Origin: a virus
Lineage: Duplodnaviria; Heunggongvirae; Uroviricota; Caudoviricetes
Virus record (IMG/VR): IMGVR_UViG_2690316153_000010
Reading direction: 5' to 3' (one strand)
Length of the DNA: 8,177 nucleotides
Positions 1 through 8,177 of the stretch are shown here, one piece after another. The notes below the pieces were generated by a model. That model had not been told where the DNA came from. It did not search any database and was given only the letters and a program-made list of their open reading frames with translations. The stretch's first letter is position 1; every line of letters starts with the position of its first letter. The position numbers and the translations under genes are program-made.

Positions 1-25
1 CATCAATGACCATCAGATTATTCAT
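1..25 (-). CDS. 5-prime end only (8 codons, MNNLMVID) of a second KilA-N-type gene that runs out of the window; partial
   Basis: Bases 1-44 are identical to 1586-1629, which holds the start codon and GAGGAG RBS of the KilA-N gene at 1179-1610. Too short to assess independently. Confidence 0.3.
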
Positions 26-44
26 ACTTCGTTTCTCCTCTTGA

Positions 45-434
45 TCAGGCGGCTGCACCCGCCGTTTTCTCGTACTTACTGATAGTGATCTCGACCTTCC
101 CTTTCGGGATAACCGGTCCCCACTCCACCAGCATTCTTTTCACCTGACTGTCGTCTTCCCACACACCCGCATGGGTCAGGGCGTCAAACAGCGCCTTGTT
201 ATAGTTGTCCAGATCGCGGATCCGGTTATCCGGAGGAAACAACACGATCTCCACTGAAGCAGGTGCCGACGTTGGTTTCGGCAGACGACGTAACTGCTCA
301 ATGATGGCGGCACACGCCGCGCTCTGAAATTTTCGCCCCGCCTCGCTTATCAGGCTCTTACCAGCAAATGCCCCTTTGTTGGGGTGTCGCCAGTACGTGT
401 TCACGCTGGGCGGAAAAGGCAGTATTAGCTTCAT
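45..434 (-). CDS. rusA: RusA-family Holliday junction resolvase (copy 1)
   Basis: 129-aa ORF. Motifs LPFPPSVNTYWRH and DLDNYNKALFDALTHAGVWEDDSQV match the RusA endonuclease family as I recall it. ATGA start/stop overlap with the upstream methyltransferase gene. Confidence 0.88.
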   Translation of the reverse strand: MKLILPFPPSVNTYWRHPNKGAFAGKSLISEAGRKFQSAACAAIIEQLRRLPKPTSAPASVEIVLFPPDNRIRDLDNYNKALFDALTHAGVWEDDSQVKRMLVEWGPVIPKGKVEITISKYEKTAGAAA

Positions 435-1084
435 GCCACCATCTCCCTGACCAGTTTTTCCGCCTGCTGGCGAACCTGCGCCAGAAATGCCTCACCACAT
501 GCCTCAAGTTCATCGCGCCCGATGTAGCTGATTGCCGGTCCCTTCCAGGTCTTGTCGAAAACAGCAATAGCACCAGCGAAGAAAGCACCTGTTGGCACCT
601 GCTTTTCGTCTTTCGGGATAAACCAGGCAGGCAGTTCAAAACCAATACGCCCGCGAATAAAAGCAATATGATCTGCACCTTCCGGCCACCACACTTCGCC
701 GGTGGCAGCTTTGATCAGGAAAACATAGCGCCCGCCTTTATCACGCATGGCACTGGCATGCTTCATGATGTAACGCATGCCGGTGATGTATTGCCCCTCA
801 TGCTGACTGGCGCGGCTGTACGGGGGATTGCCAAAGGCAGCACCTTTAAGCTCCGCAAGACGTTCTGACCAGTCATGCGCCAGCGCGTTGTCTTCCGCCG
901 TGTAATACGCGGCACATTTGGCGTTATCACCGTCAGTGAACAGATCCAGAACAAACGGACCAAACAAGGTGTTAATTCCCCAGAAAATGTTGTCCGGCGT
1001 GCGCCACTGATCGCCCACTTCCTTCAGTTCATGGGCTGGTTTGTTCCGCAGTTCTACCAGCGCCTGGCAATATTTATTACTCAT
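431..1084 (-). CDS. Phage Dam-like N6-adenine DNA methyltransferase (copy 1)
   Basis: 217-aa ORF starting MSNKYCQ. Contains the NPPY catalytic motif (FGNPPYSR) typical of N6-adenine methyltransferases. TAATG overlap with the upstream remnant ORF. Confidence 0.8.
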   Translation of the reverse strand: MSNKYCQALVELRNKPAHELKEVGDQWRTPDNIFWGINTLFGPFVLDLFTDGDNAKCAAYYTAEDNALAHDWSERLAELKGAAFGNPPYSRASQHEGQYITGMRYIMKHASAMRDKGGRYVFLIKAATGEVWWPEGADHIAFIRGRIGFELPAWFIPKDEKQVPTGAFFAGAIAVFDKTWKGPAISYIGRDELEACGEAFLAQVRQQAEKLVREMVA

Positions 1085-1176
1085 TAAGCCCCCACGTAAA
1101 AAGCATCCGCAATGTCTCCGGAAGTACAGCCCGGATGGGCTTCAATGAATTTCTGAACGTCATTTAACAGACTCAT
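1084..1176 (-). pseudogene. 30-codon in-frame deletion remnant of the PerC-like gene found intact at 2992-3480
   Basis: Translates MSLLNDVQKFIEAHPGCTSGDIADAFYVGA. The first 26 and last 4 residues equal the termini of the 162-aa protein at 2992-3480. Copy-2 bases 3008-3403 (396 bp, 132 codons) are absent here. Confidence 0.5.
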
Positions 1177-1178
1177 GA

Positions 1179-1610
1179 TCACCCCCTGAATCCTGCCGGG
1201 ATCTGGCTGTAGTCCACGTTGTCGTAACTGGCTTTGAAGTACGGGTCTTCACGTTTTTCTGTGTGCGTGCTGACGGACGGCGATAAGCGCAGGGAAAGCT
1301 CATCCCATTTTTCCCGCAACTTCGACGGGCTGATCCACATTGCATAGGCATACACCAGTTCCTTGCAGACATACGTTCCCCGTTCATTTCCCCCATGAAT
1401 CACACTCACCGGGTCAACACCCAAATTCTGGGTGTTGGTCAATTCATGAACAAGCTCAACAGTTTGTTGGCTGGAAAGAAACTTTCCTGGCTCCTTGGTT
1501 CTGGCATTTGCACCAGATGCTACTGCTGCGCGATGCAGATCGTTCAGGCTGTAACGCCCATAAGCATCACGACGAACTTCAATACCATCAATGACCATCA
1601 GATTATTCAT
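1179..1610 (-). CDS. KilA-N domain protein, chimeric: KilA-N N-terminal domain fused to the C-terminal ~50 aa of the replication-initiator-like protein
   Basis: ORF 1179-1643 trimmed to the ATG at 1610, which has a GAGGAG RBS 9 nt upstream. GTYVCKELVYAYAMWISP resembles the KilA-N signature. Bases 1179 to about 1330 are near-identical to 3483 to about 3640. Confidence 0.7.
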   Translation of the reverse strand: MNNLMVIDGIEVRRDAYGRYSLNDLHRAAVASGANARTKEPGKFLSSQQTVELVHELTNTQNLGVDPVSVIHGGNERGTYVCKELVYAYAMWISPSKLREKWDELSLRLSPSVSTHTEKREDPYFKASYDNVDYSQIPAGFRG

Positions 1611-1629
1611 ACTTCGTTTCTCCTCTTGA

Positions 1630-2019
1630 TCAGGCGGCTGCACCCGCCGTTTTCTCGTACTTACTGATAGTGATCTCGACCTTCCCTTTCGGGATAACCG
1701 GTCCCCACTCCACCAGCATTCTTTTCACCTGACTGTCGTCTTCCCACACACCCGCATGGGTCAGGGCGTCAAACAGCGCCTTGTTATAGTTGTCCAGATC
1801 GCGGATCCGGTTATCCGGAGGAAACAACACGATCTCCACTGAAGCAGGTGCCGACGTTGGTTTCGGCAGACGACGTAACTGCTCAACTATTGCTGCGCAC
1901 GCCGCGCTCTGGAATTTGCGCCCCGCTGCGCTTATCAGACTCTTACCAGCAAACGCCCCTTTGTTGGGGTGTCGCCAGTACGTGTTCACGCTGGGCGGGA
2001 AAGGCAAGATCAGCTTCAT
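1630..2019 (-). CDS. rusA: RusA-family Holliday junction resolvase (copy 2)
   Basis: 129-aa ORF differing from copy 1 at 2 residues (E31A, I45V). Same motifs. ATGA overlap with the upstream LexA-like gene. Confidence 0.88.
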   Translation of the reverse strand: MKLILPFPPSVNTYWRHPNKGAFAGKSLISAAGRKFQSAACAAIVEQLRRLPKPTSAPASVEIVLFPPDNRIRDLDNYNKALFDALTHAGVWEDDSQVKRMLVEWGPVIPKGKVEITISKYEKTAGAAA

Positions 2020-2342
2020 ACTTTCAGGCCCCTCTCATGTAACCAGTGGGCTGCACGCAGCCTGGCGTTTTCCTCACCGGCAAGCAGTGCGCGGATAATC
2101 CCGACCGCCTCGCTGTCGTCGTCCTTCACCGCGGTATGAAGAGTTATCCCCCGGGCCACGCCACGCTTTATCGTGATGACGCCTTTTTTCTCCAGTGCGC
2201 GAAGATGCTCCACCGCTGCATTCACCGAACGGTATCCCAGCATGGTTGCCACCTCCTGATTGGTTGGCGGAAAGCCACGTTCTTGCTGGTAAGAAATCAG
2301 CATATCCAGCACCTGCTGCTGGCATTGAGTTAACGTCGTCAT
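2016..2342 (-). CDS. LexA N-terminal DNA-binding-domain-like protein with no S24 peptidase domain
   Basis: 108-aa ORF. Residues 4-66 (LTQCQQQVLDMLISYQQERGFPPTNQEVATMLGYRSVNAAVEHLRALEKKGVITIKRGVARGITL) align with the LexA winged-helix domain ([65 protein letters not shown]). No Ala-Gly cleavage site and no Ser/Lys dyad. ATGA overlaps at both ends. Confidence 0.7.
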   Translation of the reverse strand: MTTLTQCQQQVLDMLISYQQERGFPPTNQEVATMLGYRSVNAAVEHLRALEKKGVITIKRGVARGITLHTAVKDDDSEAVGIIRALLAGEENARLRAAHWLHERGLKV

Positions 2343-2992
2343 GCCGCCATCTCCCTGACCAGTTTTTCCGCCTGCTGGCGAACCTGCGCCAGAAAGGCCT
2401 CACCACATGCCTCAAGTTCATCGCGCCCGATGTAGCTGATTGCCGGTCCCTTCCGGGTCTTGTCGAAAACAGCAATAGCACCAGCGAAGAAAGCGCCTGT
2501 CGGCACCTGCTTCTCGTCCTTCGGGATAAACCAGGCTGGCAGTTCAAAACCAATACGCCCGCGAATAAAAGCAATATGGTCTGCATCTTCCGGCCACCAA
2601 ACTTCGCTGGTGGCAGCTTTGATCAGGAAAACATAGCGCCCGCCTTTATCACGCATGGCACTGGCATGCTTCATGATGTAACGCATGCCGGTGATGTATT
2701 GCCCCTCATGCTGACTGGCGCGGCTGTACGGGGGATTACCAAAGGCAGCACCTTTAAGCTCCGCAAGACGTTCTGACCAGTCATGCGCCAGCGCGTTGTC
2801 TTCCGCCGTGTAATACGCGGCGCATTTGGCGTTATCACCATCAGTAAACAGATCCAGAACAAACGGGCCAAACAGGGTGTTAATTCCCCAGAAAATGTTG
2901 TCCGGCGTGCGCCACTGATCGCCCACTTCCTTCAGTTCATGGGCTGGTTTGTTCCGCAGCTCCACCAGCGCCTGGCAATATTTATTACTCAT
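2339..2992 (-). CDS. Phage Dam-like N6-adenine DNA methyltransferase (copy 2)
   Basis: ORF 2339-3025 trimmed to MSNKYCQ at 2992 by comparison with copy 1 and the TAATG overlap with the upstream stop. 4 amino-acid differences from copy 1. NPPY motif present. Confidence 0.8.
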   Translation of the reverse strand: MSNKYCQALVELRNKPAHELKEVGDQWRTPDNIFWGINTLFGPFVLDLFTDGDNAKCAAYYTAEDNALAHDWSERLAELKGAAFGNPPYSRASQHEGQYITGMRYIMKHASAMRDKGGRYVFLIKAATSEVWWPEDADHIAFIRGRIGFELPAWFIPKDEKQVPTGAFFAGAIAVFDKTRKGPAISYIGRDELEACGEAFLAQVRQQAEKLVREMAA

Positions 2993-3480
2993 TAAGCCCC
3001 CACGTAATTCCCTGACAGATACCACTCTTCACCCGATGCAGCGCGCTTGCTGCTTTTCCGTAAACACCGCTCACGACGCGCAAGAAAATTGTTTCGCTCT
3101 TGCTGGGAGTGGCTTTCACGGAATGCCGCCATCCACACCGTTGCAGCACGACGGTATAAGCCCCTGGACTCCAGTTCTTCCGCCTGGCGGGTCAGGCACA
3201 AAATCACCCGGGGATCGTTAGTGCCGACATAGAAATTGCGCACAGGTCTGGATTCACGAACTGGTTGCGGTTCCGGCTCCTGCGGTATCTCAGTCAGCCG
3301 CGGGAAATGTCTGCGTGTATCCCCTTCACAACGGTGAGCCACACGCCCACTCTGACGTAACTTGCTTGCTGACTGCAGAACGCGCTGTCGTGAGTAACCT
3401 GCAAAAGCATCCGCAATGTCTCCGGAAGTACACCCCGGATGGGCTTCAATGAATTTCTGAACGTCATTCAAAAGACTCAT
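2992..3480 (-). CDS. Hypothetical regulator, possibly PerC-family-like
   Basis: 162-aa ORF (track ORF 2992-3486 trimmed to MSLL, since the upstream stop is at 3483-3485). The segment AEELESRGLYRRAATVWMAAFRES...ERNNFLARRERCL resembles the PerC-family motif as I recall it. Family assignment is tentative. Confidence 0.5.
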   Translation of the reverse strand: MSLLNDVQKFIEAHPGCTSGDIADAFAGYSRQRVLQSASKLRQSGRVAHRCEGDTRRHFPRLTEIPQEPEPQPVRESRPVRNFYVGTNDPRVILCLTRQAEELESRGLYRRAATVWMAAFRESHSQQERNNFLARRERCLRKSSKRAASGEEWYLSGNYVGA

Positions 3481-3482
3481 GA

Positions 3483-4424
3483 TCACCCCCTGAATCCTGC
3501 CGGGATCTGGCTGTAGTCCACGTTGTCGTAACTGGCTTTGAAGTACGGGTCTTCGCGTTTTTCGGTGTACGTGCTGACGGACGGCGATAAGCGCAGGGAA
3601 AGCTCATCCCATTTTTCCCGCAGCTTCGACGGGCTGAGCACGTTACGGCACCAGAACGGATCGCGACTGACGCGGCTGTACATCTCGCAGATTTGTTTAT
3701 GAGTACGACCATCCTGCACACACATCAGGCGAATTTCGTTTGCCCAGGCTGTCCAGTTCGGTTCTTTGGGACGAACCACCTCGCCGTCACATTCGGCGGC
3801 ATGCTCGTACAGGGCGATGATTTTTTTCCAGAGCCACTGTGCGCAGGTCAAATCATCCTGCGTCCCCCACTGGCGCTTTTTAGGGCTGAATACAACCGCA
3901 TCAGGATGGCGAGTTAAAAAATCCTGTTCAGCCGTCTGCGTGTCCGGTTGCGAAGCGTCCGGACGAGAAGTTTTTTTATCTGACGGATCATGTTTTGATT
4001 TTACTGACGGATCCCCACCAGATTCTGACGGGTGAAAACCCGCTTTTTTGCCAGATTTCGACGCATCAAATTTTGACGGGTCAGATTTTGATGCGTCAGA
4101 TTTTGACGGGTCAGAATCTGACAGTTGAGAAAATGCCGCTGCCTGAAGCTTCGCAACGTTAAGCTGATAAACATTCGACGCATTGCGGTTACCCTGGCGA
4201 CGCGCCCTACGCGTTAACCAGCCTTCTGCTTCCAGCCGTGCGATAGCCGTTCTGACGGTACTCATCCCCGCGCCAATCTGGCGGGCAATGGTTTCAATTG
4301 ATGGCCAGCACACACCTTCGTCATTACTGAAATCAGCCAGGCGGGCCATAATTGCCACGCTGGATAATTTCATGCCTGATGCAGCGCAACCATCCCATAC
4401 ATAGCCGGTTAATTTAGTGCTCAT
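3483..4424 (-). CDS. Replication initiator-like protein: N-terminal HTH/winged-helix domain, low-complexity DPSKS repeat linker, C-terminal tail shared with the KilA-N gene
   Basis: 313-aa ORF. N-terminal segment (GYVWDGCAASGMKLSSVAIMARLADFSNDEGVCWPSIETIARQIGAGMSTVRTAIARLEAEGWL) looks like the HTH domain of phage replication initiators. Internal tandem DNA repeats resemble lambda O-type iterons. Position downstream of cro/cII-like genes fits. Confidence 0.65.
   Translation of the reverse strand: MSTKLTGYVWDGCAASGMKLSSVAIMARLADFSNDEGVCWPSIETIARQIGAGMSTVRTAIARLEAEGWLTRRARRQGNRNASNVYQLNVAKLQAAAFSQLSDSDPSKSDASKSDPSKFDASKSGKKAGFHPSESGGDPSVKSKHDPSDKKTSRPDASQPDTQTAEQDFLTRHPDAVVFSPKKRQWGTQDDLTCAQWLWKKIIALYEHAAECDGEVVRPKEPNWTAWANEIRLMCVQDGRTHKQICEMYSRVSRDPFWCRNVLSPSKLREKWDELSLRLSPSVSTYTEKREDPYFKASYDNVDYSQIPAGFRG
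3975..4127. repeat. Iteron-like 15-bp tandem repeats (consensus AGATTTTGACGGGTC, core TGACGG); candidate origin of replication inside the initiator gene
   Basis: Five contiguous 15-bp units at 4053-4127, plus three degenerate copies at 3975-3989, 3996-4013 and 4021-4035 interspersed with A/T runs. In the coding frame they give the pentapeptide repeat DPSKS/DASKS. Confidence 0.6.
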
Positions 4425-4433
4425 GACCGACCT

Positions 4434-4772
4434 CTATTTCCCTGAATTTACGACGAAACTGTTCGAGCGGGCTGAAGCACTCATGCTCATAGCCTTCGCG
4501 GAGGTAGATAACACGTTGTGTTTCCGGCTCCCAACGAATGACTCTGACGGGCACTCCGTAGTGATCTTTGAACCAGCGGTTAACTTGTCGCAAAGGACTG
4601 TCTCCTTCTGCCGGTTGAAATCACCCACAGCCCACTCTGCAAAGCTGTGGGTTACAATTTCCCTGTCACCTGGTACATTCACTGCATAGCAATACTCCAC
4701 CTTCGCTTTTCCACCCGGTACAGGAAGCGCAATCAGTTGCGAGCGACGGTAGTGTGTTGTTAAACTGTTCAT
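4434..4772 (-). CDS. Hypothetical protein; C-terminal half may be out of frame (possible frameshift or pseudogene)
   Basis: 112-aa ORF with GGAGA RBS 9 nt upstream. The last ~50 residues are S/T/A-rich and low in complexity, while the -1 frame (4414-4620) is open for 68 codons, protein-like, and ends overlapping the next gene start. Confidence 0.4.
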
Positions 4773-5365
4773 GCGTTAGTTTCTCCACAGTCACGACACG
4801 CCACGGCGCCCGGAGCTGCACACTCGCGGGCGTCATTACTTTCTGAAATGCAAAAAATTTTGTAGACCAGTGCTGCATGCTCCTGCAGCTTCGAAATTGA
4901 GAGGTACAGCTCGTCGTTAATTGCTGTCTTCTCATGCGGTTCCACTACACCGTCTTCAATTGCTGAACGAATCTGTTTTGAATAACTGCCGATCTGTTCA
5001 ATGACTTCCAGCAGGCGCTGGTTAATATCGGCGTTGTCCACATCCTCGACGTCAGGAAGAGACACAAAGACGCCATTTGCAGACTGCGCCACAGCGTCAG
5101 CAATGAAGTGAGTTCCACCAGCACGTTGCAAAATCATTGCCCATCCCAGCGGGAAAATCTGATCGCCATCGGCACGAAGGCGGTTAAATAATGCGTTCTC
5201 TGTTACATCCAGCCAGTCAGCTGCTTCAGCGTAACCACCCGGCAACTTTGCGATAGTTTTTCTGACAGCTTTCACGTACCACTCAGGCTGTTTTTCTACT
5301 TTCCAGTGATGCTTACCCACGGTTAGCCTCATCGTTCTGTGGTTTCTGTTAATCGATTTATCCAT
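4769..5365 (-). CDS. CII/YdaT-like regulator (positional cII equivalent)
   Basis: ORF 4769-5434; start uncertain (candidate ATGs at 5365, 5377, 5332), chosen to limit overlap with cro. HTH-like segment [22 protein letters not shown]. Lies directly downstream of the Cro/YdaS-like gene. Family assignment by recollection only. Confidence 0.5.
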
Positions 5366-5558
5366 TAGATTTTTCATAAAGCTCAGGTTTAAATGGCAAC
5401 CGTCCGCAAGTTCTATATGCAGCTTCTGCTGCACGTCCTTTTGGAATTAACTGGCCCGGACGGTTTCGCCACTGATAAACGGCTTCAGTTGTTATGCCGA
5501 AAAAAGCAGCAACTTTCTCAATACTGCCGAAGTAGCTTTCGATATCGTCAGTTGTCAT
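5358..5558 (-). CDS. Cro/YdaS-like HTH regulator
   Basis: 66-aa ORF transcribed divergently from the repressor. GGAGGG RBS 4 nt upstream of the ATG. HTH-like segment SIEKVAAFFGITTEAVYQWRNR. Confidence 0.7.
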   Translation of the reverse strand: MTTDDIESYFGSIEKVAAFFGITTEAVYQWRNRPGQLIPKGRAAEAAYRTCGRLPFKPELYEKSNG

Positions 5559-5655
5559 ACGCCCTCCAAACTAAGTTTTGTTAGATGCTAATTACAAATC
5601 TATCTTTGGTCAATAAAAACTAAGATTACTTAGCGATTAAAGAAATGGTGCTCCT
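5559..5655. promoter_or_regulatory. Divergent immunity promoter/operator region (pR for cro, pRM for the repressor) with CTAA-N6-TTAG operator palindromes
   Basis: Operator-like sites CTAAGTTTTGTTAG (5571-5584) and CTAAGATTACTTAG (5620-5633), plus overlapping TTAGatgCTAA (5581-5591). Minus-strand -35 TTGACC (5608-5613) and, after a 17-bp spacer, -10 TAGCAT (5585-5590) upstream of cro. Confidence 0.5.
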
Positions 5656-6282
5656 ATGGAAACGGTTGGTCAGCGTATAAAAGCTCTGAGAAGAGTTACC
5701 AGAACGTCCCAGAAAGAATTGGGTAAATTTTGTGGAGTAAGCGACGTTGCTGTGGGGTACTGGGAGAAAGACATCAATACCCCTGGCGGGGAGGCACTTT
5801 CGAAATTAGCGAAGTTCTTCAATACGTCAATAGATTACATTCTTTACGGTGCTGAGTTTGAAGGCAAACTCGTCACAAACATGCGCAGAGTTCCTGTAAT
5901 ATCGTGGGTTCAGGCTGGGCAGTTTACTGAGTGCAGGGCAGCAGAAGTGTTTAGTGAAGTGGACAAGTGGGTAGATACATCATTAAAGGTTGGTGATAAC
6001 TCATTTGCATTAGAGGTTAAAGGTGACTCCATGACTAACCCTAATGGCCTCCCAACAATACCAGAAGGCGCAACAGTGATTGTAGATCCAGATGCAGAAC
6101 CTCGTCATGGAAAAATAGTCATCGCTCGACTTGATGGAACAAACGAAGCTACAGTAAAAAAATTAGTCATCGATGGCCCTCAAAAGTTTTTAGTGCCATT
6201 AAATCCTCGGTATCCCAACATCCCTATCAATGGTAATTGCCTTATCATTGGTGTAGTCAAAGGAGTTCAATACGAACTCTAA
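5656..6282 (+). CDS. cI-like prophage repressor: N-terminal XRE-type HTH plus C-terminal S24 (LexA-like) autopeptidase domain
   Basis: 208-aa ORF. HTH at the N-terminus, Ala-Gly cleavage site in WVQAGQF, catalytic Ser in KGDSM and Lys in TVKKL. Divergent from cro. Confidence 0.9.
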   Translation: METVGQRIKALRRVTRTSQKELGKFCGVSDVAVGYWEKDINTPGGEALSKLAKFFNTSIDYILYGAEFEGKLVTNMRRVPVISWVQAGQFTECRAAEVFSEVDKWVDTSLKVGDNSFALEVKGDSMTNPNGLPTIPEGATVIVDPDAEPRHGKIVIARLDGTNEATVKKLVIDGPQKFLVPLNPRYPNIPINGNCLIIGVVKGVQYEL

Positions 6283-6304
6283 GACCTCTCTTCTCTAACT
6301 AAGG

Positions 6305-6337
6305 CACCGAACCAAGAAAAGTTTGGTGTTTTCTCTT
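6305..6337 (+). terminator. Candidate intrinsic terminator downstream of the repressor gene
   Basis: Stem CACCGAAC (6305-6312) pairs with GTTTGGTG (6321-6328) including one G-U, with an 8-nt loop, followed by TTTTCTCTT. Confidence 0.35.
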
Positions 6338-6364
6338 GCCATGATAACTAAGTTAAGTTAGATT
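6336..6364 (+). promoter_or_regulatory. Candidate early-left promoter (pL-like) with overlapping operator (OL-like)
   Basis: -35 TTGCCA (6336-6341), 17-bp spacer, -10 TAGATT (6359-6364). The operator CTAAGTTAAGTTAG (6348-6361) has the same CTAA-N6-TTAG architecture as the cro/cI intergenic sites. Confidence 0.35.
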
Positions 6365-6447
6365 TTATATCAAAGATAACGAACAGGCAGGACGCCCACG
6401 AAGTAGCCGCCTGGGGCATATGAAGTCCAGGATGATTCGTTAGCAAC

Positions 6448-6471
6448 AAAAAAGCGCCCTACAGGACGCTT
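6448..6471 (-). terminator. Intrinsic terminator for the minus-strand gene 6510-7001
   Basis: On the minus strand: AAGCGUCC, loop UGUA, GGGCGCUU (8-bp GC-rich stem with one G-U), then a U-tract (plus-strand A-run 6448-6453). Lies about 40 nt past the stop codon. Confidence 0.55.
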
Positions 6472-6472
6472 A

Positions 6473-6485
6473 GCTCTTTAACAAT
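6473..6485 (+). promoter_or_regulatory. boxA-like antitermination motif (GCTCTTTAACAAT)
   Basis: 13 of 13 match to the core of the E. coli rrn boxA as I recall it (TGCTCTTTAACAATTTA). Plus-strand, downstream of the candidate pL and just after a hairpin. Confidence 0.4.
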
Positions 6486-6501
6486 CTGGATATCCACAAC
6501 A
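6483..6501. repeat. Left arm of a 19-bp inverted repeat flanking the gene 6510-7001
   Basis: AATCTGGATATCCACAACA; its reverse complement TGTTGTGGATATCCAGATT matches 7044-7062 at 18 of 19 positions. Core TGGATATCCA is itself palindromic. Confidence 0.6.
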
Positions 6502-6509
6502 GTAGTAAT

Positions 6510-7001
6510 CTACAGATTGCCGTTAAGTTTTCTGGACAACTCCTCAATGGATGGAGGCGATACGTAATCCGGATTTTTATTCATCAGAAACTTATTTTCA
6601 CAGTGGAGGCACCTGCTTTTATGAAAAAGCTCATCTTCGCTAACCGGGAATGGTTGAAGTATCGATACTATCTTTTGTCCAAAACATTTTGGGCAAAGAT
6701 GCATGGTTATGCTGCCACCGTTCACGATTACCTCCTTCGAGTATACAAAAGTACCCGACTCAAGTTGGTTAAGGATATAGCCTTCCGTCTGAGCCTCAAA
6801 GTTTTCGAATTCTGCAATTTTAGCTTTGAGAGAAGCATTTATTTCTTGATAAGAGCCCACCAGTTCAACGAGAGACACGCATTCGCGCTGAATAGACGCA
6901 AGCTTTGAGTTCAGCTCACCAATAGCCGCATTTACTTCAGCTTGAGTTTTTGCCTCGTTCATTAGTTTTGCAATCTGGGCTGTTTCACGAATAGCCGTCA
7001 T
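6510..7001 (-). CDS. Hypothetical coiled-coil plus zinc-ribbon protein (moron in the rexAB-equivalent position); function unknown
   Basis: ORF 6510-7289 trimmed to the ATG at 7001 (163 aa); an alternative GTG at 7025 has an AAGAG RBS. N-terminal heptad-like helical region, then CPKC and CLHC about 20 residues apart. AT-rich relative to flanks. Own terminator; opposite orientation to neighbours. Confidence 0.6.
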   Translation of the reverse strand: MTAIRETAQIAKLMNEAKTQAEVNAAIGELNSKLASIQRECVSLVELVGSYQEINASLKAKIAEFENFEAQTEGYILNQLESGTFVYSKEVIVNGGSITMHLCPKCFGQKIVSILQPFPVSEDELFHKSRCLHCENKFLMNKNPDYVSPPSIEELSRKLNGNL

Positions 7002-7043
7002 TGCTGCCGTTAATTCAGCGATCACATTGAATACTCTTATTGT

Positions 7044-7062
7044 TGTTGGGGATATCCAGATT
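7044..7062. repeat. Right arm of the 19-bp inverted repeat flanking the gene 6510-7001
   Basis: TGTTGGGGATATCCAGATT, an inverted match to 6483-6501. Sits 19-40 nt upstream of the candidate start codons of the minus-strand gene. Confidence 0.6.
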
Positions 7063-7072
7063 AACCGAATCC

Positions 7073-7093
7073 TTGTTGTTGGGGAATAACCAG
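7073..7093. repeat. Direct-repeat copy of the right inverted-repeat arm
   Basis: TTGTTGTTGGGGAATAACCAG versus TTGTTGTTGGGGATATCCAG at 7040-7059. The 13-bp core TTGTTGTTGGGGA is perfect in both, 33 bp apart. Confidence 0.5.
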
Positions 7094-7312
7094 GTCCACC
7101 TCGCCTGATGTGGCTAAAAGCAGGCACATAACAGCTAAGTATTTTCAACCAGAGAGAATCCTTAGCGTTGTGGTGAATGCGGCTCAGCGCACGCGGGTTA
7201 AGGTTGAGGCTGACAGTCGACCTTCTGTGGATACCCACCCGCCTGGTGTGCAACCTTCGCCAGGCACCGGGAGGCACCCGGCACCACAACTTTATGCTGT
7301 GTGTAGTCCTGG

Positions 7313-7359
7313 CGGTACCAGTTTGTACCCTTGCTTCCGGCTGGTACCGTCCTTTTTTG
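7313..7359 (+). terminator. Terminator-like hairpin in the GC-rich untranslated leader of the early-left operon
   Basis: CGGTACCAG (7313-7321) pairs with CTGGTACCG (7341-7349) around a 19-nt loop, followed by TCCTTTTTT (T-run 7354-7359). The large loop makes this tentative. Confidence 0.3.
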
Positions 7360-7495
7360 CAAAACAGAGAAGAGCATCACCGGACGACGGGCTCATAACC
7401 CAATCCATCCGGGCGGCTGCCACCGCAGGTGTTCTTCTCTGTTTTGTGGAGAAACCAACCGACCTTGCAGGGTCGATATGATGAGGAGCAGCAAA

Positions 7496-7858
7496 ATGGC
7501 TAGCGAACGCAGTACTGATGTGCAGGCATTTATCGGGGAGCTGGACGGCGGCGTATTTGAAACCAAAATCGGCGCAGTTCTCAGTGAGGTCGCTTCCGGT
7601 GTGATGAACACGAAAACCAAAGGGAAGGTCTCACTCAATCTGGAAATCGAACCGTTTGATGAGAACCGTGTGAAAATCAAACACAAACTCTCATATGTTC
7701 GCCCAACTAACCGCGGGAAAATTTCCGAAGAAGACACCACCGAAACGCCGATGTATGTCAATCGCGGTGGTCGCCTGACTATTCTGCAGGAAGACCAGGG
7801 ACAATTACTGACTCTTGCCGGTGAACCTGACGGAAAACTCCGCGCAGCAGGTCGTTAA
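7496..7858 (+). CDS. Hypothetical early-left protein (120 aa, hydrophilic, acidic)
   Basis: ORF 7331-7858 trimmed to the ATG at 7496, which has a GAGGAG RBS (7484-7489) 6 nt upstream. No arginine-rich N-terminus, so not N-like. Confidence 0.6.
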   Translation: MASERSTDVQAFIGELDGGVFETKIGAVLSEVASGVMNTKTKGKVSLNLEIEPFDENRVKIKHKLSYVRPTNRGKISEEDTTETPMYVNRGGRLTILQEDQGQLLTLAGEPDGKLRAAGR

Positions 7859-7923
7859 TATCGTTCGTAATAAACTGATTATTTATCTCATCACTGAATA
7901 TCTTTATATAGTGAGGACTTATT

Positions 7924-8177
7924 ATGTCTCAGAACTTAGACGCAACCGCAATTAATCAAATCCATGCCCTTATTTCTGCTCAGGGTGTTAATGAAATTAT
8001 CAGTAAGATTGGTGCCGATGCTGTGGCATTGCCTGAGAATTTCCGCATTCATGATCTGGAAAAATTTAATTTAAATCGCTTCCGTTTCCGTGGTGCGCTT
8101 TCCACTGCCAGCATCGATGACTTTACCCGTTATTCTAAAGATCTTGCAGATGAAGGCACCCGCTGCTTTATCGATGC
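7924..8177 (+). CDS. Hypothetical early-left protein, 3-prime truncated by the window edge
   Basis: ATG at 7924 with a GAGGA RBS upstream. Open to the end of the window (84 codons seen). AT-rich. Confidence 0.5.

What the first reader, a model, noticed from the sequence alone, without database searches (positions are those of the whole stretch)
1..3480. Tandem, diverged duplication of the RusA/methyltransferase module with cassette-level differences
Bases 1-1084 correspond to 1586-2015 plus 2339-2992. The RusA copies differ at 2 of 129 residues and the methyltransferase copies at 4 of 217, with scattered synonymous changes, so this is not a collapsed or duplicated assembly of one locus. The copies differ by whole units: LexA-like insertion in copy 2, a 396-bp in-frame deletion of the PerC-like gene in copy 1, and the KilA-N fusion. 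The window starts mid-repeat with another KilA-N start at 1-25, so a further unit may lie to the left.
Basis: seen in the sequence. Interest (0 to 1): 0.5.

Follow-up and report, generated by a model that had tools for sequence, protein, structure and literature searches.

The report
Out-of-register hybrid joint between two prophages
The repeated RusA/methyltransferase block is real in this sequence, but it is not a duplication that diverged in place: it is the same module from two different lambda-like prophage lineages, joined out of register at a 10-base shared word, seen only in this one short-read draft contig and so not confirmed as real DNA.

Summary
Bases 1-434, 431-1099 and 1099-1333 match 1586-2019, 2339-3007 and 3403-3637 at 96.5-97.0% without gaps.

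Window 1324-8177 is 99.87% identical, in one gapless piece, to an ordinary single-copy prophage (order O-PerC-Dam-LexA-RusA-KilA-N). Unit 1 (1-1333) is 99.85% identical to a different prophage lineage (O'-dPerC-Dam-RusA-KilA-N). The two units therefore descend from two parent phages. The "cassette differences" (with or without LexA, the 396-bp PerC deletion) are alleles already circulating in E. coli prophages.

The only new feature is the joint at 1324-1333, GACGGGCTGA. This is the single longest word shared by the KilA-N gene and the O'-to-RusA' region. It fuses KilA-N residues 1-95 in frame to the last 48 residues of O'. The joint is absent from 5,426 complete E. coli genomes, 50,697 phage records and three contig collections, and the fusion protein is a singleton among about 15 billion proteins.

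The window is an entire 8,177-bp contig of draft assembly GCA_001284965.2. Most likely it records a recent microhomology-mediated illegitimate recombination between two related prophages (about 0.6). An assembly chimera cannot be excluded without reads. Interest is modest.

The parts
1..1333 (-). Unit 1 ('B-type' module): 3' end of O', PerC remnant, Dam', RusA', start of KilA-N'
   Evidence: One gapless piece at 99.85% (2 mismatches, at 171 and 224) to intact single-copy prophages of strains fS25a and Z1323CEC0019, sister draft CYEI01000024 and others.
1324..1333 (.). Recombination joint: 10-nt microhomology GACGGGCTGA shared by the KilA-N gene and the O' gene
   Evidence: Alignment of the joint with both parental contexts. 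It is the only shared same-strand 10-mer, and no 11-mer is shared, between KilA-N and the B-type O'..RusA' region. Absent from all collections searched.
1179..1610 (-). In-frame fusion ORF (143 aa): KilA-N residues 1-95 plus the last 48 residues of O'
   Evidence: Translation. KilA-N Pfam hit cut at profile position 92 of 107. Protein CTX95474.1 is a one-member cluster on one contig.
1084..1182 (-). 32-aa in-frame remnant of the PerC/YfdN gene (396 nt missing; deletion joint at about 1099)
   Evidence: The same remnant is annotated as a pseudogene in fS25a and Z1323CEC0019 and is common in other genomes.
431..1084 (-). Dam' : phage N6-adenine methyltransferase, copy 1 (217 aa, NPPY motif)
   Evidence: PF05869, E=5e-44. 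The exact protein is seen on 85 other contigs, always single-copy in the 10 contexts read.
45..434 (-). RusA' : Holliday-junction resolvase, copy 1 (129 aa, DLDN motif)
   Evidence: PF05866, E=4e-15. Start overlaps the Dam' stop (ATGA), with no LexA-like gene between them.
1..25 (-). First 8 codons of a second KilA-N gene, cut by the contig end
   Evidence: Reverse complement reads ATGAATAATCTGATGGTCATTGATG. Aligns with 1586-1610.
1..301 (.). Stretch identical to 1586-1886. At 171 and 224 unit 1 carries the unit-2 (A-type) alleles, not the B-type ones
   Evidence: Either a gene-conversion tract or an assembly path re-entering the A-type sequence; unresolved.
1586..3637 (-). Unit 2 ('A-type' module): 3' end of O, PerC, Dam, LexA-like, RusA, start of KilA-N
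   Evidence: Part of window 1324-8177, which is 99.87% identical (9 mismatches in 6854) in one gapless piece to the UC4224 prophage. The same single-copy order covers at least 80% of the query in 1,674 complete genomes.
1630..2019 (-). RusA, copy 2
   Evidence: PF05866.
2016..2342 (-). 108-aa protein consisting of a LexA DNA-binding domain only; present in unit 2 only and bounded by ATGA stop/start overlaps
   Evidence: PF01726, E=3e-19. Sequence.
2339..2992 (-). Dam, copy 2
   Evidence: PF05869, E=3e-44.
2992..3486 (-). PerC-family gene (yfdN), full length, 164 aa
   Evidence: PF06069. Annotated as yfdN in RefSeq genomes.
3483..4424 (-). O-like replication initiator (313 aa). Its last 155 nt (3483-3637) belong to the repeated segment
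   Evidence: HTH_36 and weak DnaD_N / RP-C hits. Annotated 'DNA replication protein O' in related phages.

Best explanation
The locus is a hybrid joint between two related lambda-like prophages of the SfV / SfII / mEp460 group.

Parent A supplied the immunity region, the O-like initiator, PerC, Dam, the LexA-like gene, RusA and the first 95 codons of KilA-N (window 8177 down to 1324). Parent B supplied the last 51 codons of its O' gene, an already deleted PerC remnant, Dam', RusA' and, presumably, a full KilA-N', DUF968, Q and the late genes (window 1333 down to 1 and beyond).

The two genomes were joined by RecA-independent short-homology (illegitimate) recombination at the 10-nt word GACGGGCTGA. 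The crossover was 1,585 bp out of register, so the segment from the O C-terminus to the KilA-N N-terminus is present twice, once from each parent.

Because the out-of-register exchange duplicates rather than deletes, no gene function is lost:
- Both Dam genes and both RusA genes are intact.
- The stop/start overlaps that couple the genes are kept.
- The early-right transcript can still run through to Q.
- The only casualty is parent A's KilA-N, truncated into an in-frame KilA-N::O'-tail fusion that is probably inert.

Two 1.3-kb direct repeats at 97% identity should be lost by homologous recombination, so the structure is expected to be young and short-lived. That fits its being unique.

Shown: the repeat, the two parentages, the microhomology, the reading frames and the uniqueness. 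Inferred: that the joint exists in the cell's DNA, the recombination pathway, what lies left of base 1, and expression.
For: - Window 1324-8177 is 99.87% identical in one gapless piece to the single-copy UC4224 prophage.
- Bases 302-1333 are 100% identical, and 1-1333 is 99.85% identical, to B-type prophages. In those, the segment sits between a full 330-aa O' and a full 269-aa KilA-N.
- The KilA-N part next to the joint carries A-type bases at 1455, 1536 and 1564. It is 100% identical to other complete-genome prophages carrying the usual RusA/KilA-N arrangement.
- The joint lies exactly on the only shared same-strand 10-mer between the two partner regions. No longer shared word exists. This is the signature of short-homology recombination. 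RecET-promoted recombination between 5-13 bp sequences is cited in PMC2327257.
- Ten bases are too few for a de Bruijn-graph assembler (k of 21 or more) to bridge without reads that carry the joint. Repeat-induced path errors between two collinear prophages also keep register, and this joint does not (inference).
- Genomes with two to four copies of this module are common, so partner prophages do meet. Both complete genomes with the closest B-type unit carry a second copy of the module.
- Illegitimate recombination followed by selection is one of the debated models for lambdoid mosaicism (PMC2327257 and PMC3945230).
Against: - The window is one whole 8,177-bp contig of a draft assembly, and both ends lie in sequence that is repeated in E. 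coli genomes.
- The joint and the fusion protein occur nowhere else: 0 of 5,426 complete genomes, 0 phage records, 0 hits in three contig collections, and a singleton among about 15 billion proteins. There is no independent confirmation.
- The last 224-301 nt of unit 1 carry A-type rather than B-type alleles. This could mean the assembler looped back into the A-type path.
- Some scaffolding or merging tools join blunt contig ends on overlaps of about 5-15 nt (my own knowledge; the pipeline used for this assembly is unknown).
Confidence: 0.62

Rival explanations
1. Assembly chimera. The strain carries an ordinary A-type prophage and an ordinary B-type prophage at separate places. The contig was produced by a scaffolder, gap-closer or contig-merging step that joined two contig ends on a 10-nt overlap. 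No molecule in the cell has the KilA-N::O' joint.
For: Short-read draft contig of only 8.2 kb with both ends in repeated prophage sequence. A sister assembly of the same accession series carries an intact B-type prophage whose sequence is identical to unit 1 from 302 to 1333. The joint is a singleton everywhere. A join on the longest available shared word is also what an overlap-based merger would produce. The terminal A-type alleles at 171 and 224 look like a path re-entering the other haplotype.
Against: The shared word is only 10 nt, below the k-mer or overlap used by common assemblers. Graph errors between two collinear 97%-identical prophages switch haplotype in register, whereas this joint jumps 1.6 kb backwards. 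Neither partner has an obvious reason for a contig break at exactly this point: A/B homology continues past 3637 to about 3979, and no boundary lies at 1334. The other suspected end effect, at 7984-8121, proved to be natural variation, since complete genomes match 6900-8177 at 99.9%.
Confidence: 0.25
2. The joint is real but the contig threads the 301-nt identical stretch wrongly. For example, the joint belongs to a B-type (or mosaic) prophage that duplicated its own segment, or to a separate defective remnant, and the A-type unit 2 is attached to it only by assembly.
For: 1-301 and 1586-1886 are identical. That is longer than typical short reads, so the connection across this stretch rests on read pairing only. 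Unit 1 ends in A-type alleles.
Against: The 252 nt between the identical stretch and the joint (1334-1585) carry A-type, not B-type, bases at three of four informative sites. A-type sequence therefore lies on both sides of the identical stretch, and the connection drawn in the contig is the parsimonious one.
Confidence: 0.07
3. Tandem duplication in place, followed by divergence and by local cassette gain and loss.
For: Head-to-tail arrangement. Differences are mostly synonymous (28 synonymous against 6 non-synonymous codons).
Against: Each unit has relatives elsewhere that are ten to twenty times closer than the other unit: 0.13-0.15% against 3% divergence. The LexA and PerC differences are shared with those relatives. 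Three per cent divergence in place would require the repeat to survive for a very long time, yet no other genome has it.
Confidence: 0.03

Closest known systems
Single-copy early-right (replication to Q) module of SfV / SfII / mEp460 / PhiR29-type lambdoid phages and CPS-53-like (yfdN...yfdS) E. coli prophages
   Same: Same genes in the same order (cI, cro, cII-like, O-like, PerC/YfdN, Dam, LexA-like, RusA, KilA-N). Identity is 96-98% to isolated phages and 99.9% to resident prophages.
   Different: All of them carry the module once. None has the KilA-N::O' joint or two Dam/RusA pairs.
Short-homology (illegitimate) recombination in E. coli and lambda, such as RecET-promoted recombination between 5-13 bp sequences (cited in PMC2327257) and the formation of specialised transducing phages (my own knowledge)
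   Same: Two non-allelic sites joined at a short shared word (10 nt here) with no site-specific signal.
   Different: Here both partners are phage genomes of the same family. The exchange is out of register within a homologous module, giving a partial duplication made of two different alleles. The pathway (RecET, Red, replication slippage) is not identified.
Mosaic joints of lambdoid phages (modular or illegitimate-recombination model; discussed in PMC2327257 and PMC3945230)
   Same: A sharp switch of parentage between two lineages inside the early region.
   Different: Joints that persist are generally found at or near gene boundaries and leave one copy of each function (my own knowledge of the model). 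This one lies inside two genes, makes a fusion ORF and leaves redundant genes, as expected of a fresh product not yet tidied by selection.
Repeat-induced chimeric contigs in short-read assemblies of poly-lysogenic E. coli
   Same: Small contig, ends in repeats, structure not seen in any finished genome.
   Different: The breakpoint shares only 10 nt and is not collinear. That is not the usual form of such artefacts.

Membership tests
In-situ tandem duplication with later divergence | The two copies are each other's closest relatives | tested here: not met
   The units are 97% identical to each other, but 99.85% and 99.87% identical to two different single-copy prophage lineages.
In-situ tandem duplication with later divergence | Structural differences between the copies arose at this locus | tested here: not met
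   The LexA-less and PerC-deleted forms are found as such in other genomes. All four combinations exist, with match spans of 1333, 1656, 1729 and 2052 bp.
Illegitimate (short-homology) recombination joint between two phage genomes | Novel joint between non-allelic sites with only a few bases of shared sequence | tested here: met
   A 10-nt GACGGGCTGA overlap. Flanks are unrelated beyond it. It is the unique longest shared word.
Illegitimate (short-homology) recombination joint between two phage genomes | The two flanks trace to distinct parental genomes that lack the joint | tested here: met
   A-type flank and B-type flank. The joint is absent in 5,426 complete genomes and 50,697 phage records.
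Illegitimate (short-homology) recombination joint between two phage genomes | The joint exists physically in the organism's DNA | not testable with these tools
   Reads of GCA_001284965.2 are not available here. Only the one contig carries it.
Assembly chimera | Breakpoint lies in a repeat at least as long as the assembler's k-mer or overlap, and the path stays collinear | tested here: not met
   Only 10 nt are shared at the joint, and the path jumps back 1,585 bp. The 301-nt identical stretch is at the contig end, not at the joint.
Assembly chimera | No reads or read pairs support the breakpoint | not testable with these tools
   No read data.
RusA Holliday-junction resolvase (PF05866) | Full-length profile match above the curated cut-off; acidic DLDN motif | tested here: met
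   Both copies score 56-57 bits against a cut-off of 22.8, covering profile 1-123 of 124. 'RDLDNYNK' is present in both translations. Activity was not tested.
Phage N6-adenine methyltransferase (PF05869, Dam) | Profile match above the cut-off; NPPY catalytic motif | tested here: met
   Both copies score 150-151 bits against a cut-off of 28.1. 'FGNPPYS' is present in both. Activity and target site were not tested.
KilA-N domain protein (PF04383) | Complete KilA-N domain plus the C-terminal part of the 269-aa protein | tested here: not met
   The fusion ORF keeps profile positions 5-92 of 107 and lacks the C-terminal 174 residues, which are replaced by 48 residues of O'.

The most novel reading that the evidence does not exclude
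The contig captures a fresh, still untidied product of illegitimate recombination between two co-resident lambdoid prophages. The joint is out of register and inside genes, sits at a 10-nt microhomology, and has kept every function by duplicating rather than deleting. This is the kind of intermediate that the illegitimate-recombination model of phage mosaicism predicts but that is seldom seen in nature. A further, much less likely extension (a few per cent) is that the KilA-N::O'-tail fusion has acquired a function of its own, for example tethering a DNA-binding domain to whatever the O C-terminus contacts.
Probability: 0.55. Interest if true: 0.4.

Novelty: new member of a known kind. Interest (0 to 1): 0.25.

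Why it matters
If the joint is real, it is a natural example of how lambda-like phages shuffle modules. It would show two parents identifiable to within 0.15%, a crossover at a 10-nt word inside two genes, and a redundant two-allele duplication that should later collapse into a clean mosaic. That bears on the debate between illegitimate and relaxed homologous recombination as the source of phage mosaicism (PMC2327257, PMC3945230). It is a single anecdote, not a new mechanism.

If the joint is an artefact, it is a useful warning. Draft assemblies of strains with several related prophages can contain non-collinear joins that gene callers then turn into 'new' fusion proteins, here CTX95474.1. No new gene family, defence system or RNA is involved.

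Tried and rejected
1. Looked for the joint elsewhere.
- A 651-nt query spanning it found nothing in 5,426 complete E. coli genomes. The only two places with at least 80% coverage, CFS3273 and ETEC1706, are single-copy deletion variants, not duplications.
- Nothing in 50,697 phage records.
- Exact-pattern scans of viral, genome and metagenome contig collections found nothing.

2. Looked for the fusion protein. It is a singleton.

3. Searched the literature for the assembly accessions, to learn the assembly pipeline. No paper was found.

4. Suspected that the right contig end (alleles at 7984, 8097 and 8121) was also a haplotype switch. Rejected: complete genomes match 6900-8177 at 99.9%.

5. 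Tried to infer the assembler's k-mer from the distance of the contig ends to the nearest A/B differences. This was inconclusive and was dropped.

6. H29 (EC20017429), listed with 'methyltransferase x2', is an IS600 insertion within a single-copy module, judged from the span and feature list only. It was not opened.

7. Rfam gave no hit in the window. PADLOC and Pfam added nothing for the fusion, the PerC gene or the 171-aa ORF next to the repressor; the LexA-like gene gave only a marginal PADLOC match (CARF3--CARF, E=0.00047).

8. I could not check whether the same assembly also holds intact copies of both parents, because the tools cannot list the other contigs of one assembly.


Full report
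**What is in the sequence**

All genes of the left 5.5 kb lie on the minus strand and form the early-right operon of a lambda-like prophage. Reading right to left:
- cI-like repressor, 5656-6282, plus strand
- Cro, 5358-5558
- CII-like, within ORF 4769-5434
- DUF4222-like small ORF
- O-like initiator, 3483-4424
- PerC/YfdN, 2992-3486
- Dam methyltransferase, 2339-2992
- a protein consisting only of a LexA DNA-binding domain, 2016-2342
- RusA, 1630-2019
- an ORF that starts as KilA-N, 1610 down to 1179
- a 32-aa PerC remnant, 1084-1182
- a second Dam, 431-1084
- a second RusA, 45-434
- the first eight codons of another KilA-N gene, 25-1

Self-comparison gives three gapless matches: 1-434 with 1586-2019 (96.5%), 431-1099 with 2339-3007 (97.0%), and 1099-1333 with 3403-3637 (97.0%). 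The repeat therefore runs from the last 155 nt of the O gene to the start of KilA-N, ending at 3637 rather than 3480.

RusA differs at 2 of 129 residues and Dam at 4 of 217. There are 28 synonymous and 6 non-synonymous codon differences in total. The substitutions are patchy: none in 1-301, then 15 in 302-426.

**Where the window comes from**

The exact fusion protein is encoded on one record only, CYED01000074.1 of assembly GCA_001284965.2. That record is 8,177 bp long, so the window is the entire contig of a draft assembly. The left end lies in the 301-nt stretch that is identical in both units. The right end lies inside yfdQ, a gene present in up to five places per E. coli genome. Nothing can therefore be said from this record about what flanks it.

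**The two units have different parents**

Window 1324-8177 aligns in one gapless piece to the prophage of strain UC4224 with 9 mismatches in 6,854 bases (99.87%). That prophage has the module once, in the order O, PerC, Dam, LexA-like, RusA, KilA-N (269 aa), DUF968, Q. The query covering both units is at least 80% covered in 1,674 of 5,426 complete E. coli genomes, and in all but one of the 30 best hits it collapses onto a single copy of about 2.4 kb (the exception, H29, spans 3.6 kb with an IS600 listed).

Unit 1 (1-1333) aligns in one gapless piece, with two mismatches, to a different lineage. This lineage is found in strains fS25a and Z1323CEC0019, in a sister draft of the same accession series (CYEI01000024), and in several other assemblies and metagenome contigs. 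There the segment is also single-copy. It is preceded by a full 330-aa O' gene and followed by a full 269-aa KilA-N gene, DUF968 and Q.

So the units are 3% apart from each other but about 0.15% from their respective relatives. The divergence is inherited, not acquired in place.

The two 'cassette' differences are inherited as well. The PerC remnant and the direct Dam-RusA junction are present as such in the B-type prophages. Among the 40 best matches to unit 1 in complete genomes, all four combinations of LexA present or absent and PerC intact or deleted occur, with match spans of 1333, 1656, 1729 and 2052 bp. The LexA-like gene is bounded on both sides by ATGA stop/start overlaps, which gives a clean gene-boundary polymorphism. 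The PerC form is a true internal deletion that keeps the first 28 and last 4 codons of the gene.

**The one new feature: the joint**

Aligning 1274-1384 with both parental contexts shows the following. The sequence follows the B-type O' gene up to ...CTTC GACGGGCTGA. It follows the KilA-N gene from GACGGGCTGA TCCAC... onward. The ten bases at 1324-1333 are common to both, and the flanks are unrelated beyond them.

That word is the only same-strand 10-mer shared between the KilA-N gene and the B-type O'-to-RusA' region, and no 11-mer is shared. In both genes it encodes Ser-Pro-Ser in the same frame. The product is therefore an in-frame 143-aa protein made of KilA-N residues 1-95 and the last 48 residues of O'.

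On the KilA-N side, the bases at 1455, 1536 and 1564 are A-type, not B-type. Window 1324-1700 is 100% identical to prophages in several other complete genomes that carry the usual RusA/KilA-N arrangement.

The joint is absent from every collection I could search:
- 0 of 5,426 complete genomes; the only two places with at least 80% coverage are single-copy deletion variants
- 0 of 50,697 phage records
- 0 exact matches in viral, genome and metagenome contig collections
- the fusion protein is a one-member cluster among about 15 billion proteins

**Most likely explanation**

Two related prophages or phages of the SfV / SfII / mEp460 group met in one cell. This is plausible because genomes with two to four copies of this module are common. 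They were joined by short-homology, illegitimate recombination at the 10-nt word, 1,585 bp out of register.

An out-of-register exchange in this direction duplicates the interval instead of deleting it. The recombinant keeps a complete set of functions:
- immunity, origin and initiator from parent A
- presumably KilA-N', DUF968, Q and the late genes from parent B
- two intact Dam genes (NPPY motif) and two intact RusA genes (DLDN motif)
- preserved stop/start overlaps, so downstream expression should continue

Only parent A's KilA-N is destroyed. The added 1.6 kb is small relative to a phage genome of about 45 kb.

Direct repeats of 1.3 kb at 97% identity are substrates for homologous recombination, which would delete one unit together with the joint. 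The structure should therefore be transient, which fits its uniqueness.

The pathway (RecET-like, Red-like or replication template switching) is not identified. RecET-promoted recombination between 5-13 bp sequences is cited in PMC2327257. Whether illegitimate or relaxed homologous recombination dominates phage mosaicism is debated, and De Paepe et al. favour the latter (PMC3945230).

**Why an artefact is not excluded, and why I rank it second**

Points for an artefact:
- It is a small draft contig ending in repeats.
- There is no independent occurrence.
- A sister isolate carries an intact B-type prophage identical to unit 1 over 302-1333.
- The two sites where unit 1 departs from B-type references (171 and 224) carry the unit-2 alleles. 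This could be the assembler re-entering the A-type path, or a real gene-conversion tract.

Points against an artefact:
- Ten shared bases are below the k-mer or overlap sizes of usual assemblers.
- Errors between two collinear, 97%-identical prophages switch haplotype in register, not 1.6 kb backwards.
- Neither parent has a homology boundary at the breakpoint that would make contigs end there.
- A suspected second end effect at the right end turned out to be ordinary allelic variation.

My estimates are: real joint as drawn 0.62, chimera 0.25, real joint with wrong threading through the identical stretch 0.07, and in-place duplication with divergence 0.03.

**Comparison with what is known, and verdict**

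Every gene belongs to a well-known family, and the module is a common single-copy block of E. coli and Shigella lambdoid phages. The arrangement is a new instance of a known kind of event, a mosaic joint formed by short-homology recombination. It is unusual only in being inside genes, out of register and still carrying the redundant duplicate.

It is not a new system. Interest is modest (0.25), rising to about 0.4 if read data confirm the joint.

Noticed in passing
window 4052-4126 (inside the O-like gene 3483-4424, minus strand): An array of 4-5 copies of a 15-nt unit, CAGATTTTGACGGGT. It looks like replication-origin iterons lying inside the initiator gene, as in lambda, and encodes a DPSKSDASKS-type repeat in the protein. 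It lies outside the duplicated segment, so only one origin is present.
   Followed up: partly
window 6510-7025 (minus strand): A 171-aa ORF between the cI-like repressor and yfdP, in the lowest-GC part of the window (0.41-0.43). It has a coiled-coil-like N-terminal half and two CxxC pairs. It has no Pfam or PADLOC family. Its position is comparable to rexAB/sieB-type accessory genes. It is annotated as a hypothetical protein in UC4224.
   Followed up: partly
window 2992-4424: The O-like initiator is followed directly by the PerC/YfdN gene. The window has no P-, DnaC- or DnaB-like helicase-loader gene, unlike lambda's O-P pair.
   Followed up: no
window 171 and 224 (equivalent to 1756 and 1809): These are the only two positions where unit 1 differs from nearly all B-type relatives, and at both it carries the allele of unit 2. 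As a result, 1-301 is identical to 1586-1886. This is either a gene-conversion tract between the units or an assembly path effect at the contig end.
   Followed up: partly
window 2016-2342 (minus strand): A 108-aa protein made of a LexA DNA-binding domain with no S24 peptidase domain. It is present or absent as a clean gene-boundary cassette (ATGA overlaps on both sides) across E. coli prophages. Its function is unknown.
   Followed up: no
L002 (CFS3273) 5307-6026 and L003 (ETEC1706) 5295-5711: Other prophages carry single-copy deletion variants of the same module (PerC fused to a truncated RusA, or PerC running straight into KilA-N). This shows that the region is prone to internal rearrangement.
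   Followed up: partly

Follow-up and report, generated by a model that had tools for sequence, protein, structure and literature searches.

Introduction

Lambdoid phage genomes are mosaics, and in the Hendrix/Juhala model the novel joints of this mosaicism arise from illegitimate or short-homology recombination. Short-homology-dependent illegitimate recombination in E. coli was reportedly characterized by the Ikeda laboratory on lambda bio and Spi- phages, in which the identities used are said to range from 4 to 13 bp. KilA-N domains, for their part, are said to combine with many partner domains, a view attributed to Iyer, Koonin and Aravind in 2002. The illegitimate origin of mosaic joints is weighed against relaxed homologous recombination by De Paepe et al. 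(2014, PMC3945230), who argue that illegitimate events are much rarer than the homologous events driven by recombinases. O-like HTH_36 proteins with a DnaT-type C terminus, such as DopC, are known among replication initiators (Brezellec et al. 2017, PMC5509034).

The locus described here contains a short reading frame in which the beginning of a KilA-N protein is fused to the end of a phage replication initiator, and it either exemplifies this known process or is an assembly artefact with the same appearance. In our view it probably records one recent illegitimate recombination, the partners being E. coli lambdoid prophage or phage genomes that are closely related to each other and have early regions of the CPS-53/SfV/mEp460 type. 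Like the joints of the lambdoid mosaic, it connects related genomes without extended homology, within coding sequence and with synteny otherwise kept, and the sequences involved are those of E. coli phages or cryptic prophages. Unlike most documented mosaic boundaries, which are seen after selection and lie at or near gene borders, it has the form of a raw product: it is 1.6 kb off register, carries duplicated genes and a fusion, and is represented by one instance. As in the formation of lambda bio and Spi- phages, the junction lies on an identity of about 10 bp, within the range given above; those phages, however, result from phage-host joins on excision, whereas here homologous phage modules are joined out of register.

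The encoded protein can be compared with the families of its two parts. Its N-terminal 93 residues are identical to those of the 269-aa KilA-N protein (PF04383) of mEp460 and cdtI-type phages, but unlike in other KilA-N proteins the replacement C terminus is a fragment of a replication protein, as a search with the tail indicated. This tail consists of the last 50 residues of a lambda-O-like initiator (PHROG 391; compare the 272-aa protein of SfV/mEp460); unlike such initiators, the chimera has no origin-binding N-terminal domain and retains only the last helix of the C-terminal domain.

Results

Gene content of the window

The window, that is, the whole stretch of DNA that was analysed, is 8177 nt long and is the entire contig CYED01000074.1 of a short-read draft assembly of E. 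coli (GCA_001284965.2). It contains the early region of a CPS-53/SfV/mEp460-like lambdoid prophage. A divergent cI/cro pair lies upstream, and all of the genes discussed here are on the minus strand, in the order Cro, CII-like YmfL, DUF4222, 313-aa initiator, PerC, Dam-type methylase, a protein with a LexA DNA-binding domain, RusA, the KilA-N ORF, a second methylase and a second RusA. The features on which the argument depends are as follows (A-type and B-type refer to the two prophage variants, A and B, with which the window is compared below):

45-434, minus strand: RusA resolvase, A-type copy; bases 1-301 of the window are an exact repeat of 1586-1886
431-1084, minus strand: Dam-type N6-adenine methyltransferase, A-type copy, the contig's second; 97% identical to 2339-3007, with the exact protein present in A-type prophages
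1084-1176, minus strand: PerC gene remnant of 30 aa, in frame, which came with the A-type segment (sequence and junction comparison)
1179-1610, minus strand: chimeric ORF of 143 aa (CTX95474.1), KilA-N domain plus initiator tail (ORF list, Pfam, PHROG)
1179-1323, minus strand: 3' part of the chimera, from the A-type 330-aa initiator allele, with the last helix of the C-terminal domain, the linker and the terminal motif (SNPs, AlphaFold model)
1324-1333, minus strand: junction, the 10-nt microhomology TCAGCCCGTC (minus-strand reading), encoding SPS (three-way alignment)
1334-1610, minus strand: 5' part of the chimera, from the ordinary 269-aa KilA-N gene of prophage variant B (genome and phage matches)
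1630-2019, minus strand: RusA resolvase, B-type copy, immediately upstream of the chimera (Pfam RusA)
2339-2992, minus strand: Dam-type methyltransferase, B-type copy (Pfam Dam, E = 3e-44; gene call of 217 aa)
2992-3486, minus strand: intact PerC-family gene (Pfam PerC), its first 80 nt repeated at 1099-1178
3483-4424, minus strand: 313-aa replication initiator with an HTH_36 N-terminal domain and a C-terminal domain of ~160 aa (Pfam HTH_36; PHROG 391)

The 313-aa initiator matched PHROG 391, 'replication initiation O-like', over its full length (E = 5e-135). Initiators of this kind have a winged-helix domain (HTH_36) at the N terminus in addition to their C-terminal domain, and a candidate iteron array lies within their genes. 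No Rfam family matched the window, and a PADLOC scan for defence systems around the chimeric ORF returned nothing relevant. A scan around the same ORF revealed neither promoter-like nor minus-strand terminator-like sites, and the ORF is therefore placed inside one long rightward operon.

Three colinear repeat blocks

The preliminary description of this DNA reported that positions 1179 to about 1330 are nearly identical to 3483 to about 3640, that the similarity stops abruptly inside both reading frames, and that the KilA-N protein consequently ends with about 50 residues of the initiator. All three observations were borne out by self-BLAST and alignment. Positions 1099-1333 and 3403-3637 are identical at 228 of 235 sites without gaps (E = 3e-112), the coding parts (1179-1333 and 3483-3637) at 151 of 155, and the protein tails of the chimera and the 313-aa initiator differ by a single residue (H/Y). 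Beyond 1333 and 3637, identity drops at once to the random level.

On its other side the repeat runs 80 nt past the stop codon (1099-1178 corresponding to 3403-3482) and enters the start of the PerC gene. The block 1099-1333 is the third of three colinear repeat blocks, each 96.5-97% identical. The RusA block pairs 1-434 with 1586-2019 and contains 15 mismatches, the first 301 nt being exact, and the Dam methylase block pairs 431-1099 with 2339-3007 and contains 20 mismatches. The extension into PerC and the RusA and methylase blocks had been overlooked in the preliminary description.

The contig joins two prophage variants

Positions 1334-8177 of the window are 99.9% identical, in one colinear piece, to variant B prophages in several complete genomes (FDAARGOS_1059, O111:H2 12A). 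Variant B is a common E. coli prophage in which KilA-N is full length (269 aa), and its gene order is initiator (313 aa), PerC, Dam methylase, LexA-like gene, RusA, KilA-N (269 aa), DUF968 and Q; some genomes contain B as a cryptic remnant. Positions 1-1333 are 99.85% identical to, and colinear with, variant A prophages, from which the 330-aa initiator, the PerC remnant, the Dam methylase and RusA are recognized. The order in parent A is initiator (330 aa), PerC remnant, Dam methylase, RusA and KilA-N, without the LexA-like gene, and the PerC remnant is an annotated pseudogene in the A-type prophages L005 and L006.

The segment 1324-1700, comprising the 5' part of KilA-N and RusA, is common among 5,426 complete E. 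coli genomes at 99.7-100% identity, and it also matches full-length KilA-N genes with RusA in phages mEp460 and cdtI. All of these matches end at 1324, and the gene there goes on as the 269-aa KilA-N, followed by DUF968 and Q. In the contig, parent B supplies positions 1334-8177 and parent A positions 1-1333. The two genomes are otherwise syntenic, with break points that are offset by about 1.6 kb, and it is because of this offset that the methylase and RusA genes are duplicated and a PerC remnant is present.

The origin of the tail can be read from its variable sites. Counting the 10-nt junction, positions 1179-1333 are identical at 155 of 155 sites to the 330-aa initiator gene (O330) of L005, compared with 151 of 155 for the 313-aa gene of the window; the tail agrees with the 330-aa allele at every site at which this differs from the 313-aa gene, and therefore the 313-aa gene was not the donor. 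The pattern points to the 330-aa 'O' initiator allele of variant A as the donor, arriving with its downstream genes. The earlier suggestion that recombination within the initiator gene had made a new fusion thus stands as far as the union of KilA-N with an initiator 3' end is concerned, but not for the 313-aa gene as its source.

The join lies on a shared 10-mer

In a three-way alignment of the chimera, the normal KilA-N gene and the initiator gene, the switch from KilA-N to initiator sits in TCAGCCCGTC. This is the sole 10-mer common to the 810-nt KilA-N gene (position 277) and the 993-nt O330 gene (position 838); it encodes Ser-Pro-Ser, and the codon phase is equal in both parental genes. 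Across the junction, an intact KilA-N gene would continue into ...TCATTCCATCTGAAGG and an intact initiator gene, followed from the other side, into ...CGTAACGTGC. Among shuffled sequences, 42% share at least one 10-mer, so the existence of one shared 10-mer is unremarkable in itself; what matters is that the join coincides with it. This 10-nt identity guided the joining. The join has the properties of a microhomology joint, with the two parents recognized at 99.85% and 99.9% identity, the switch contained within TCAGCCCGTC and the flanks at random-level identity.

Codon ~93-95 of the KilA-N gene of B would thereby have been joined to codon ~280 of the initiator gene of A through TCAGCCCGTC. 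The most likely course would be a single microhomology-guided exchange between a B-type element and an A-type relative, possibly an unequal crossover of co-resident genomes. With equal likelihood, a replication template switch may have led from KilA-N of B into the A-type initiator, with a return via the RusA/KilA-N homology. Either way, the product would read B-type RusA, KilA-N 5' part fused to initiator 3' part, PerC remnant, A-type methylase, A-type RusA and, presumably, an intact KilA-N gene.

Such a repeat-insert-repeat structure, with an exact RusA repeat of at least 301 nt, could be resolved by homologous recombination. The fusion would accordingly be expected to be short-lived, because recombination between the flanking RusA repeats would delete it, and ready deletion of this kind fits its occurrence as a singleton.

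No recurrence of the fusion

Among about 15 billion proteins, the 143-aa fusion forms a cluster of one member, whereas the cluster of the 313-aa initiator has 5,414. The junction was not found in 5,426 complete E. coli genomes or in phage records, and no copy of the exact 32-nt junction pattern was present in the contig collections searched, which covered genomes, viruses and metagenomes. No match was obtained for the reciprocal junction (initiator 5' part to KilA-N 3' part) with a search tool whose output for short queries was confined to short proteins and which elsewhere missed even the abundant 313-aa initiators.

A database search with the 50-aa tail alone, as the preliminary description had recommended, placed it in 28 clusters (full HMMER scan, 1.84 billion representatives), and the chimera itself was the only KilA-N context among them. 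The idea of a chimera presupposes that the tail is no regular part of KilA-N proteins. In this prophage group, KilA-N proteins normally have 269-280 aa and end without it; with these tail-less parents and no second KilA-N context among the representatives scanned, a tail that is a fixed part of KilA-N proteins was ruled out. The fusion is a one-off join, or perhaps an error of assembly, and not a recurring protein design.

Other irregular products of the same region exist. The databases contain further sporadic fusions or deletions of the same initiator domain (P0094, P0098/P0099, P0015 and P0006), and finished genomes contain other deletion scars in the same gene row, for example PerC::RusA and PerC beside KilA-N. 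One-off rearrangements, or assembly chimeras, are ordinary in this region.

Cellular recombination or assembly

The two-parent composition, the exact junction, the uniqueness in databases and the cut inside the initiator domain hold whether the join is a real event or an artefact. The existence of the join in a cell, and not just in an assembly, is what we infer, together with the mechanism of joining. There is a smaller, though appreciable, chance that the A-type and B-type prophages are separate and that finishing software merged an extension of KilA-N with the edge of an A-type initiator contig through the shared 10 nt.

Several properties of the record favour such a merger. The join is carried by one short-read draft contig alone; the window is the whole of this contig, and both of its ends are broken in sequence shared by related prophages. 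The contig crosses the exact repeat and breaks off in the second copy after 301 nt, and it is at such places that scaffolding and gap filling operate. Either side is about 99.9% identical to a common and intact prophage variant, and the fusion was found in no other collection searched. The exact 330-aa initiator, CTX96270.1, follows CTX95474.1 by only 796 accession numbers, so that one genome may contain both, the initiator being intact. The style of the accessions, the naming of products and an apparent sorting of contigs by size would be in keeping with the Sanger Velvet/SSPACE/GapFiller pipeline. GapFiller by default merges the extensions into a scaffold gap at a minimum overlap of 10 nt, checked after each added base (PMC3446322), and the overlap here is exactly 10 nt, the closing threshold.

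On the other hand, a merger needs a false scaffold link to begin with, as over 1.4 kb separates the KilA-N 5' region from the initiator 3' region in each of the parents, and with two separate prophages no read pairs should link both regions. The contig edge would also have to hit the sole shared 10-mer, for which a rough estimate gives less than 1e-3 per false gap, and an overlap of 10 nt is too short for a path in a de Bruijn graph. Real illegitimate joints are, moreover, frequent in this region of finished genomes.

Predicted product of the chimeric ORF

Under the preferred reading, in which the join arose by recombination, the fusion is a gene with a potential product. Its start codon is most likely the ATG at 1610, which is preceded by GAGGAG and yields 143 aa; the GTG at 1643 given in the mechanical ORF list is probably unused. 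The fusion ORF would be expressed, because it keeps the native KilA-N ribosome-binding site and is located in the rightward early operon.

The chimera matched Pfam KilA-N (PF04383) with 65.3 bits (E = 5e-18; gathering score 23.8 bits) over residues 18-107 of the 154-aa reading, equivalent to 7-96 of the 143-aa protein. Profile coverage was 5-92 of 107, compared with 5-105 in the parental 269-aa protein, and the domain is incomplete, as the junction drops the last ~13 profile positions. PHROG 129 and 8274, which represent nin-region KilA-N regulators of full length (mEp460 gp48 type), were likewise matched over residues 1-96 only, whereas in the parental protein they extend over residues 1-267 and 1-220, respectively; the normal C-terminal KilA-N region of ~175 aa is missing from the chimera.

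PHROG 391, by comparison, matched only residues 94-143, corresponding to profile positions 252-298 of 298. [quoted passage not shown] The chimera has no DnaT DNA-binding domain (Pfam PF17948).

In a structure model of the chimera, the KilA-N part was predicted with moderate confidence, and residues 99-143 of the tail had pLDDT values below 50 and made no contact with the KilA-N domain, the underlying alignment being without depth over the tail. The product would comprise a KilA-N DNA-binding domain that is slightly shortened, a single helix separated from its original domain, a flexible linker and the end peptide of the initiator. We infer that the chimera arose as a by-product, neutral or mildly deleterious in effect, rather than as a designed protein; it would be made and would presumably have no function.

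The end of the initiator resembles that of DnaT

The terminal peptide has relatives beyond the two parental initiators. In SfV/mEp460-type phages, the replication protein of 272 aa differs in its C-terminal domain, yet its last 24 residues are identical (REDPYFKASYDNVDYSQIPAGFRG), and the DNA identity with its gene begins 72 nt before the stop codon and extends into PerC. The last ~24 residues are thus common to three initiator types with different C-terminal domains. More distant initiators (P0096 and P0103) retain the helix SPSKLREKWDEL, a variable linker and the end motif FK.SY..DYSQ(I/V)P.GFR(G/S).

E. coli DnaT ends in ...SEPDSQIPPGFRG. SQIPAGFRG of the initiator tail and SQIPPGFRG of DnaT are identical at eight of nine residues and terminal in both proteins (BLASTP E = 0.004 for this single pair). 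The last 22 residues of DnaT matched the C-terminal ends of PHROG 18526, 3729, 6451 and 1701, and the 272-aa protein matched PHROG 18526 and 3729 through to their ends, which provides a transitive link to DnaT; PHROG initiator families also matched the C-terminal domain of DnaT together with its tail. The Pfam DnaT domain was not detectable in the 313-aa initiator, and a fold search found no DnaT. The initiator end resembles DnaT in a short sequence motif only, which we do not take as membership of the family.

No lambda-P-like or DnaC-like loader gene adjoins the initiator in these phages. In preprimosome structures from 2026, the folded C-terminal domain of DnaT lies on PriA and the recruitment of DnaB-DnaC is left unexplained (PMC13377028); the last ~20 residues of DnaT do not figure in the passages on these points. 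From the motif it is reasonable to suppose that the terminal peptide is a putative host-contact motif. A bolder proposal, to which we assign a low likelihood, is that the last ~24 residues (REDPYFKASYDNVDYSQIPAGFRG) would form a portable, DnaT-type docking peptide that is complete in itself, by which the loader-less initiators of the SfV/mEp460/CPS-53 kind would enter the host primosome via DnaB-DnaC, PriA or PriB.

The 50-aa tail is not a module

The preliminary description had offered, as one possibility, that the tail is an exchangeable module, perhaps for interaction with the host replisome. The 313-aa and 330-aa initiators are almost identical over their last ~160 residues, and their N-terminal halves look unrelated. 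AlphaFold predicted the C-terminal region as a helical domain (mean pLDDT 76), and in this model the cut immediately precedes the final helix (H111-125 of 159 residues), with a low-confidence linker and the terminal peptide following. Because the cut lies inside the ~160-aa C-terminal domain of the initiator, the 50 aa are not a module. The cut respects the domain boundaries of neither protein; it was made on the sole 10-nt identity, and no other KilA-N protein carries the tail. The proposal of an exchangeable 50-aa module is therefore not upheld, and that of contact with the host replisome may apply to the last ~24 residues, with their occurrence in three initiator types and their DnaT-like end, but not to the whole tail.

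A stronger version, which we consider very unlikely, would make the tail a portable replisome-docking module and the fusion a selected functional protein that, for example, brings a host replication factor to KilA-N sites or titrates it there. It draws on the constancy of the last ~24 residues after differing preceding domains, on the helix, variable linker and end motif retained in distant initiators, and on the resemblance to DnaT, both in the eight of nine terminal residues and in the PHROG initiator ends that the last 22 DnaT residues share with the 272-aa protein. The fusion is, in addition, in frame and retains its ribosome-binding site, and KilA-N domains are known for many partner domains. 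Against it stand the singleton status, with no sign of spread or selection, and a junction that is set by microhomology and not by a domain boundary, so that both domains are cut. The redundant methylase and RusA copies alongside are as expected for an unselected unequal exchange, and the low pLDDT and missing KilA-N contact of the tail point the same way, this being a weaker argument as the alignment is without depth there.

The least tenable explanation is a local duplication, in which the 3' end of the 313-aa gene (3483-3637) would have been copied into the prophage's own KilA-N gene, ~2.3 kb downstream: the two segments share strand and contig and are 97% identical, as the preliminary description implicitly assumed in pairing them, but the SNP pattern rules this out for practical purposes, given four differences in 155 coding positions (7 in 235 overall) from the neighbour with the A-type allele matched each time, in a segment that is colinear over 1333 nt with A-type features (the PerC deletion, the lack of the LexA-like gene, and the methylase and RusA SNPs).

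Discussion

If the recombination between the two prophage variants is real, the locus provides a clean and datable piece of the raw material of phage mosaicism, with both parents known at ~99.9% identity and the crossover pinned to 10 nt. It would be an out-of-register product that still retains its duplication and an in-frame fusion ORF. The illegitimate-recombination model predicts such intermediates, but selection or deletion between repeats eliminates them, so that they are seldom observed. If the join is instead an artefact, it shows that gap closures on 10 nt can yield plausible 'domain fusions' in public protein databases, where this one has the accession CTX95474.1.

A biological lead of more use, and one independent of the fusion, is the conserved C-terminal peptide that several initiator families share with host DnaT in phages without a helicase loader of their own. 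Should this peptide prove to be a docking peptide, this would account for its retention after three differing initiator C-terminal domains as well as at the DnaT end, and the fusion would represent a natural experiment in which the peptide has been placed on an unrelated DNA-binding domain, where it may tether or titrate a host factor.

Replication gene and candidate origin

The viable phages mEp460 (L030, NC_019716.1), SfV and cdtI, for which loci L030 and L001 were compared, share the same gene row. Because each carries one replication gene, with no helicase or helicase-loader gene found in that row, gene content suggests that the initiator of these phages must engage the host DnaB-DnaC, either alone or via host primosome proteins.

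Within the initiator gene itself, a 15-nt unit, CAGATTTTGACGGGT, is present in 4-5 tandem head-to-tail copies (window 4019-4126) and encodes the linker PSKSD/ASKSD; the number of copies differs between alleles (for example, in database protein P0099). A 20-nt inverted repeat (4019-4038/4101-4120) overlaps this array. Together, the repeats at 4019-4126 look like a candidate iteron-type origin, comparable to that of lambda O, where an iteron-type origin likewise lies inside the initiator gene.

The initiator C-terminal domain from which the chimera's tail derives was also observed in further putative one-off fusions among database proteins (P0094, P0098, P0099, P0015 and P0006). The types represented are an initiator C-terminal domain behind an unrelated N-terminus, a lambda tail-tube/Big_2 protein joined to the initiator after ...TEKRED, an HTH domain linked to the last 30 residues by an internal deletion, and a PerC C-terminus fused with the initiator tail.

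Variable genes of the early region

Three further features of the window concern genes that are reduced or that vary between prophages:

1084-1176, minus strand: PerC remnant of 30 aa, in frame, with 132 codons deleted
2016-2342, minus strand: LexA-DNA-binding-domain gene of 108 aa, between the methylase and RusA genes
6510-7025, minus strand: ORF of 171 aa with weak coiled-coil-type matches only in Pfam

The deletion joint of the PerC remnant shows a microhomology of only 1 nt, and the remnant is common across A-type prophages, in which it is annotated as a pseudogene. The LexA-like gene, flanked at both edges by ATGA start/stop overlaps, is a presence/absence cassette, being found in copy B and missing from copy A. 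The 171-aa ORF, for which PADLOC gave no match, is exactly enclosed by a 26-nt inverted repeat (6483-6508/7037-7062, 85% complementary). Because A-type prophages hold a ClpX-type zinc-finger gene in its place between cI and yfdP, the region 6483-7062 looks like a moron slot.

State of the parental prophages

The closest B-type parent, a prophage of E. coli FDAARGOS_1059 (L029, NZ_CP066032.1), is a cryptic remnant in which Q is followed by a porin gene and the integrase is partial; codon 202 of its full-length KilA-N gene (L029 2468-3277) is an internal stop. For the A type, the exact 330-aa initiator occurs intact as CTX96270.1, 796 numbers after the chimera (CTX95474.1) in the same submission series. 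This protein may belong to the same genome as the chimera or to the next genome of the project; if it shares the chimera's genome, an intact A-type prophage coexists there.

What the first reader, a model, noticed from the sequence alone, without database searches (positions are those of the whole stretch)
2016..2342. LexA DNA-binding-domain-only protein inserted as a cassette between the methyltransferase and RusA in copy 2 only
The 108-aa product aligns with the LexA N-terminal winged-helix domain at roughly half of positions, including the recognition-helix region (SVNAAVEHLRALE versus [13 protein letters not shown]), but has no cleavage site or S24 domain. Such a protein could occupy SOS boxes without being RecA-cleavable, or bind a phage-specific site. 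It is present in copy 2 and absent from copy 1, where the methyltransferase and RusA genes abut with the same ATGA overlap.
Basis: partly seen in the sequence, partly recalled or inferred. Interest (0 to 1): 0.65.

Follow-up and report, generated by a model that had tools for sequence, protein, structure and literature searches.

The report
Prophage LexA DNA-binding-domain-only regulator gene
This is a real, intact prophage gene for a small protein that copies only the DNA-binding half of the bacterial SOS repressor LexA; the gene is already annotated in about 40% of E. coli genomes, but its target has never been tested.

Summary
Window 2016..2342 (-) encodes a 108-aa protein whose first 68 residues are a LexA winged-helix domain (Pfam PF01726 E=2.6e-19; 49% identical to E. 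coli LexA). The AF2 model superposes on DNA-bound LexA at 1.0 A. There is no S24 domain. A family-conserved C-terminal two-helix hairpin replaces it.

"Inserted as a cassette" has the polarity wrong. The gene lies directly upstream of RusA in 57 of 60 sampled E. coli loci. It holds that position in Citrobacter (65% identity) and in phage mEp390 (47%). Copy 1 is the rare, reduced state and also carries a deletion remnant of the neighbouring PerC gene.

The protein is identical to RefSeq WP_000210187.1 and to phage cdtI orf48. It belongs to PHROG 362 and occurs in 2233 of 5426 complete E. coli genomes. It is therefore already catalogued, but I found no functional study.

Most likely it is a RecA-insensitive dimeric regulator made from the early-right operon during lytic growth. 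Its operator is probably LexA-box-like but not the host SOS box. LexA contact residue Glu44 is never kept in the family, and positionally equivalent homologues diverge in the recognition helix. The closest characterised analogue is GIL01 gp6.

The parts
2016..2342 (-). Gene for the 108-aa stand-alone LexA-type DNA-binding protein (identical to WP_000210187.1 and to phage cdtI orf48)
   Evidence: ORF. Pfam PF01726 E=2.6e-19. PHROG 362 full length E=2.6e-59. Identical in DNA and protein to the annotated CDS of L001. 12 synonymous and 0 nonsynonymous differences against cdtI.
2139..2342 (-). Residues 1-68: LexA-type winged helix-turn-helix domain (H6-22, H28-35, H40-52, strands 56-58 and 66-68)
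   Evidence: AF2 model pLDDT about 90. Foldseek top hit 3jso_B, rmsd 1.0 A over 68 columns, 50% identity.
2187..2225 (-). Residues 40-52: recognition helix VNAAVEHLRALEK. Together with the adjacent Ser39, LexA contact residues Asn41, Ala42 and Glu45 are kept; Glu44 is Val.
   Evidence: Alignment to LexA. Contact residue list from PMC3091678. Family variation.
2019..2120 (-). Residues 75-108: family-conserved C-terminal two-helix hairpin (H75-88, H93-103), a putative dimerisation module that takes the place of the S24 domain
   Evidence: AF2 pLDDT about 90. Ala97 and Leu101 are invariant and the hydrophobic pattern is conserved down to 40% identity.
2351..2355 (-). GGGAG Shine-Dalgarno 8 nt upstream of the ATG, inside the 3' end of the methyltransferase gene. 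The same element serves RusA in copy 1.
   Evidence: Read directly from the sequence.
2339..2992 (-). Dam-type N6-adenine methyltransferase, copy 2 (upstream neighbour, ATGA overlap)
   Evidence: Pfam Dam E=2.6e-44. PADLOC MTase_II. Annotation of L001.
1630..2019 (-). RusA Holliday-junction resolvase, copy 2 (downstream neighbour, ATGA overlap)
   Evidence: Pfam RusA E=6.6e-15.
45..1084 (-). Copy 1: RusA (45..434) and methyltransferase (431..1084) abutting directly at ATGA (431-434). This is the rare state without the gene.
   Evidence: 2 of 60 sampled E. coli loci show this arrangement.
1179..1643 (-). Chimeric ORF marking the join of the two copies: KilA-N N-terminus fused to the C-terminus of the replication protein, with the join at microhomology GACGGGCTGA (1324-1333)
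   Evidence: Pfam and PHROG hits. BLAST mapping to L001 and L002.
5585..5613 (-). pR-like promoter upstream of cro. It is the only consensus sigma-70 site on the minus strand upstream of the gene, and no minus-strand terminator-like site lies between them.
5656..6282 (+). HTH_3 + Peptidase_S24 CI-type repressor, the RecA-cleavable switch whose loss would turn on the operon that contains the gene
   Evidence: Pfam. Annotation of L001.

Best explanation
The gene encodes a stand-alone LexA-type winged-helix DNA-binding protein. In place of LexA's S24 protease and dimerisation domain it has a conserved C-terminal two-helix hairpin. It is a regular accessory gene of the delayed-early (nin-like) region of lambdoid prophages of Enterobacterales. 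It is translationally coupled between the Dam-type methyltransferase (or PerC) gene and RusA, and it is transcribed from pR once the CI-type S24 repressor has been cleaved. The protein most likely dimerises through the hairpin and binds a palindromic operator. That operator is probably related to the LexA box (CTGT-type half-sites) but is not the host SOS box. The protein would regulate transcription in a way that RecA* cannot reverse. Shown by computation: an intact gene under purifying selection, the LexA DNA-binding fold, absence of the S24 domain, the conserved tail, operon position and conserved gene order. Inferred: dimerisation, DNA binding, timing of expression, RecA insensitivity and the identity of the target. 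Copy 1 of the window is a reduced variant that lost the gene, not the ancestral state.
For: Fold and homology. Purifying selection: 12 synonymous against 0 nonsynonymous differences versus cdtI, and pN/pS of 0.1-0.3 against SfV and mEp460. Conserved tail with invariant Ala97 and Leu101 in homologues down to 40% identity. Operon context: the only minus-strand promoter-like site upstream is pR-like at 5613..5585, with no minus-strand terminator-like sites, ATGA overlaps on both sides and a Shine-Dalgarno. Gene order (replication or PerC or methyltransferase gene, then this gene, then RusA, then KilA-N and/or DUF968, then Q) is conserved in E. coli, SfV, cdtI, mEp460, Citrobacter and mEp390. Altered specificity: Glu44 is replaced in 19 of 19 family members, and positions 42-45 differ in the Citrobacter homologue at the same position (NTIAGH). 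All seven true-LexA sequences or fragments retrieved keep NAAEEH. Accessory status: lineages with and without the gene coexist. Deletion polarity: copy 1 also holds a 30-codon in-frame remnant of PerC. Precedent: GIL01 gp6, a truncated LexA homologue that binds its own palindrome (PMC6182141).
Against: No operator was identified. The window has no SOS-box match above chance, and a palindrome survey of intergenic DNA in L001 gave nothing diagnostic. Dimerisation through the hairpin is inferred from a monomer model (pTM 0.58). Expression only from pR is inferred; the depositors of SfV annotate a weak promoter upstream of dam, and it is conserved here at about 3083..3057, which could allow expression in lysogens. 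This allele keeps four of five LexA contact residues and the Arg64-Gly65-Ile66 wing, so binding to true SOS boxes is not excluded.
Confidence: 0.5

Rival explanations
1. RecA-proof SOS mimic: the protein binds canonical host SOS boxes (CTGT-N8-ACAG) and re-represses the SOS regulon, together with LexA-controlled elements of competitors, in cells where host LexA has been cleaved.
For: 49-50% identity to the E. coli LexA DNA-binding domain, with Ser39, Asn41, Ala42, Glu45 and the Arg64-Gly65-Ile66 wing kept (contact list from PMC3091678). It has no S24 domain, and that domain carries the cleavage and RecA*-contact determinants (PMC3159453). It would be made exactly when LexA is depleted. A perfect SOS box, TACTGTAAAAATAAACAGTG, sits in a linked late-region methylase gene of SfV, cdtI, mEp460 and the Stx2c phages.
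Against: Glu44 is never kept in the family, and homologues at the same genomic position change positions 42-45, although the host SOS box is the same across these hosts (established knowledge; not tested here). A different dimerisation module may impose a different half-site spacing. The window and 18.9 kb of the closest prophage hold no perfect SOS box. The methylase-box association is confounded by physical linkage.
Confidence: 0.25
2. gp6-like activator: the protein binds a phage-specific palindrome at a phage promoter and activates, or times, late or accessory gene expression, as GIL01 gp6 does at P3.
For: It is a truncated LexA homologue in a temperate phage, encoded among early genes just upstream of Q. 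The family profile matches gp6 at hhalign probability 96.4%, E=1.2e-9, 33% identity. gp6 function is described in PMC6182141.
Against: Lambdoid late expression depends on Q, and closely related modules lack the gene, so no essential phage promoter can depend on it. gp6 Lys38, needed for its binding, aligns with Asn41 here. BLASTP finds no pairwise similarity. gp6 has no C-terminal hairpin.
Confidence: 0.15
3. The protein is not a free-standing transcription factor. It acts through protein contacts, for example pairing with host LexA N-terminal domains on operators, or assisting RusA or the methyltransferase on DNA.
For: Linkage and translational coupling to RusA persist down to 47% identity. 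Operator-bound LexA forms an extensive interface between its N-terminal domains (PMC3159453).
Against: The invariant residues are those of the DNA-reading surface and the wing (Ser39, Asn41, Arg64-Gly65-Ile66). Some homologues occur without an adjacent RusA (Klebsiella and Edwardsiella phages). No evidence for such contacts was obtained here.
Confidence: 0.07
4. Decaying remnant of a captured lexA gene with no function.
For: A vestigial LLAGE aligns with the LexA cleavage site. The gene is dispensable in some lineages.
Against: 12 synonymous against 0 nonsynonymous changes versus cdtI. Full-length homologues occur across genera, with a conserved non-LexA tail. The gene is present in 2233 of 5426 E. 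coli genomes at 95-100% identity.
Confidence: 0.03

Closest known systems
E. coli LexA N-terminal DNA-binding domain (PDB 1lea; 3jso in complex with operator)
   Same: Same winged-helix fold (rmsd 1.0 A over 68 columns). 49-50% identity. Ser39, Asn41, Ala42, Glu45, His46 and the Arg64-Gly65-Ile66 wing are kept.
   Different: No S24 protease and dimerisation domain and no functional cleavage site. Glu44 is Val and Pro40 is Val. It has a novel C-terminal helical hairpin. It scores below the NCBIfam lexA equivalog cutoff (70 against 111 bits). It is encoded by a phage in an early lytic operon.
PHROG 362 / NCBI 'LexA family transcriptional regulator' of lambdoid prophages (SfV orf42, cdtI orf48, mEp460 gp46; Stx-phage pham 237 with domain pfam01726 is probably the same family)
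   Same: It is this family: 95-100% identical proteins at the same position, upstream of RusA. The PF01726-only Stx-phage pham is listed in PMC8136144; I did not check the membership of pham 237.
   Different: Nothing of substance. The only peculiarity of the window is the tandem second module that lacks the gene.
Bacillus tectivirus GIL01 gp6 (truncated LexA homologue, activator of late promoter P3)
   Same: A phage-encoded protein that is only a LexA DNA-binding domain, and that recognises its own palindrome rather than acting as a cleavable repressor (PMC6182141). Profile-level homology: hhalign 96.4%, 33% identity.
   Different: gp6 is 66 aa with no C-terminal hairpin. There is no pairwise BLASTP similarity. 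Each protein resembles its own host's LexA (gp6 is 44% identical to B. thuringiensis LexA per PMC6182141; this protein is 49% identical to E. coli LexA), so independent truncations are likely (inference). gp6 Lys38 corresponds to Asn41 here. The phage type and regulatory logic are different (no Q antiterminator in GIL01).
LexA(1-84) N-terminal cleavage fragment
   Same: A LexA DNA-binding domain without the catalytic domain.
   Different: The cellular fragment binds DNA with lower affinity after cleavage and is cleared by ClpXP and Lon (PMC3159453). The phage protein carries its own extra module and a different C-terminus (GLKV), so it is plausibly stable and dimeric (inference).

Membership tests
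LexA SOS repressor (NCBIfam TIGR00498 equivalog; MEROPS S24) | N-terminal LexA-type winged-helix DNA-binding domain (PF01726) | tested here: met
   E=2.6e-19 over positions 1-65 of 65. Foldseek 3jso_B rmsd 1.0 A.
LexA SOS repressor (NCBIfam TIGR00498 equivalog; MEROPS S24) | C-terminal Peptidase_S24 domain with the Ser119/Lys156 dyad | tested here: not met
   The protein ends at residue 108. There is no PF00717 hit, whereas the window's CI-type repressor scores 1.8e-27 in the same search.
LexA SOS repressor (NCBIfam TIGR00498 equivalog; MEROPS S24) | Ala-Gly scissile bond in a cleavage-site loop | tested here: not met
   LLAGE aligns with VAAGE, but it lies in predicted helix 75-88 and is not conserved among family members.
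LexA SOS repressor (NCBIfam TIGR00498 equivalog; MEROPS S24) | Score at or above the curated equivalog cutoff | tested here: not met
   70.3 bits against a cutoff of 110.95; only profile positions 1-91 of 203 are matched.
LexA SOS repressor (NCBIfam TIGR00498 equivalog; MEROPS S24) | Base-contacting residues Ser39, Asn41, Ala42, Glu44, Glu45 (recognition of CTGT) | tested here: inconclusive
   Four of five are kept; Glu44 is Val (residue list from PMC3091678). Glu44 is absent from all 19 family members, while all seven true-LexA sequences or fragments retrieved keep NAAEEH.
PHROG 362 / stand-alone LexA_DNA_bind proteins of enterobacterial lambdoid prophages | Full-length match to the family profile | tested here: met
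   E=2.6e-59; residues 1-108 match positions 1-106 of 106. 100% identical to cdtI orf48 and to WP_000210187.1.
PHROG 362 / stand-alone LexA_DNA_bind proteins of enterobacterial lambdoid prophages | Conserved C-terminal two-helix tail after the DNA-binding domain | tested here: met
   Alignment A2, with Ala97 and Leu101 invariant. Helices 75-88 and 93-103 have pLDDT about 90.
PHROG 362 / stand-alone LexA_DNA_bind proteins of enterobacterial lambdoid prophages | Position in the region between the replication genes and Q, directly upstream of RusA | tested here: met
GIL01 gp6-type truncated LexA activator | Protein of a temperate phage that consists only of a LexA DNA-binding domain | tested here: met
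   gp6 is described in PMC6182141.
GIL01 gp6-type truncated LexA activator | Direct sequence relationship to gp6, and Lys38 in the recognition helix | tested here: not met
   No BLASTP alignment. Only domain-level profile similarity. gp6 Lys38 aligns with Asn41.
GIL01 gp6-type truncated LexA activator | Binds a phage palindrome overlapping the -35 element and activates a late promoter | not testable with these tools
   Needs EMSA or footprinting and reporter assays.

The most novel reading that the evidence does not exclude
The protein is an uncleavable SOS re-repressor, a phage 'anti-SOS' function. On this reading, prophages in about 40% of E. coli strains, including Stx2c- and Cdt-converting phages, express it after induction to shut down the host SOS regulon and LexA-controlled competitors (colicins, antirepressor-controlled prophages, SOS toxins). 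That would affect mutagenesis, toxin yield and competition between prophages.
Probability: 0.2. Interest if true: 0.7.

Novelty: already known. Interest (0 to 1): 0.3.

Why it matters
The gene itself is catalogued: PHROG 362, thousands of RefSeq 'LexA family' entries, and probably a pham in Stx-phage surveys. Finding it here is therefore not news. The remaining interest is that I found no functional study of this enterobacterial family in the searchable literature. It is nevertheless present in 2233 of 5426 complete E. coli genomes and in toxin-converting phages (Stx2c, Stx2a, Cdt-I). Its architecture, a LexA reading head on a non-cleavable body, makes a simple and testable prediction about cross-talk with the SOS response. 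If it bound SOS boxes it would be a phage-encoded brake on SOS. If it binds its own site it would be a second, independently derived example of the GIL01 gp6 principle. Either result is accessible by one DAP-seq or ChIP-seq experiment plus an SOS reporter assay in a lexA(Def) strain.

Tried and rejected
1. SOS-box scan of the window (CTGT-N8-ACAG, up to 1 mismatch): 4 hits against 2.8 expected, and 56 of 200 shuffles did as well. No signal.

2. Palindrome survey of intergenic DNA in the closest prophage (L001): only terminator-like and AT-rich palindromes, nothing attributable to this protein.

3. Perfect SOS boxes in phages carrying the gene. The dinI boxes are ordinary host-LexA sites. The box in the late methylase gene co-occurs with the gene, but the two lie about 4.5 kb apart in one conserved block, so the association cannot be separated from linkage.

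4. Vestigial cleavage site (LLAGE): rejected as functional because it is not conserved and lies in a predicted helix.

5. Search for the Rep::KilA-N junction elsewhere: no contiguous match in 5426 E. coli genomes, GTDB species representatives or IMG/VR. The origin of the tandem arrangement stays open.

6. Literature: eight searches found no functional study of the enterobacterial family. The Nature 2010 LexA-DNA structure paper is not held, so the role of each contact residue rests on the residue list in PMC3091678.

7. PADLOC: no meaningful defence-system hit for the protein.

8. BLASTP against GIL01 gp6: nothing. Only profile-level similarity was found.

Full report
OBSERVATION

The ORF at window 2016..2342 on the minus strand is real: 108 codons with an ATG start. 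Its ATG overlaps the stop codon of the upstream Dam-type methyltransferase gene (ATGA at 2339-2342). Its own stop overlaps the ATG of RusA (ATGA at 2016-2019). A GGGAG Shine-Dalgarno lies 8 nt upstream at 2351-2355.

Pfam LexA_DNA_bind (PF01726) matches residues 1-65 over the entire 65-position profile, E=2.6e-19, 69 bits against a cutoff of 23.7. There is no Peptidase_S24 hit, although the window's own CI-type repressor (5656..6282) gives S24 at 1.8e-27 in the same run. The NCBIfam lexA equivalog TIGR00498 is matched only over its first 91 of 203 positions and scores 70 bits against a cutoff of 111.

phmmer against PDB sequences returns E. coli LexA (1lea, 3jso) at E about 1e-15. The alignment is ungapped over residues 2-70, and I count 34 of 69 identical positions. 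An AlphaFold2 model built on a 19-sequence family alignment has mean pLDDT 85. Its first 68 residues superpose on LexA chain B of the LexA-operator complex at rmsd 1.0 A and 50% identity.

WHAT THE PROTEIN LOOKS LIKE

After the winged helix (H6-22, H28-35, H40-52, strands 56-58 and 66-68) comes a low-confidence linker at residues 69-74. It is followed by a confident two-helix hairpin, H75-88 and H93-103.

This tail is not LexA sequence, but it is conserved. Homologues of 40-53% identity from a search of 1.84 billion representative proteins carry the same pattern, with Ala97 and Leu101 invariant. A small amphipathic hairpin with no core of its own is what one expects of a dimerisation element. 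That is an inference, because I could only model the monomer.

The stretch LLAGE (residues 86-90) aligns with the LexA cleavage site VAA|GE. It lies inside helix 75-88 and is not conserved in the family. I treat it as a fossil at most.

DNA-READING RESIDUES

PMC3091678 lists Ser39, Asn41, Ala42, Glu44 and Glu45 of helix III as the DNA-contacting residues of E. coli LexA. This allele keeps Ser39, Asn41, Ala42 and Glu45, but has Val at position 44.

Across the 19 family members aligned, Ser39, Asn41 and the wing Arg64-Gly65-Ile66 are invariant. Position 44 is never Glu; it is Val, Thr, Phe, Ala or Leu. Position 45 is lost in three members. The Citrobacter homologue sits at the same genomic position at 65% identity, and its recognition helix reads NTIAGH. 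In contrast, all seven true-LexA sequences or fragments that the same search returned read NAAEEH.

If the job were to imitate host LexA on an operator that is the same in all these hosts (established knowledge about enterobacterial SOS boxes; not tested here), these positions should be frozen. They are not. I read this as altered, and probably diversifying, operator specificity.

HOW COMMON IT IS, AND WHERE IT SITS

The protein is identical to WP_000210187.1 'LexA family protein' in the best-matching chromosome and to orf48 of phage cdtI. It matches PHROG 362 'transcriptional repressor' end to end at E=2.6e-59.

The gene occurs at 95% identity or more in 2233 of 5426 complete E. coli genomes, with up to four copies per genome. 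It also occurs in 61 phage records, including SfV, SfII, SfIV, mEp460, and Stx2a- and Stx2c-converting phages. A survey of Stx phages lists a PF01726-only pham 'LexA family transcriptional regulator' without functional comment; this is probably the same family (PMC8136144).

The gene order is the same in E. coli, SfV, cdtI and mEp460: cro, cII-like, replication protein, (PerC/yfdN), (Dam methyltransferase), this gene, RusA, KilA-N, DUF968, Q. It is also the same in Citrobacter prophages carrying a 65%-identical homologue. In the Hendrixvirinae phage mEp390, a 47%-identical homologue again overlaps RusA by 4 nt, but there the order runs replication protein, this gene, RusA, DUF968, Q, with no KilA-N gene. 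More distant, shorter homologues in Edwardsiella and Klebsiella phages are also in the region upstream of Q.

On the minus strand of the window, the only consensus promoter upstream of the gene is the pR-like site before cro (5613..5585). No terminator-like site intervenes. The gene is therefore most simply a delayed-early lytic gene.

Purifying selection is clear. There are 12 synonymous and 0 nonsynonymous differences against cdtI, and pN/pS is 0.1-0.3 against SfV and mEp460.

THE 'CASSETTE IN COPY 2 ONLY'

The indel is exact: 324 nt, with TCAT at both edges.

I sampled 60 E. coli records at even steps down the ranking of 2232 records that match the copy-1 junction:
- 44 have the LexA-like gene between the methyltransferase and RusA.
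- 12 have it next to RusA with another upstream gene.
- 1 has it next to the methyltransferase.
- 1 is uninformative.
- 2 show the direct methyltransferase-RusA abutment.

Copy 1 also contains a 30-codon in-frame remnant of PerC/yfdN, MSLLNDVQKFIEAHPGCTSGDIADAF-YVGA. RefSeq marks this as an incomplete pseudogene in the matching strain. That is an unambiguous deletion in the same module. Copy 1 is therefore best read as a reduced module that lost two accessory genes.

The two 'copies' are not a duplication in place. Window 1..1333 is 98.1% identical to a prophage of strain SCPM-O-B-9504 (L002). Window 1324..8177 is 99.87% identical to a DLP12-site prophage of strain UC4224 (L001). The two matches share only the 10-nt microhomology GACGGGCTGA at the join. 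Window 1-300 is identical to 1586-1885, after which the copies differ by 11% over the next 134 nt. That pattern indicates a second, homologous crossover inside RusA.

The join creates the in-frame KilA-N::Rep chimera at 1179..1643. It is not found contiguous in any of 5426 E. coli genomes, in GTDB species representatives or in IMG/VR.

MECHANISM

I commit to the following, at about 0.5 confidence. The protein is a RecA-insensitive, dimeric, sequence-specific regulator. It is made from pR after the S24 CI-type repressor is cleaved. It binds a LexA-box-related operator that is not the host SOS box.

RecA insensitivity follows from the absence of the C-terminal domain. PMC3159453 states that this domain carries the dimerisation, self-cleavage and RecA*-contact determinants. 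The protein is accessory rather than essential, because closely related modules lack it.

The main rival is the SOS mimic, at 0.25. It is kept alive by the four retained contact residues. It is also supported by a lead I could not resolve. A perfect, extended SOS box, TACTGTAAAAATAAACAGTG, occupies codons 4-9 of a late-region DNA adenine methylase gene in SfV, cdtI, mEp460 and the Stx2c phages. Of the 28 phage records with that methylase, at least 25 also appear among the listed carriers of the LexA-like gene. The two loci are linked in one conserved block, so this is not independent evidence.

A gp6-like activator role gets 0.15. It is weakened by the gene's dispensability and by Q-dependent late control. 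A protein-partner role gets 0.07 and a dead remnant 0.03.

COMPARISON WITH THE KNOWN

It is not a LexA orthologue. Three of five defining features fail (S24 domain, scissile site, equivalog score).

It is a member of the catalogued stand-alone PF01726 prophage family (PHROG 362).

The closest characterised system is GIL01 gp6, a 66-aa truncated LexA homologue that binds its own palindrome and activates late promoter P3 (PMC6182141). The family profile matches gp6 at hhalign probability 96.4% and 33% identity, but BLASTP finds nothing. gp6 has no hairpin, and its key Lys38 aligns with Asn41 here. Each protein resembles its own host's LexA, so the two are most likely independent truncations of the same domain.

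VERDICT

The finding is real and correctly identified as a LexA DNA-binding-domain-only protein. However, the gene is ordinary and already annotated, and the 'insertion' reading is reversed. The open question is its target, which is cheap to test. Interest 0.3. Novelty: already known.

Noticed in passing
window 1..1643 against 1586..3486; join at 1324-1333: The two 'copies' are segments of two different prophage lineages. Window 1..1333 is 98.1% identical to L002 and 1324..8177 is 99.87% identical to L001. They are joined at the 10-nt microhomology GACGGGCTGA, which creates an in-frame KilA-N(N-terminus)::replication-protein(C-terminus) ORF at 1179..1643. The junction is absent from 5426 complete E. 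coli genomes, GTDB species representatives and IMG/VR, so the tandem arrangement is either a private rearrangement or a chimeric sequence.
   Followed up: yes
window 1-300 against 1586-1885, then 301-434 against 1886-2019: The first 300 nt of the two copies are 100% identical. The next 134 nt (the 5' third of RusA) differ at 15 positions (11%), nearly all synonymous. This is a sharp mosaic boundary and suggests a homologous crossover inside RusA.
   Followed up: partly
window 1085..1178 (-): Copy 1 carries a 30-codon in-frame remnant of the PerC/yfdN gene: the N-terminal 26 codons fused to the last 4, MSLLNDVQKFIEAHPGCTSGDIADAFYVGA. The reduced module therefore lost both accessory genes (PerC and the LexA-like gene).
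   Followed up: yes
L004 (phage SfV) 34169-34188; also cdtI 44082-44101 and mEp460 41020-41039: A perfect extended SOS box, TACTGTAAAAATAAACAGTG, lies in codons 4-9 of a late-region DNA adenine methylase gene downstream of Q. It is conserved in 28 phage records, at least 25 of which also carry the LexA-like gene. No consensus promoter was found upstream. Its function is unknown, and the association is confounded by linkage.
   Followed up: partly
window 3057..3083 (-): The weak -35/-10 pair (TTGCGC and TACGGA) that the depositors of SfV annotated as a dam promoter inside the PerC gene is conserved here. If it is active, the methyltransferase, the LexA-like gene and RusA could be expressed in lysogens. 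It did not pass the consensus promoter scan.
   Followed up: partly
window 6510..7025 (-): A 171-aa hypothetical protein lies between the CI-type repressor and the yfdP-like genes, a typical position for a lysogen-expressed accessory gene. It has a coiled-coil N-terminal half and a CxxC...CxxC zinc-ribbon-like C-terminus. There is no significant Pfam hit and no PADLOC hit.
   Followed up: partly
window about 3990..4110 (-), inside the 313-aa replication/HTH_36 protein: A low-complexity repeated peptide, DPSKSDASKSDPSKFDASKS, sits in the middle of the replication-initiator-like protein. It might be a linker, or might reflect iteron-like DNA repeats. I did not examine it.
   Followed up: no
proteins P0128, P0135, P0141, P0144 and others: Several database proteins carry two LexA_DNA_bind domains in tandem (two matched stretches). 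These are possible single-chain pseudo-dimers of the LexA reading head. I did not examine them.
   Followed up: no

Follow-up and report, generated by a model that had tools for sequence, protein, structure and literature searches.

Gene content of the locus and the initiator protein

The DNA analysed here, a stretch of 8,177 nucleotides that we refer to as the window, belongs to a lambdoid E. coli prophage and makes up its early region. The plus strand carries a cI-like repressor gene (5656-6282), and a rightward-type early operon on the minus strand contains a cro-like gene (5358-5558), a cII-like gene (4769-5434) and a DUF4222 gene (4414-4593), after which comes the gene for a replication initiator of 313 amino acids (3483-4424). 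Downstream of the initiator gene, also on the minus strand, are genes for a PerC-like protein (2992-3486), a Dam methylase (2339-3025), a LexA-like protein (2016-2342), RusA (1630-2019) and a KilA-N protein (1179-1643). The initiator gene belongs to the PHROG family phrog_391, "replication initiation O-like" (E 5.5e-135). No RNA family was found with Rfam in the whole window and no promoter in a scan of 3400-4700. The terminator-like hairpins seen in 3400-4700 are on the antisense strand only, and one of these, at 4029-4042, is poorly conserved as judged by eye from the codon table of the family.

Strain FDAARGOS_1059 has a copy of the initiator gene with 100% identity, and genes 98-99% identical to it are carried by phages SfII, SfIV, PhiR29 and others. 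Full-length copies are present in 1580 of 5426 complete E. coli genomes, and K-12 has a shortened copy beside yfdN, which we take to be the CPS-53 prophage gene yfdO. In the viable phages SfIV, SfII, KpF5 and PhiR29 the initiator gene is the sole recognisable replication gene. Our literature search found no experiment on this initiator family, an earlier description of the repeats discussed below being possible. The genome papers of SfIV and SfI make no mention of an origin, and that of SfIV none of the repeats either, while the titles and abstract openings of the yfdO literature mention no origin.

In an AlphaFold2 model built on 25 homologues, the initiator begins with a winged helix-turn-helix domain (aa 1-98; 4131-4424, minus strand) that is modelled with a pLDDT of 70-88, has the topology of a helix-turn-helix with a wing, and is presumed to bind DNA. 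Pfam places HTH_36 at aa 23-70, further weak matches of the DnaD_N type fall below the Pfam cut-off, and the best Foldseek matches of the domain are winged-helix regulators of the MarR/ArsR type, which are dimeric and bind palindromic sites. There follows a predicted disordered linker (aa 102-162; 3939-4121, minus strand), modelled without secondary structure and with a pLDDT below 50, and then a helical C-terminal domain (aa 167-278; 3591-3926, minus strand; pLDDT 84-92), which the model places at about aa 185-278. The C-terminal domain gave no sequence match in Pfam, NCBIfam or the PDB, and the Foldseek search of the PDB matched the winged-helix domain only and no other part of the protein. 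It was only by direct pairwise comparison that the homology of the C-terminal domain to lambda O (BLASTP E 3e-26) and to phi80 gp15 (E 4e-25) surfaced. A disordered tail (3486-3590, minus strand) completes the protein and ends in ...VDYSQIPAGFRG, a peptide common to initiators with unrelated C-terminal domains. Pfam detected no Rep_3 domain in the initiator. The N-terminal domain, with its HTH_36 match, has no match to PF04492 (Phage_rep_O), the family that lambda O and phi80 gp15 do match. Because a different DNA-binding head, with sites of its own, is thus joined to a body of the lambda O type, we regard this initiator as a mosaic.

The iteron array, the A/T-rich zone and their conservation as DNA

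The initial annotation had described five contiguous 15-bp units, together with degenerate copies, in the middle of the initiator gene. These repeats are real, and the array can now be refined to 4050-4122. Tandem Repeats Finder places the array at 4052-4115 and reads it with a period of either 15 (4.3 copies, 81% matches) or 30 (2.1 copies, 88%), and a repeat search gave five copies at an exact spacing of 15 bp in 4052-4126, with degenerate copies at 3981-3999 and 4004-4033. The degenerate motif TGACNNRTCARAW, allowing at most one mismatch, has 12 matches in the window where 0.96 would be expected, and none of 200 shuffles reached 12. Ten of the 12 matches lie within 3978-4116; the remaining two are in Dam genes, outside the array, and both are one duplicated sequence. 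Neither Tandem Repeats Finder nor the motif scan revealed a second repeat cluster in the window. No DnaA boxes were found in or beside 3940-4130, and across the window they are no more frequent than chance would give.

The conservation is matched best when the repeated unit is taken as a dyad-symmetric site of 13 bp, (G/A)TCA-N5-TGAC. Read on the gene strand, which is the minus strand, its copies are i1 GTCAGATTCTGAC (4110-4122), i2 GTCAAAATCTGAC (4095-4107), i3 ATCAAAATCTGAC (4080-4092), i4 GTCAAAATTTGAT (4065-4077) and i5 GTCGAAATCTGGC (4050-4062), followed after 33 bp by i6 GTCAGAATCTGGT (4017-4029). Iterons i1 to i5 (4050-4122, minus strand), whose DNA encodes SDxSK pentapeptide repeats, are candidate initiator-binding sites arranged head to tail at 15-bp spacing. 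The family consensus of the iteron comes from 344 sites at 72 loci; of the 272 pairs of adjacent sites, 228 are spaced by 15 bp, and the 33-bp spacing that separates i5 from i6 recurs in 19 related loci. The three degenerate copies that had been placed at 3975-4035 correspond to i6 and to the heads of a tandem pair of 24-bp units.

The two 24-bp units, at 3990-4013 and 3966-3989, each have a GATC at the start and are made up of GATCCGTCAG and then an A/T-rich tail. Together they form the presumed DNA-unwinding element (3966-4013, minus strand; 65% A+T), and the GATC (Dam) sites are at 4010-4013 and 3986-3989. The A+T content of 3967-4014 is 65%, and the G+C content of the gene is 53%. Within the initiator gene, 3966-4005 is the 40-mer of lowest stability, the window as a whole having less stable stretches in intergenic DNA and in the immunity region. 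The least stable 40-mer of a homologous gene begins, in 60 of 72 cases, 0-30 nt past the conserved SGGDP codons, a position immediately following the repeats. This zone contains 2.04 GATC sites per 75 nt compared with 0.25 elsewhere in the genes, an enrichment of about 8-fold, with at least one site per locus across the 72 homologues. The zone is kept even in loci whose N-terminal domain is 51-52% identical and whose repeats are different, where it reads GAT CCA CAA GTA ... Of the 80 related loci, 35 have a gene for a Dam-type methylase no more than 2.5 kb away, and the window has two copies.

Past the A/T-rich zone is a short G+C-rich repeat (3942-3964), in which GTCCGG occurs at 3942-3947 and again, 15 bp away, at 3957-3962, with the complementary CCGGAC at 3959-3964. 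At the corresponding place in 50 homologues third bases are kept while residues vary, one column being NNG in 49 of the 50 with A, G, S, E, P, T or V encoded. In lambda an inverted repeat lies to the right of the A/T-rich region, and the G+C-rich repeat, judged from its position only, may possibly be the right arm of an origin. The DNA encoding the disordered linker coincides with the zone that is conserved as DNA, and it overlaps the iterons, the A/T-rich units and the right-arm repeat.

Had the repeats been conserved only at the protein level across homologs, the suggestion of an origin made in the initial annotation would have lost its basis. We therefore compared codons. A scan with the N-terminal domain, using one genome per species, yielded 80 related loci across Enterobacterales, and repeat units, recognised solely by their protein pattern, numbered 313 in 64 of the 80 loci, at 3-10 per gene. 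The DNA proved to be conserved beyond the protein. Within the units, Ser at position 4 is encoded by TCA in 86% of cases (17% elsewhere in the same genes), Ser at position 1 by TCT in 85% (9% elsewhere in the same genes), Lys at position 5 by AAA in 99.5% (62%) and Asp at position 2 by GAC in 82% (46%). Although the residue at position 1 can be S, F, P, Y or T, its codon ends in T in 86% of the units. The codons of i6 are likewise conserved as DNA; one column, for example, has TCA or CCA, and the two that follow have GAA and TCT. The non-repeated flank behaves alike: in the A/T-rich zone Val is encoded by GTA in 59 of 64 loci and the pair GAT-CCG is found in 58-60 of 64, and one column is NNA in 63 of 64 although it encodes S, Q, V or L.

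The related loci are not independent of one another because phage modules move horizontally, so that fewer independent events underlie the data than the 64-72 loci counted would imply, a point that is addressed by a control made within the genes. At conserved residues the major codon accounts for a fraction of 0.53 within the N-terminal domain and of 0.86 within the linker (p 8e-6), and the commonest third base for 0.56 and 0.82, respectively (p 5e-8). The codon bias of the units and of the flank, taken together with this control, indicates that the repeat DNA is under a constraint of its own beyond that imposed by the protein. Conservation at the DNA level means some function of the DNA; it does not by itself make the region an origin.

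The sequence of the repeats follows the type of the N-terminal domain of the initiator. A subfamily with a 67% identical N-terminal domain has closely related 15-bp units, GTCAA-N3-TTGAC, and relatives with a 51% identical domain have 33-bp repeats. In mEp460_4F5 an unrelated N-terminal domain is accompanied by five to six different 23-bp repeats in the same relative place, and its C-terminal half is 97% identical to that of the window, starting from window position 3979, past the A/T-rich zone. SfV orf39 provides another array, with an unrelated N-terminal domain and unrelated repeats, and a Rac-like E. coli prophage has its own. Among E. coli genes that are otherwise 98% identical and encode proteins of 303, 313 and 328 aa, copy number varies by 15-bp steps, the 303-aa variant having an array that lacks two units and the 328-aa variant one with three more. 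In lambdoid origins specificity resides in a single module made up of the N-terminal domain and its own sites, and O becomes longer with additional iterons (PMC7466680). The behaviour of the array and the domain is that known for lambdoid origins.

A probable lambda-type origin within the initiator gene

Our results make it very probable that 3942-4122 is a lambda-type replication origin lying inside the linker-coding part of its own initiator gene. This reading draws on repeats that occur far above chance, their variation in copy number by 15-bp steps, viable phages in which this gene is the sole recognisable replication gene, the constraint on the DNA, the conserved low-stability zone with its GATC sites, the module swap, the homology to lambda O and the disordered linker. 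The earlier proposal that the mid-gene repeats are a putative origin of replication is thus supported by conservation at the DNA level, by the lambda layout and by the C-terminal homology, and the support for the origin, although comparative and structural in kind and for an arrangement that is already known, is good. The modest A+T content of the unwinding zone, the 15-bp spacing of the sites and the lack of a loader gene count against it. The N-terminal winged-helix domain, probably as a dimer, would bind the six 13-bp dyad-symmetric sites, and the resulting nucleoprotein complex would stress the adjoining 48-bp A/T-rich stretch with its two GATC sites, which would then melt. The lambda-O-type C-terminal domain and the tail would bring in the host replicative helicase, the least secure step of the scheme. 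Since the sites lie in a disordered linker, 15-bp units can be gained and lost without harm to the protein.

It is unlikely, in our view, that the repeats are instead initiator sites with a regulatory task, either an autoregulatory block to transcription or copy control by titration or pairing, and that the true origin lies elsewhere in the phage. Plasmid iterons serve both initiation and control, the observed conservation of the DNA would suit any protein-binding role, and two exact copies of the motif are found outside the array in the Dam genes. Those two copies are, however, one duplicated sequence where about one match is expected by chance, and the window contains no other repeat cluster. 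A purely regulatory model also leaves the conserved low-stability GATC zone beside the sites without a purpose, and the layout and orientation match those of the proven origins of lambda and phi80. A still smaller probability attaches to the idea that the conserved DNA is read by a factor other than the initiator, whether a protein of the host, SeqA or Dam by way of the GATC pair, or a different phage regulator such as the PerC-like or LexA-like protein, and that it controls early transcription or methylation-dependent timing. The conservation of the two GATC sites could be cited in its favour, as could the Dam-type genes found within 2.5 kb in 35 of 80 loci and in two copies in the window. 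Nevertheless, the repeat sequence tracks the type of the initiator's N-terminal domain and not the neighbouring genes, KpF5 and many other loci that have no PerC-like or LexA-like gene keep the array, and the GATC pair makes better sense as part of an unwinding zone, as in oriC and P1 oriR.

The remaining explanation concerns the protein and gives the DNA no function: the repeats would be a slippage-prone, low-complexity linker of SDxSK units, with identical codons left by the recent expansion of one unit. Such an account would fit a region that encodes a predicted disordered linker and whose copy number shifts by whole units, and tandem units do homogenise each other. Codon identity nevertheless persists across genera in which the N-terminal domains are saturated at synonymous sites, third bases persist through amino acid changes, the non-repeated flank is conserved in the same way, and selection on the protein leaves the dyad symmetry unexplained. 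The codon tests and the within-gene control have largely refuted this account, and we give it very little credence.

The initial annotation had remarked that no P-like or DnaC-like loader gene follows the initiator in the window, and this was confirmed, the downstream genes being those for the PerC-like, Dam, LexA-like, RusA and KilA-N proteins. Searches of the window by tblastn with lambda P and phi80 gp14 gave no match, no match to the DnaC/IstB-type ATPase families was obtained among the ten window proteins scanned, and in SfIV and KpF5 likewise no loader gene was found. The PerC-like gene was considered as a hidden loader and rejected, as KpF5 and many other loci have no PerC-like gene. 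With no loader gene from the phage, the helicase would presumably be taken from the host DnaB-DnaC pool, either directly or through a host partner.

Loader genes do occur at some of the related loci. In 9 of 80 the gene after the initiator resembles lambda P by tblastn (the one representative scanned, L074, matches PF06992), and in 5 of 80 it is a DnaC-like candidate, both of those scanned (L053 and L087) matching the IstB/DnaC-type ATPase family. All nine initiators with a P-like gene after them end in WNxxxxW..L, as lambda O does. The 43 loader-less initiators end in ..P.GFR(G/S/T) regardless of the type of C-terminal domain, and the GFR tail is common to initiators with three unrelated C-terminal domains. 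From these protein sequences, the results suggest that the tail may determine which route of helicase loading is used. One can go further and picture a loader-less lambda replicon, in which ...VDYSxxPxGFR(G/S) replaces the P-associated tail of the lambda O type and recruits the host helicase system directly, and in which the two GATC sites make unwinding sensitive to Dam methylation, with Dam often supplied by the phage. The covariation of tail and P gene, the 8-fold enrichment of GATC and the presence of Dam-type genes at 35 of 80 loci led us to this picture, which we put forward tentatively and consider somewhat doubtful as a whole.

The initiator gene is very common, being found in E. coli prophages, in Klebsiella phages and in SfII and SfIV, which are serotype-converting phages of Shigella, and its product is usually annotated just as a "helix-turn-helix domain-containing protein". 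An origin at 3942-4122 provides a testable map for work on prophage induction, for the building of replicons and for the annotation of coding DNA that is doubly constrained, and the region is a clean natural example of selection at the DNA level within a disordered protein linker. The mechanism of the origin is the textbook one of lambda and not a new mechanism, so it will come as no surprise to the specialist. The more interesting side is the loading of a helicase without a P or DnaC-like gene, together with a possible role of Dam methylation.

Comparison with known origins

In lambda, the iterons lie in the linker-coding part of O and an A/T-rich stretch comes after them (PMC7466680). In the records of both lambda and phi80 the initiator gene contains four annotated initiator sites, which match those described here in relative position and in orientation. 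The initial annotation had likened the arrangement to that of lambda, and the likeness holds for the layout, with repeats that have dyad symmetry in the linker-coding middle of the gene and an A/T-rich stretch on the downstream side, for the position of the initiator gene after cro and cII, and for the ancestry of the C-terminal domain, which is homologous. It does not extend to the N-terminal winged-helix family, which is HTH_36 here and PF04492 in lambda, and the A/T-rich zone, at 65%, is a moderate one, less A/T-rich than that of lambda and carrying two conserved GATC sites. The six sites of 13 bp found here, five of them recurring every 15 bp, also differ from the four 18-bp iterons of the lambda record, which are about 20-24 bp apart. 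At a spacing of 15 bp neighbouring sites fall on different faces of the helix, unlike those spaced by about 20-24 bp in lambda and phi80. The C-terminal domain of lambda O is the part that contacts P, whereas here no P gene follows.

Gene 15 of phi80 offers a parallel to the A/T-rich zone as well, in that its four annotated gp15 sites (15-16 bp) inside the gene are followed by an A/T-rich stretch that contains GATC, and the C-terminal domain of gp15 is homologous (E 4e-25). The phi80 sites are, however, 21 bp apart and of another sequence, the N-terminal domain belongs to PF04492 and the P-like gene 14 comes after. The Stx phages 933W and P27 have six iterons, and their extra iterons lengthen the initiator, in contrast to lambda (PMC7466680). 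The copy number of the sites and the length of the protein thus change together there, as in the 303-, 313- and 328-aa variants described above, although the Stx phages have true lambda O/P replicons, with which only the C-terminal domain is held in common here. Rac oriJ was considered as experimental support and dropped, the Rac initiator YdaU being a DUF1376 protein and unrelated.

The arrays of direct repeats beside an A/T-rich unwinding region in the iteron origins of plasmids and P1 (pSC101, R6K, RK2 and P1 oriR) are similar in general plan. Plasmid iteron arrays are bound by a replicon-specific initiator, and P1 oriR, like oriC, has GATC sites in its unwinding region. The plasmid Rep proteins consist of two winged-helix domains (the Rep_3 family) and the origin lies outside the rep gene, whereas the initiator studied here has no Rep_3 match and carries the repeats inside its own gene. 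An origin inside the gene for the origin-binding protein is also found in the "replisome organiser" genes of Gram-positive phages, such as gene 38 of SPP1. The likeness to these would lie in the internal position of the origin and in the weak DnaD_N-type matches of the N-terminal domain, the replisome organisers themselves having other C-terminal domains and dedicated helicase loaders.

Duplication of the distal replication module

The distal replication module is present twice in the window, and the second copy is rearranged (1-1333 versus 1586-3637). The RusA segment at 1-434 corresponds to 1586-2019 with a match of 96.5%, the Dam segment at 431-1099 corresponds to 2339-3007 (97%), and a segment that takes in the initiator gene's 3′ end and the beginning of the PerC-like gene is found at both 1099-1333 and 3403-3637 (97%). 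The LexA-like gene is missing from the second copy (1-1333), and so is the greater part of the PerC-like gene. On the minus strand, the ORF at 1179-1643 joins a KilA-N domain to the final ~50 residues of the initiator (ending in SPSKLREKWDELSLRLSPSVSTHTEKREDPYFKASYDNVDYSQIPAGFRG), and evidently arose through recombination at an initiator gene's 3′ end.

Both Dam gene copies contain an exact occurrence of the iteron-like motif, TGACTGGTCAGAA (863-875 and 2771-2783, minus strand). These two matches are a single sequence that has been duplicated; chance alone would be expected to give roughly one match.

The putative origin and Dam methylation

Two GATC sites in the A/T-rich zone, at 3986-3989 and 4010-4013, are kept across the initiator family, in which GATC is enriched 8-fold in this zone. 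The window itself carries Dam genes at 431-1084 and 2339-3025, and a Dam-type methylase gene is found no more than 2.5 kb away in 35 of the 80 related loci. A connection between the phage Dam and the firing of the putative origin is possible.

In the gap separating the fifth from the sixth iteron-like site there is a hairpin resembling a terminator, CGGGTGAAAACCCG with CTTTTTT after it (4029-4050), located on the plus strand in antisense orientation to the initiator gene. In the family consensus this hairpin appears weaker, as judged by a by-eye reading of the family codon table.

Initiators with different N-terminal domains, those of phages mEp460_4F5 and SfV, have repeat arrays of their own at an unchanged relative position. 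The mEp460_4F5 array (locus L004, 1991-2149) consists of five to six copies of a 23-bp repeat, and this locus additionally contains a 15-nt repeat of ~80% A+T spaced 24 bp. The SfV array (locus L007, 2400-2554) is composed of 24-42-bp and 12-bp repeats. These arrays are likely to be the origins of their respective phages.

The initiator C-terminal tail and the loader gene

The presence of a helicase loader gene covaries with the C-terminal tail of the initiator (3486-3590 in the window; loci L012-L091). In the 43 loci that have no loader gene the initiator ends in ..P.GFR(G/S/T), and this GFR tail occurs in initiators whose C-terminal domains are of three unrelated kinds (O type, Phg_2220_C and SfV orf39 type). 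All nine loci in which a lambda-P-like gene comes next have initiators ending in WNxxxxW..L, the same C-terminal end as that of lambda O.

Follow-up and report, generated by a model that had tools for sequence, protein, structure and literature searches.

The DNA analysed here, 8177 bases in all and referred to below as the window, carries the same palindrome, CTAA-N6-TTAG, on both sides of the repressor gene of an E. coli prophage. This raises the question of whether these palindromes are the operators of the prophage's immunity switch, and whether a single repressor would act at both ends of its own gene, as an earlier sequence-only reading had proposed. From sequence comparison we consider it very probable that palindromes of the form CTAAG-N4-(C/G)TTAG are these operators and are bound by the 208-aa repressor. 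The switch appears to have an ordinary lambda/P22-style layout with a new operator sequence, its logic being that of the textbook. A literature search returned no binding, footprint or transcription-start data for this repressor type and no operator data for SfV, e14 or mEp460, and the SfV record is annotated only with a 'putative operator region'. Binding, order of affinity, cooperativity or looping, transcription starts and the reach of the pL transcript are what we infer below.

Palindromic sites and putative promoters around the repressor gene

The repressor gene (5656–6282, plus strand, 208 aa; Pfam HTH_3 and Peptidase_S24) and a cro-like gene (5358–5558, minus strand, 66 aa; Pfam P22_Cro, E 4.4e-11) are divergent and separated by a gap of 97 bp, with a CII/CP76-family protein encoded downstream of cro. 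Among solved structures, the cro-like protein comes closest to N15 Cro (2hin, E 1.4e-4) and P22 Cro. In the repressor, N-terminal residues 3–65 match P22 c2 by phmmer (2r1j, 3jxb; E 4.4e-11), and the C-terminal part matches the C-terminal domain of lambda cI (2ho0, E 5e-28). The alignment places VQAG/Q, GDSM and KKL in register with VQAG/M, GNSM and KKL of lambda cI, which we take to be the Ala111-Gly112 cleavage site, Ser149 and Lys192. As judged from these matches, the repressor is a P22-c2-like DNA-binding domain joined to a lambda-cI-like, presumably self-cleaving domain. The gene is followed by an intrinsic terminator (6301–6337, plus strand; a hairpin at 6301–6332 and then UUUUCUCUU) with an RNA fold of -13.4 kcal/mol (z -2.9), and SfV has an annotated terminator equivalent to it.

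A scan of the window for CTAANNNNNNTTAG (CTAA-N6-TTAG) found three exact matches, against a mean of 0.06 in shuffled sequence, and none of 200 shuffles reached three. The matches fall exactly at the three positions named in the sequence-only reading. An OR1-like site, CTAAGTTTTGTTAG (5571–5584), adjoins cro, and an OR3-like site, the perfect palindrome CTAAGATTACTTAG (5620–5633), adjoins cI; both are inside the cro-cI gap and lie 49 bp apart. The third, an OL1-like site, CTAAGTTAAGTTAG (6348–6361), is found 66 bp 3' of the cI stop. The related phage vB_EcoM-689R6, whose sequence is complete (43,469 bp), has exact matches nowhere except at the positions homologous to these three. The sites have the flanks AACTAAG...TTAGAT in common, so the real operator is probably about 18 bp long. 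No element of the cro-cI intergenic region is better conserved than site 5620–5633 (1.88 bits), and the half-sites of 5571–5584 carry 1.73 bits as against 0.88 in other intergenic columns.

Two promoter-like sequences, each scoring 9/12 in our scan, are associated with these sites. The pR-like promoter (5585–5613, minus strand) consists of TTGACC (5613–5608), a 17-bp spacer and TAGCAT (5590–5585), reads into cro, and has 1.6 bits in its -35 and 1.5 bits in its -10 among 19 aligned relatives. Site 5571–5584 adjoins the -10 and spans the position near 5578 where pR is predicted to start, and site 5620–5633 lies 6 bp upstream of the -35. The pL-like promoter (6336–6364, plus strand) is sigma-70-like, with TTGCCA (6336–6341), a 17-bp spacer and TAGATT (6359–6364), and is directed away from cI. 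Its -35 is imperfect in the window, where pL has one full operator only; the relatives have TTGACC or TTGACA-17-TAGATT at this position, and in every relative examined the promoter points towards the yfdP-yfdQ-xis-int operon. The proposal that pL lies upstream of the accessory gene beyond cI is supported by the position of site 6348–6361 within this conserved promoter. The accompanying claim that the site overlaps both hexamers holds for the -10, of which it covers the first three bases along with the spacer, but not for the -35, past which it starts by 6 bp. For cI itself, the best plus-strand candidates for a maintenance promoter (pRM) in 5540–5665 scored no more than 8/12, none was conserved, and we consider none of them convincing.

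Two weaker sites accompany the exact ones and had been overlooked in the sequence-only reading. An OR2-like sequence, CAAATCTATCTTTG (5595–5608), deviates from the motif at two symmetric positions; it is situated in the pR spacer and reaches the -35. Two Rahnella relatives have a perfect CTAATCTTTATTAG in its place, 24/25 bp from its neighbours, the other relatives have degenerate palindromes there (1.23 bits), and relatives of the P22 type have a genuine third site. An OL2-like sequence with two mismatches, CCAAGAAAAGTTTG (6312–6325), precedes the strong site by 36 bp and lies inside the cI terminator. At this position CTAAGAAAAGTTTG or CTAAGTTTAGTTTG, each with one mismatch, is found in 689R6, mEp460, LLS and most relatives, and four relatives have perfect sites. 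The window scan for CTAAGNNNNCTTAG at two mismatches gave no further sites and a count equal to chance. Across the whole 43-kb phage 689R6 the one-mismatch motif was not enriched (7 against 10.9 expected), so it is only the conservation of their positions that carries the case for 5595–5608 and 6312–6325. Lambdoid switches have three adjacent operators in each control region, at a spacing of about 24 bp. In the window OR has two exact sites with a two-mismatch site midway between them, and probably consists of three sites of which the middle one is weak; OL, with one exact and one two-mismatch site, may likewise have a weak second site at 6312–6325.

In the switch that we propose, a repressor dimer would bind sites of about 18 bp, A-A-C-T-A-A-G-N4-C-T-T-A-G-N-N. 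Occupation of 5571–5584 over the pR start, together with the weak site 5595–5608 over the spacer and -35, would block cro and the early-right operon. Site 5620–5633 would lie over the region of the cI maintenance promoter and is a likely target of Cro and of negative autoregulation. At OL, 6348–6361 fills the pL spacer and -10 and the weak site lies 36 bp upstream of it, so the same repressor would also silence the early-left operon. SOS-induced self-cleavage of the repressor would then allow pR and pL both to fire.

The predicted early-left transcript and its leader RNA

The placement of pL fixes the predicted start of the early-left transcript, near 6370, and in doing so exposes both a leader RNA and a terminator problem downstream. 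The early-left operon would comprise a 68-nt leader RNA, a variable slot for accessory genes, an STnc100-like region, yfdP, yfdQ and further genes through to xis and int. In the window the slot is occupied by an accessory gene or 'moron' (6510–7001, minus strand, 163 aa) that is antisense to pL transcription. No function was obtained for its product from PADLOC or Pfam, and its sole family is phrog_1244 (function unknown). 689R6 and SfIV have other cargo in place of segment 6490–7041, and in SfV, mEp460 and e14 the segment replaced is 6445–7095.

The sequence-only reading had the early-left transcript running antisense across this gene, and once induced, pL transcripts would do so in our model also. 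The accessory gene has its own intrinsic terminator at 6452–6471 on the minus strand (about -12 kcal/mol, then U6). On the plus strand the same hairpin reaches -7.5 kcal/mol and has no U-run, so the pL transcript should cross 6510–7001; the prediction that 6452–6471 is a good terminator for the minus strand only supports the antisense claim. Further along, pL transcripts should meet a strong predicted terminator before the early-left genes. This plus-strand hairpin (7311–7358; -23.3 kcal/mol, then U6, z -2.9) lies between the accessory gene and the first early-left gene, which is yfdP-like (7490–7858), and forms the end of an element at 7137–7360 that aligns over its full length with Rfam STnc100 (RF02076; 40.3 bits, E 3.5e-6). 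The score is below the STnc100 gathering threshold of 47 bits, and for this reason we name the element STnc100-like only. The published sRNA-17 maps to 7166–7356, and its detection in a lysogen implies that this region has other promoters close by; no promoter of at least 8/12 was found for a separate STnc100-like transcript or for the accessory gene.

At its 5' end the predicted pL transcript carries the 68-nt element (6377–6444, plus strand), a structured RNA that is conserved and scores 90.6 bits with our covariance model R1. In the alignment 96.3% of cells pair, 10 of the 14 pairs have compensatory changes, and the covariation is 0.559 compared with 0.129 in shuffles. It is conserved from the e14 element of E. 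coli K-12 to relatives in Yersinia, Pantoea and Photorhabdus/Xenorhabdus, and is absent from LLS-type phages, which have the same immunity. A promoter of at least 9/12 precedes it in 66 of 119 loci, ending mostly 11–14 nt upstream (range 5–22). Rfam scans of the whole window and of 6340–6500 gave no family for it, and a literature search by sequence string returned nothing; the element appears to be undescribed.

An alternative is that the promoter at site 6348–6361 makes only a short regulatory RNA, consisting of the 68-nt element and ending by 6452–6471 or 7358, in which case it would drive no early-left operon and give little antisense transcription. This would account for a structured element that starts only a few bases past the predicted pL start, and it fits both the strong terminator ahead of yfdP and the report that this phage family is without an N protein (PMC3851460). 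However, the hairpin just past the element is weak on the plus strand and lacks a U-run there, and in SfV and e14 same-strand ORFs follow the element directly with no terminator between. Moreover, yfdP through xis and int all lie on the pL strand, and promoter scans detected no other promoter for them. On these grounds we regard an RNA-only promoter as quite unlikely, and prefer to read pL as the promoter of the early-left operon.

If pL does serve that operon, its transcripts would have to pass 7311–7358, and the leader invites comparison with putL of HK022, an antiterminator RNA of about 70 nt located immediately downstream of pL in a phage without N (PMC9378689). Like putL, the leader is about 70 nt long, follows directly on pL in an N-less lambdoid phage, and has intrinsic terminators further down the operon (PMC9378689, PMC3851460). 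The topology differs, a closing stem around two hairpins here as against two successive stem-loops in put, and so does the number of copies, with one element per phage in the window, 689R6, SfV and e14 and a putL/putR pair in HK022. Homology to put was rejected, model R1 finding nothing in the HK022 genome better than an E of about 1. It is conceivable, though rather unlikely, that the 68-nt RNA acts in cis to make polymerase termination-resistant past the accessory slot and 7311–7358, in a put-like manner but unrelated to put. If this is true, the repressor would be gating a new class of antitermination device, one that is factor-independent.

Co-variation of the proposed operators with the repressor

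The main comparison set consisted of 20 prophages with cI 64–90% identical to the repressor of the window, from nine other genera of Enterobacterales in which the immunity region recurs (Enterobacter, Kosakonia, Kluyvera, Serratia, Rahnella, Yersinia, Rouxiella, Providencia and Proteus). Relative to the cI ATG, 18 of the 20 have the OR1-like site at -86/-87 and 17 have the OR3-like site at -37/-38. Downstream of cI a site is present in all 14 relatives that have Cro, 22–113 bp past the stop and mostly 66–79 bp, and the OL1-like sequence is identical in 10 of these 14 as well as in phages 689R6, mEp460 and LLS. The central bases of the operator vary across relatives, giving CTAAG-N4-(C/G)TTAG. 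Among eight relatives with cI of 46% identity or less, none has CTAA-N6-TTAG.

Phages with other repressor types carry other motifs at the same places. SfV, SfIV and e14 have GTACC-N5-GGTAC at both OR and OL, ST64B and phiNP have sites of the TTGCG...CGCAA type at both, and YeP1 and AH07 each have a different repeated motif of their own at OR and OL. The motif also follows the recognition helix, GVSDVxVGYWEKD (GVSGV in one relative) going with CTAAG sites, and relatives with the P22-like helix GVSHVAISQWEKE having TTTAAG-N4-CTTAA at -75/-51/-26 plus one copy downstream of cI. That the motif tracks repressor identity in this way argues for the claim that one repressor controls both OR and OL.

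It is very improbable that Cro or some other factor, and not the CI-like repressor, is the main or sole protein to recognise these palindromes, for example in Cro autoregulation or at host-factor sites. In the lambdoid switches that are known, Cro does share the operators of the repressor, and in our set Cro co-occurs with the downstream site in 14/14, the six cI relatives without a Cro homolog all lacking that site. However, the geometry and sequence of the sites are those of P22 c2 operators, the N-terminal domain of CI is a c2 homolog, and the CI recognition helix co-varies with operator position 3. As to a host factor, the GTTA repeats of site 6348–6361 superficially resemble ArcA boxes. 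An ArcA box has two repeats about 11 bp apart, whereas the repeats here are 5 bp apart, and the ArcA reading was rejected on this spacing. ArcA control of an RNA has been described for mEp460-like prophages (PMC7719688), but the published 'ArcA-modulated' sRNA-17 maps to 7166–7356, about 800 bp from OL. A chance or compositional origin in AT-rich intergenic DNA, where short AT-rich palindromes are common and the one-mismatch motif shows no genome-wide enrichment, is effectively refuted by the excess of exact matches over shuffles, by motif positions kept in nine genera while the neighbouring intergenic sequence diverges, and by the swapping in of a different motif with a different repressor type.

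Read as operators of the CI-like repressor, the sites are closest to those of P22, whose consensus ATTTAAGATATCTTAAAT has half-sites TTAAG on either side of four central base pairs that the repressor does not contact (PMC5175364). The two systems have homologous DNA-binding domains (PDB 2R1J, E 4e-11), a symmetric palindrome with 5-bp half-sites xTAAG and four central base pairs (PMC5175364 and PMC4267663 for the P22 geometry), operators at both OL and OR, the latter between cro and the repressor gene, and a spacing of 24–25 bp within OR. They differ in the half-site, CTAAG here, with C at position 3 in all window sites, as against TTAAG; in the recognition helix, SDVAVGYWEKD here and SNVAISQWERS in P22; in the middle OR and second OL sites, degenerate here where P22 has six good sites; and in the C-terminal domain, which here is closest to that of lambda cI. 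P22 repressor binds the T3-to-C operator variant non-specifically only (PMC4267663), and for this reason the switch of the window should be a separate immunity type, its specificity differing from that of P22 and its mode of working alike. The repressor/operator pair should be orthogonal to that of P22 while one symmetric base away from the P22 site. It is also a naturally occurring case in which a c2-type recognition helix (SQ to GY, N to D) and operator position 3 have changed together.

The arrangement has in common with lambda the divergent cI and cro genes, a self-cleaving C-terminal domain with Ala-Gly site and Ser/Lys, the same operator at pR and at an outward pL downstream of cI, and a CII-family gene after cro. 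The operator sequence and the type of HTH are different, there is no rexAB between cI and pL, and no pRM activated from OR2 was identified. Lambda OL lies about 2.4 kb from OR, whereas the distance here is only about 0.75 kb. Furthermore, the phage family of the window is reported to be without an N gene or protein, unlike lambda (PMC3851460).

The gene order cro, OR, cI, terminator, OL/pL, 68-nt element, slot, STnc100-like region and yfdP-yfdQ through to xis-int is common to SfV, SfIV, e14 (cohE-croE), ST64B and mEp460-type phages. Of the phages compared, mEp460 and vB_EcoM-689R6 have the same operators as the window, while SfV, SfIV, e14, ST64B, phiNP, YeP1 and AH07 carry other operators on the common chassis, which points to different immunity specificities. 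Knowledge of the operators, pR and pL should make it possible to predict which prophages are homoimmune. FDAARGOS_1058, a candidate lysogen, matches the window over 5340–6460 with 100% identity. Among 5,426 complete E. coli genomes, 517 contain at least 80% of the 1.1-kb cro-OR-cI-OL segment.

Organization of the proposed switch

The locus is a member of the SfV/SfIV/e14/ST64B group of lambdoid phages, and the immunity regions of Escherichia phages vB_EcoM-689R6, vB_EcoS-569R4 and mEp460 match this region at 94–99% identity. Phage 689R6 is integrated at icd, as is e14, and carries Mu-like tail genes. The 1.1 kb cro-OR-cI-OL segment was found over at least 80% of its length in 517 of 5,426 complete E. 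coli genomes. The cro gene (5558..5358, minus strand; 66 aa, P22_Cro family), with a gene of the CII/CP76 family downstream of it, encodes a protein closest to N15 Cro and P22 Cro among solved relatives, and a gap of 97 bp separates it from the divergent cI repressor gene (5656..6282, plus strand; 208 aa, HTH_3 and Peptidase_S24). Judged by its solved relatives, the repressor is a hybrid. Residues 3–65 align with the P22 c2 DNA-binding domain (2r1j, E 4e-11) and residues 75–205 with the lambda cI C-terminal domain (2ho0, E 5e-28), so that VQAG|Q, GDSM and KKL are in register with lambda VQAG|M, GNSM and KKL, which in lambda cI contain the bond cleaved between Ala111 and Gly112, Ser149 and Lys192, respectively.

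A pattern search of the 8,177-base window returned exactly three occurrences of CTAA-N6-TTAG: CTAAGTTTTGTTAG (5571–5584) and CTAAGATTACTTAG (5620–5633) in the cro/cI gap, which we call OR, and CTAAGTTAAGTTAG (6348–6361), 66 bp past the cI stop, which we call OL. Dinucleotide-preserving shuffles (n=200) gave a mean of 0.06 matches and none reached three; the pattern is far beyond chance. The complete 689R6 genome (43,469 bp) contains the exact motif solely at the three homologous places, and the site coordinates and sequences proposed in the sequence-only reading are therefore correct. A promoter-like sequence, pR, reads into cro on the minus strand (TTGACC, 5613–5608, and TAGCAT, 5590–5585, with a 17-bp spacer). 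The site at 5571–5584 starts directly after its -10 and thus covers the predicted pR start, and the site at 5620–5633 lies 6 bp upstream of its -35. Downstream of cI, a sigma-70-like promoter, pL, points away on the plus strand (TTGCCA, 6336–6341, and TAGATT, 6359–6364, again with a spacer of 17), and the third site occupies its spacer and the first three -10 bases. The pL -35 coincides with the end of the cI intrinsic terminator, a plus-strand hairpin at 6301–6332 (-13.4 kcal/mol) followed by UUUUCUCUU. A promoter search near cI and OR located no pRM.

Two weaker sites had been overlooked in the earlier reading. The middle OR site, CAAATCTATCTTTG (5595–5608), is halfway between the OR sites and has two symmetric mismatches to the motif; Rahnella relatives have a perfect CTAATCTTTATTAG at this position, 24 and 25 bp from the neighbouring sites, and P22-type relatives have a genuine third OR site there. 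The weak OL site, CCAAGAAAAGTTTG (6312–6325), lies within the cI terminator and precedes the strong OL site by 36 bp; at its position 689R6, mEp460, LLS and most relatives have a site with one mismatch, and L019, L023, L024 and L025 a perfect one. Since a whole phage genome, searched with one mismatch allowed, holds seven matches to the motif against 10.9 expected, these sites carry no statistical weight by themselves and are proposed from their positional conservation.

Repressor binding, affinities and transcription starts are predicted in what follows. In the lysogen, repressor dimers on the pR-start site and the pL spacer site would silence both early operons, with the weak middle site probably aiding occupancy of the pR-start site. 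The cI-proximal site (5620–5633), which is a perfect palindrome and better conserved than any other element, is likely to be bound by Cro and to serve in autoregulation. Both pR and pL would be released once RecA stimulates the repressor to cleave itself at the aligned Ala-Gly site. Cooperative or looped OR-OL binding is plausible given the lambda-type C-terminal domain and the separation of about 0.75 kb. The switch would work like those of lambda and P22, with which it shares divergent genes, a helix-turn-helix repressor that is self-cleaving by homology, and one operator at both OR and an outward-facing pL.

Conservation and specificity of the proposed operator

One genome per species was scanned, yielding 20 loci with repressors 64–90% identical from Enterobacter, Kosakonia, Kluyvera, Serratia, Rahnella, Yersinia, Rouxiella, Providencia and Proteus. 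Relative to the cI ATG, the exact motif is at -86/-87 in 18 of the 20 and at -37/-38 in 17, the others having one mismatch, and it matches nowhere in eight loci whose repressor is at most 46% identical. In information per column across 19 aligned OR regions, the operator half-sites reach 1.73 and 1.88 bits and the pR -35 and -10 reach 1.6 and 1.5, against 0.88 for the remaining intergenic columns. A site lies downstream of cI in all 14 loci encoding a Cro homolog (61–85% identical) and in none of the six without one, and the OL block TTGACC-N6-CTAAGTTAAGTTAGATTTT is almost invariant in relatives. Two cI relatives without Cro homolog or downstream operator, L022 (1011, 1060) and L031 (935, 984), have a second CTAAG pair some 450–570 bp upstream of cI with the 49-bp spacing kept, which suggests a duplicated or rearranged control region.

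The same layout is found with other repressor types. Both places hold GTACC-N5-GGTAC-type sites in SfV, SfIV and E. coli K-12 e14, TTGCG...CGCAA-type sites in ST64B and phiNP, GTCAGATATCCTAC-type sites in YeP1 and GTAACTAAAGGTACA in AH07, one place being the cro/cI gap and the other the surroundings of a TTGACA-type promoter right after the cI terminator. The motif thus changes with the repressor while the layout is constant. The SfV GenBank record marks only a 'putative operator region'.

The P22 operator consensus, ATTTAAGATATCTTAAAT, has TTAAG half-sites, and the four base pairs at its centre are not contacted (PMC5175364). The window sites, (A)ACTAAG-N4-CTTAG, follow it except for C at position 3, and P22 repressor binds a T3-to-C variant merely non-specifically, at least 16-fold more weakly (PMC4267663). 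The recognition region differs as well: the window helix-turn-helix is GVSDVAVGYWEKD, and the helix is GVSDVxVGYWEKD in the other CTAAG-type loci (GVSGV in L024) but GVSNVAISQWERS in P22. Photorhabdus/Xenorhabdus relatives (L030, L032, L033, L035, L037) have the P22-like helix GVSHVAISQWEKE together with TTTAAG-N4-CTTAA at -75, -51 and -26 from the ATG and once downstream of cI. Of the in-silico evidence available, this co-variation of helix and operator argues most strongly that these sites are read by the CI-like protein, and it indicates a P22-type operator with altered specificity; as half-site base and helix residues both differ, the switch would not be of the P22 immunity type. No description of the CTAAG-type operator sequence was found in the searchable literature. 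It may serve for immunity typing of a very common prophage, as an orthogonal repressor/operator pair and as a natural specificity switch, the Photorhabdus/Xenorhabdus loci together forming a natural series for how operator position 3 is read.

Leader RNA and accessory-gene slot of the predicted early-left transcript

Of greater interest than the operator finding itself is a 68-nt conserved structured RNA (6377–6444, plus strand) directly after pL, where the predicted transcript from pL begins. More than 100 viral (IMG/VR) contigs carry it, as do SfV, SfIV, ST64B, phiNP, YeP1, AH07, mEp460 and K-12 e14, where it is unannotated (NC_000913 1,202,109–1,202,177, minus strand), and it is single-copy in each phage; several of the Photorhabdus/Xenorhabdus relatives also carry it. 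Its two helices, a closing and an inner stem, are rich in compensatory changes, with 96.3% of cells paired, both-side changes in 10 of 14 pairs and a covariation of 0.559 versus 0.129 for shuffles and at most 0.10 for slid controls; neither the small hairpin GGC-AGGAC-GCC nor the joining strands vary. A good promoter is recognisable at 66 of 119 loci, and in these the element starts mostly 11–14 nt (range 5–22) past the -10. It matched no Rfam family and nothing in HK022, put RNA included, and a search by sequence gave no literature match. A role in read-through, exerted in cis, would be an attractive hypothesis, given the downstream terminators and the reported absence of N from the phage family (PMC3851460).

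Beyond the slot that holds the accessory gene, all genes are on the plus strand, that of pL, starting with a yfdP-like gene (7490–7858) that is followed in relatives by yfdQ, an HD hydrolase, xis and int. The accessory gene (7001..6510, minus strand; 163 aa) belongs to phrog_1244, a family without assigned function, and has a minus-strand terminator at 6471–6452 (about -12 kcal/mol, U6). Read on the plus strand this hairpin is weak (-7.5 kcal/mol, U-run absent), so the pL transcript should cross the gene antisense, in line with the passage over 6510–7001 anticipated from sequence alone. A strong plus-strand terminator at 7311–7358 (-23.3 kcal/mol, then U6), missed by a simple terminator scan because of its long loop, lies between the slot and the yfdP-like gene; its position on the pL strand implies that the early-left genes would need read-through or antitermination.

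The slot segment 6490–7041 is exchanged for other cargo in 689R6 and SfIV and the segment 6445–7095 is replaced in SfV, mEp460 and e14; in LLS-type phages with the same immunity, pL is followed directly by the sequence at about 7096. Minus-strand cargo occupies the slot again in SfIV, YeP1 and AH07. On both sides of the accessory gene lie 26-nt inverted repeats (6483–6508 and 7037–7062, 85% complementary), the right arm being tandem (7034–7051 and 7067–7084, TTGTTGTTGGGGAWAWCCAG), and the breakpoints with 689R6 and SfIV (6489, 7042) fall inside the arms. The repeats may act in recombination, or may supply a 'moron slot' with shared promoter and terminator modules.

Other features of the window

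An STnc100-like element at 7137–7360 (plus strand) scores 40.3 bits against Rfam RF02076, under the 47-bit threshold. The primers for sRNA-17 of E. coli K1 RS218, said to have no Rfam homolog (PMC7719688), map to 7166–7190 (plus) and 7325–7356 (minus), which places sRNA-17 at this locus, although it was reported on the opposite strand. The 5' end given for it is complementary to a canonical terminator, so the published strand assignment may be wrong. At the homologous non-coding region of K-12 e14, an overlapping ORF, ymfH, is annotated.

Positions 1–1333 and 1586–3637 form a large imperfect direct duplication, with blocks 96–100% identical, of a module comprising rusA, a DNA methyltransferase and the 3' end of the replication gene; a LexA-like 108-aa ORF (2016–2342) is in the second copy only. 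Either a genuine tandem rearrangement or an artefact of assembly may account for the duplication. Four to five 15-bp iterons (CAGATTTTGACGGGT-like) at 4052–4126, within the O-like replication gene (3483–4424), probably mark the phage origin; a match to Rfam mir-5880 there is spurious and caused by the repeats, which encode a repeated SKSD/PSKS peptide.

Follow-up and report, generated by a model that had tools for sequence, protein, structure and literature searches.

What an rRNA-operon-type boxA is doing next to a hairpin in the early-left leader of a prophage that has no visible N-like gene is the question raised by this locus, which we addressed by computational analysis of an 8,177-nt stretch of viral DNA (the window, taken at its full length). 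An earlier note on this DNA had placed an rrn-type boxA core at 6473-6485. At exactly this position, on the plus strand, the window has its sole match to GCTCTTTAACAAT, which is identical at 13/13 bases to the E. coli K-12 rrnH leader (TGCTCTTTAACAATttatcag, in the context gcaacTGCTCTTTAACAATttatcag), while the bases at 6473-6483 (GCTCTTTAACA) constitute the only match in the window to GYTCTTTAANA, the functional gamma-proteobacterial boxA consensus (Baniulyte et al. 2017, PMC5725501). The 13-mer occurred in 0 of 200 dinucleotide-preserving shuffles of the window and has an analytic chance expectation of ~2.4e-4 for the 16.3 kb searched over both strands; the match is not due to chance. The same note had judged the motif closer to the rrn form than to the lambda nut boxAs. 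The rrn half of this comparison is upheld by the full identity to rrnH; the nut boxAs of P22 and phage 21 are of the same GCTCTTTAAC form as the window motif. The closest match that we found lies in the T7 early leader, with which the window shares 17 of 17 bases (GCTCTTTAACAATCTGG). The element is delimited as follows.

6473-6484, plus strand: boxA, 12-nt core (GCTCTTTAACAA), with the 13-mer extending to 6485 and the 17-mer common with T7 to 6489 (sequence matches and the consensus of PMC5725501)

On balance, we favour the reading that this is a genuine boxA, a binding site for NusB-NusE (S10) that would function in plus-strand RNA without N.

The DNA of the window derives from a lambdoid prophage of the SfV/ST64B type, of which it represents the immunity and early region; over 5560-7500 it is 100% identical to prophages that several E. 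coli genomes carry at argU/intD. The surroundings of the boxA comprise the following features.

5358-5558, minus strand: cro
5564-5633, no strand: two OR operators (AACTAAG-N-TTAG; repeat family D1/D3) in the cro-cI interval, with a third copy at 6341-6361
5656-6282, plus strand: cI-type repressor with HTH and S24 peptidase domains (Pfam HTH_3 and Peptidase_S24; PHROG 4; LexA family protein in RefSeq)
6301-6337, plus strand: intrinsic terminator of the cI transcript, a 12-bp stem followed by UUUUCUCUU (-13.4 kcal/mol, z = -2.9)
6336-6364, plus strand: PL candidate from a promoter scan (TTGCCA, 17 nt, TAGATT; sigma-70-like), overlapped by the operator AACTAAGTTAAGTTAGAT (6346-6363)
6379-6440, plus strand: L1, a conserved structured leader RNA with an outer stem (6379-6385/6433-6440) and a hairpin (6410-6414/6427-6431), for which 118 distinct homologous sequences were found
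7137-7360, plus strand: STnc100-like RNA (Rfam RF02076 at E = 3.5e-6, with a sub-threshold 40.3 bits, the gathering score being 47) that has an intrinsic terminator at its end
7311-7352 (stem) and 7353-7358 (T-run), plus strand: the intrinsic terminator within the STnc100-like RNA (-23.3 kcal/mol, z = -3.2)
7496-7858, plus strand: yfdP, with which the annotated sense-strand genes of the early-left operon begin (RefSeq; PHROG 204)

SfV has an annotated terminator at the position equivalent to that of the cI transcript, and the operator copy at 6346-6363 shows 89% identity with the OR copy at 5569-5586. Phages of other immunity types are homologous to the window only from 6378 onwards, just downstream of the PL candidate, as would be expected just past a PL start site; the boxA would thus lie ~100 nt into the presumed early-left transcript, after the cI terminator. 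Three blocks follow PL, namely L1 (6379-6440), a variable cassette (6444 to ~7098) and the STnc100-like element (7137-7360). Between the boxA and yfdP there are ~1-1.1 kb with no recognised sense-strand gene, consisting of the antisense strand of a minus-strand gene (the moron described below) and the STnc100-like element. A search of Rfam at E <= 1 returned only the STnc100-like match and a spurious miRNA match, with no match for the boxA, the adjacent hairpin or L1. The placement of the boxA in the early-left leader by the earlier note appears right as to strand, the motif being on the strand that would be transcribed from the early-left promoter candidate, but the motif belongs to the cassette rather than to the conserved leader.

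The cassette of the window contains a gene antisense to PL transcription, and the terminator of this gene abuts the boxA.

6510-7025, minus strand: moron, encoding a 171-aa protein with a coiled coil and a C-terminal CxxC...CxxC motif (RefSeq CDS WP_000559922.1; PHROG 1244, E = 9e-60)
6448-6471, minus strand: intrinsic terminator of the moron, called in a terminator scan, with its stem at 6452-6459/6464-6471 and its U-run given by the complement of 6448-6453 (A6)

Homologs of the moron were found in Klebsiella, Citrobacter and Kosakonia. In Pfam and PHROG, the moron and yfdP matched only families of unknown function, none of them N-like. The hairpin letters are AAGCGCCC-TACA-GGACGCTT at 6452-6471, with six A residues before them (6448-6453). 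In minus-strand RNA the hairpin has an 8-bp stem containing a U.G pair and is followed by U6 (-12.1 kcal/mol), 38 nt past the moron stop codon, whereas in plus-strand RNA, where it lies directly 5' of the boxA, it has a C.A mismatch (-7.5 kcal/mol) and is followed by AGCUCUUUAAC, without a U-run. By these predicted folds the hairpin is clearly optimised on the minus strand, and the GC-rich stem with its U6, together with the weaker plus-strand form, bears out the earlier view that it acts on the opposite strand as the moron terminator. When we scanned for the hairpin pattern only, it was recovered as a generic terminator in many unrelated contexts that had no boxA, so the hairpin itself is not diagnostic. 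A codon-aligned ORF antisense to the moron runs from 6603 to 6908, with a GGAGG 11 nt before an internal ATG at 6621; its translation, if it occurs, would lessen the need for protecting this stretch from Rho.

The cassette is also bounded by a long-range inverted repeat.

6483-6507, plus strand: left arm (AATCTGGATATCCACAACAGTAGTA), pairing with 7038-7062
7038-7062, plus strand: right arm (TATTGTTGTTGGGGATATCCAGATT)
7072-7094, plus strand: second, direct copy of the right arm (CTTGTTGTTGGGGAATAACCAGG), kept in all cassette families

As previously noted, the motif overlaps the left arm by 3 nt, the arm starting at A6483, inside the boxA. The duplex of 6483-6507 (AATCTGGATATCCACAACAGTAG from A6483) with 7038-7062 has a predicted energy of -36.8 kcal/mol, compared with -20.9 +/- 2.5 kcal/mol for shuffled partners. 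In 29 distinct arm variants we found a comparable repeat, which starts 0-2 nt into ACAATCTGG and has its partner 430-820 nt downstream. Pairing was stronger between cognate than between non-cognate arms in 22 of 25 families, and in one clade several bases had changed together (GATGACT on the left with AGTCATC on the right). Transition mismatches between the arms amounted to 40 G.U versus 17 A.C on plus RNA; we take this excess as only a hint that pairing might occur in plus-strand RNA, because a C/A-rich and more variable left arm facing an invariant right arm would by itself produce such a bias. A transposon or MITE reading of the inverted repeat was rejected, since each frame that we examined lay in a lambdoid early region, in most cases immediately downstream of PL, and encloses proteins other than transposases.

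The succession of hairpin (6452-6471), boxA (6473-6484) and 5' arm (from 6483) follows the same order as in rrnH, where the sequence that immediately follows boxA (TTTATCAGACAATCTGTGTGGGCAC...) forms a duplex with the spacer adjoining the 3' end of 16S (-57.9 kcal/mol). The boxA-bound complex has been proposed to help the formation of this stem, from which 16S is processed by RNase III (PMC8632103). The GU-rich boxC (UGUGUGGG) is absent after the boxA of the window, where the sequence is AATCTGGATATCCACAAC and shares only AATCTG with rrnH (ACAATCTGTGTGGGCAC).

Comparison across genomes indicates that the boxA is part of a swappable frame made up of the A-run and hairpin, the boxA, the left arm, an antisense moron and the right arm. 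The hairpin-boxA-arm segment was found in 791 of 5426 complete E. coli genomes (~15%), and the frame was also present in Klebsiella, Citrobacter and Kosakonia and in phages belonging to two distinct immunity types. The minus-strand genes enclosed by such frames fall into at least five unrelated kinds, among them the PHROG 1244 family to which the window's moron belongs, a two-transmembrane 'MTRDD' family and a 148-aa family that follows a small sense ORF. SfV, mEp460 and ST64B have other cassettes or none; they keep the leader RNA and the STnc100-like element, the latter being retained in all relatives examined, and lack the hairpin, boxA and repeat arms together, which shows that the motif is not a fixed feature of the operon leader. 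As these three examples show, a phage of this type does not depend on the boxA. The conservation across related prophages that the earlier note had proposed as a check thus exists at the level of the cassette, the motif being kept wherever the cassette occurs, but not at the level of the phage.

Within the frame, the boxA is unchanged even where the enclosed protein has only 55-62% identity. A search of genome contigs anchored on the moron protein, which is unbiased for the motif and yielded two loci only, too few for statistics, found GCTCTTTAACAATCTGG exactly preserved in Citrobacter (62% aa identity) and Kosakonia (55%), with hairpin loops and flanks that differ. A Klebsiella phage with an unrelated leader keeps the A-run, the stem, the boxA core and the flank through AATCT, with TCTGG changed to TCTAG. 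Among the 26 distinct contexts with L1 upstream that came from the hairpin-only scan, 18 had the perfect 12-mer and four more had GCTCTTTAAAAA, consistent with GYTCTTTAANA; the remaining contexts included one substituted motif (GATCTTTAACAA) and two without a boxA. By contrast, the hairpin loop, the single base before G1 of the boxA and the distal arm vary freely among frames.

These observations bear on the best-surviving alternative, namely that the 17-mer has no role in PL transcripts and persists at a module junction beside the moron terminator, with cassettes recombining through conserved linkers. As this reading would have it, the boxA always travels with the hairpin and arms, disappearing with them in SfV, mEp460 and ST64B, and the right-hand frame is highly conserved across unrelated morons, like a recombination linker. 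Such a reading is at odds with the free variation of the loop, the base before G1 and the distal arm, with the exact match to a 12-nt host protein-binding consensus that even the tolerated variant GCTCTTTAAAAA still fits, and with the recurrence of the same 17-mer, in sense orientation, in unrelated settings. In T7 (NC_001604, ~nt 813-829) GCTCTTTAACAATCTGG lies in the early leader, between promoter A3 and gene 0.3, and it was also found in a T7-like Erwinia phage. At least 120 contigs of IMG/VR contain it. The hairpin-boxA-arm frame is its commonest setting there; in other contigs it follows a consensus sigma-70 promoter by ~20-40 nt, precedes phage tRNA genes or lies beside sequences resembling put stem I. 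In the promoter-proximal contexts examined, the 17-mer was in sense orientation to the nearby promoter, which argues that plus-strand RNA is the functional form. In two loci (L015 and L051), the boxA-arm unit follows a different, non-terminator hairpin. On this evidence we consider a passive frame unlikely, and continue to favour a boxA that would act in the PL transcript.

A boxA of negative effect, as in suhB and hisG, appears slightly less likely still. Here, Nus factors would repress a nearby sense ORF or promote Rho termination, attenuating PL transcription before it collides with that of the moron. Both boxA-dependent repression and enhanced Rho termination are documented for suhB and hisG (PMC5725501, PMC12360218), and the commonest cassette type (L003, SfIV) has a sense ORF of 68-73 aa ~45-60 nt after the boxA. 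The window, however, has no annotated sense gene for ~1 kb after its boxA, the early-left genes from yfdP to int lie downstream and must be expressed, and in other places what follows the motif is an untranslated payload, such as tRNA or antisense genes. An association with antisense passage supports the favoured reading: when L1 loci were clustered and the first downstream ORF of at least 100 aa was called, a boxA preceded the first gene in 16 of 33 clusters with an antisense gene versus 1 of 24 with a sense gene (Fisher p = 3e-4), figures that are to be read with the heuristic nature of the ORF calls, the shared ancestry of the clusters and the mislabelling, as 'antisense' genes, of several stretches in which ST64B-type leaders have structured non-coding RNA. 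On the other side, antisense cassettes without a boxA also exist, L173, L188 and L212 being at least three of them.

It is more improbable again that the element functions on the minus strand, where the complement of the boxA and left arm belongs to the moron mRNA 3' UTR and could, for example, pair with the 5' UTR or form an Hfq-bound 3' end. The minus-strand optimisation of the hairpin, the loop of which gives UUCG on that strand in the Klebsiella variant, would accord with such a role, as would the pairing of the arms in minus RNA, with energies only slightly weaker, and the position of the right arm, which abuts the moron ribosome-binding region. A minus-strand function nevertheless leaves unexplained both the match to the host consensus in the plus orientation and the copies behind promoters in other phages, and the boxA-arm unit of L015 and L051 follows a hairpin that is not a terminator. 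Finally, the motif could be a nutL site of the lambda type, with N supplied by another prophage or from beyond the window; this is very hard to credit since, despite the nutL position of the motif and the form that it shares with the P22 and phage 21 nut sites, it is contradicted on three defining features, there being no boxB (no conserved local hairpin 3' of the 17-mer, with downstream sequence that differs between cassettes), no nutR (neither GYTCTTTAANA nor GCTCTTNA has a further match in either strand of the window, which includes 5.5 kb of the right operon) and no N or small arginine-rich sense ORF either in the window or from quuD to intD (Q to int) in an identical prophage (L002), and relatives lack the boxA altogether.

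Since an N-like gene is missing both from the window and from the whole early region of the identical prophage, any action of the boxA must be N-independent, one of the two options that the earlier note had given for any antitermination here, the other being an N gene outside the window. Antitermination by boxA without N has precedent in rrn operons and CRISPR arrays (PMC7665894, PMC8632103). In the mechanism that we propose, polymerase would, once repressor leaves PL, transcribe L1, the weak plus-strand form of the hairpin and the boxA, and then enter ~1 kb with no recognised sense gene. Binding of NusB/NusE to the boxA, with NusA, NusG and SuhB, would render this polymerase resistant to Rho, as in rrn operons and CRISPR arrays, so that PL transcription could survive the untranslated antisense passage. 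The plus RNA is only mildly rut-like, with C/G ratios of 1.1-1.4. The boxA-tethered complex would then probably deliver the 5' arm of the 25-nt duplex to its partner 550 nt downstream; with the arms paired, the antisense-moron RNA would be looped out, and RNase III might excise it. The delivery step is suggested by the layout, in which the 5' arm starts inside the boxA, as does the 16S processing stem in rrn, and we put forward stem delivery and processing tentatively, as a possible extension that is distinctly less probable than a functional boxA. Nus binding, Rho resistance, the duplex in vivo and its processing are all steps that we infer.

Complexes of the rrn type are known to resist mainly Rho rather than intrinsic terminators, and the boxA thus does not explain how transcription passes the terminator at 7311-7358. 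Nor can the boxA be the general antiterminator of the operon, since relatives without it must pass this same intrinsic terminator. L1 appears to be a better candidate for that role, and it is a candidate for the missing antitermination function of SfV/ST64B-type phages. Compensatory double changes were found at 10 of 15 predicted L1 pairs (RNAalifold, 29 representatives), with CGAAC/GATTCG, CCACC/GGTGG and GTCATC/GATGAC in the outer stem and CCTGG/CCAGG, CCGGT/ACCGG, CCCCA/TGGGG and CTACC/GGTAG in the hairpin, while the core AGGCAGGACGCCCACGAAGUAGCC is almost invariant. L1 is common to SfV, SfII, SfIV, ST64B, mEp460 and mEp237 and to phages of Klebsiella, Citrobacter, Pantoea, Yersinia, Pectobacterium, Providencia and Aeromonas.

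We also considered L1 as a homolog of the HK022 put elements, which have two adjacent stems and an AGGAU loop in stem II (PMC9378689). This was rejected, since L1 shares only short strings with putL and putR, folds differently and gave no nhmmer match of its profile in HK022. One contig has L1 followed in tandem by a true putL-like sequence.

Combining these elements, we arrive at a doubtful but possible overall model in which a portable, rrn-mimicking frame would allow genes expressed in the lysogen to be lodged backwards in the early-left operon, with the Nus complex shielding PL transcription and handing over the repeat arm, and with L1 replacing N for the operon. Stand-alone boxAs are known at rRNA operons, suhB and CRISPR arrays, and phage boxAs are usually treated only as parts of N-dependent nut sites. 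Were the model true, the frame would join rRNA and CRISPR arrays as the third kind of natural Nus target that works without N. The set of RNAs on which the Nus complex naturally acts would be widened by a consensus boxA that recurs, in N-less prophages, in ~15% of complete E. coli genomes and that in each case precedes an antisense accessory gene flanked by the arms of a long-range repeat, and the frame would explain how phages tolerate morons inserted backwards within an early operon. The locus, at ~650 nt, would also offer a compact natural system for studying the RNA-delivery or chaperone role proposed for the rrn antitermination complex outside ribosome biogenesis, and it has exposed L1, an uncatalogued and strongly covarying leader RNA. 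In the literature that we searched there was no description of an N-independent boxA in prophage early operons or of the frame, and nothing relevant on a boxA function in T7 or prophages or on the 12-mer string; a 2025 review gives rrn, lambda N, hisG and suhB as the only boxA contexts.

Among known systems, the HK022 put RNAs, which act in antitermination without N and as RNA only, resemble the window in belonging to a lambdoid phage that has no N, with L1 in the putL position directly after PL. Unlike put, L1 consists of a closing stem with an internal hairpin rather than two adjacent stems, and neither it nor the boxA is a put element. The nut sites of lambda, P22 and phage 21 likewise lie just downstream of PL, and their boxA recruits NusB/NusE, but the window is without boxB, N and nutR, and its order of hairpin then boxA is the reverse of that in lambda. 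In the T7 early leader, which host polymerase transcribes, the 17-mer GCTCTTTAACAATCTGG is the same, with the RNase III site R0.3 after it; T7 differs in that we detected no long-range repeat there and in having a translated, sense-oriented gene next.

CRISPR arrays (Stringer et al. 2020, PMC7665894) resemble the window in that a long untranslated transcript has a boxA standing alone close to its start; a block to Rho, proposed or shown, involves no phage protein, and the boxA has apparently been acquired repeatedly in different contexts. They differ in having experimental support and in their setting, the boxA of the window lying in a prophage early operon and being coupled to an inverted repeat and an antisense gene. 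Lastly, the rrn nut-like site comprises a boxB hairpin, boxA and the boxC/16S stem, on which the rrnTAC of NusA/B/E/G, SuhB and S4 acts. In the window the payload is the antisense of a 0.5-kb protein gene rather than rRNA, the arm is unrelated to boxC apart from AATCTG, and the 5' hairpin doubles as the terminator of an opposing gene; RNase III cleavage and the involvement of S4 and SuhB are features of rrn that would be putative for the window. The likeness of the two extends over a boxA identical at 13/13 bases, a hairpin directly 5' of it and the absence of N, together with a long-range duplex whose 5' arm begins at the 3' edge of the boxA and which encloses a payload of untranslated RNA.

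The presumed early-left transcript begins with a leader RNA, L1, which we regard as a candidate for regulating the early-left operon in cis or for serving as its antiterminator. This and the other features of the window considered here are as follows.

6379-6440, plus strand: L1, 62 nt, immediately 3' of PL, the candidate early-left promoter
6603-6908, plus strand: codon-aligned ORF antisense within the moron gene, open in many homologs
7072-7094, plus strand: second, direct copy of the moron cassette's right repeat arm (CTTGTTGTTGGGGAATAACCAGG), kept in all cassette families
7137-7360, plus strand: STnc100-like RNA (RF02076; score 40.3 bits, under its gathering threshold of 47)
4049-4123, minus strand: run of TCAAAATCTGAC-like repeats, direct and inverted, inside an O-like replication gene

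Homologues of L1 comprise 118 distinct sequences from phages of enterobacteria and of Aeromonas. Of the 15 predicted pairs, 10 carry compensatory changes. An Rfam search with L1 gave no match (E <= 1). L1 was also considered as a homolog of put, the RNA-only antitermination element of HK022, and this was rejected.

The STnc100-like RNA, kept in SfV, mEp460 and ST64B, is closed by a strong intrinsic terminator just 5' of yfdP. Existing annotation over it consists of a frameshifted pseudogene in RefSeq and an over-long ORF in SfIV. ST64B-type phages carry after L1 a GC-rich segment with complementary ends (GTGTCTTCGGGAGGGG ... CCCCGCCCGAAGATAC; 2560-2720 in ST64B itself, L006, and also in L139, L176, L192 and L210), which simple ORF calling misreads as an antisense gene and which is probably another structured RNA.

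Within the moron cassette, the second right-arm copy may be an alternative pairing partner, or else belong to the moron's promoter or its 5' UTR. The antisense ORF, which has an internal ATG at 6621 with GGAGG 11 nt upstream, might be translated; it is, however, probably a codon-usage artefact.

Elsewhere in the window, the RusA and N6-adenine methyltransferase genes occur twice in near-identical form (45-1084 and 1630-3025), separated by a chimeric KilA-N/replication-protein ORF (1179-1643); an otherwise identical prophage in CP028757 is without this duplication. The repeats in the O-like gene, spuriously flagged by Rfam as a miRNA, are probably origin iterons.

The 17-mer containing the rrn-type boxA (6473-6489 in the window) recurs in other settings. 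At L052 (6290-6480) a consensus sigma-70 promoter is followed ~25 nt downstream by the identical 17-mer and then by phage tRNA genes, a further untranslated payload. In L100 (1205-1260), L128 and L022 it lies directly 3' of a sequence resembling put stem I (GAACGGCGCGACTTTAAACCATGCGTCGG), in the place expected for put stem II. Finally, the IMG/VR contig L219 contains, ~30-100 nt downstream of L1 and in tandem with it, a close match to HK022 putL (GTCGAACGGCGCGACTTTAAACCATGCGTCGG...), so one leader can hold both L1 and put.

Follow-up and report, generated by a model that had tools for sequence, protein, structure and literature searches.

The logic of rrn operons combines Nus-factor antitermination with the delivery of a 5′ strand to a partner far downstream, after which RNase III cleaves. 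In phage P22, according to work by Ranade and Poteete in 1993, an antisense RNA processed from the pL transcript reportedly controls translation of sieB (esc/sas). The boxA sequence has the gamma-proteobacterial consensus GYTCTTTAANA (PMC5725501); in the suhB leader it protects long untranslated RNA from Rho (Baniulyte et al. 2017, PMC5725501), and it likewise protects CRISPR arrays, which are long untranslated RNA (Stringer et al. 2020, PMC7665894). Rip1, as outlined in PMC13434031, is an abortive-infection pore made by a single protein, and its triggers are ring-shaped proteins of the infecting phage, the portal or the small terminase. In the summary given there of Patel et al. 2026, it assembles on either ring, forms a pore and gives protection against phage.

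Here we analyse an 8,177-nt stretch of viral DNA (IMG/VR record IMGVR_UViG_2690316153_000010; hereafter the window), whose prophage backbone is SfV/ST64B-type lambdoid. It holds, at 6442-7095 (shared element to 7136), one copy of a portable prophage expression cassette, inserted backwards in what would be the untranslated leader of the early-left (pL) transcript. The cassette brings together an inverted repeat, a boxA match that co-occurs with it, and a chassis with swappable, antisense cargo, here a Rip1 homologue.

The cassette lies antisense in the early-left region

The coordinates of the features are collected in Table 1. An operator copy and a promoter-like site (6336-6364) directly follow cI, which places the cassette on the downstream side of pL, in antisense orientation. 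In other immunity types their own operators and promoter occupy the same spot, and the leader that follows is kept regardless of phage immunity type or cargo. The cargo gene runs opposite to both cI (5656-6282, + strand) and the yfdP-like early-left gene (7496-7858, + strand), as described in the initial annotation, whose reverse-oriented accessory gene in the immunity region is thus supported. Its placement in the slot of lambda rexAB did not hold, the cassette being downstream of the pL-like site and antisense, not upstream and co-oriented with cI. The ORF list contains no plausible translated + strand ORF between 6365 and 7496. The cassette is AT-rich relative to the backbone, with a GC content of 0.42, lower than in 7096-7495 (0.55) and 1-5300 (0.53); cI and cro, however, have a similar value of 0.43.

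The intrinsic terminator of the cargo is conserved in other contexts too. Read on the + strand, its hairpin (6452-6471) occupies the rrn boxB position, just 5′ of boxA. At the other end, the cargo 5′ leader is predicted to be unstructured alone, and its two CCCCAACAACAA repeats are the complement of 7040-7052 and 7073-7085. On the minus strand, a sigma-70 scan found nothing matching the consensus upstream of 7025, and inspection of the leader by eye was unconvincing. In Salmonella only ~130 nt of leader lie between the gene and a divergent neighbour; if the gene is expressed, its promoter must therefore be part of the leader. Searching the whole window against Rfam (E up to 1) placed no family on the cassette and returned only the adjoining STnc100 RNA and a spurious miRNA match on iterons.

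Table 1. Features of the cassette and its surroundings (positions in the window)
Feature	Position	Strand	Description
Candidate early-left promoter pL, TTGCCA-17-TAGATT	6336-6364	+	promoter-like site; overlaps third OR-type operator copy
OR-type operator copy CTAAGTTAAGTTAG	6346-6359	+	repeat family common to 5564-5584 and 5613-5633 beside cro
Conserved 5′ leader of the predicted early-left transcript	6378-6441	+	common to SfV, SfII, SfIV and ST64B (BLAST breakpoints)
Variable slot, here holding the cassette	6442-7095	-	terminator, boxA complement, left arm, rip1-like gene, right arm, repeated C/A-rich leader
Cargo intrinsic terminator	6445-6471	-	hairpin 6452-6471 then T run; terminator scan; conserved across all cargo types
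boxA GCTCTTTAACAA	6473-6484	+	12/12 to E. coli rrn boxA; overlaps left arm by 2 nt
Left inverted-repeat arm	6483-6508 (core 6483-6501)	.	cargo 3′ UTR; immediately 3′ of boxA on the predicted early transcript
rip1-like gene	6510-7025	-	171 aa from GTG 7025 (163 aa from ATG 7001)
Right inverted-repeat arm	7037-7062 (core 7044-7062)	.	cargo 5′ UTR, immediately upstream of AAGAG Shine-Dalgarno (SD)
Cargo 5′ leader	7026-7136	-	GCCTG/CAGGC + CCAC/GTGG stem element 7096-7136, two CCCCAACAACAA repeats, SD
STnc100/PasD-family RNA, outside the cassette	7137-7360	+	Rfam RF02076, 40.3 bits against a gathering score of 47, E 3.5e-6

The cargo protein is a homologue of Rip1

The gene initially annotated at 6510-7001 is real and on the minus strand, but GTG 7025 is a more likely start codon for it than ATG 7001, because most full-length homologues have ~171 aa. 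Its product had no match in Pfam, NCBIfam or PADLOC 2023, and in PHROGs it matches phrog_1244, annotated only as 'unknown function'. We identified it through a PDB sequence search, in which the single sequence found Rip1 (9oox) at E 2.7e-7 and a profile of 25 homologues found 9oox_L at E 3.6e-17 over positions 6-152. As judged by tblastn, it shares 27-29% identity with genes of DMS3/JBD30-group Pseudomonas phages (E 2e-11 for that group) and with the HK446 homologue.

The predicted structure points the same way. In the AF2 model (pLDDT 87.7), helices span residues 2-24 and 28-80 and beta strands residues 84-150, an architecture of long N-terminal helices followed by a beta-rich C-terminal domain with a CxxC...CxxC motif. 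Foldseek matched this model to 9oox_L/M with E 4e-7 to 7e-7, probability 1.0 and a target-normalised TM of 0.53-0.71. By sequence and predicted fold, the 171-aa cargo is a homologue of this single-protein anti-phage pore former, and the abortive-infection or exclusion-type cargo that had been suggested is borne out. We infer a Rip1-type defence function for the gene from this homology.

The inverted repeat marks the inner edges of a portable chassis

The left arm core, AATCTGGATATCCACAACA, has its partner at 7044-7062 on the opposite strand with 1 mismatch, so that the 19-bp inverted repeat with 18/19 identities was correctly described. It is real and beyond chance: the expectation for a 19-bp arm is 0.01 matches at ≤3 mismatches, and two matches were obtained in 0/200 shuffles. 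The inverted pair extends to 26 nt (6483-6508 / 7037-7062) with 85% complementarity. Inside each arm here there is a 10-bp palindrome, TGGATATCCA, matched at 9/10 in the right arm. The further direct copy proposed at 7073-7093 stands in part, since TTGTTGTTGGGGA is exact at 7040-7052 and 7073-7085, but only 15/23 ungapped bases agree.

Alignment of related prophages showed that cargo is exchanged exactly between the arms. In 689R6 and SfIV, BLAST homology to the window breaks at 6489 and 7042 and the Rip1-type cargo is replaced. The cassette is absent from SfV, SfII, mEp460_4F5, 720R4 and ST64B; in the first four of these, homology is lost at ~6439-6441 and regained at 7096 (BLAST). Phages without the cassette are without both arms. 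Because the conserved chassis runs beyond both arms, to breaks at ~6441 and 7096, the arms are not the insertion scars that had been considered, nor element termini. On sequence comparison, they are the inner edges of a chassis made of a 5′ leader and a 3′ trailer with terminator, and not the ends of a mobile element.

In Salmonella pR-operon, Citrobacter cI-xis, Rac-like and Symbiopectobacterium contexts, the gene is again enclosed by this leader and trailer. In each of these at least four other prophage backbones the rip1-like gene is antisense to its neighbours, and it is found with the flanking repeats outside the window's own backbone. For these neighbour strands, counts from raw ORFs were set aside as too noisy because of spurious ORFs in the GC-rich leader, and annotated or gene-called contexts were used instead. 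A pattern scan of genome contigs gave many chance matches outside Enterobacterales, and only enterobacterial loci were used. At least four unrelated cargo protein families were found between the same flanks; the other cargo family compared with K-12 SieB had no significant similarity to it. When loci were retrieved by protein alone, their flanks were 78-100% identical against 63-81% for the ORFs (nucleotide level). Homologous leaders also precede Rac sieB, HK620 hkaP and HK446 rip1. About a quarter of complete E. coli genomes (1437/5426) carry at least part of the cassette, as judged by matches to part of 6442-7136; in 685 the match covers at least 80%.

A boxA accompanies the repeat

On the early-transcript strand, the sequence at 6473-6484 is identical to the rrnB boxA, and no other site in the window matches with fewer than 3 mismatches. 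The consensus is fitted by 56/58 cassette variants, a count made partly circular by the extraction pattern. Positions 1-9 and 11-12 are 95-100% conserved, and variation falls on flanking position 0 and on position 10, which is degenerate in the consensus. The same boxA is present in backbones with unrelated early genes, and it is specific to the cassette. Moreover, boxA and the repeat co-occur: both are absent from the leaders of HK620 hkaP, HK446 rip1 and K-12 Rac sieB and from the Arsenophonus copy. HK620 hkaP and HK446 rip1 lie downstream of N. SfV, SfII and 720R4 carry other antisense cargo in this slot and are without boxA there, which is therefore not indispensable in the slot. Nus binding and Rho protection at this site are predicted from the match. 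A lambdoid nut site was considered and rejected, as there is no local hairpin 3′ of boxA (only one 5′) and the first early-left gene is yfdP-like.

The arms vary with the cargo and remain inverted

Each cargo type has its specific arm variant, yet the arms stay inverted and their changes are mirrored: AATCTGGATGACT is found on both arms in cassettes L035 and L184, as are the change of G6 to T in the L183 type and that of A8 to T in the ECs1072 type. Over 40 distinct arm pairs, 86.4% of cells pair, compared with 82.9% after shuffling (0/500), and 8 pairs have changed on both sides (2/500). Sliding the partners by 1-3 columns left 25-51% pairing. Few independent events, about one for each cargo type, account for these compensatory changes, and in some cassettes (L221, L233) only one arm has changed, leaving no compensation. 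In cargo types B, C and D the palindrome TGGATATCCA is absent from the arms, which are still inverted.

We also attempted to choose the strand from G-U versus A-C mismatches and from RNAduplex energies. Wobble cells are more numerous in the early sense (60) than in the cargo sense (19), and RNAduplex prefers the early strand in 40/47 pairs. The G-U asymmetry does not settle the strand, because a C/A-rich constant arm predicts about that if only the other arm drifts; the same compositional bias explains the RNAduplex preference.

The predicted MFE structure of 6365-7140 on the + strand includes the arm stem, with boxA unpaired (z = -4.1); the minus-strand MFE structure includes the stem as well (z = -2.8). 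Of the three origins initially offered for the repeat (insertion scars, recombinase sites or an RNA stem in the pL transcript), the last is favoured, although an arm helix is predicted in the cargo mRNA too.

A proposed RNA mechanism and its alternatives

We propose that the arms would pair with each other into a long-range RNA helix that closes off the cargo at its base, mainly in the antisense-reading early transcript. Polymerase leaving pL would transcribe a hairpin, then the perfect boxA, then the left arm. BoxA would recruit host Nus factors (NusB/NusE and partners), giving a Rho-resistant polymerase over ~1.1 kb of untranslated RNA, and would hold the left arm near the polymerase, in the style of an rrn operon, until the right arm emerges ~550 nt later. 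The resulting stem of ~26 bp would loop out the antisense-cargo RNA. It may also be an RNase III site that releases antisense RNA, helping to shut off Rip1 during the lytic growth of the prophage itself. In the lysogen, the cargo would be expressed from the conserved C/A-rich leader of the cassette and stopped by its own terminator. Our preferred reading, at slightly less than even odds, is that boxA shields the ~1.1 kb untranslated early-left read-through from Rho and that pairing of the arms encloses the antisense cargo RNA in a long-range stem. We infer the pL start, read-through across the cassette, the cargo start site, stem formation and any processing alike.

The helix may, however, belong to the cargo mRNA, in which the 5′ UTR arm would pair with the 3′ UTR arm just before the terminator, closing the molecule into a loop and either stabilising it or adjusting how the defence gene is translated in the lysogen; the boxA complement would then be part of a conserved 3′ UTR or of a 3′ UTR-derived sRNA. 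The arm stem in the minus-strand MFE fold agrees with such a role, as do the position of the right arm, 10-20 nt ahead of the SD in a leader with no other predicted structure, arm variants that yield G-U only in the cargo orientation (L081/L096, L230/L231), and a conserved 23-nt block directly 5′ of the terminator hairpin, which is the usual layout of 3′ UTR-derived sRNAs. We still find this rather unlikely, since it leaves unexplained the 12/12 rrn boxA match on the other strand, the variation at degenerate boxA positions and the joint presence or absence of boxA and repeat; in addition, the 5′ arm may fall outside the cargo mRNA, and the sigma-70 scan showed no promoter upstream of it. It is also conceivable that the arms have no function as a pair and are copies of a C/A-rich translation leader (AATCTGGATATCCCCAACAAC...) on opposite strands, serving two convergent genes. 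The Rip1-type cassette would have lost its early-sense gene, and the left arm would be a remnant or a homology patch for cargo exchange. Cassettes of ~690-710 nt (ECs1072 type, L183, L041, L086) indeed carry an early-sense ORF of 64-97 aa with a good SD 33-47 nt past the left-arm start; the early-sense ORF of L002 is of the recognised phage family phrog_1744, and the cargo-replacement breakpoints lie inside the arms. As leader of the small early-sense ORF in two-gene cassettes, the left arm has a different reason to be conserved. This account is nevertheless improbable: the Rip1-type cassettes are without an early-sense ORF having an SD, yet their left arm core and boxA stay 91-100% identical while the ORF falls to 63%; and type D arms (ATGACT), which have nothing in common with the C/A-rich leader, are still inverted.

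A role of the arms at the DNA level, as terminal inverted repeats or insertion scars, as recombinase or invertase sites, or as palindromic operators for a DNA-looping dimer, would fit the palindrome in each arm and the precise exchange of cargo between them. We regard it as very improbable. Conserved cassette sequence outside both arms moves together with them, and both vanish when the cassette is lost. An empty site with one repeat copy left, the possible trace of a cassette boundary, did not turn up in a search of IMG/VR for chassis with 0-30 nt between the arms. Recombinase sites are likewise disfavoured: the cargo was never inverted in 74 unique cassettes, and no recombinase is among the genes called or annotated beside the cassette in the contexts examined. 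The palindrome is moreover missing in cargo types B, C and D, the arms of which are inverted all the same. A transposable element or invertible segment was rejected on these grounds.

The early-transcript stem can be extended to a wider proposal, in which boxA and the inverted repeat would form a portable RNA insulator on rRNA-operon logic, combining Rho-proofing, removal of the antisense RNA and silencing of a suicide gene in the lytic cycle. Tethered by Nus factors, the left arm would meet and pair with the right arm, excising or folding away the antisense RNA, and a prophage could bear defence genes in reverse orientation within its own early operons; the small early-sense ORF of some cassettes would be a possible antidote. 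As a whole we consider the insulator doubtful. If boxA and stem do act as proposed, this would explain how antisense, suicide-type defence genes are found in essential early operons without polar effects, and rrn-style handling of RNA by Nus factors would have been reused by a mobile cassette. Besides the Rip1 type, the chassis holds at least four unrelated small proteins, none of them with a known function. The chassis, with its diverse unassigned cargo, is therefore a cheap signpost for new prophage defence genes.

Comparison with known systems

Like lambda rexAB, the cassette places a defence gene next to the repressor gene. The rexAB genes, however, occupy the interval from cI to OL/pL and share the cI transcript, whereas the cassette is downstream of a pL-like site and antisense. 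The Rip1 proteins of HK446 (gp37, PDB 9oox) and of DMS3/JBD30-group Pseudomonas prophages are homologous to the cargo over almost the full length, have the same predicted fold and are prophage-encoded. The cargo here has only 27-29% identity to the characterised proteins, and its function is predicted from theirs. In HK446 and HK620 the gene is also antisense inside the pL operon, behind a homologous leader, but these copies are downstream of N and nutL and are without boxA and the inverted repeat.

The sieB-type genes of lambda, P22 and Rac are similarly small defence genes, antisense in the early-left operon and provided with their own terminator. In K-12 Rac, the sieB leader is a copy of the cassette 5′ leader that has diverged; it differs in having neither boxA nor the 3′ arm, and the cargo protein here is unrelated to SieB (no SieB Pfam match).

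The rrn leader (boxB hairpin, boxA, boxC) with its long-range 16S processing stem offers a parallel in layout; in rrnB, too, a hairpin and the identical 12-nt boxA are followed at once by the 5′ strand of a helix whose partner is far downstream. In contrast to 16S rRNA, the loop of the cassette is ~550 nt of antisense protein-coding RNA, and its stem is ~19-26 bp with mismatches; Nus binding and RNase III cleavage at the cassette are putative, as read from its sequence. With CRISPR arrays and suhB, the cassette shares a consensus boxA (GYTCTTTAANA) at the entry to a long untranslated stretch. In contrast to these, the boxA of the cassette is mobile, on the strand opposite the cassette's gene and fused to a long-range repeat.

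Shared flanks enclose exchangeable cargo genes

The cassette (6442-7095) carries the 19-bp inverted repeat of the initial annotation, with 1 base different between the left arm and the reverse complement of the right arm. At ≤3 mismatches, 0.01 matches were expected by chance (0/200 shuffles with two), and the inverted pair reaches 26 nt with 85% complementarity. The supposed third copy repeats exactly over 13 nt in direct orientation (7040-7052 and 7073-7085), but beyond this stretch the sequences have diverged (15/23 overall). Similarly, the cassette is AT-rich compared with the right flank (GC 0.42 versus 0.55) but not with cI and cro, both at 0.43. The cargo gene does lie on the minus strand, but GTG 7025, preceded by AAGAG, is a likelier start than 7001, since full-length homologues are mostly of ~171 aa.

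Features of the window and of compared loci
Feature	Position	Strand	Sequence or remark
Early-right duplication, segment pair	1-434 / 1586-2019
Early-right duplication, segment pair	431-1099 / 2339-3007
Early-right duplication, segment pair	1099-1333 / 3403-3637
Replication-protein gene	3483-4424
Iteron-like repeats	4049-4123		TCAAAATCTGAC and variants
cro	5358-5558	minus
cI	5656-6282	plus
Candidate pL	6336-6364	plus	TTGCCA-17-TAGATT
Third operator copy	6346-6359		within 6336-6364
Conserved early leader	6378-6441	plus
boxA	6473-6484	plus	GCTCTTTAACAA
Left arm	6483-6501		AATCTGGATATCCACAACA
Right arm	7044-7062
Interleaved-stem element	7096-7136		CCACCTCGCCTGATGTGGCTAAAAGCAGGCAC
STnc100/PasD-like element	7137-7360	plus
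24-nt-arm hairpin	7360-7383 / 7423-7446
Early-sense small ORF, locus L002	2248-2454	plus
Early-sense small ORF, locus L183	from ~2075	plus
Arm, Rip1 type			AATCTGGATATCC...
Arm, ECs1072 type			AATCTGGT(TAT)CCCCA.CAAC
Arms, 167-aa cargo			AATCTT.GTATCCCC / AATCTTGATACCCCC
Arms, signal-peptide cargo			AATCTGGATGACT in both arms

The cargo protein had no match in Pfam, NCBIfam or PADLOC and belongs to a PHROGs family of unknown function. In a PDB search, a profile of 25 homologues gave a near full-length match to 9oox chain L, annotated as 'ring interacting pore 1 (Rip1)' (E 3.6e-17; 2.7e-7 with the single sequence). The AlphaFold model (pLDDT 87.7), in which two long helices at the N-terminus precede a beta-rich C-terminal domain, matched 9oox_L/M, HK446 Rip1 in complex with T6 small terminase, with a probability of 1.0, while tblastn retrieved genes of DMS3/JBD30/D3112-group Pseudomonas phages (~29% identity). 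By sequence and fold, the cargo adds a member to an established defence family. In a 2026 review of Patel et al. (PMC13434031), Rip1 is described as a prophage protein that encircles phage portal or small-terminase rings as a 12-mer and whose membrane pore aborts infection. A sigma-70 scan of the minus strand upstream of the cargo gene found no promoter. The minus-strand leader contains the A-R-N triplet runs AACAACAAG and AACAACAAUAAG (7040-7062 and 7073-7090). Hfq binds runs of this type through its distal face, a hint that sRNAs may control the cargo mRNA.

Comparison with related phages revealed two nested sets of breakpoints. In 689R6 and SfIV, homology extends to 6489 and resumes from 7042, within both arms, and an ECs1072-family gene with a 68-aa ORF replaces the rip1-like gene. 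In SfV, SfII, mEp460_4F5 and 720R4, the breaks fall at ~6441 and 7096, and neither arm is present. The proposed cassette is partly borne out: cargo is swapped between the arms, but these are not its outer ends.

Further loci were gathered by diverged protein homologues alone, leaving the flanks unselected. They place Rip1-type genes in a Salmonella prophage (pR operon), a Citrobacter locus (between cI and xis), Rac-like E. coli and Cronobacter prophages, and Symbiopectobacterium, always antisense to their neighbours and always sharing both leader and trailer with the window cassette. The leader (~100-130 nt, 5' of the cargo) comprises a GCCTG/CAGGC and CCAC/GTGG element, two CCCCAACAACAA repeats, the right arm and an SD; the trailer comprises the left arm, GTTAAAGAGC, a terminator hairpin and a T run. 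Nucleotide identity at these loci was 63-81% in the ORF, 78-90% in the leader and 96-100% in a 23-nt trailer core. Scanning IMG/VR with the leader yielded at least 120 loci, with 74 unique cassettes whose cargo proteins form four unrelated clusters. A cassette, at least partial, is present in 1437 of 5426 complete E. coli genomes.

Other cargo in this chassis (L035, L184, L183 and L072/L081/L087/L137) includes a signal-peptide protein of 170-176 aa whose LprI-like match is weak, a protein of 150-162 aa predicted to have two membrane helices, and a 167-aa protein, a further type that was found in an E. coli genome. None of these is present in PADLOC 2023; all are candidate defence or exclusion genes. 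In cassettes of ~690-710 nt, the early-transcript strand also has an ORF of 64-97 aa whose good SD directly follows the left arm (Table; also L041 and L086); it is convergent with ECs1072-type cargo and slightly overlaps it. The left arm can therefore double as a translation leader. These small ORFs may be antidotes expressed from the early transcript and paired with a putative defence gene.

The element adjoining the cassette, with interleaved CCAC/GTGG and GCCTG/CAGGC stems, is a possible pseudoknot. It is also found upstream of HK620 hkaP and HK446 rip1, and its counterpart in the K-12 Rac sieB leader (L236, 2565-2600) differs in a compensatory way, with GCCCGG/CCGGGC as the second stem. 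In Arsenophonus nasoniae (L240, 2400-3000), a Rip1-like gene (52% identity) lies antisense within the late operon, with lysis genes on one side and terminase on the other, reminiscent of Pseudomonas Rip1, which sits between terminase genes. It has a canonical TTAGAA-17-TATAAT promoter and one CCCCAACAACAA copy, without arms, boxA or terminator.

The cassette lies antisense in the putative pL unit

Operators flanked by cro and cI have the form CTAAG-N-TTAG, with a third copy within the candidate pL. Since other immunity types carry their own operators and promoter at this same spot, and inter-phage homology begins at 6378, pL can be placed directly 3' of cI. As predicted from the sequence, its transcript comprises the conserved leader and then extends rightwards as far as the yfdP-like gene (7496). 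The cassette would therefore be antisense inside the pL unit, which is the sieB arrangement and not the rexAB slot initially suggested.

The ~65-nt leader begins exactly where immunity-specific sequence ends and is conserved in SfV, SfII, SfIV, ST64B and others whatever their immunity type. The pL transcript probably starts with this segment, which, in these N-less phages, could belong to a system of RNA-based antitermination or of sRNA precursors. Further downstream in the early-left leader, the STnc100/PasD-family sRNA-like element (40.3 bits, below the gathering score of 47; E 3.5e-6) terminates in a hairpin and U run, and is followed by the 24-nt-arm hairpin immediately 5' of the yfdP-like gene. 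The equivalent place in K-12 Rac is occupied by the annotated sRNA KilS. The element would imply a terminator to be passed by early-left transcription.

Two observations concern the rest of the window. Three segments of the early-right region are duplicated with 96.5-97% identity, giving two copies each of RusA-like and adenine-methylase-like genes and repeating the replication-gene 3' end; this reflects a genuine tandem duplication or mosaicism, or else arose in assembly. An Rfam 'mir-5880' match within the replication-protein gene was rejected as a false family call, the sequence consisting of iteron-like repeats, probably the phage origin.

The repeat is coupled to boxA

The boxA overlaps the left arm on the early-transcript strand and is the sole match in the window with fewer than 3 mismatches. 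Its 5' neighbour is a hairpin (the cargo terminator in reverse reading) and the left arm follows immediately 3'. Across positions 1-9 and 11-12, the 58 cassette variants show 95-100% conservation, position 0 and the consensus-degenerate position 10 being variable; 56 fit the consensus GYTCTTTAANA (PMC5725501), a count partly circular owing to the extraction pattern. Cassette-free phages have no boxA in the cI-yfdP interval. Homologous leaders without boxA also lack the repeat: those of HK620 hkaP and HK446 rip1, downstream of N and nutL, of K-12 Rac sieB, and the Arsenophonus copy, in a late operon.

Arm variants track cargo type, the inversion being retained throughout. Standard pairing among 40 distinct arm pairs involved 86.4% of cells versus 82.9% when shuffled (0/500), and both-side changes were seen in 8 of 19 pairs (2/500 shuffles), counts to be read in the light of double changes deriving from few events. 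Slid registers gave 25-51% pairing; single-sided, uncompensated changes occurred at L221 and L233. On this comparative evidence, the repeat appears to be maintained as a repeat.

Three origins had been offered for it. Insertion scars or recombinase sites are weak explanations, given that no empty site with a single repeat copy was found in the IMG/VR scan and no inverted cargo among the 74 unique cassettes. As the 10-bp palindrome TGGATATCCA is, in addition, not retained in other cargo types, the operator, transposon-end and invertase readings are weak too. A long-range RNA stem is the best of the three options. In MFE folds, the arm stem forms in the plus strand of 6365-7140, with boxA unpaired (z = -4.1), and also in the minus strand (z = -2.8). 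G-U asymmetry (60 versus 19) points to the early strand, as do duplex energies (40 of 47), yet both are expected anyway from the C/A-rich constant arm. The main reason for tentatively placing the helix on early-sense RNA is that boxA, meaningful on that RNA only, is strictly coupled to the repeat. We infer every one of the Nus-factor, Rho, RNase III and defence steps.

Comparison with known systems

Within the literature searched, no prior description was found of a chassis with exchangeable cargo whose boxA is fused to a long-range repeat. The rrnB leader, whose boxA is identical to that of the cassette, has a matching layout, in which the boxB hairpin precedes boxA and the 16S processing stem contributes its 5' strand next. 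boxA protects long untranslated RNA from Rho in CRISPR arrays (PMC7665894) and suhB (PMC5725501). The arrangement is a variation on known themes, namely morons, sieB-type antisense genes and boxA antitermination.

Follow-up and report, generated by a model that had tools for sequence, protein, structure and literature searches.

The window analyzed here, the whole stretch of 8,177 nucleotides from the virus IMGVR_UViG_2690316153_000010, corresponds to the immunity and early region of an Escherichia coli prophage of the lambdoid type (SfV / CPS-53-like). Its minus strand carries rusA, dam, a LexA-like gene, perC/yfdN, a replication gene, ymfL, and a cro-like gene, and its plus strand carries the gene for a CI-type repressor and, further on, yfdP and yfdQ. 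The question raised by this locus is what is encoded by the minus-strand gene located between cI and yfdP. A sequence-only reading had described the product as a coiled-coil protein with a double-CxxC zinc ribbon, had placed it in no well-characterized family, and had proposed it as a candidate defense or exclusion factor. The homology data presented below show the gene to be an enterobacterial member of the Rip1 family, which would make its product a prophage-encoded, single-protein sensor and effector of abortive infection; we put the probability of this explanation at roughly 0.78. What is added here is a corrected gene model, the family assignment, and the placement of lambdoid Rip1-family genes in a sieB/sas-type expression cassette, a link that may be new.

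Gene model and protein architecture

The features that belong to the gene itself are as follows.

6510 to 7025, minus strand: Rip1-family gene encoding 171 aa; probable GTG start, stop codon located at 6510-6512
7034 to 7039, minus strand: Shine-Dalgarno-like TAAGAG, read from the sequence, 8 nt upstream of the GTG at 7025
6446 to 6471, minus strand: intrinsic terminator of the gene, AAGCGTCCTGTAGGGCGCTT then TTTTTT, from a terminator scan

The gene had been read as a 163-aa ORF at 6510-7001. The peptide stretches quoted for that ORF and both CxxC pairs were indeed present on the minus strand, but its start and its length did not hold. Specifically, only a poor ribosome-binding site precedes the ATG at 7001, and the corresponding Met (Met9) is not conserved. 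The most likely translation start is the GTG at 7025, eight codons upstream, which yields a protein of 171 aa. The N-terminal extension gained in this way, MIAELTAA, was kept as MIAELSAAM among 39 homologues, and the GTG start was common to the O157 (O157:H7) allele and the Salmonella allele. PGAP also calls the 171-aa product from the GTG (WP_000559922.1), and the region of the Shine-Dalgarno-like sequence is conserved in homologous loci. Because Met9 was not conserved in the 39 homologues, we rejected the idea that the ATG at 7001 serves as an internal start of the kind that produces Esc in P22 and lambda, and there was no sign of an Esc-like internal translation product in the window gene.

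The dN/dS values of the ORF relative to two alleles were 0.14 and 0.24. Thus, the ORF is a genuine coding gene under purifying selection rather than a chance reading frame. The claim that the gene has its own terminator was borne out by the terminator scan, which placed an 8-bp stem followed by T6 at 6471-6452 on the minus strand; this terminator was conserved in four homologous loci.

An AlphaFold2 model built on the 39-homologue alignment (mean pLDDT, 90.6) contained two helices, residues 2 to 24 and 28 to 79, followed by six strands, and this agreed with the earlier description of the N-terminal half as helical. The C-terminal cysteine module was present, as described, but in the model it was a β-rich, six-stranded domain rather than a minimal zinc ribbon. 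The cysteines form two pairs, C111/C114 and C139/C142 in the 171-aa numbering, which are located 24 residues apart; the pattern of these residues suggests that the domain binds zinc. All four cysteines were invariant in the 39 close homologues and in an alignment that included the HK446 and JBD30 proteins discussed below. In a sample of 43 diverse family members, Y83, C111, C114, and C139 were invariant, C142, I122, and L123 were conserved in at least 90%, and a SILQ motif was nearly invariant. The C-terminal tail after the second CxxC pair was clade specific.

The maximum hydrophobic moment (μH) of the N-terminal helix was 0.44 at residues 7 to 24, a value that 603 of 2,000 shuffled sequences also reached, and the hydrophobic-moment analysis of the 171-aa protein yielded no hydrophobic or transmembrane-like segment. 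Since the moment was modest, was matched by shuffles, and was accompanied by no hydrophobic segment, a capacity to form pores cannot be read from the sequence of this protein.

Relationship to Rip1 of phage HK446

The 171-aa protein matched phrog_1244 (E = 2.4e-58), and the Rip1 protein of phage HK446 matched the same PHROG (E = 4.6e-52). When the single sequence was compared to PDB sequences with phmmer, it matched chain 9oox_L, "ring interacting pore 1 (Rip1)" (E = 2.7e-7). With a profile of the 39 homologues, the E value for 9oox was 3.4e-20, and the alignment took in both CxxC pairs and covered profile positions 5 to 152 of 170 (148/170) and chain residues 15 to 160 of 164. In BLASTP comparisons, the window protein was 27% identical to HK446 gp37 (E = 4e-11) and 29% identical to Pseudomonas JBD30 gp30 over 153 residues (E = 9e-20), near full length in both cases. 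When the predicted structure was compared to the PDB with Foldseek, the only significant matches were 9oox_L and 9oox_M, with a probability of 1.00 and target-normalized TM-scores of 0.53 to 0.73. The 9oox entry is a cryo-EM structure of HK446 Rip1 bound to the small terminase of phage T6, and it contains 12 Rip1 chains.

Homology searching and structure prediction, two of the checks that the sequence-only reading had proposed, both led to Rip1 (9oox), one by profile and the other by fold. The statement that the protein belonged to no well-characterized family no longer applies, as the Rip1 family has been characterized since February 2026 and its structure is represented by 9oox. The guess that the protein is a defense or exclusion factor is now supported by clear homology to an experimentally characterized anti-phage pore former. 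Since the family has been characterized since early 2026, the window gene does not represent a novel kind of system. When the protein was scanned against Pfam, NCBIfam, and PADLOC, only coiled-coil noise or matches that were far below the cut-offs were returned. The family is absent from PADLOC 2023, which also missed HK446 Rip1 itself; thus, the silence of PADLOC 2023 is uninformative.

In section 5 of a 2026 review (PMC13434031), which cites Patel et al. 2026 (Nature 651:1060), Rip1 is described as a single protein encoded by prophages; it is nontoxic when present alone and is triggered by portal or small-terminase rings. [quoted passage not shown] An 11-mer of the small terminase (TerS) is surrounded by 12 Rip1 monomers; the C-terminal half of Rip1 touches the ring, and the N-terminal amphipathic helices form the pore. 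That section also describes leakage of liposomes, loss of membrane integrity and premature lysis of infected cells, defense phenotypes in both E. coli and Pseudomonas hosts, and homologues that are common across Proteobacteria, chiefly in prophages.

The HK446 and window proteins are both assigned to phrog_1244, are of similar length (164 and 171 aa, respectively), and have N-terminal helices followed by a four-cysteine β domain. They differ at the ends: HK446 Rip1 (gp37) is longer by about 10 residues at the N terminus, and the 20-residue C-terminal tail PDYVSPPSIEELSRKLNGNL of the window protein is missing from it. The two genes also resemble each other in layout, as each is a lone gene with no partner that lies downstream of pL (a candidate pL in the window), in the antisense orientation, behind the same conserved sieB-type leader. 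HK446 rip1 is directly after N and convergent with it, whereas no N gene was found within the window. Other close relatives are the Rip1 homologues of Mu-like prophages of Pseudomonas aeruginosa (for example, JBD30 gp30, D3112 orf25, and the DMS3 homologue). JBD30 gp30 shares the cysteines and the SILQ motif with the window protein and is antisense to the flanking phage genes, but it is located between terminase genes of a transposable phage and not beside an immunity region. HK446 Rip1 and its Pseudomonas relatives are 31 to 32% identical, which makes them about as distant from each other as either is from the window protein. Because defense phenotypes are reported for both, Rip1 function appears to hold at this degree of divergence, and the Rip1 mechanism is likely to be conserved in the window protein.

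By analogy with these characterized members, we infer the trigger, the assembly of the ring and the pore, and the abortive-infection phenotype of the window protein. Specifically, a lysogen would produce the 171-aa protein from its own sieB-type promoter, and the protein would be soluble and harmless. A superinfecting phage in late development would then build ring-shaped oligomers of its small terminase or portal, and the C-terminal four-cysteine β domain would clasp the phage ring. A Rip1 ring of about 12 subunits would assemble, its N-terminal helices would bundle into a pore in the inner membrane, and the permeabilized cell would die or lyse ahead of the completion of progeny.

The immunity region and a sieB/sas-type cassette

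The position of the gene is defined by the repressor gene and by a candidate operator and promoter.

5656 to 6282, plus strand: CI-type repressor (HTH and S24 peptidase) from the ORF list, convergent with the Rip1-family gene
6336 to 6364, plus strand: candidate pL and OL operator, with promoter-like TTGCCA-17-TAGATT and the operator CTAAGTTAAGTTAG at 6348-6361

The counterpart of the CI-type repressor in phage vB_EcoS-569R4 is annotated as "repressor protein cI". An operator-like motif, CTAAG-N4-STTAG, was found in two copies between cI and cro (5571-5584 and 5620-5633) and in a third copy at 6348-6361, giving six matches when both strands were counted versus 0.48 expected. The third copy is located between cI and the Rip1-family gene and overlaps the plus-strand promoter-like site at 6336-6364. 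This site is a candidate OL/pL, and transcription from it would run antisense through the Rip1-family gene. Since the operator-like motif and the promoter-like site separate cI from the gene, the gene is placed downstream of the candidate pL in the antisense orientation. Compared to SfV and the E. coli O103 12009 prophage, the segment from 5346 to 6377, which contains the cro-like gene, cI, and the candidate OR and OL, was swapped as a block, and the flanks were 98 to 99.8% identical. An immunity region with OL/pL at its boundary would be expected to be exchanged as a block in this way.

The gene had been assigned to a position equivalent to that of rex. We instead place it in the sieB-equivalent slot, as it lies beyond the candidate OL/pL and antisense within the pL transcription unit. 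The lambda RexAB system is similar in that it is a membrane-acting, prophage-encoded abortive-infection function next to cI. However, it has two components, is cotranscribed with cI, and lies upstream of OL/pL, whereas the window gene is single, is on the strand opposite to cI, and lies beyond the candidate OL/pL; RexAB and the window protein have no sequence relation. The SieB/Esc/sas locus of P22 and lambda occupies the same slot as the window gene, downstream of pL and convergent with early-left transcription, and sieB shares with the window gene a homologous promoter, the 5' leader DNA, and the sas region. Both SieB and the Rip1 family are products of prophage-expressed abortive-infection genes. 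The SieB protein itself is unrelated, as no SieB family was found among the Pfam, PHROG, and NCBIfam matches and the coding sequences did not align beyond the leader.

The features upstream of the gene and the repeat that brackets it are listed here.

7058 to 7092, minus strand: predicted promoter region homologous to P22 PsieB, with the -10 TAATCT at 7063-7058 and a C-rich -35 region at about 7089-7081
7021 to 7135, plus strand: putative sas-like antisense RNA region, complementary to the start codon, Shine-Dalgarno sequence, 5' UTR, and promoter of the Rip1-family gene
6483 to 6508, no strand assigned: downstream arm of a 26-nt inverted repeat from a repeat search, 22/26 complementary
7037 to 7062, no strand assigned: upstream arm of the inverted repeat, overlapping the -10, the predicted transcription start, and the 5' UTR

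About 110 nt located 5' of the start codon were conserved far better than the protein and could be aligned across the enterobacterial loci, HK446 rip1, lambda sieB, and P22 sieB. This leader block aligned with P22 29638-29764 and lambda 34394-34480, and its core pattern is CCACATCAGGC ... CCCCnAC ... TAAnnT. The promoter region aligned with the sieB promoter and RNA start that are annotated in P22 (NC_002371 29690-29720, start at 29727), which puts the predicted transcription start of the Rip1-family gene at about 7051. The TAA..T and CCCC columns of the promoter block were invariant in eight loci, and the -10 is TAAACT in P22 versus TAATCT in the window. Because a consensus promoter scan yielded no σ70 site upstream of the gene, the promoter assignment is based on the homology to P22 PsieB. 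The proposal that the gene is expressed independently of the lytic operons is in line with its own terminator and with an upstream region homologous to the mapped P22 promoter.

The sas-like region ends in a conserved hairpin, GCCTG-N13-CAGGC, at 7103-7125, and the consensus fold contained four pairs with compensatory changes. The P22 sas antisense RNA, which is described in reviews as an RNA that turns off SieB translation, was recovered by RNA-seq as a 127-nt RNA (PMC13397905 Table 2). Its sequence is exactly complementary to the part of P22 that aligned with the window leader, and it spans the region from the sieB start codon to the terminal hairpin. Ranade and Poteete are said to have reported in 1993 that sas lets P22 escape its own exclusion, and induction of P22 sas mutants is reported to be suicidal. 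A search of the initial 60 nt of the various cargo genes that follow this leader yielded no conserved antisense (sas) promoter, so a sas-like RNA might derive from the pL transcript.

Because the 5' end of the Rip1-family gene overlaps the sas homologue and the gene is antisense to the candidate pL, lytic transcription would be expected to silence it. That is, in an induced prophage or after entry of a phage with the same module, translation of the Rip1-family gene would be turned off and the phage would be spared its own weapon. The arrangement suggests antisense shut-off of the gene as a form of self-protection, and it would solve the self-targeting problem of a sensor that responds to terminase or portal rings. 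The link to sieB/sas suggests how the prophage could avoid killing itself even though it builds such rings.

The 26-nt inverted repeat that brackets the gene has the core TCTGGATATCC, and none of 100 shuffles reached its score. It occupied equivalent positions in four other loci, from Salmonella, Citrobacter, and Klebsiella, where protein identity is just 49 to 75%, and it was absent from the HK446, Edwardsiella, and Arsenophonus loci; in this respect the window gene differs from HK446 rip1. In the upstream arm, the most conserved half includes the -10 and the predicted start site; no clear covariation was seen between the arms. Pairing between the 5' and 3' UTRs was considered as a role for the repeat and rejected, as the most conserved half of the 5' arm is upstream of the predicted start and clear compensatory changes were not found. 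The repeat may serve as a binding site for a protein, form a stem of the RNase III type in the antisense transcript, or be a scar of recombination.

Distribution, alternative readings, and a possible portable slot

The Rip1-family gene was found in 650 of 5,426 complete E. coli genomes; it was almost always full length, and the reading frame was intact in 645. These occurrences corresponded to 684 chromosomal places and none on plasmids, included prophages of O157:H7 and other STEC strains, and were annotated everywhere as "hypothetical protein". An exhaustive profile search recovered 2,766 cluster representatives (50% identity) at an E value of ≤1e-3, and almost all of them were 145 to 180 aa long and matched end to end. 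At each of the 10 loci inspected, the family member was a single ORF that ran against the neighboring lytic operon. The inspected loci included three Citrobacter and Klebsiella prophages, a Salmonella prophage with the homologue after cro, an Edwardsiella prophage with the homologue after N, an Arsenophonus prophage with the homologue between lysis and terminase genes, and JBD30, in which it is located between small-terminase-like and large-terminase genes. In an O157:H7 prophage (E32511), the cassette was found with a RacR-type repressor. Because the immunity block was swapped as a unit and the flanks were kept, the Rip1-family cassette occurs with at least three repressor types.

The assignment to Rip1 gives a testable function to a gene labeled as hypothetical in hundreds of E. 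coli genomes, and a function of this type could shape which phages, therapeutic ones included, grow on the strains that carry it.

In the Edwardsiella prophage, we also noted that two more unannotated genes, encoding 228 and 175 aa, follow the Rip1 homologue (L012 4962-6279, plus strand). They are antisense to the pL operon and adjoin the N-peptide gene, and the group may be a small antisense defense island.

Three other readings of the window gene were weighed against the Rip1 assignment. One is that the protein has kept the Rip1 fold and has lost or changed its defense role. It might, for example, bind the terminase or portal ring of its own phage to time packaging or lysis, or bind another oligomeric target, and form no abortive-infection pore in E. 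coli. The identity to characterized members of only 27 to 29%, the clade-specific C-terminal tail after the second CxxC, the location of one homologue (L014) between lysis and terminase genes, and the unremarkable amphipathicity of the N terminus would all fit such a protein. However, the homology runs end to end with invariant core motifs, and the lone, antisense layout with its own terminator is the same as that of HK446 rip1 and JBD30 gp30. The placement next to immunity regions and the sieB-type lysogen promoter fit a function expressed by the prophage and not a helper of the late genes, and the gene moves among prophages with three repressor types, like accessory defense cargo. We therefore consider a change of role unlikely.

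The other two readings carry far less weight. A coiled coil combined with a C4 finger could indicate a regulator that binds nucleic acid or RNA polymerase, like DksA/TraR, or a restriction-alleviation protein like Lar/Ral, and a loose resemblance to Lar-type ribbons had been pointed out before. The architecture of long helices followed by CxxC-N24-CxxC is superficially alike, and there was a very weak NCBIfam match to RNA polymerase subunit P (E = 0.02; 14.7 bits versus a cut-off of 84). Against this, neither zf-dskA_traR nor any other zinc-ribbon family was matched in Pfam, no such PHROG was matched, and all of the NCBIfam matches were far under their cut-offs. The fold search was significant for Rip1 only, with the cysteines in a six-stranded β domain, and the Lar-type resemblance found no support in Pfam, NCBIfam, or Foldseek; a regulator of this kind is thus very improbable. 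It is harder still to credit that the ORF is a nonfunctional remnant and that the important element is an RNA of the opposite strand, either the pL leader or the sas-like RNA. The presumed pL transcript does overlap the whole gene, and conserved RNA-like elements flank it, but dN/dS values of 0.14 to 0.24, an intact frame in 645 E. coli genomes, residues that are invariant across the family (2,766 cluster representatives and the 43-member sample), and a confident structure prediction all speak for a functional protein.

With the gene read as a Rip1-family member, its cassette can be compared to other loci that contain the same leader or flanks. In phage vB_EcoS-569R4, which carries the same cI, the leader precedes an unrelated 144-aa ORF, and in SfV the filling between the same flanks is different (orf33). 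Therefore, the slot exchanges its cargo. We tentatively propose, at somewhat less than even odds, that lambdoid phages of Enterobacterales share a portable abortive-infection slot, which would consist of about 110 bp of lysogen promoter and 5' UTR and a sas-type RNA on the opposite strand, with unrelated killers behind it. The cargo in this proposal would be SieB in P22 and lambda, Rip1 in HK446, the Rip1-clade gene in the window, and the 144-aa protein in vB_EcoS-569R4. The sas-type RNA, produced upon firing of pL, would act as a general antidote for the resident or a related phage, and the bracketing 26-nt inverted repeat could add RNA processing or cassette mobility in this clade. A reusable expression slot points to a place where more defense genes may be found.

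The 144-aa ORF of vB_EcoS-569R4 (ON470598.1, L004 2909-3343, minus strand) begins with MSGNIYTLYKSHCENVGKYRG... and had no Pfam or PADLOC match; it is a candidate defense cargo.

Several other features of the window were observed. Part of the region from 6400 to 7400 was matched in 2,936 of the 5,426 E. coli genomes. In the first 3,637 nt, the rusA-dam module is duplicated internally with about 97% identity (1-434/1586-2019, 431-1099/2339-3007, and 1099-1333/3403-3637), and no such duplication was seen in the E. coli 12009 prophage, which is collinear in other respects. An ORF at 1179-1643 ends with the final ~50 residues of the replication protein (3483-4424), joined to a different N-terminal part. 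A tRNA scan found none. Within the replication-initiator gene, 4.3 tandem copies of a 15-nt unit (CAGATTTTGACGGGT) are located at 4052-4115 and are probably origin iterons. An Rfam mir-5880 match at 4049-4123 was dismissed as spurious because this 15-nt array occupies the site.

Directly after the sas-like region, on the strand of the candidate pL, there is a structured element of about 220 nt (7137-7360, plus strand) that ends in a GC-rich hairpin followed by T6, and the fold z-score for 7096-7362 was -2.7. The element matched Rfam STnc100 below the threshold (40.3 bits versus a gathering score of 47; E = 3.5e-6). Both STnc100 and PasD are sRNAs of prophages, and they are said to have a common ancestry (bioRxiv 10.64898/2026.05.13.724894).
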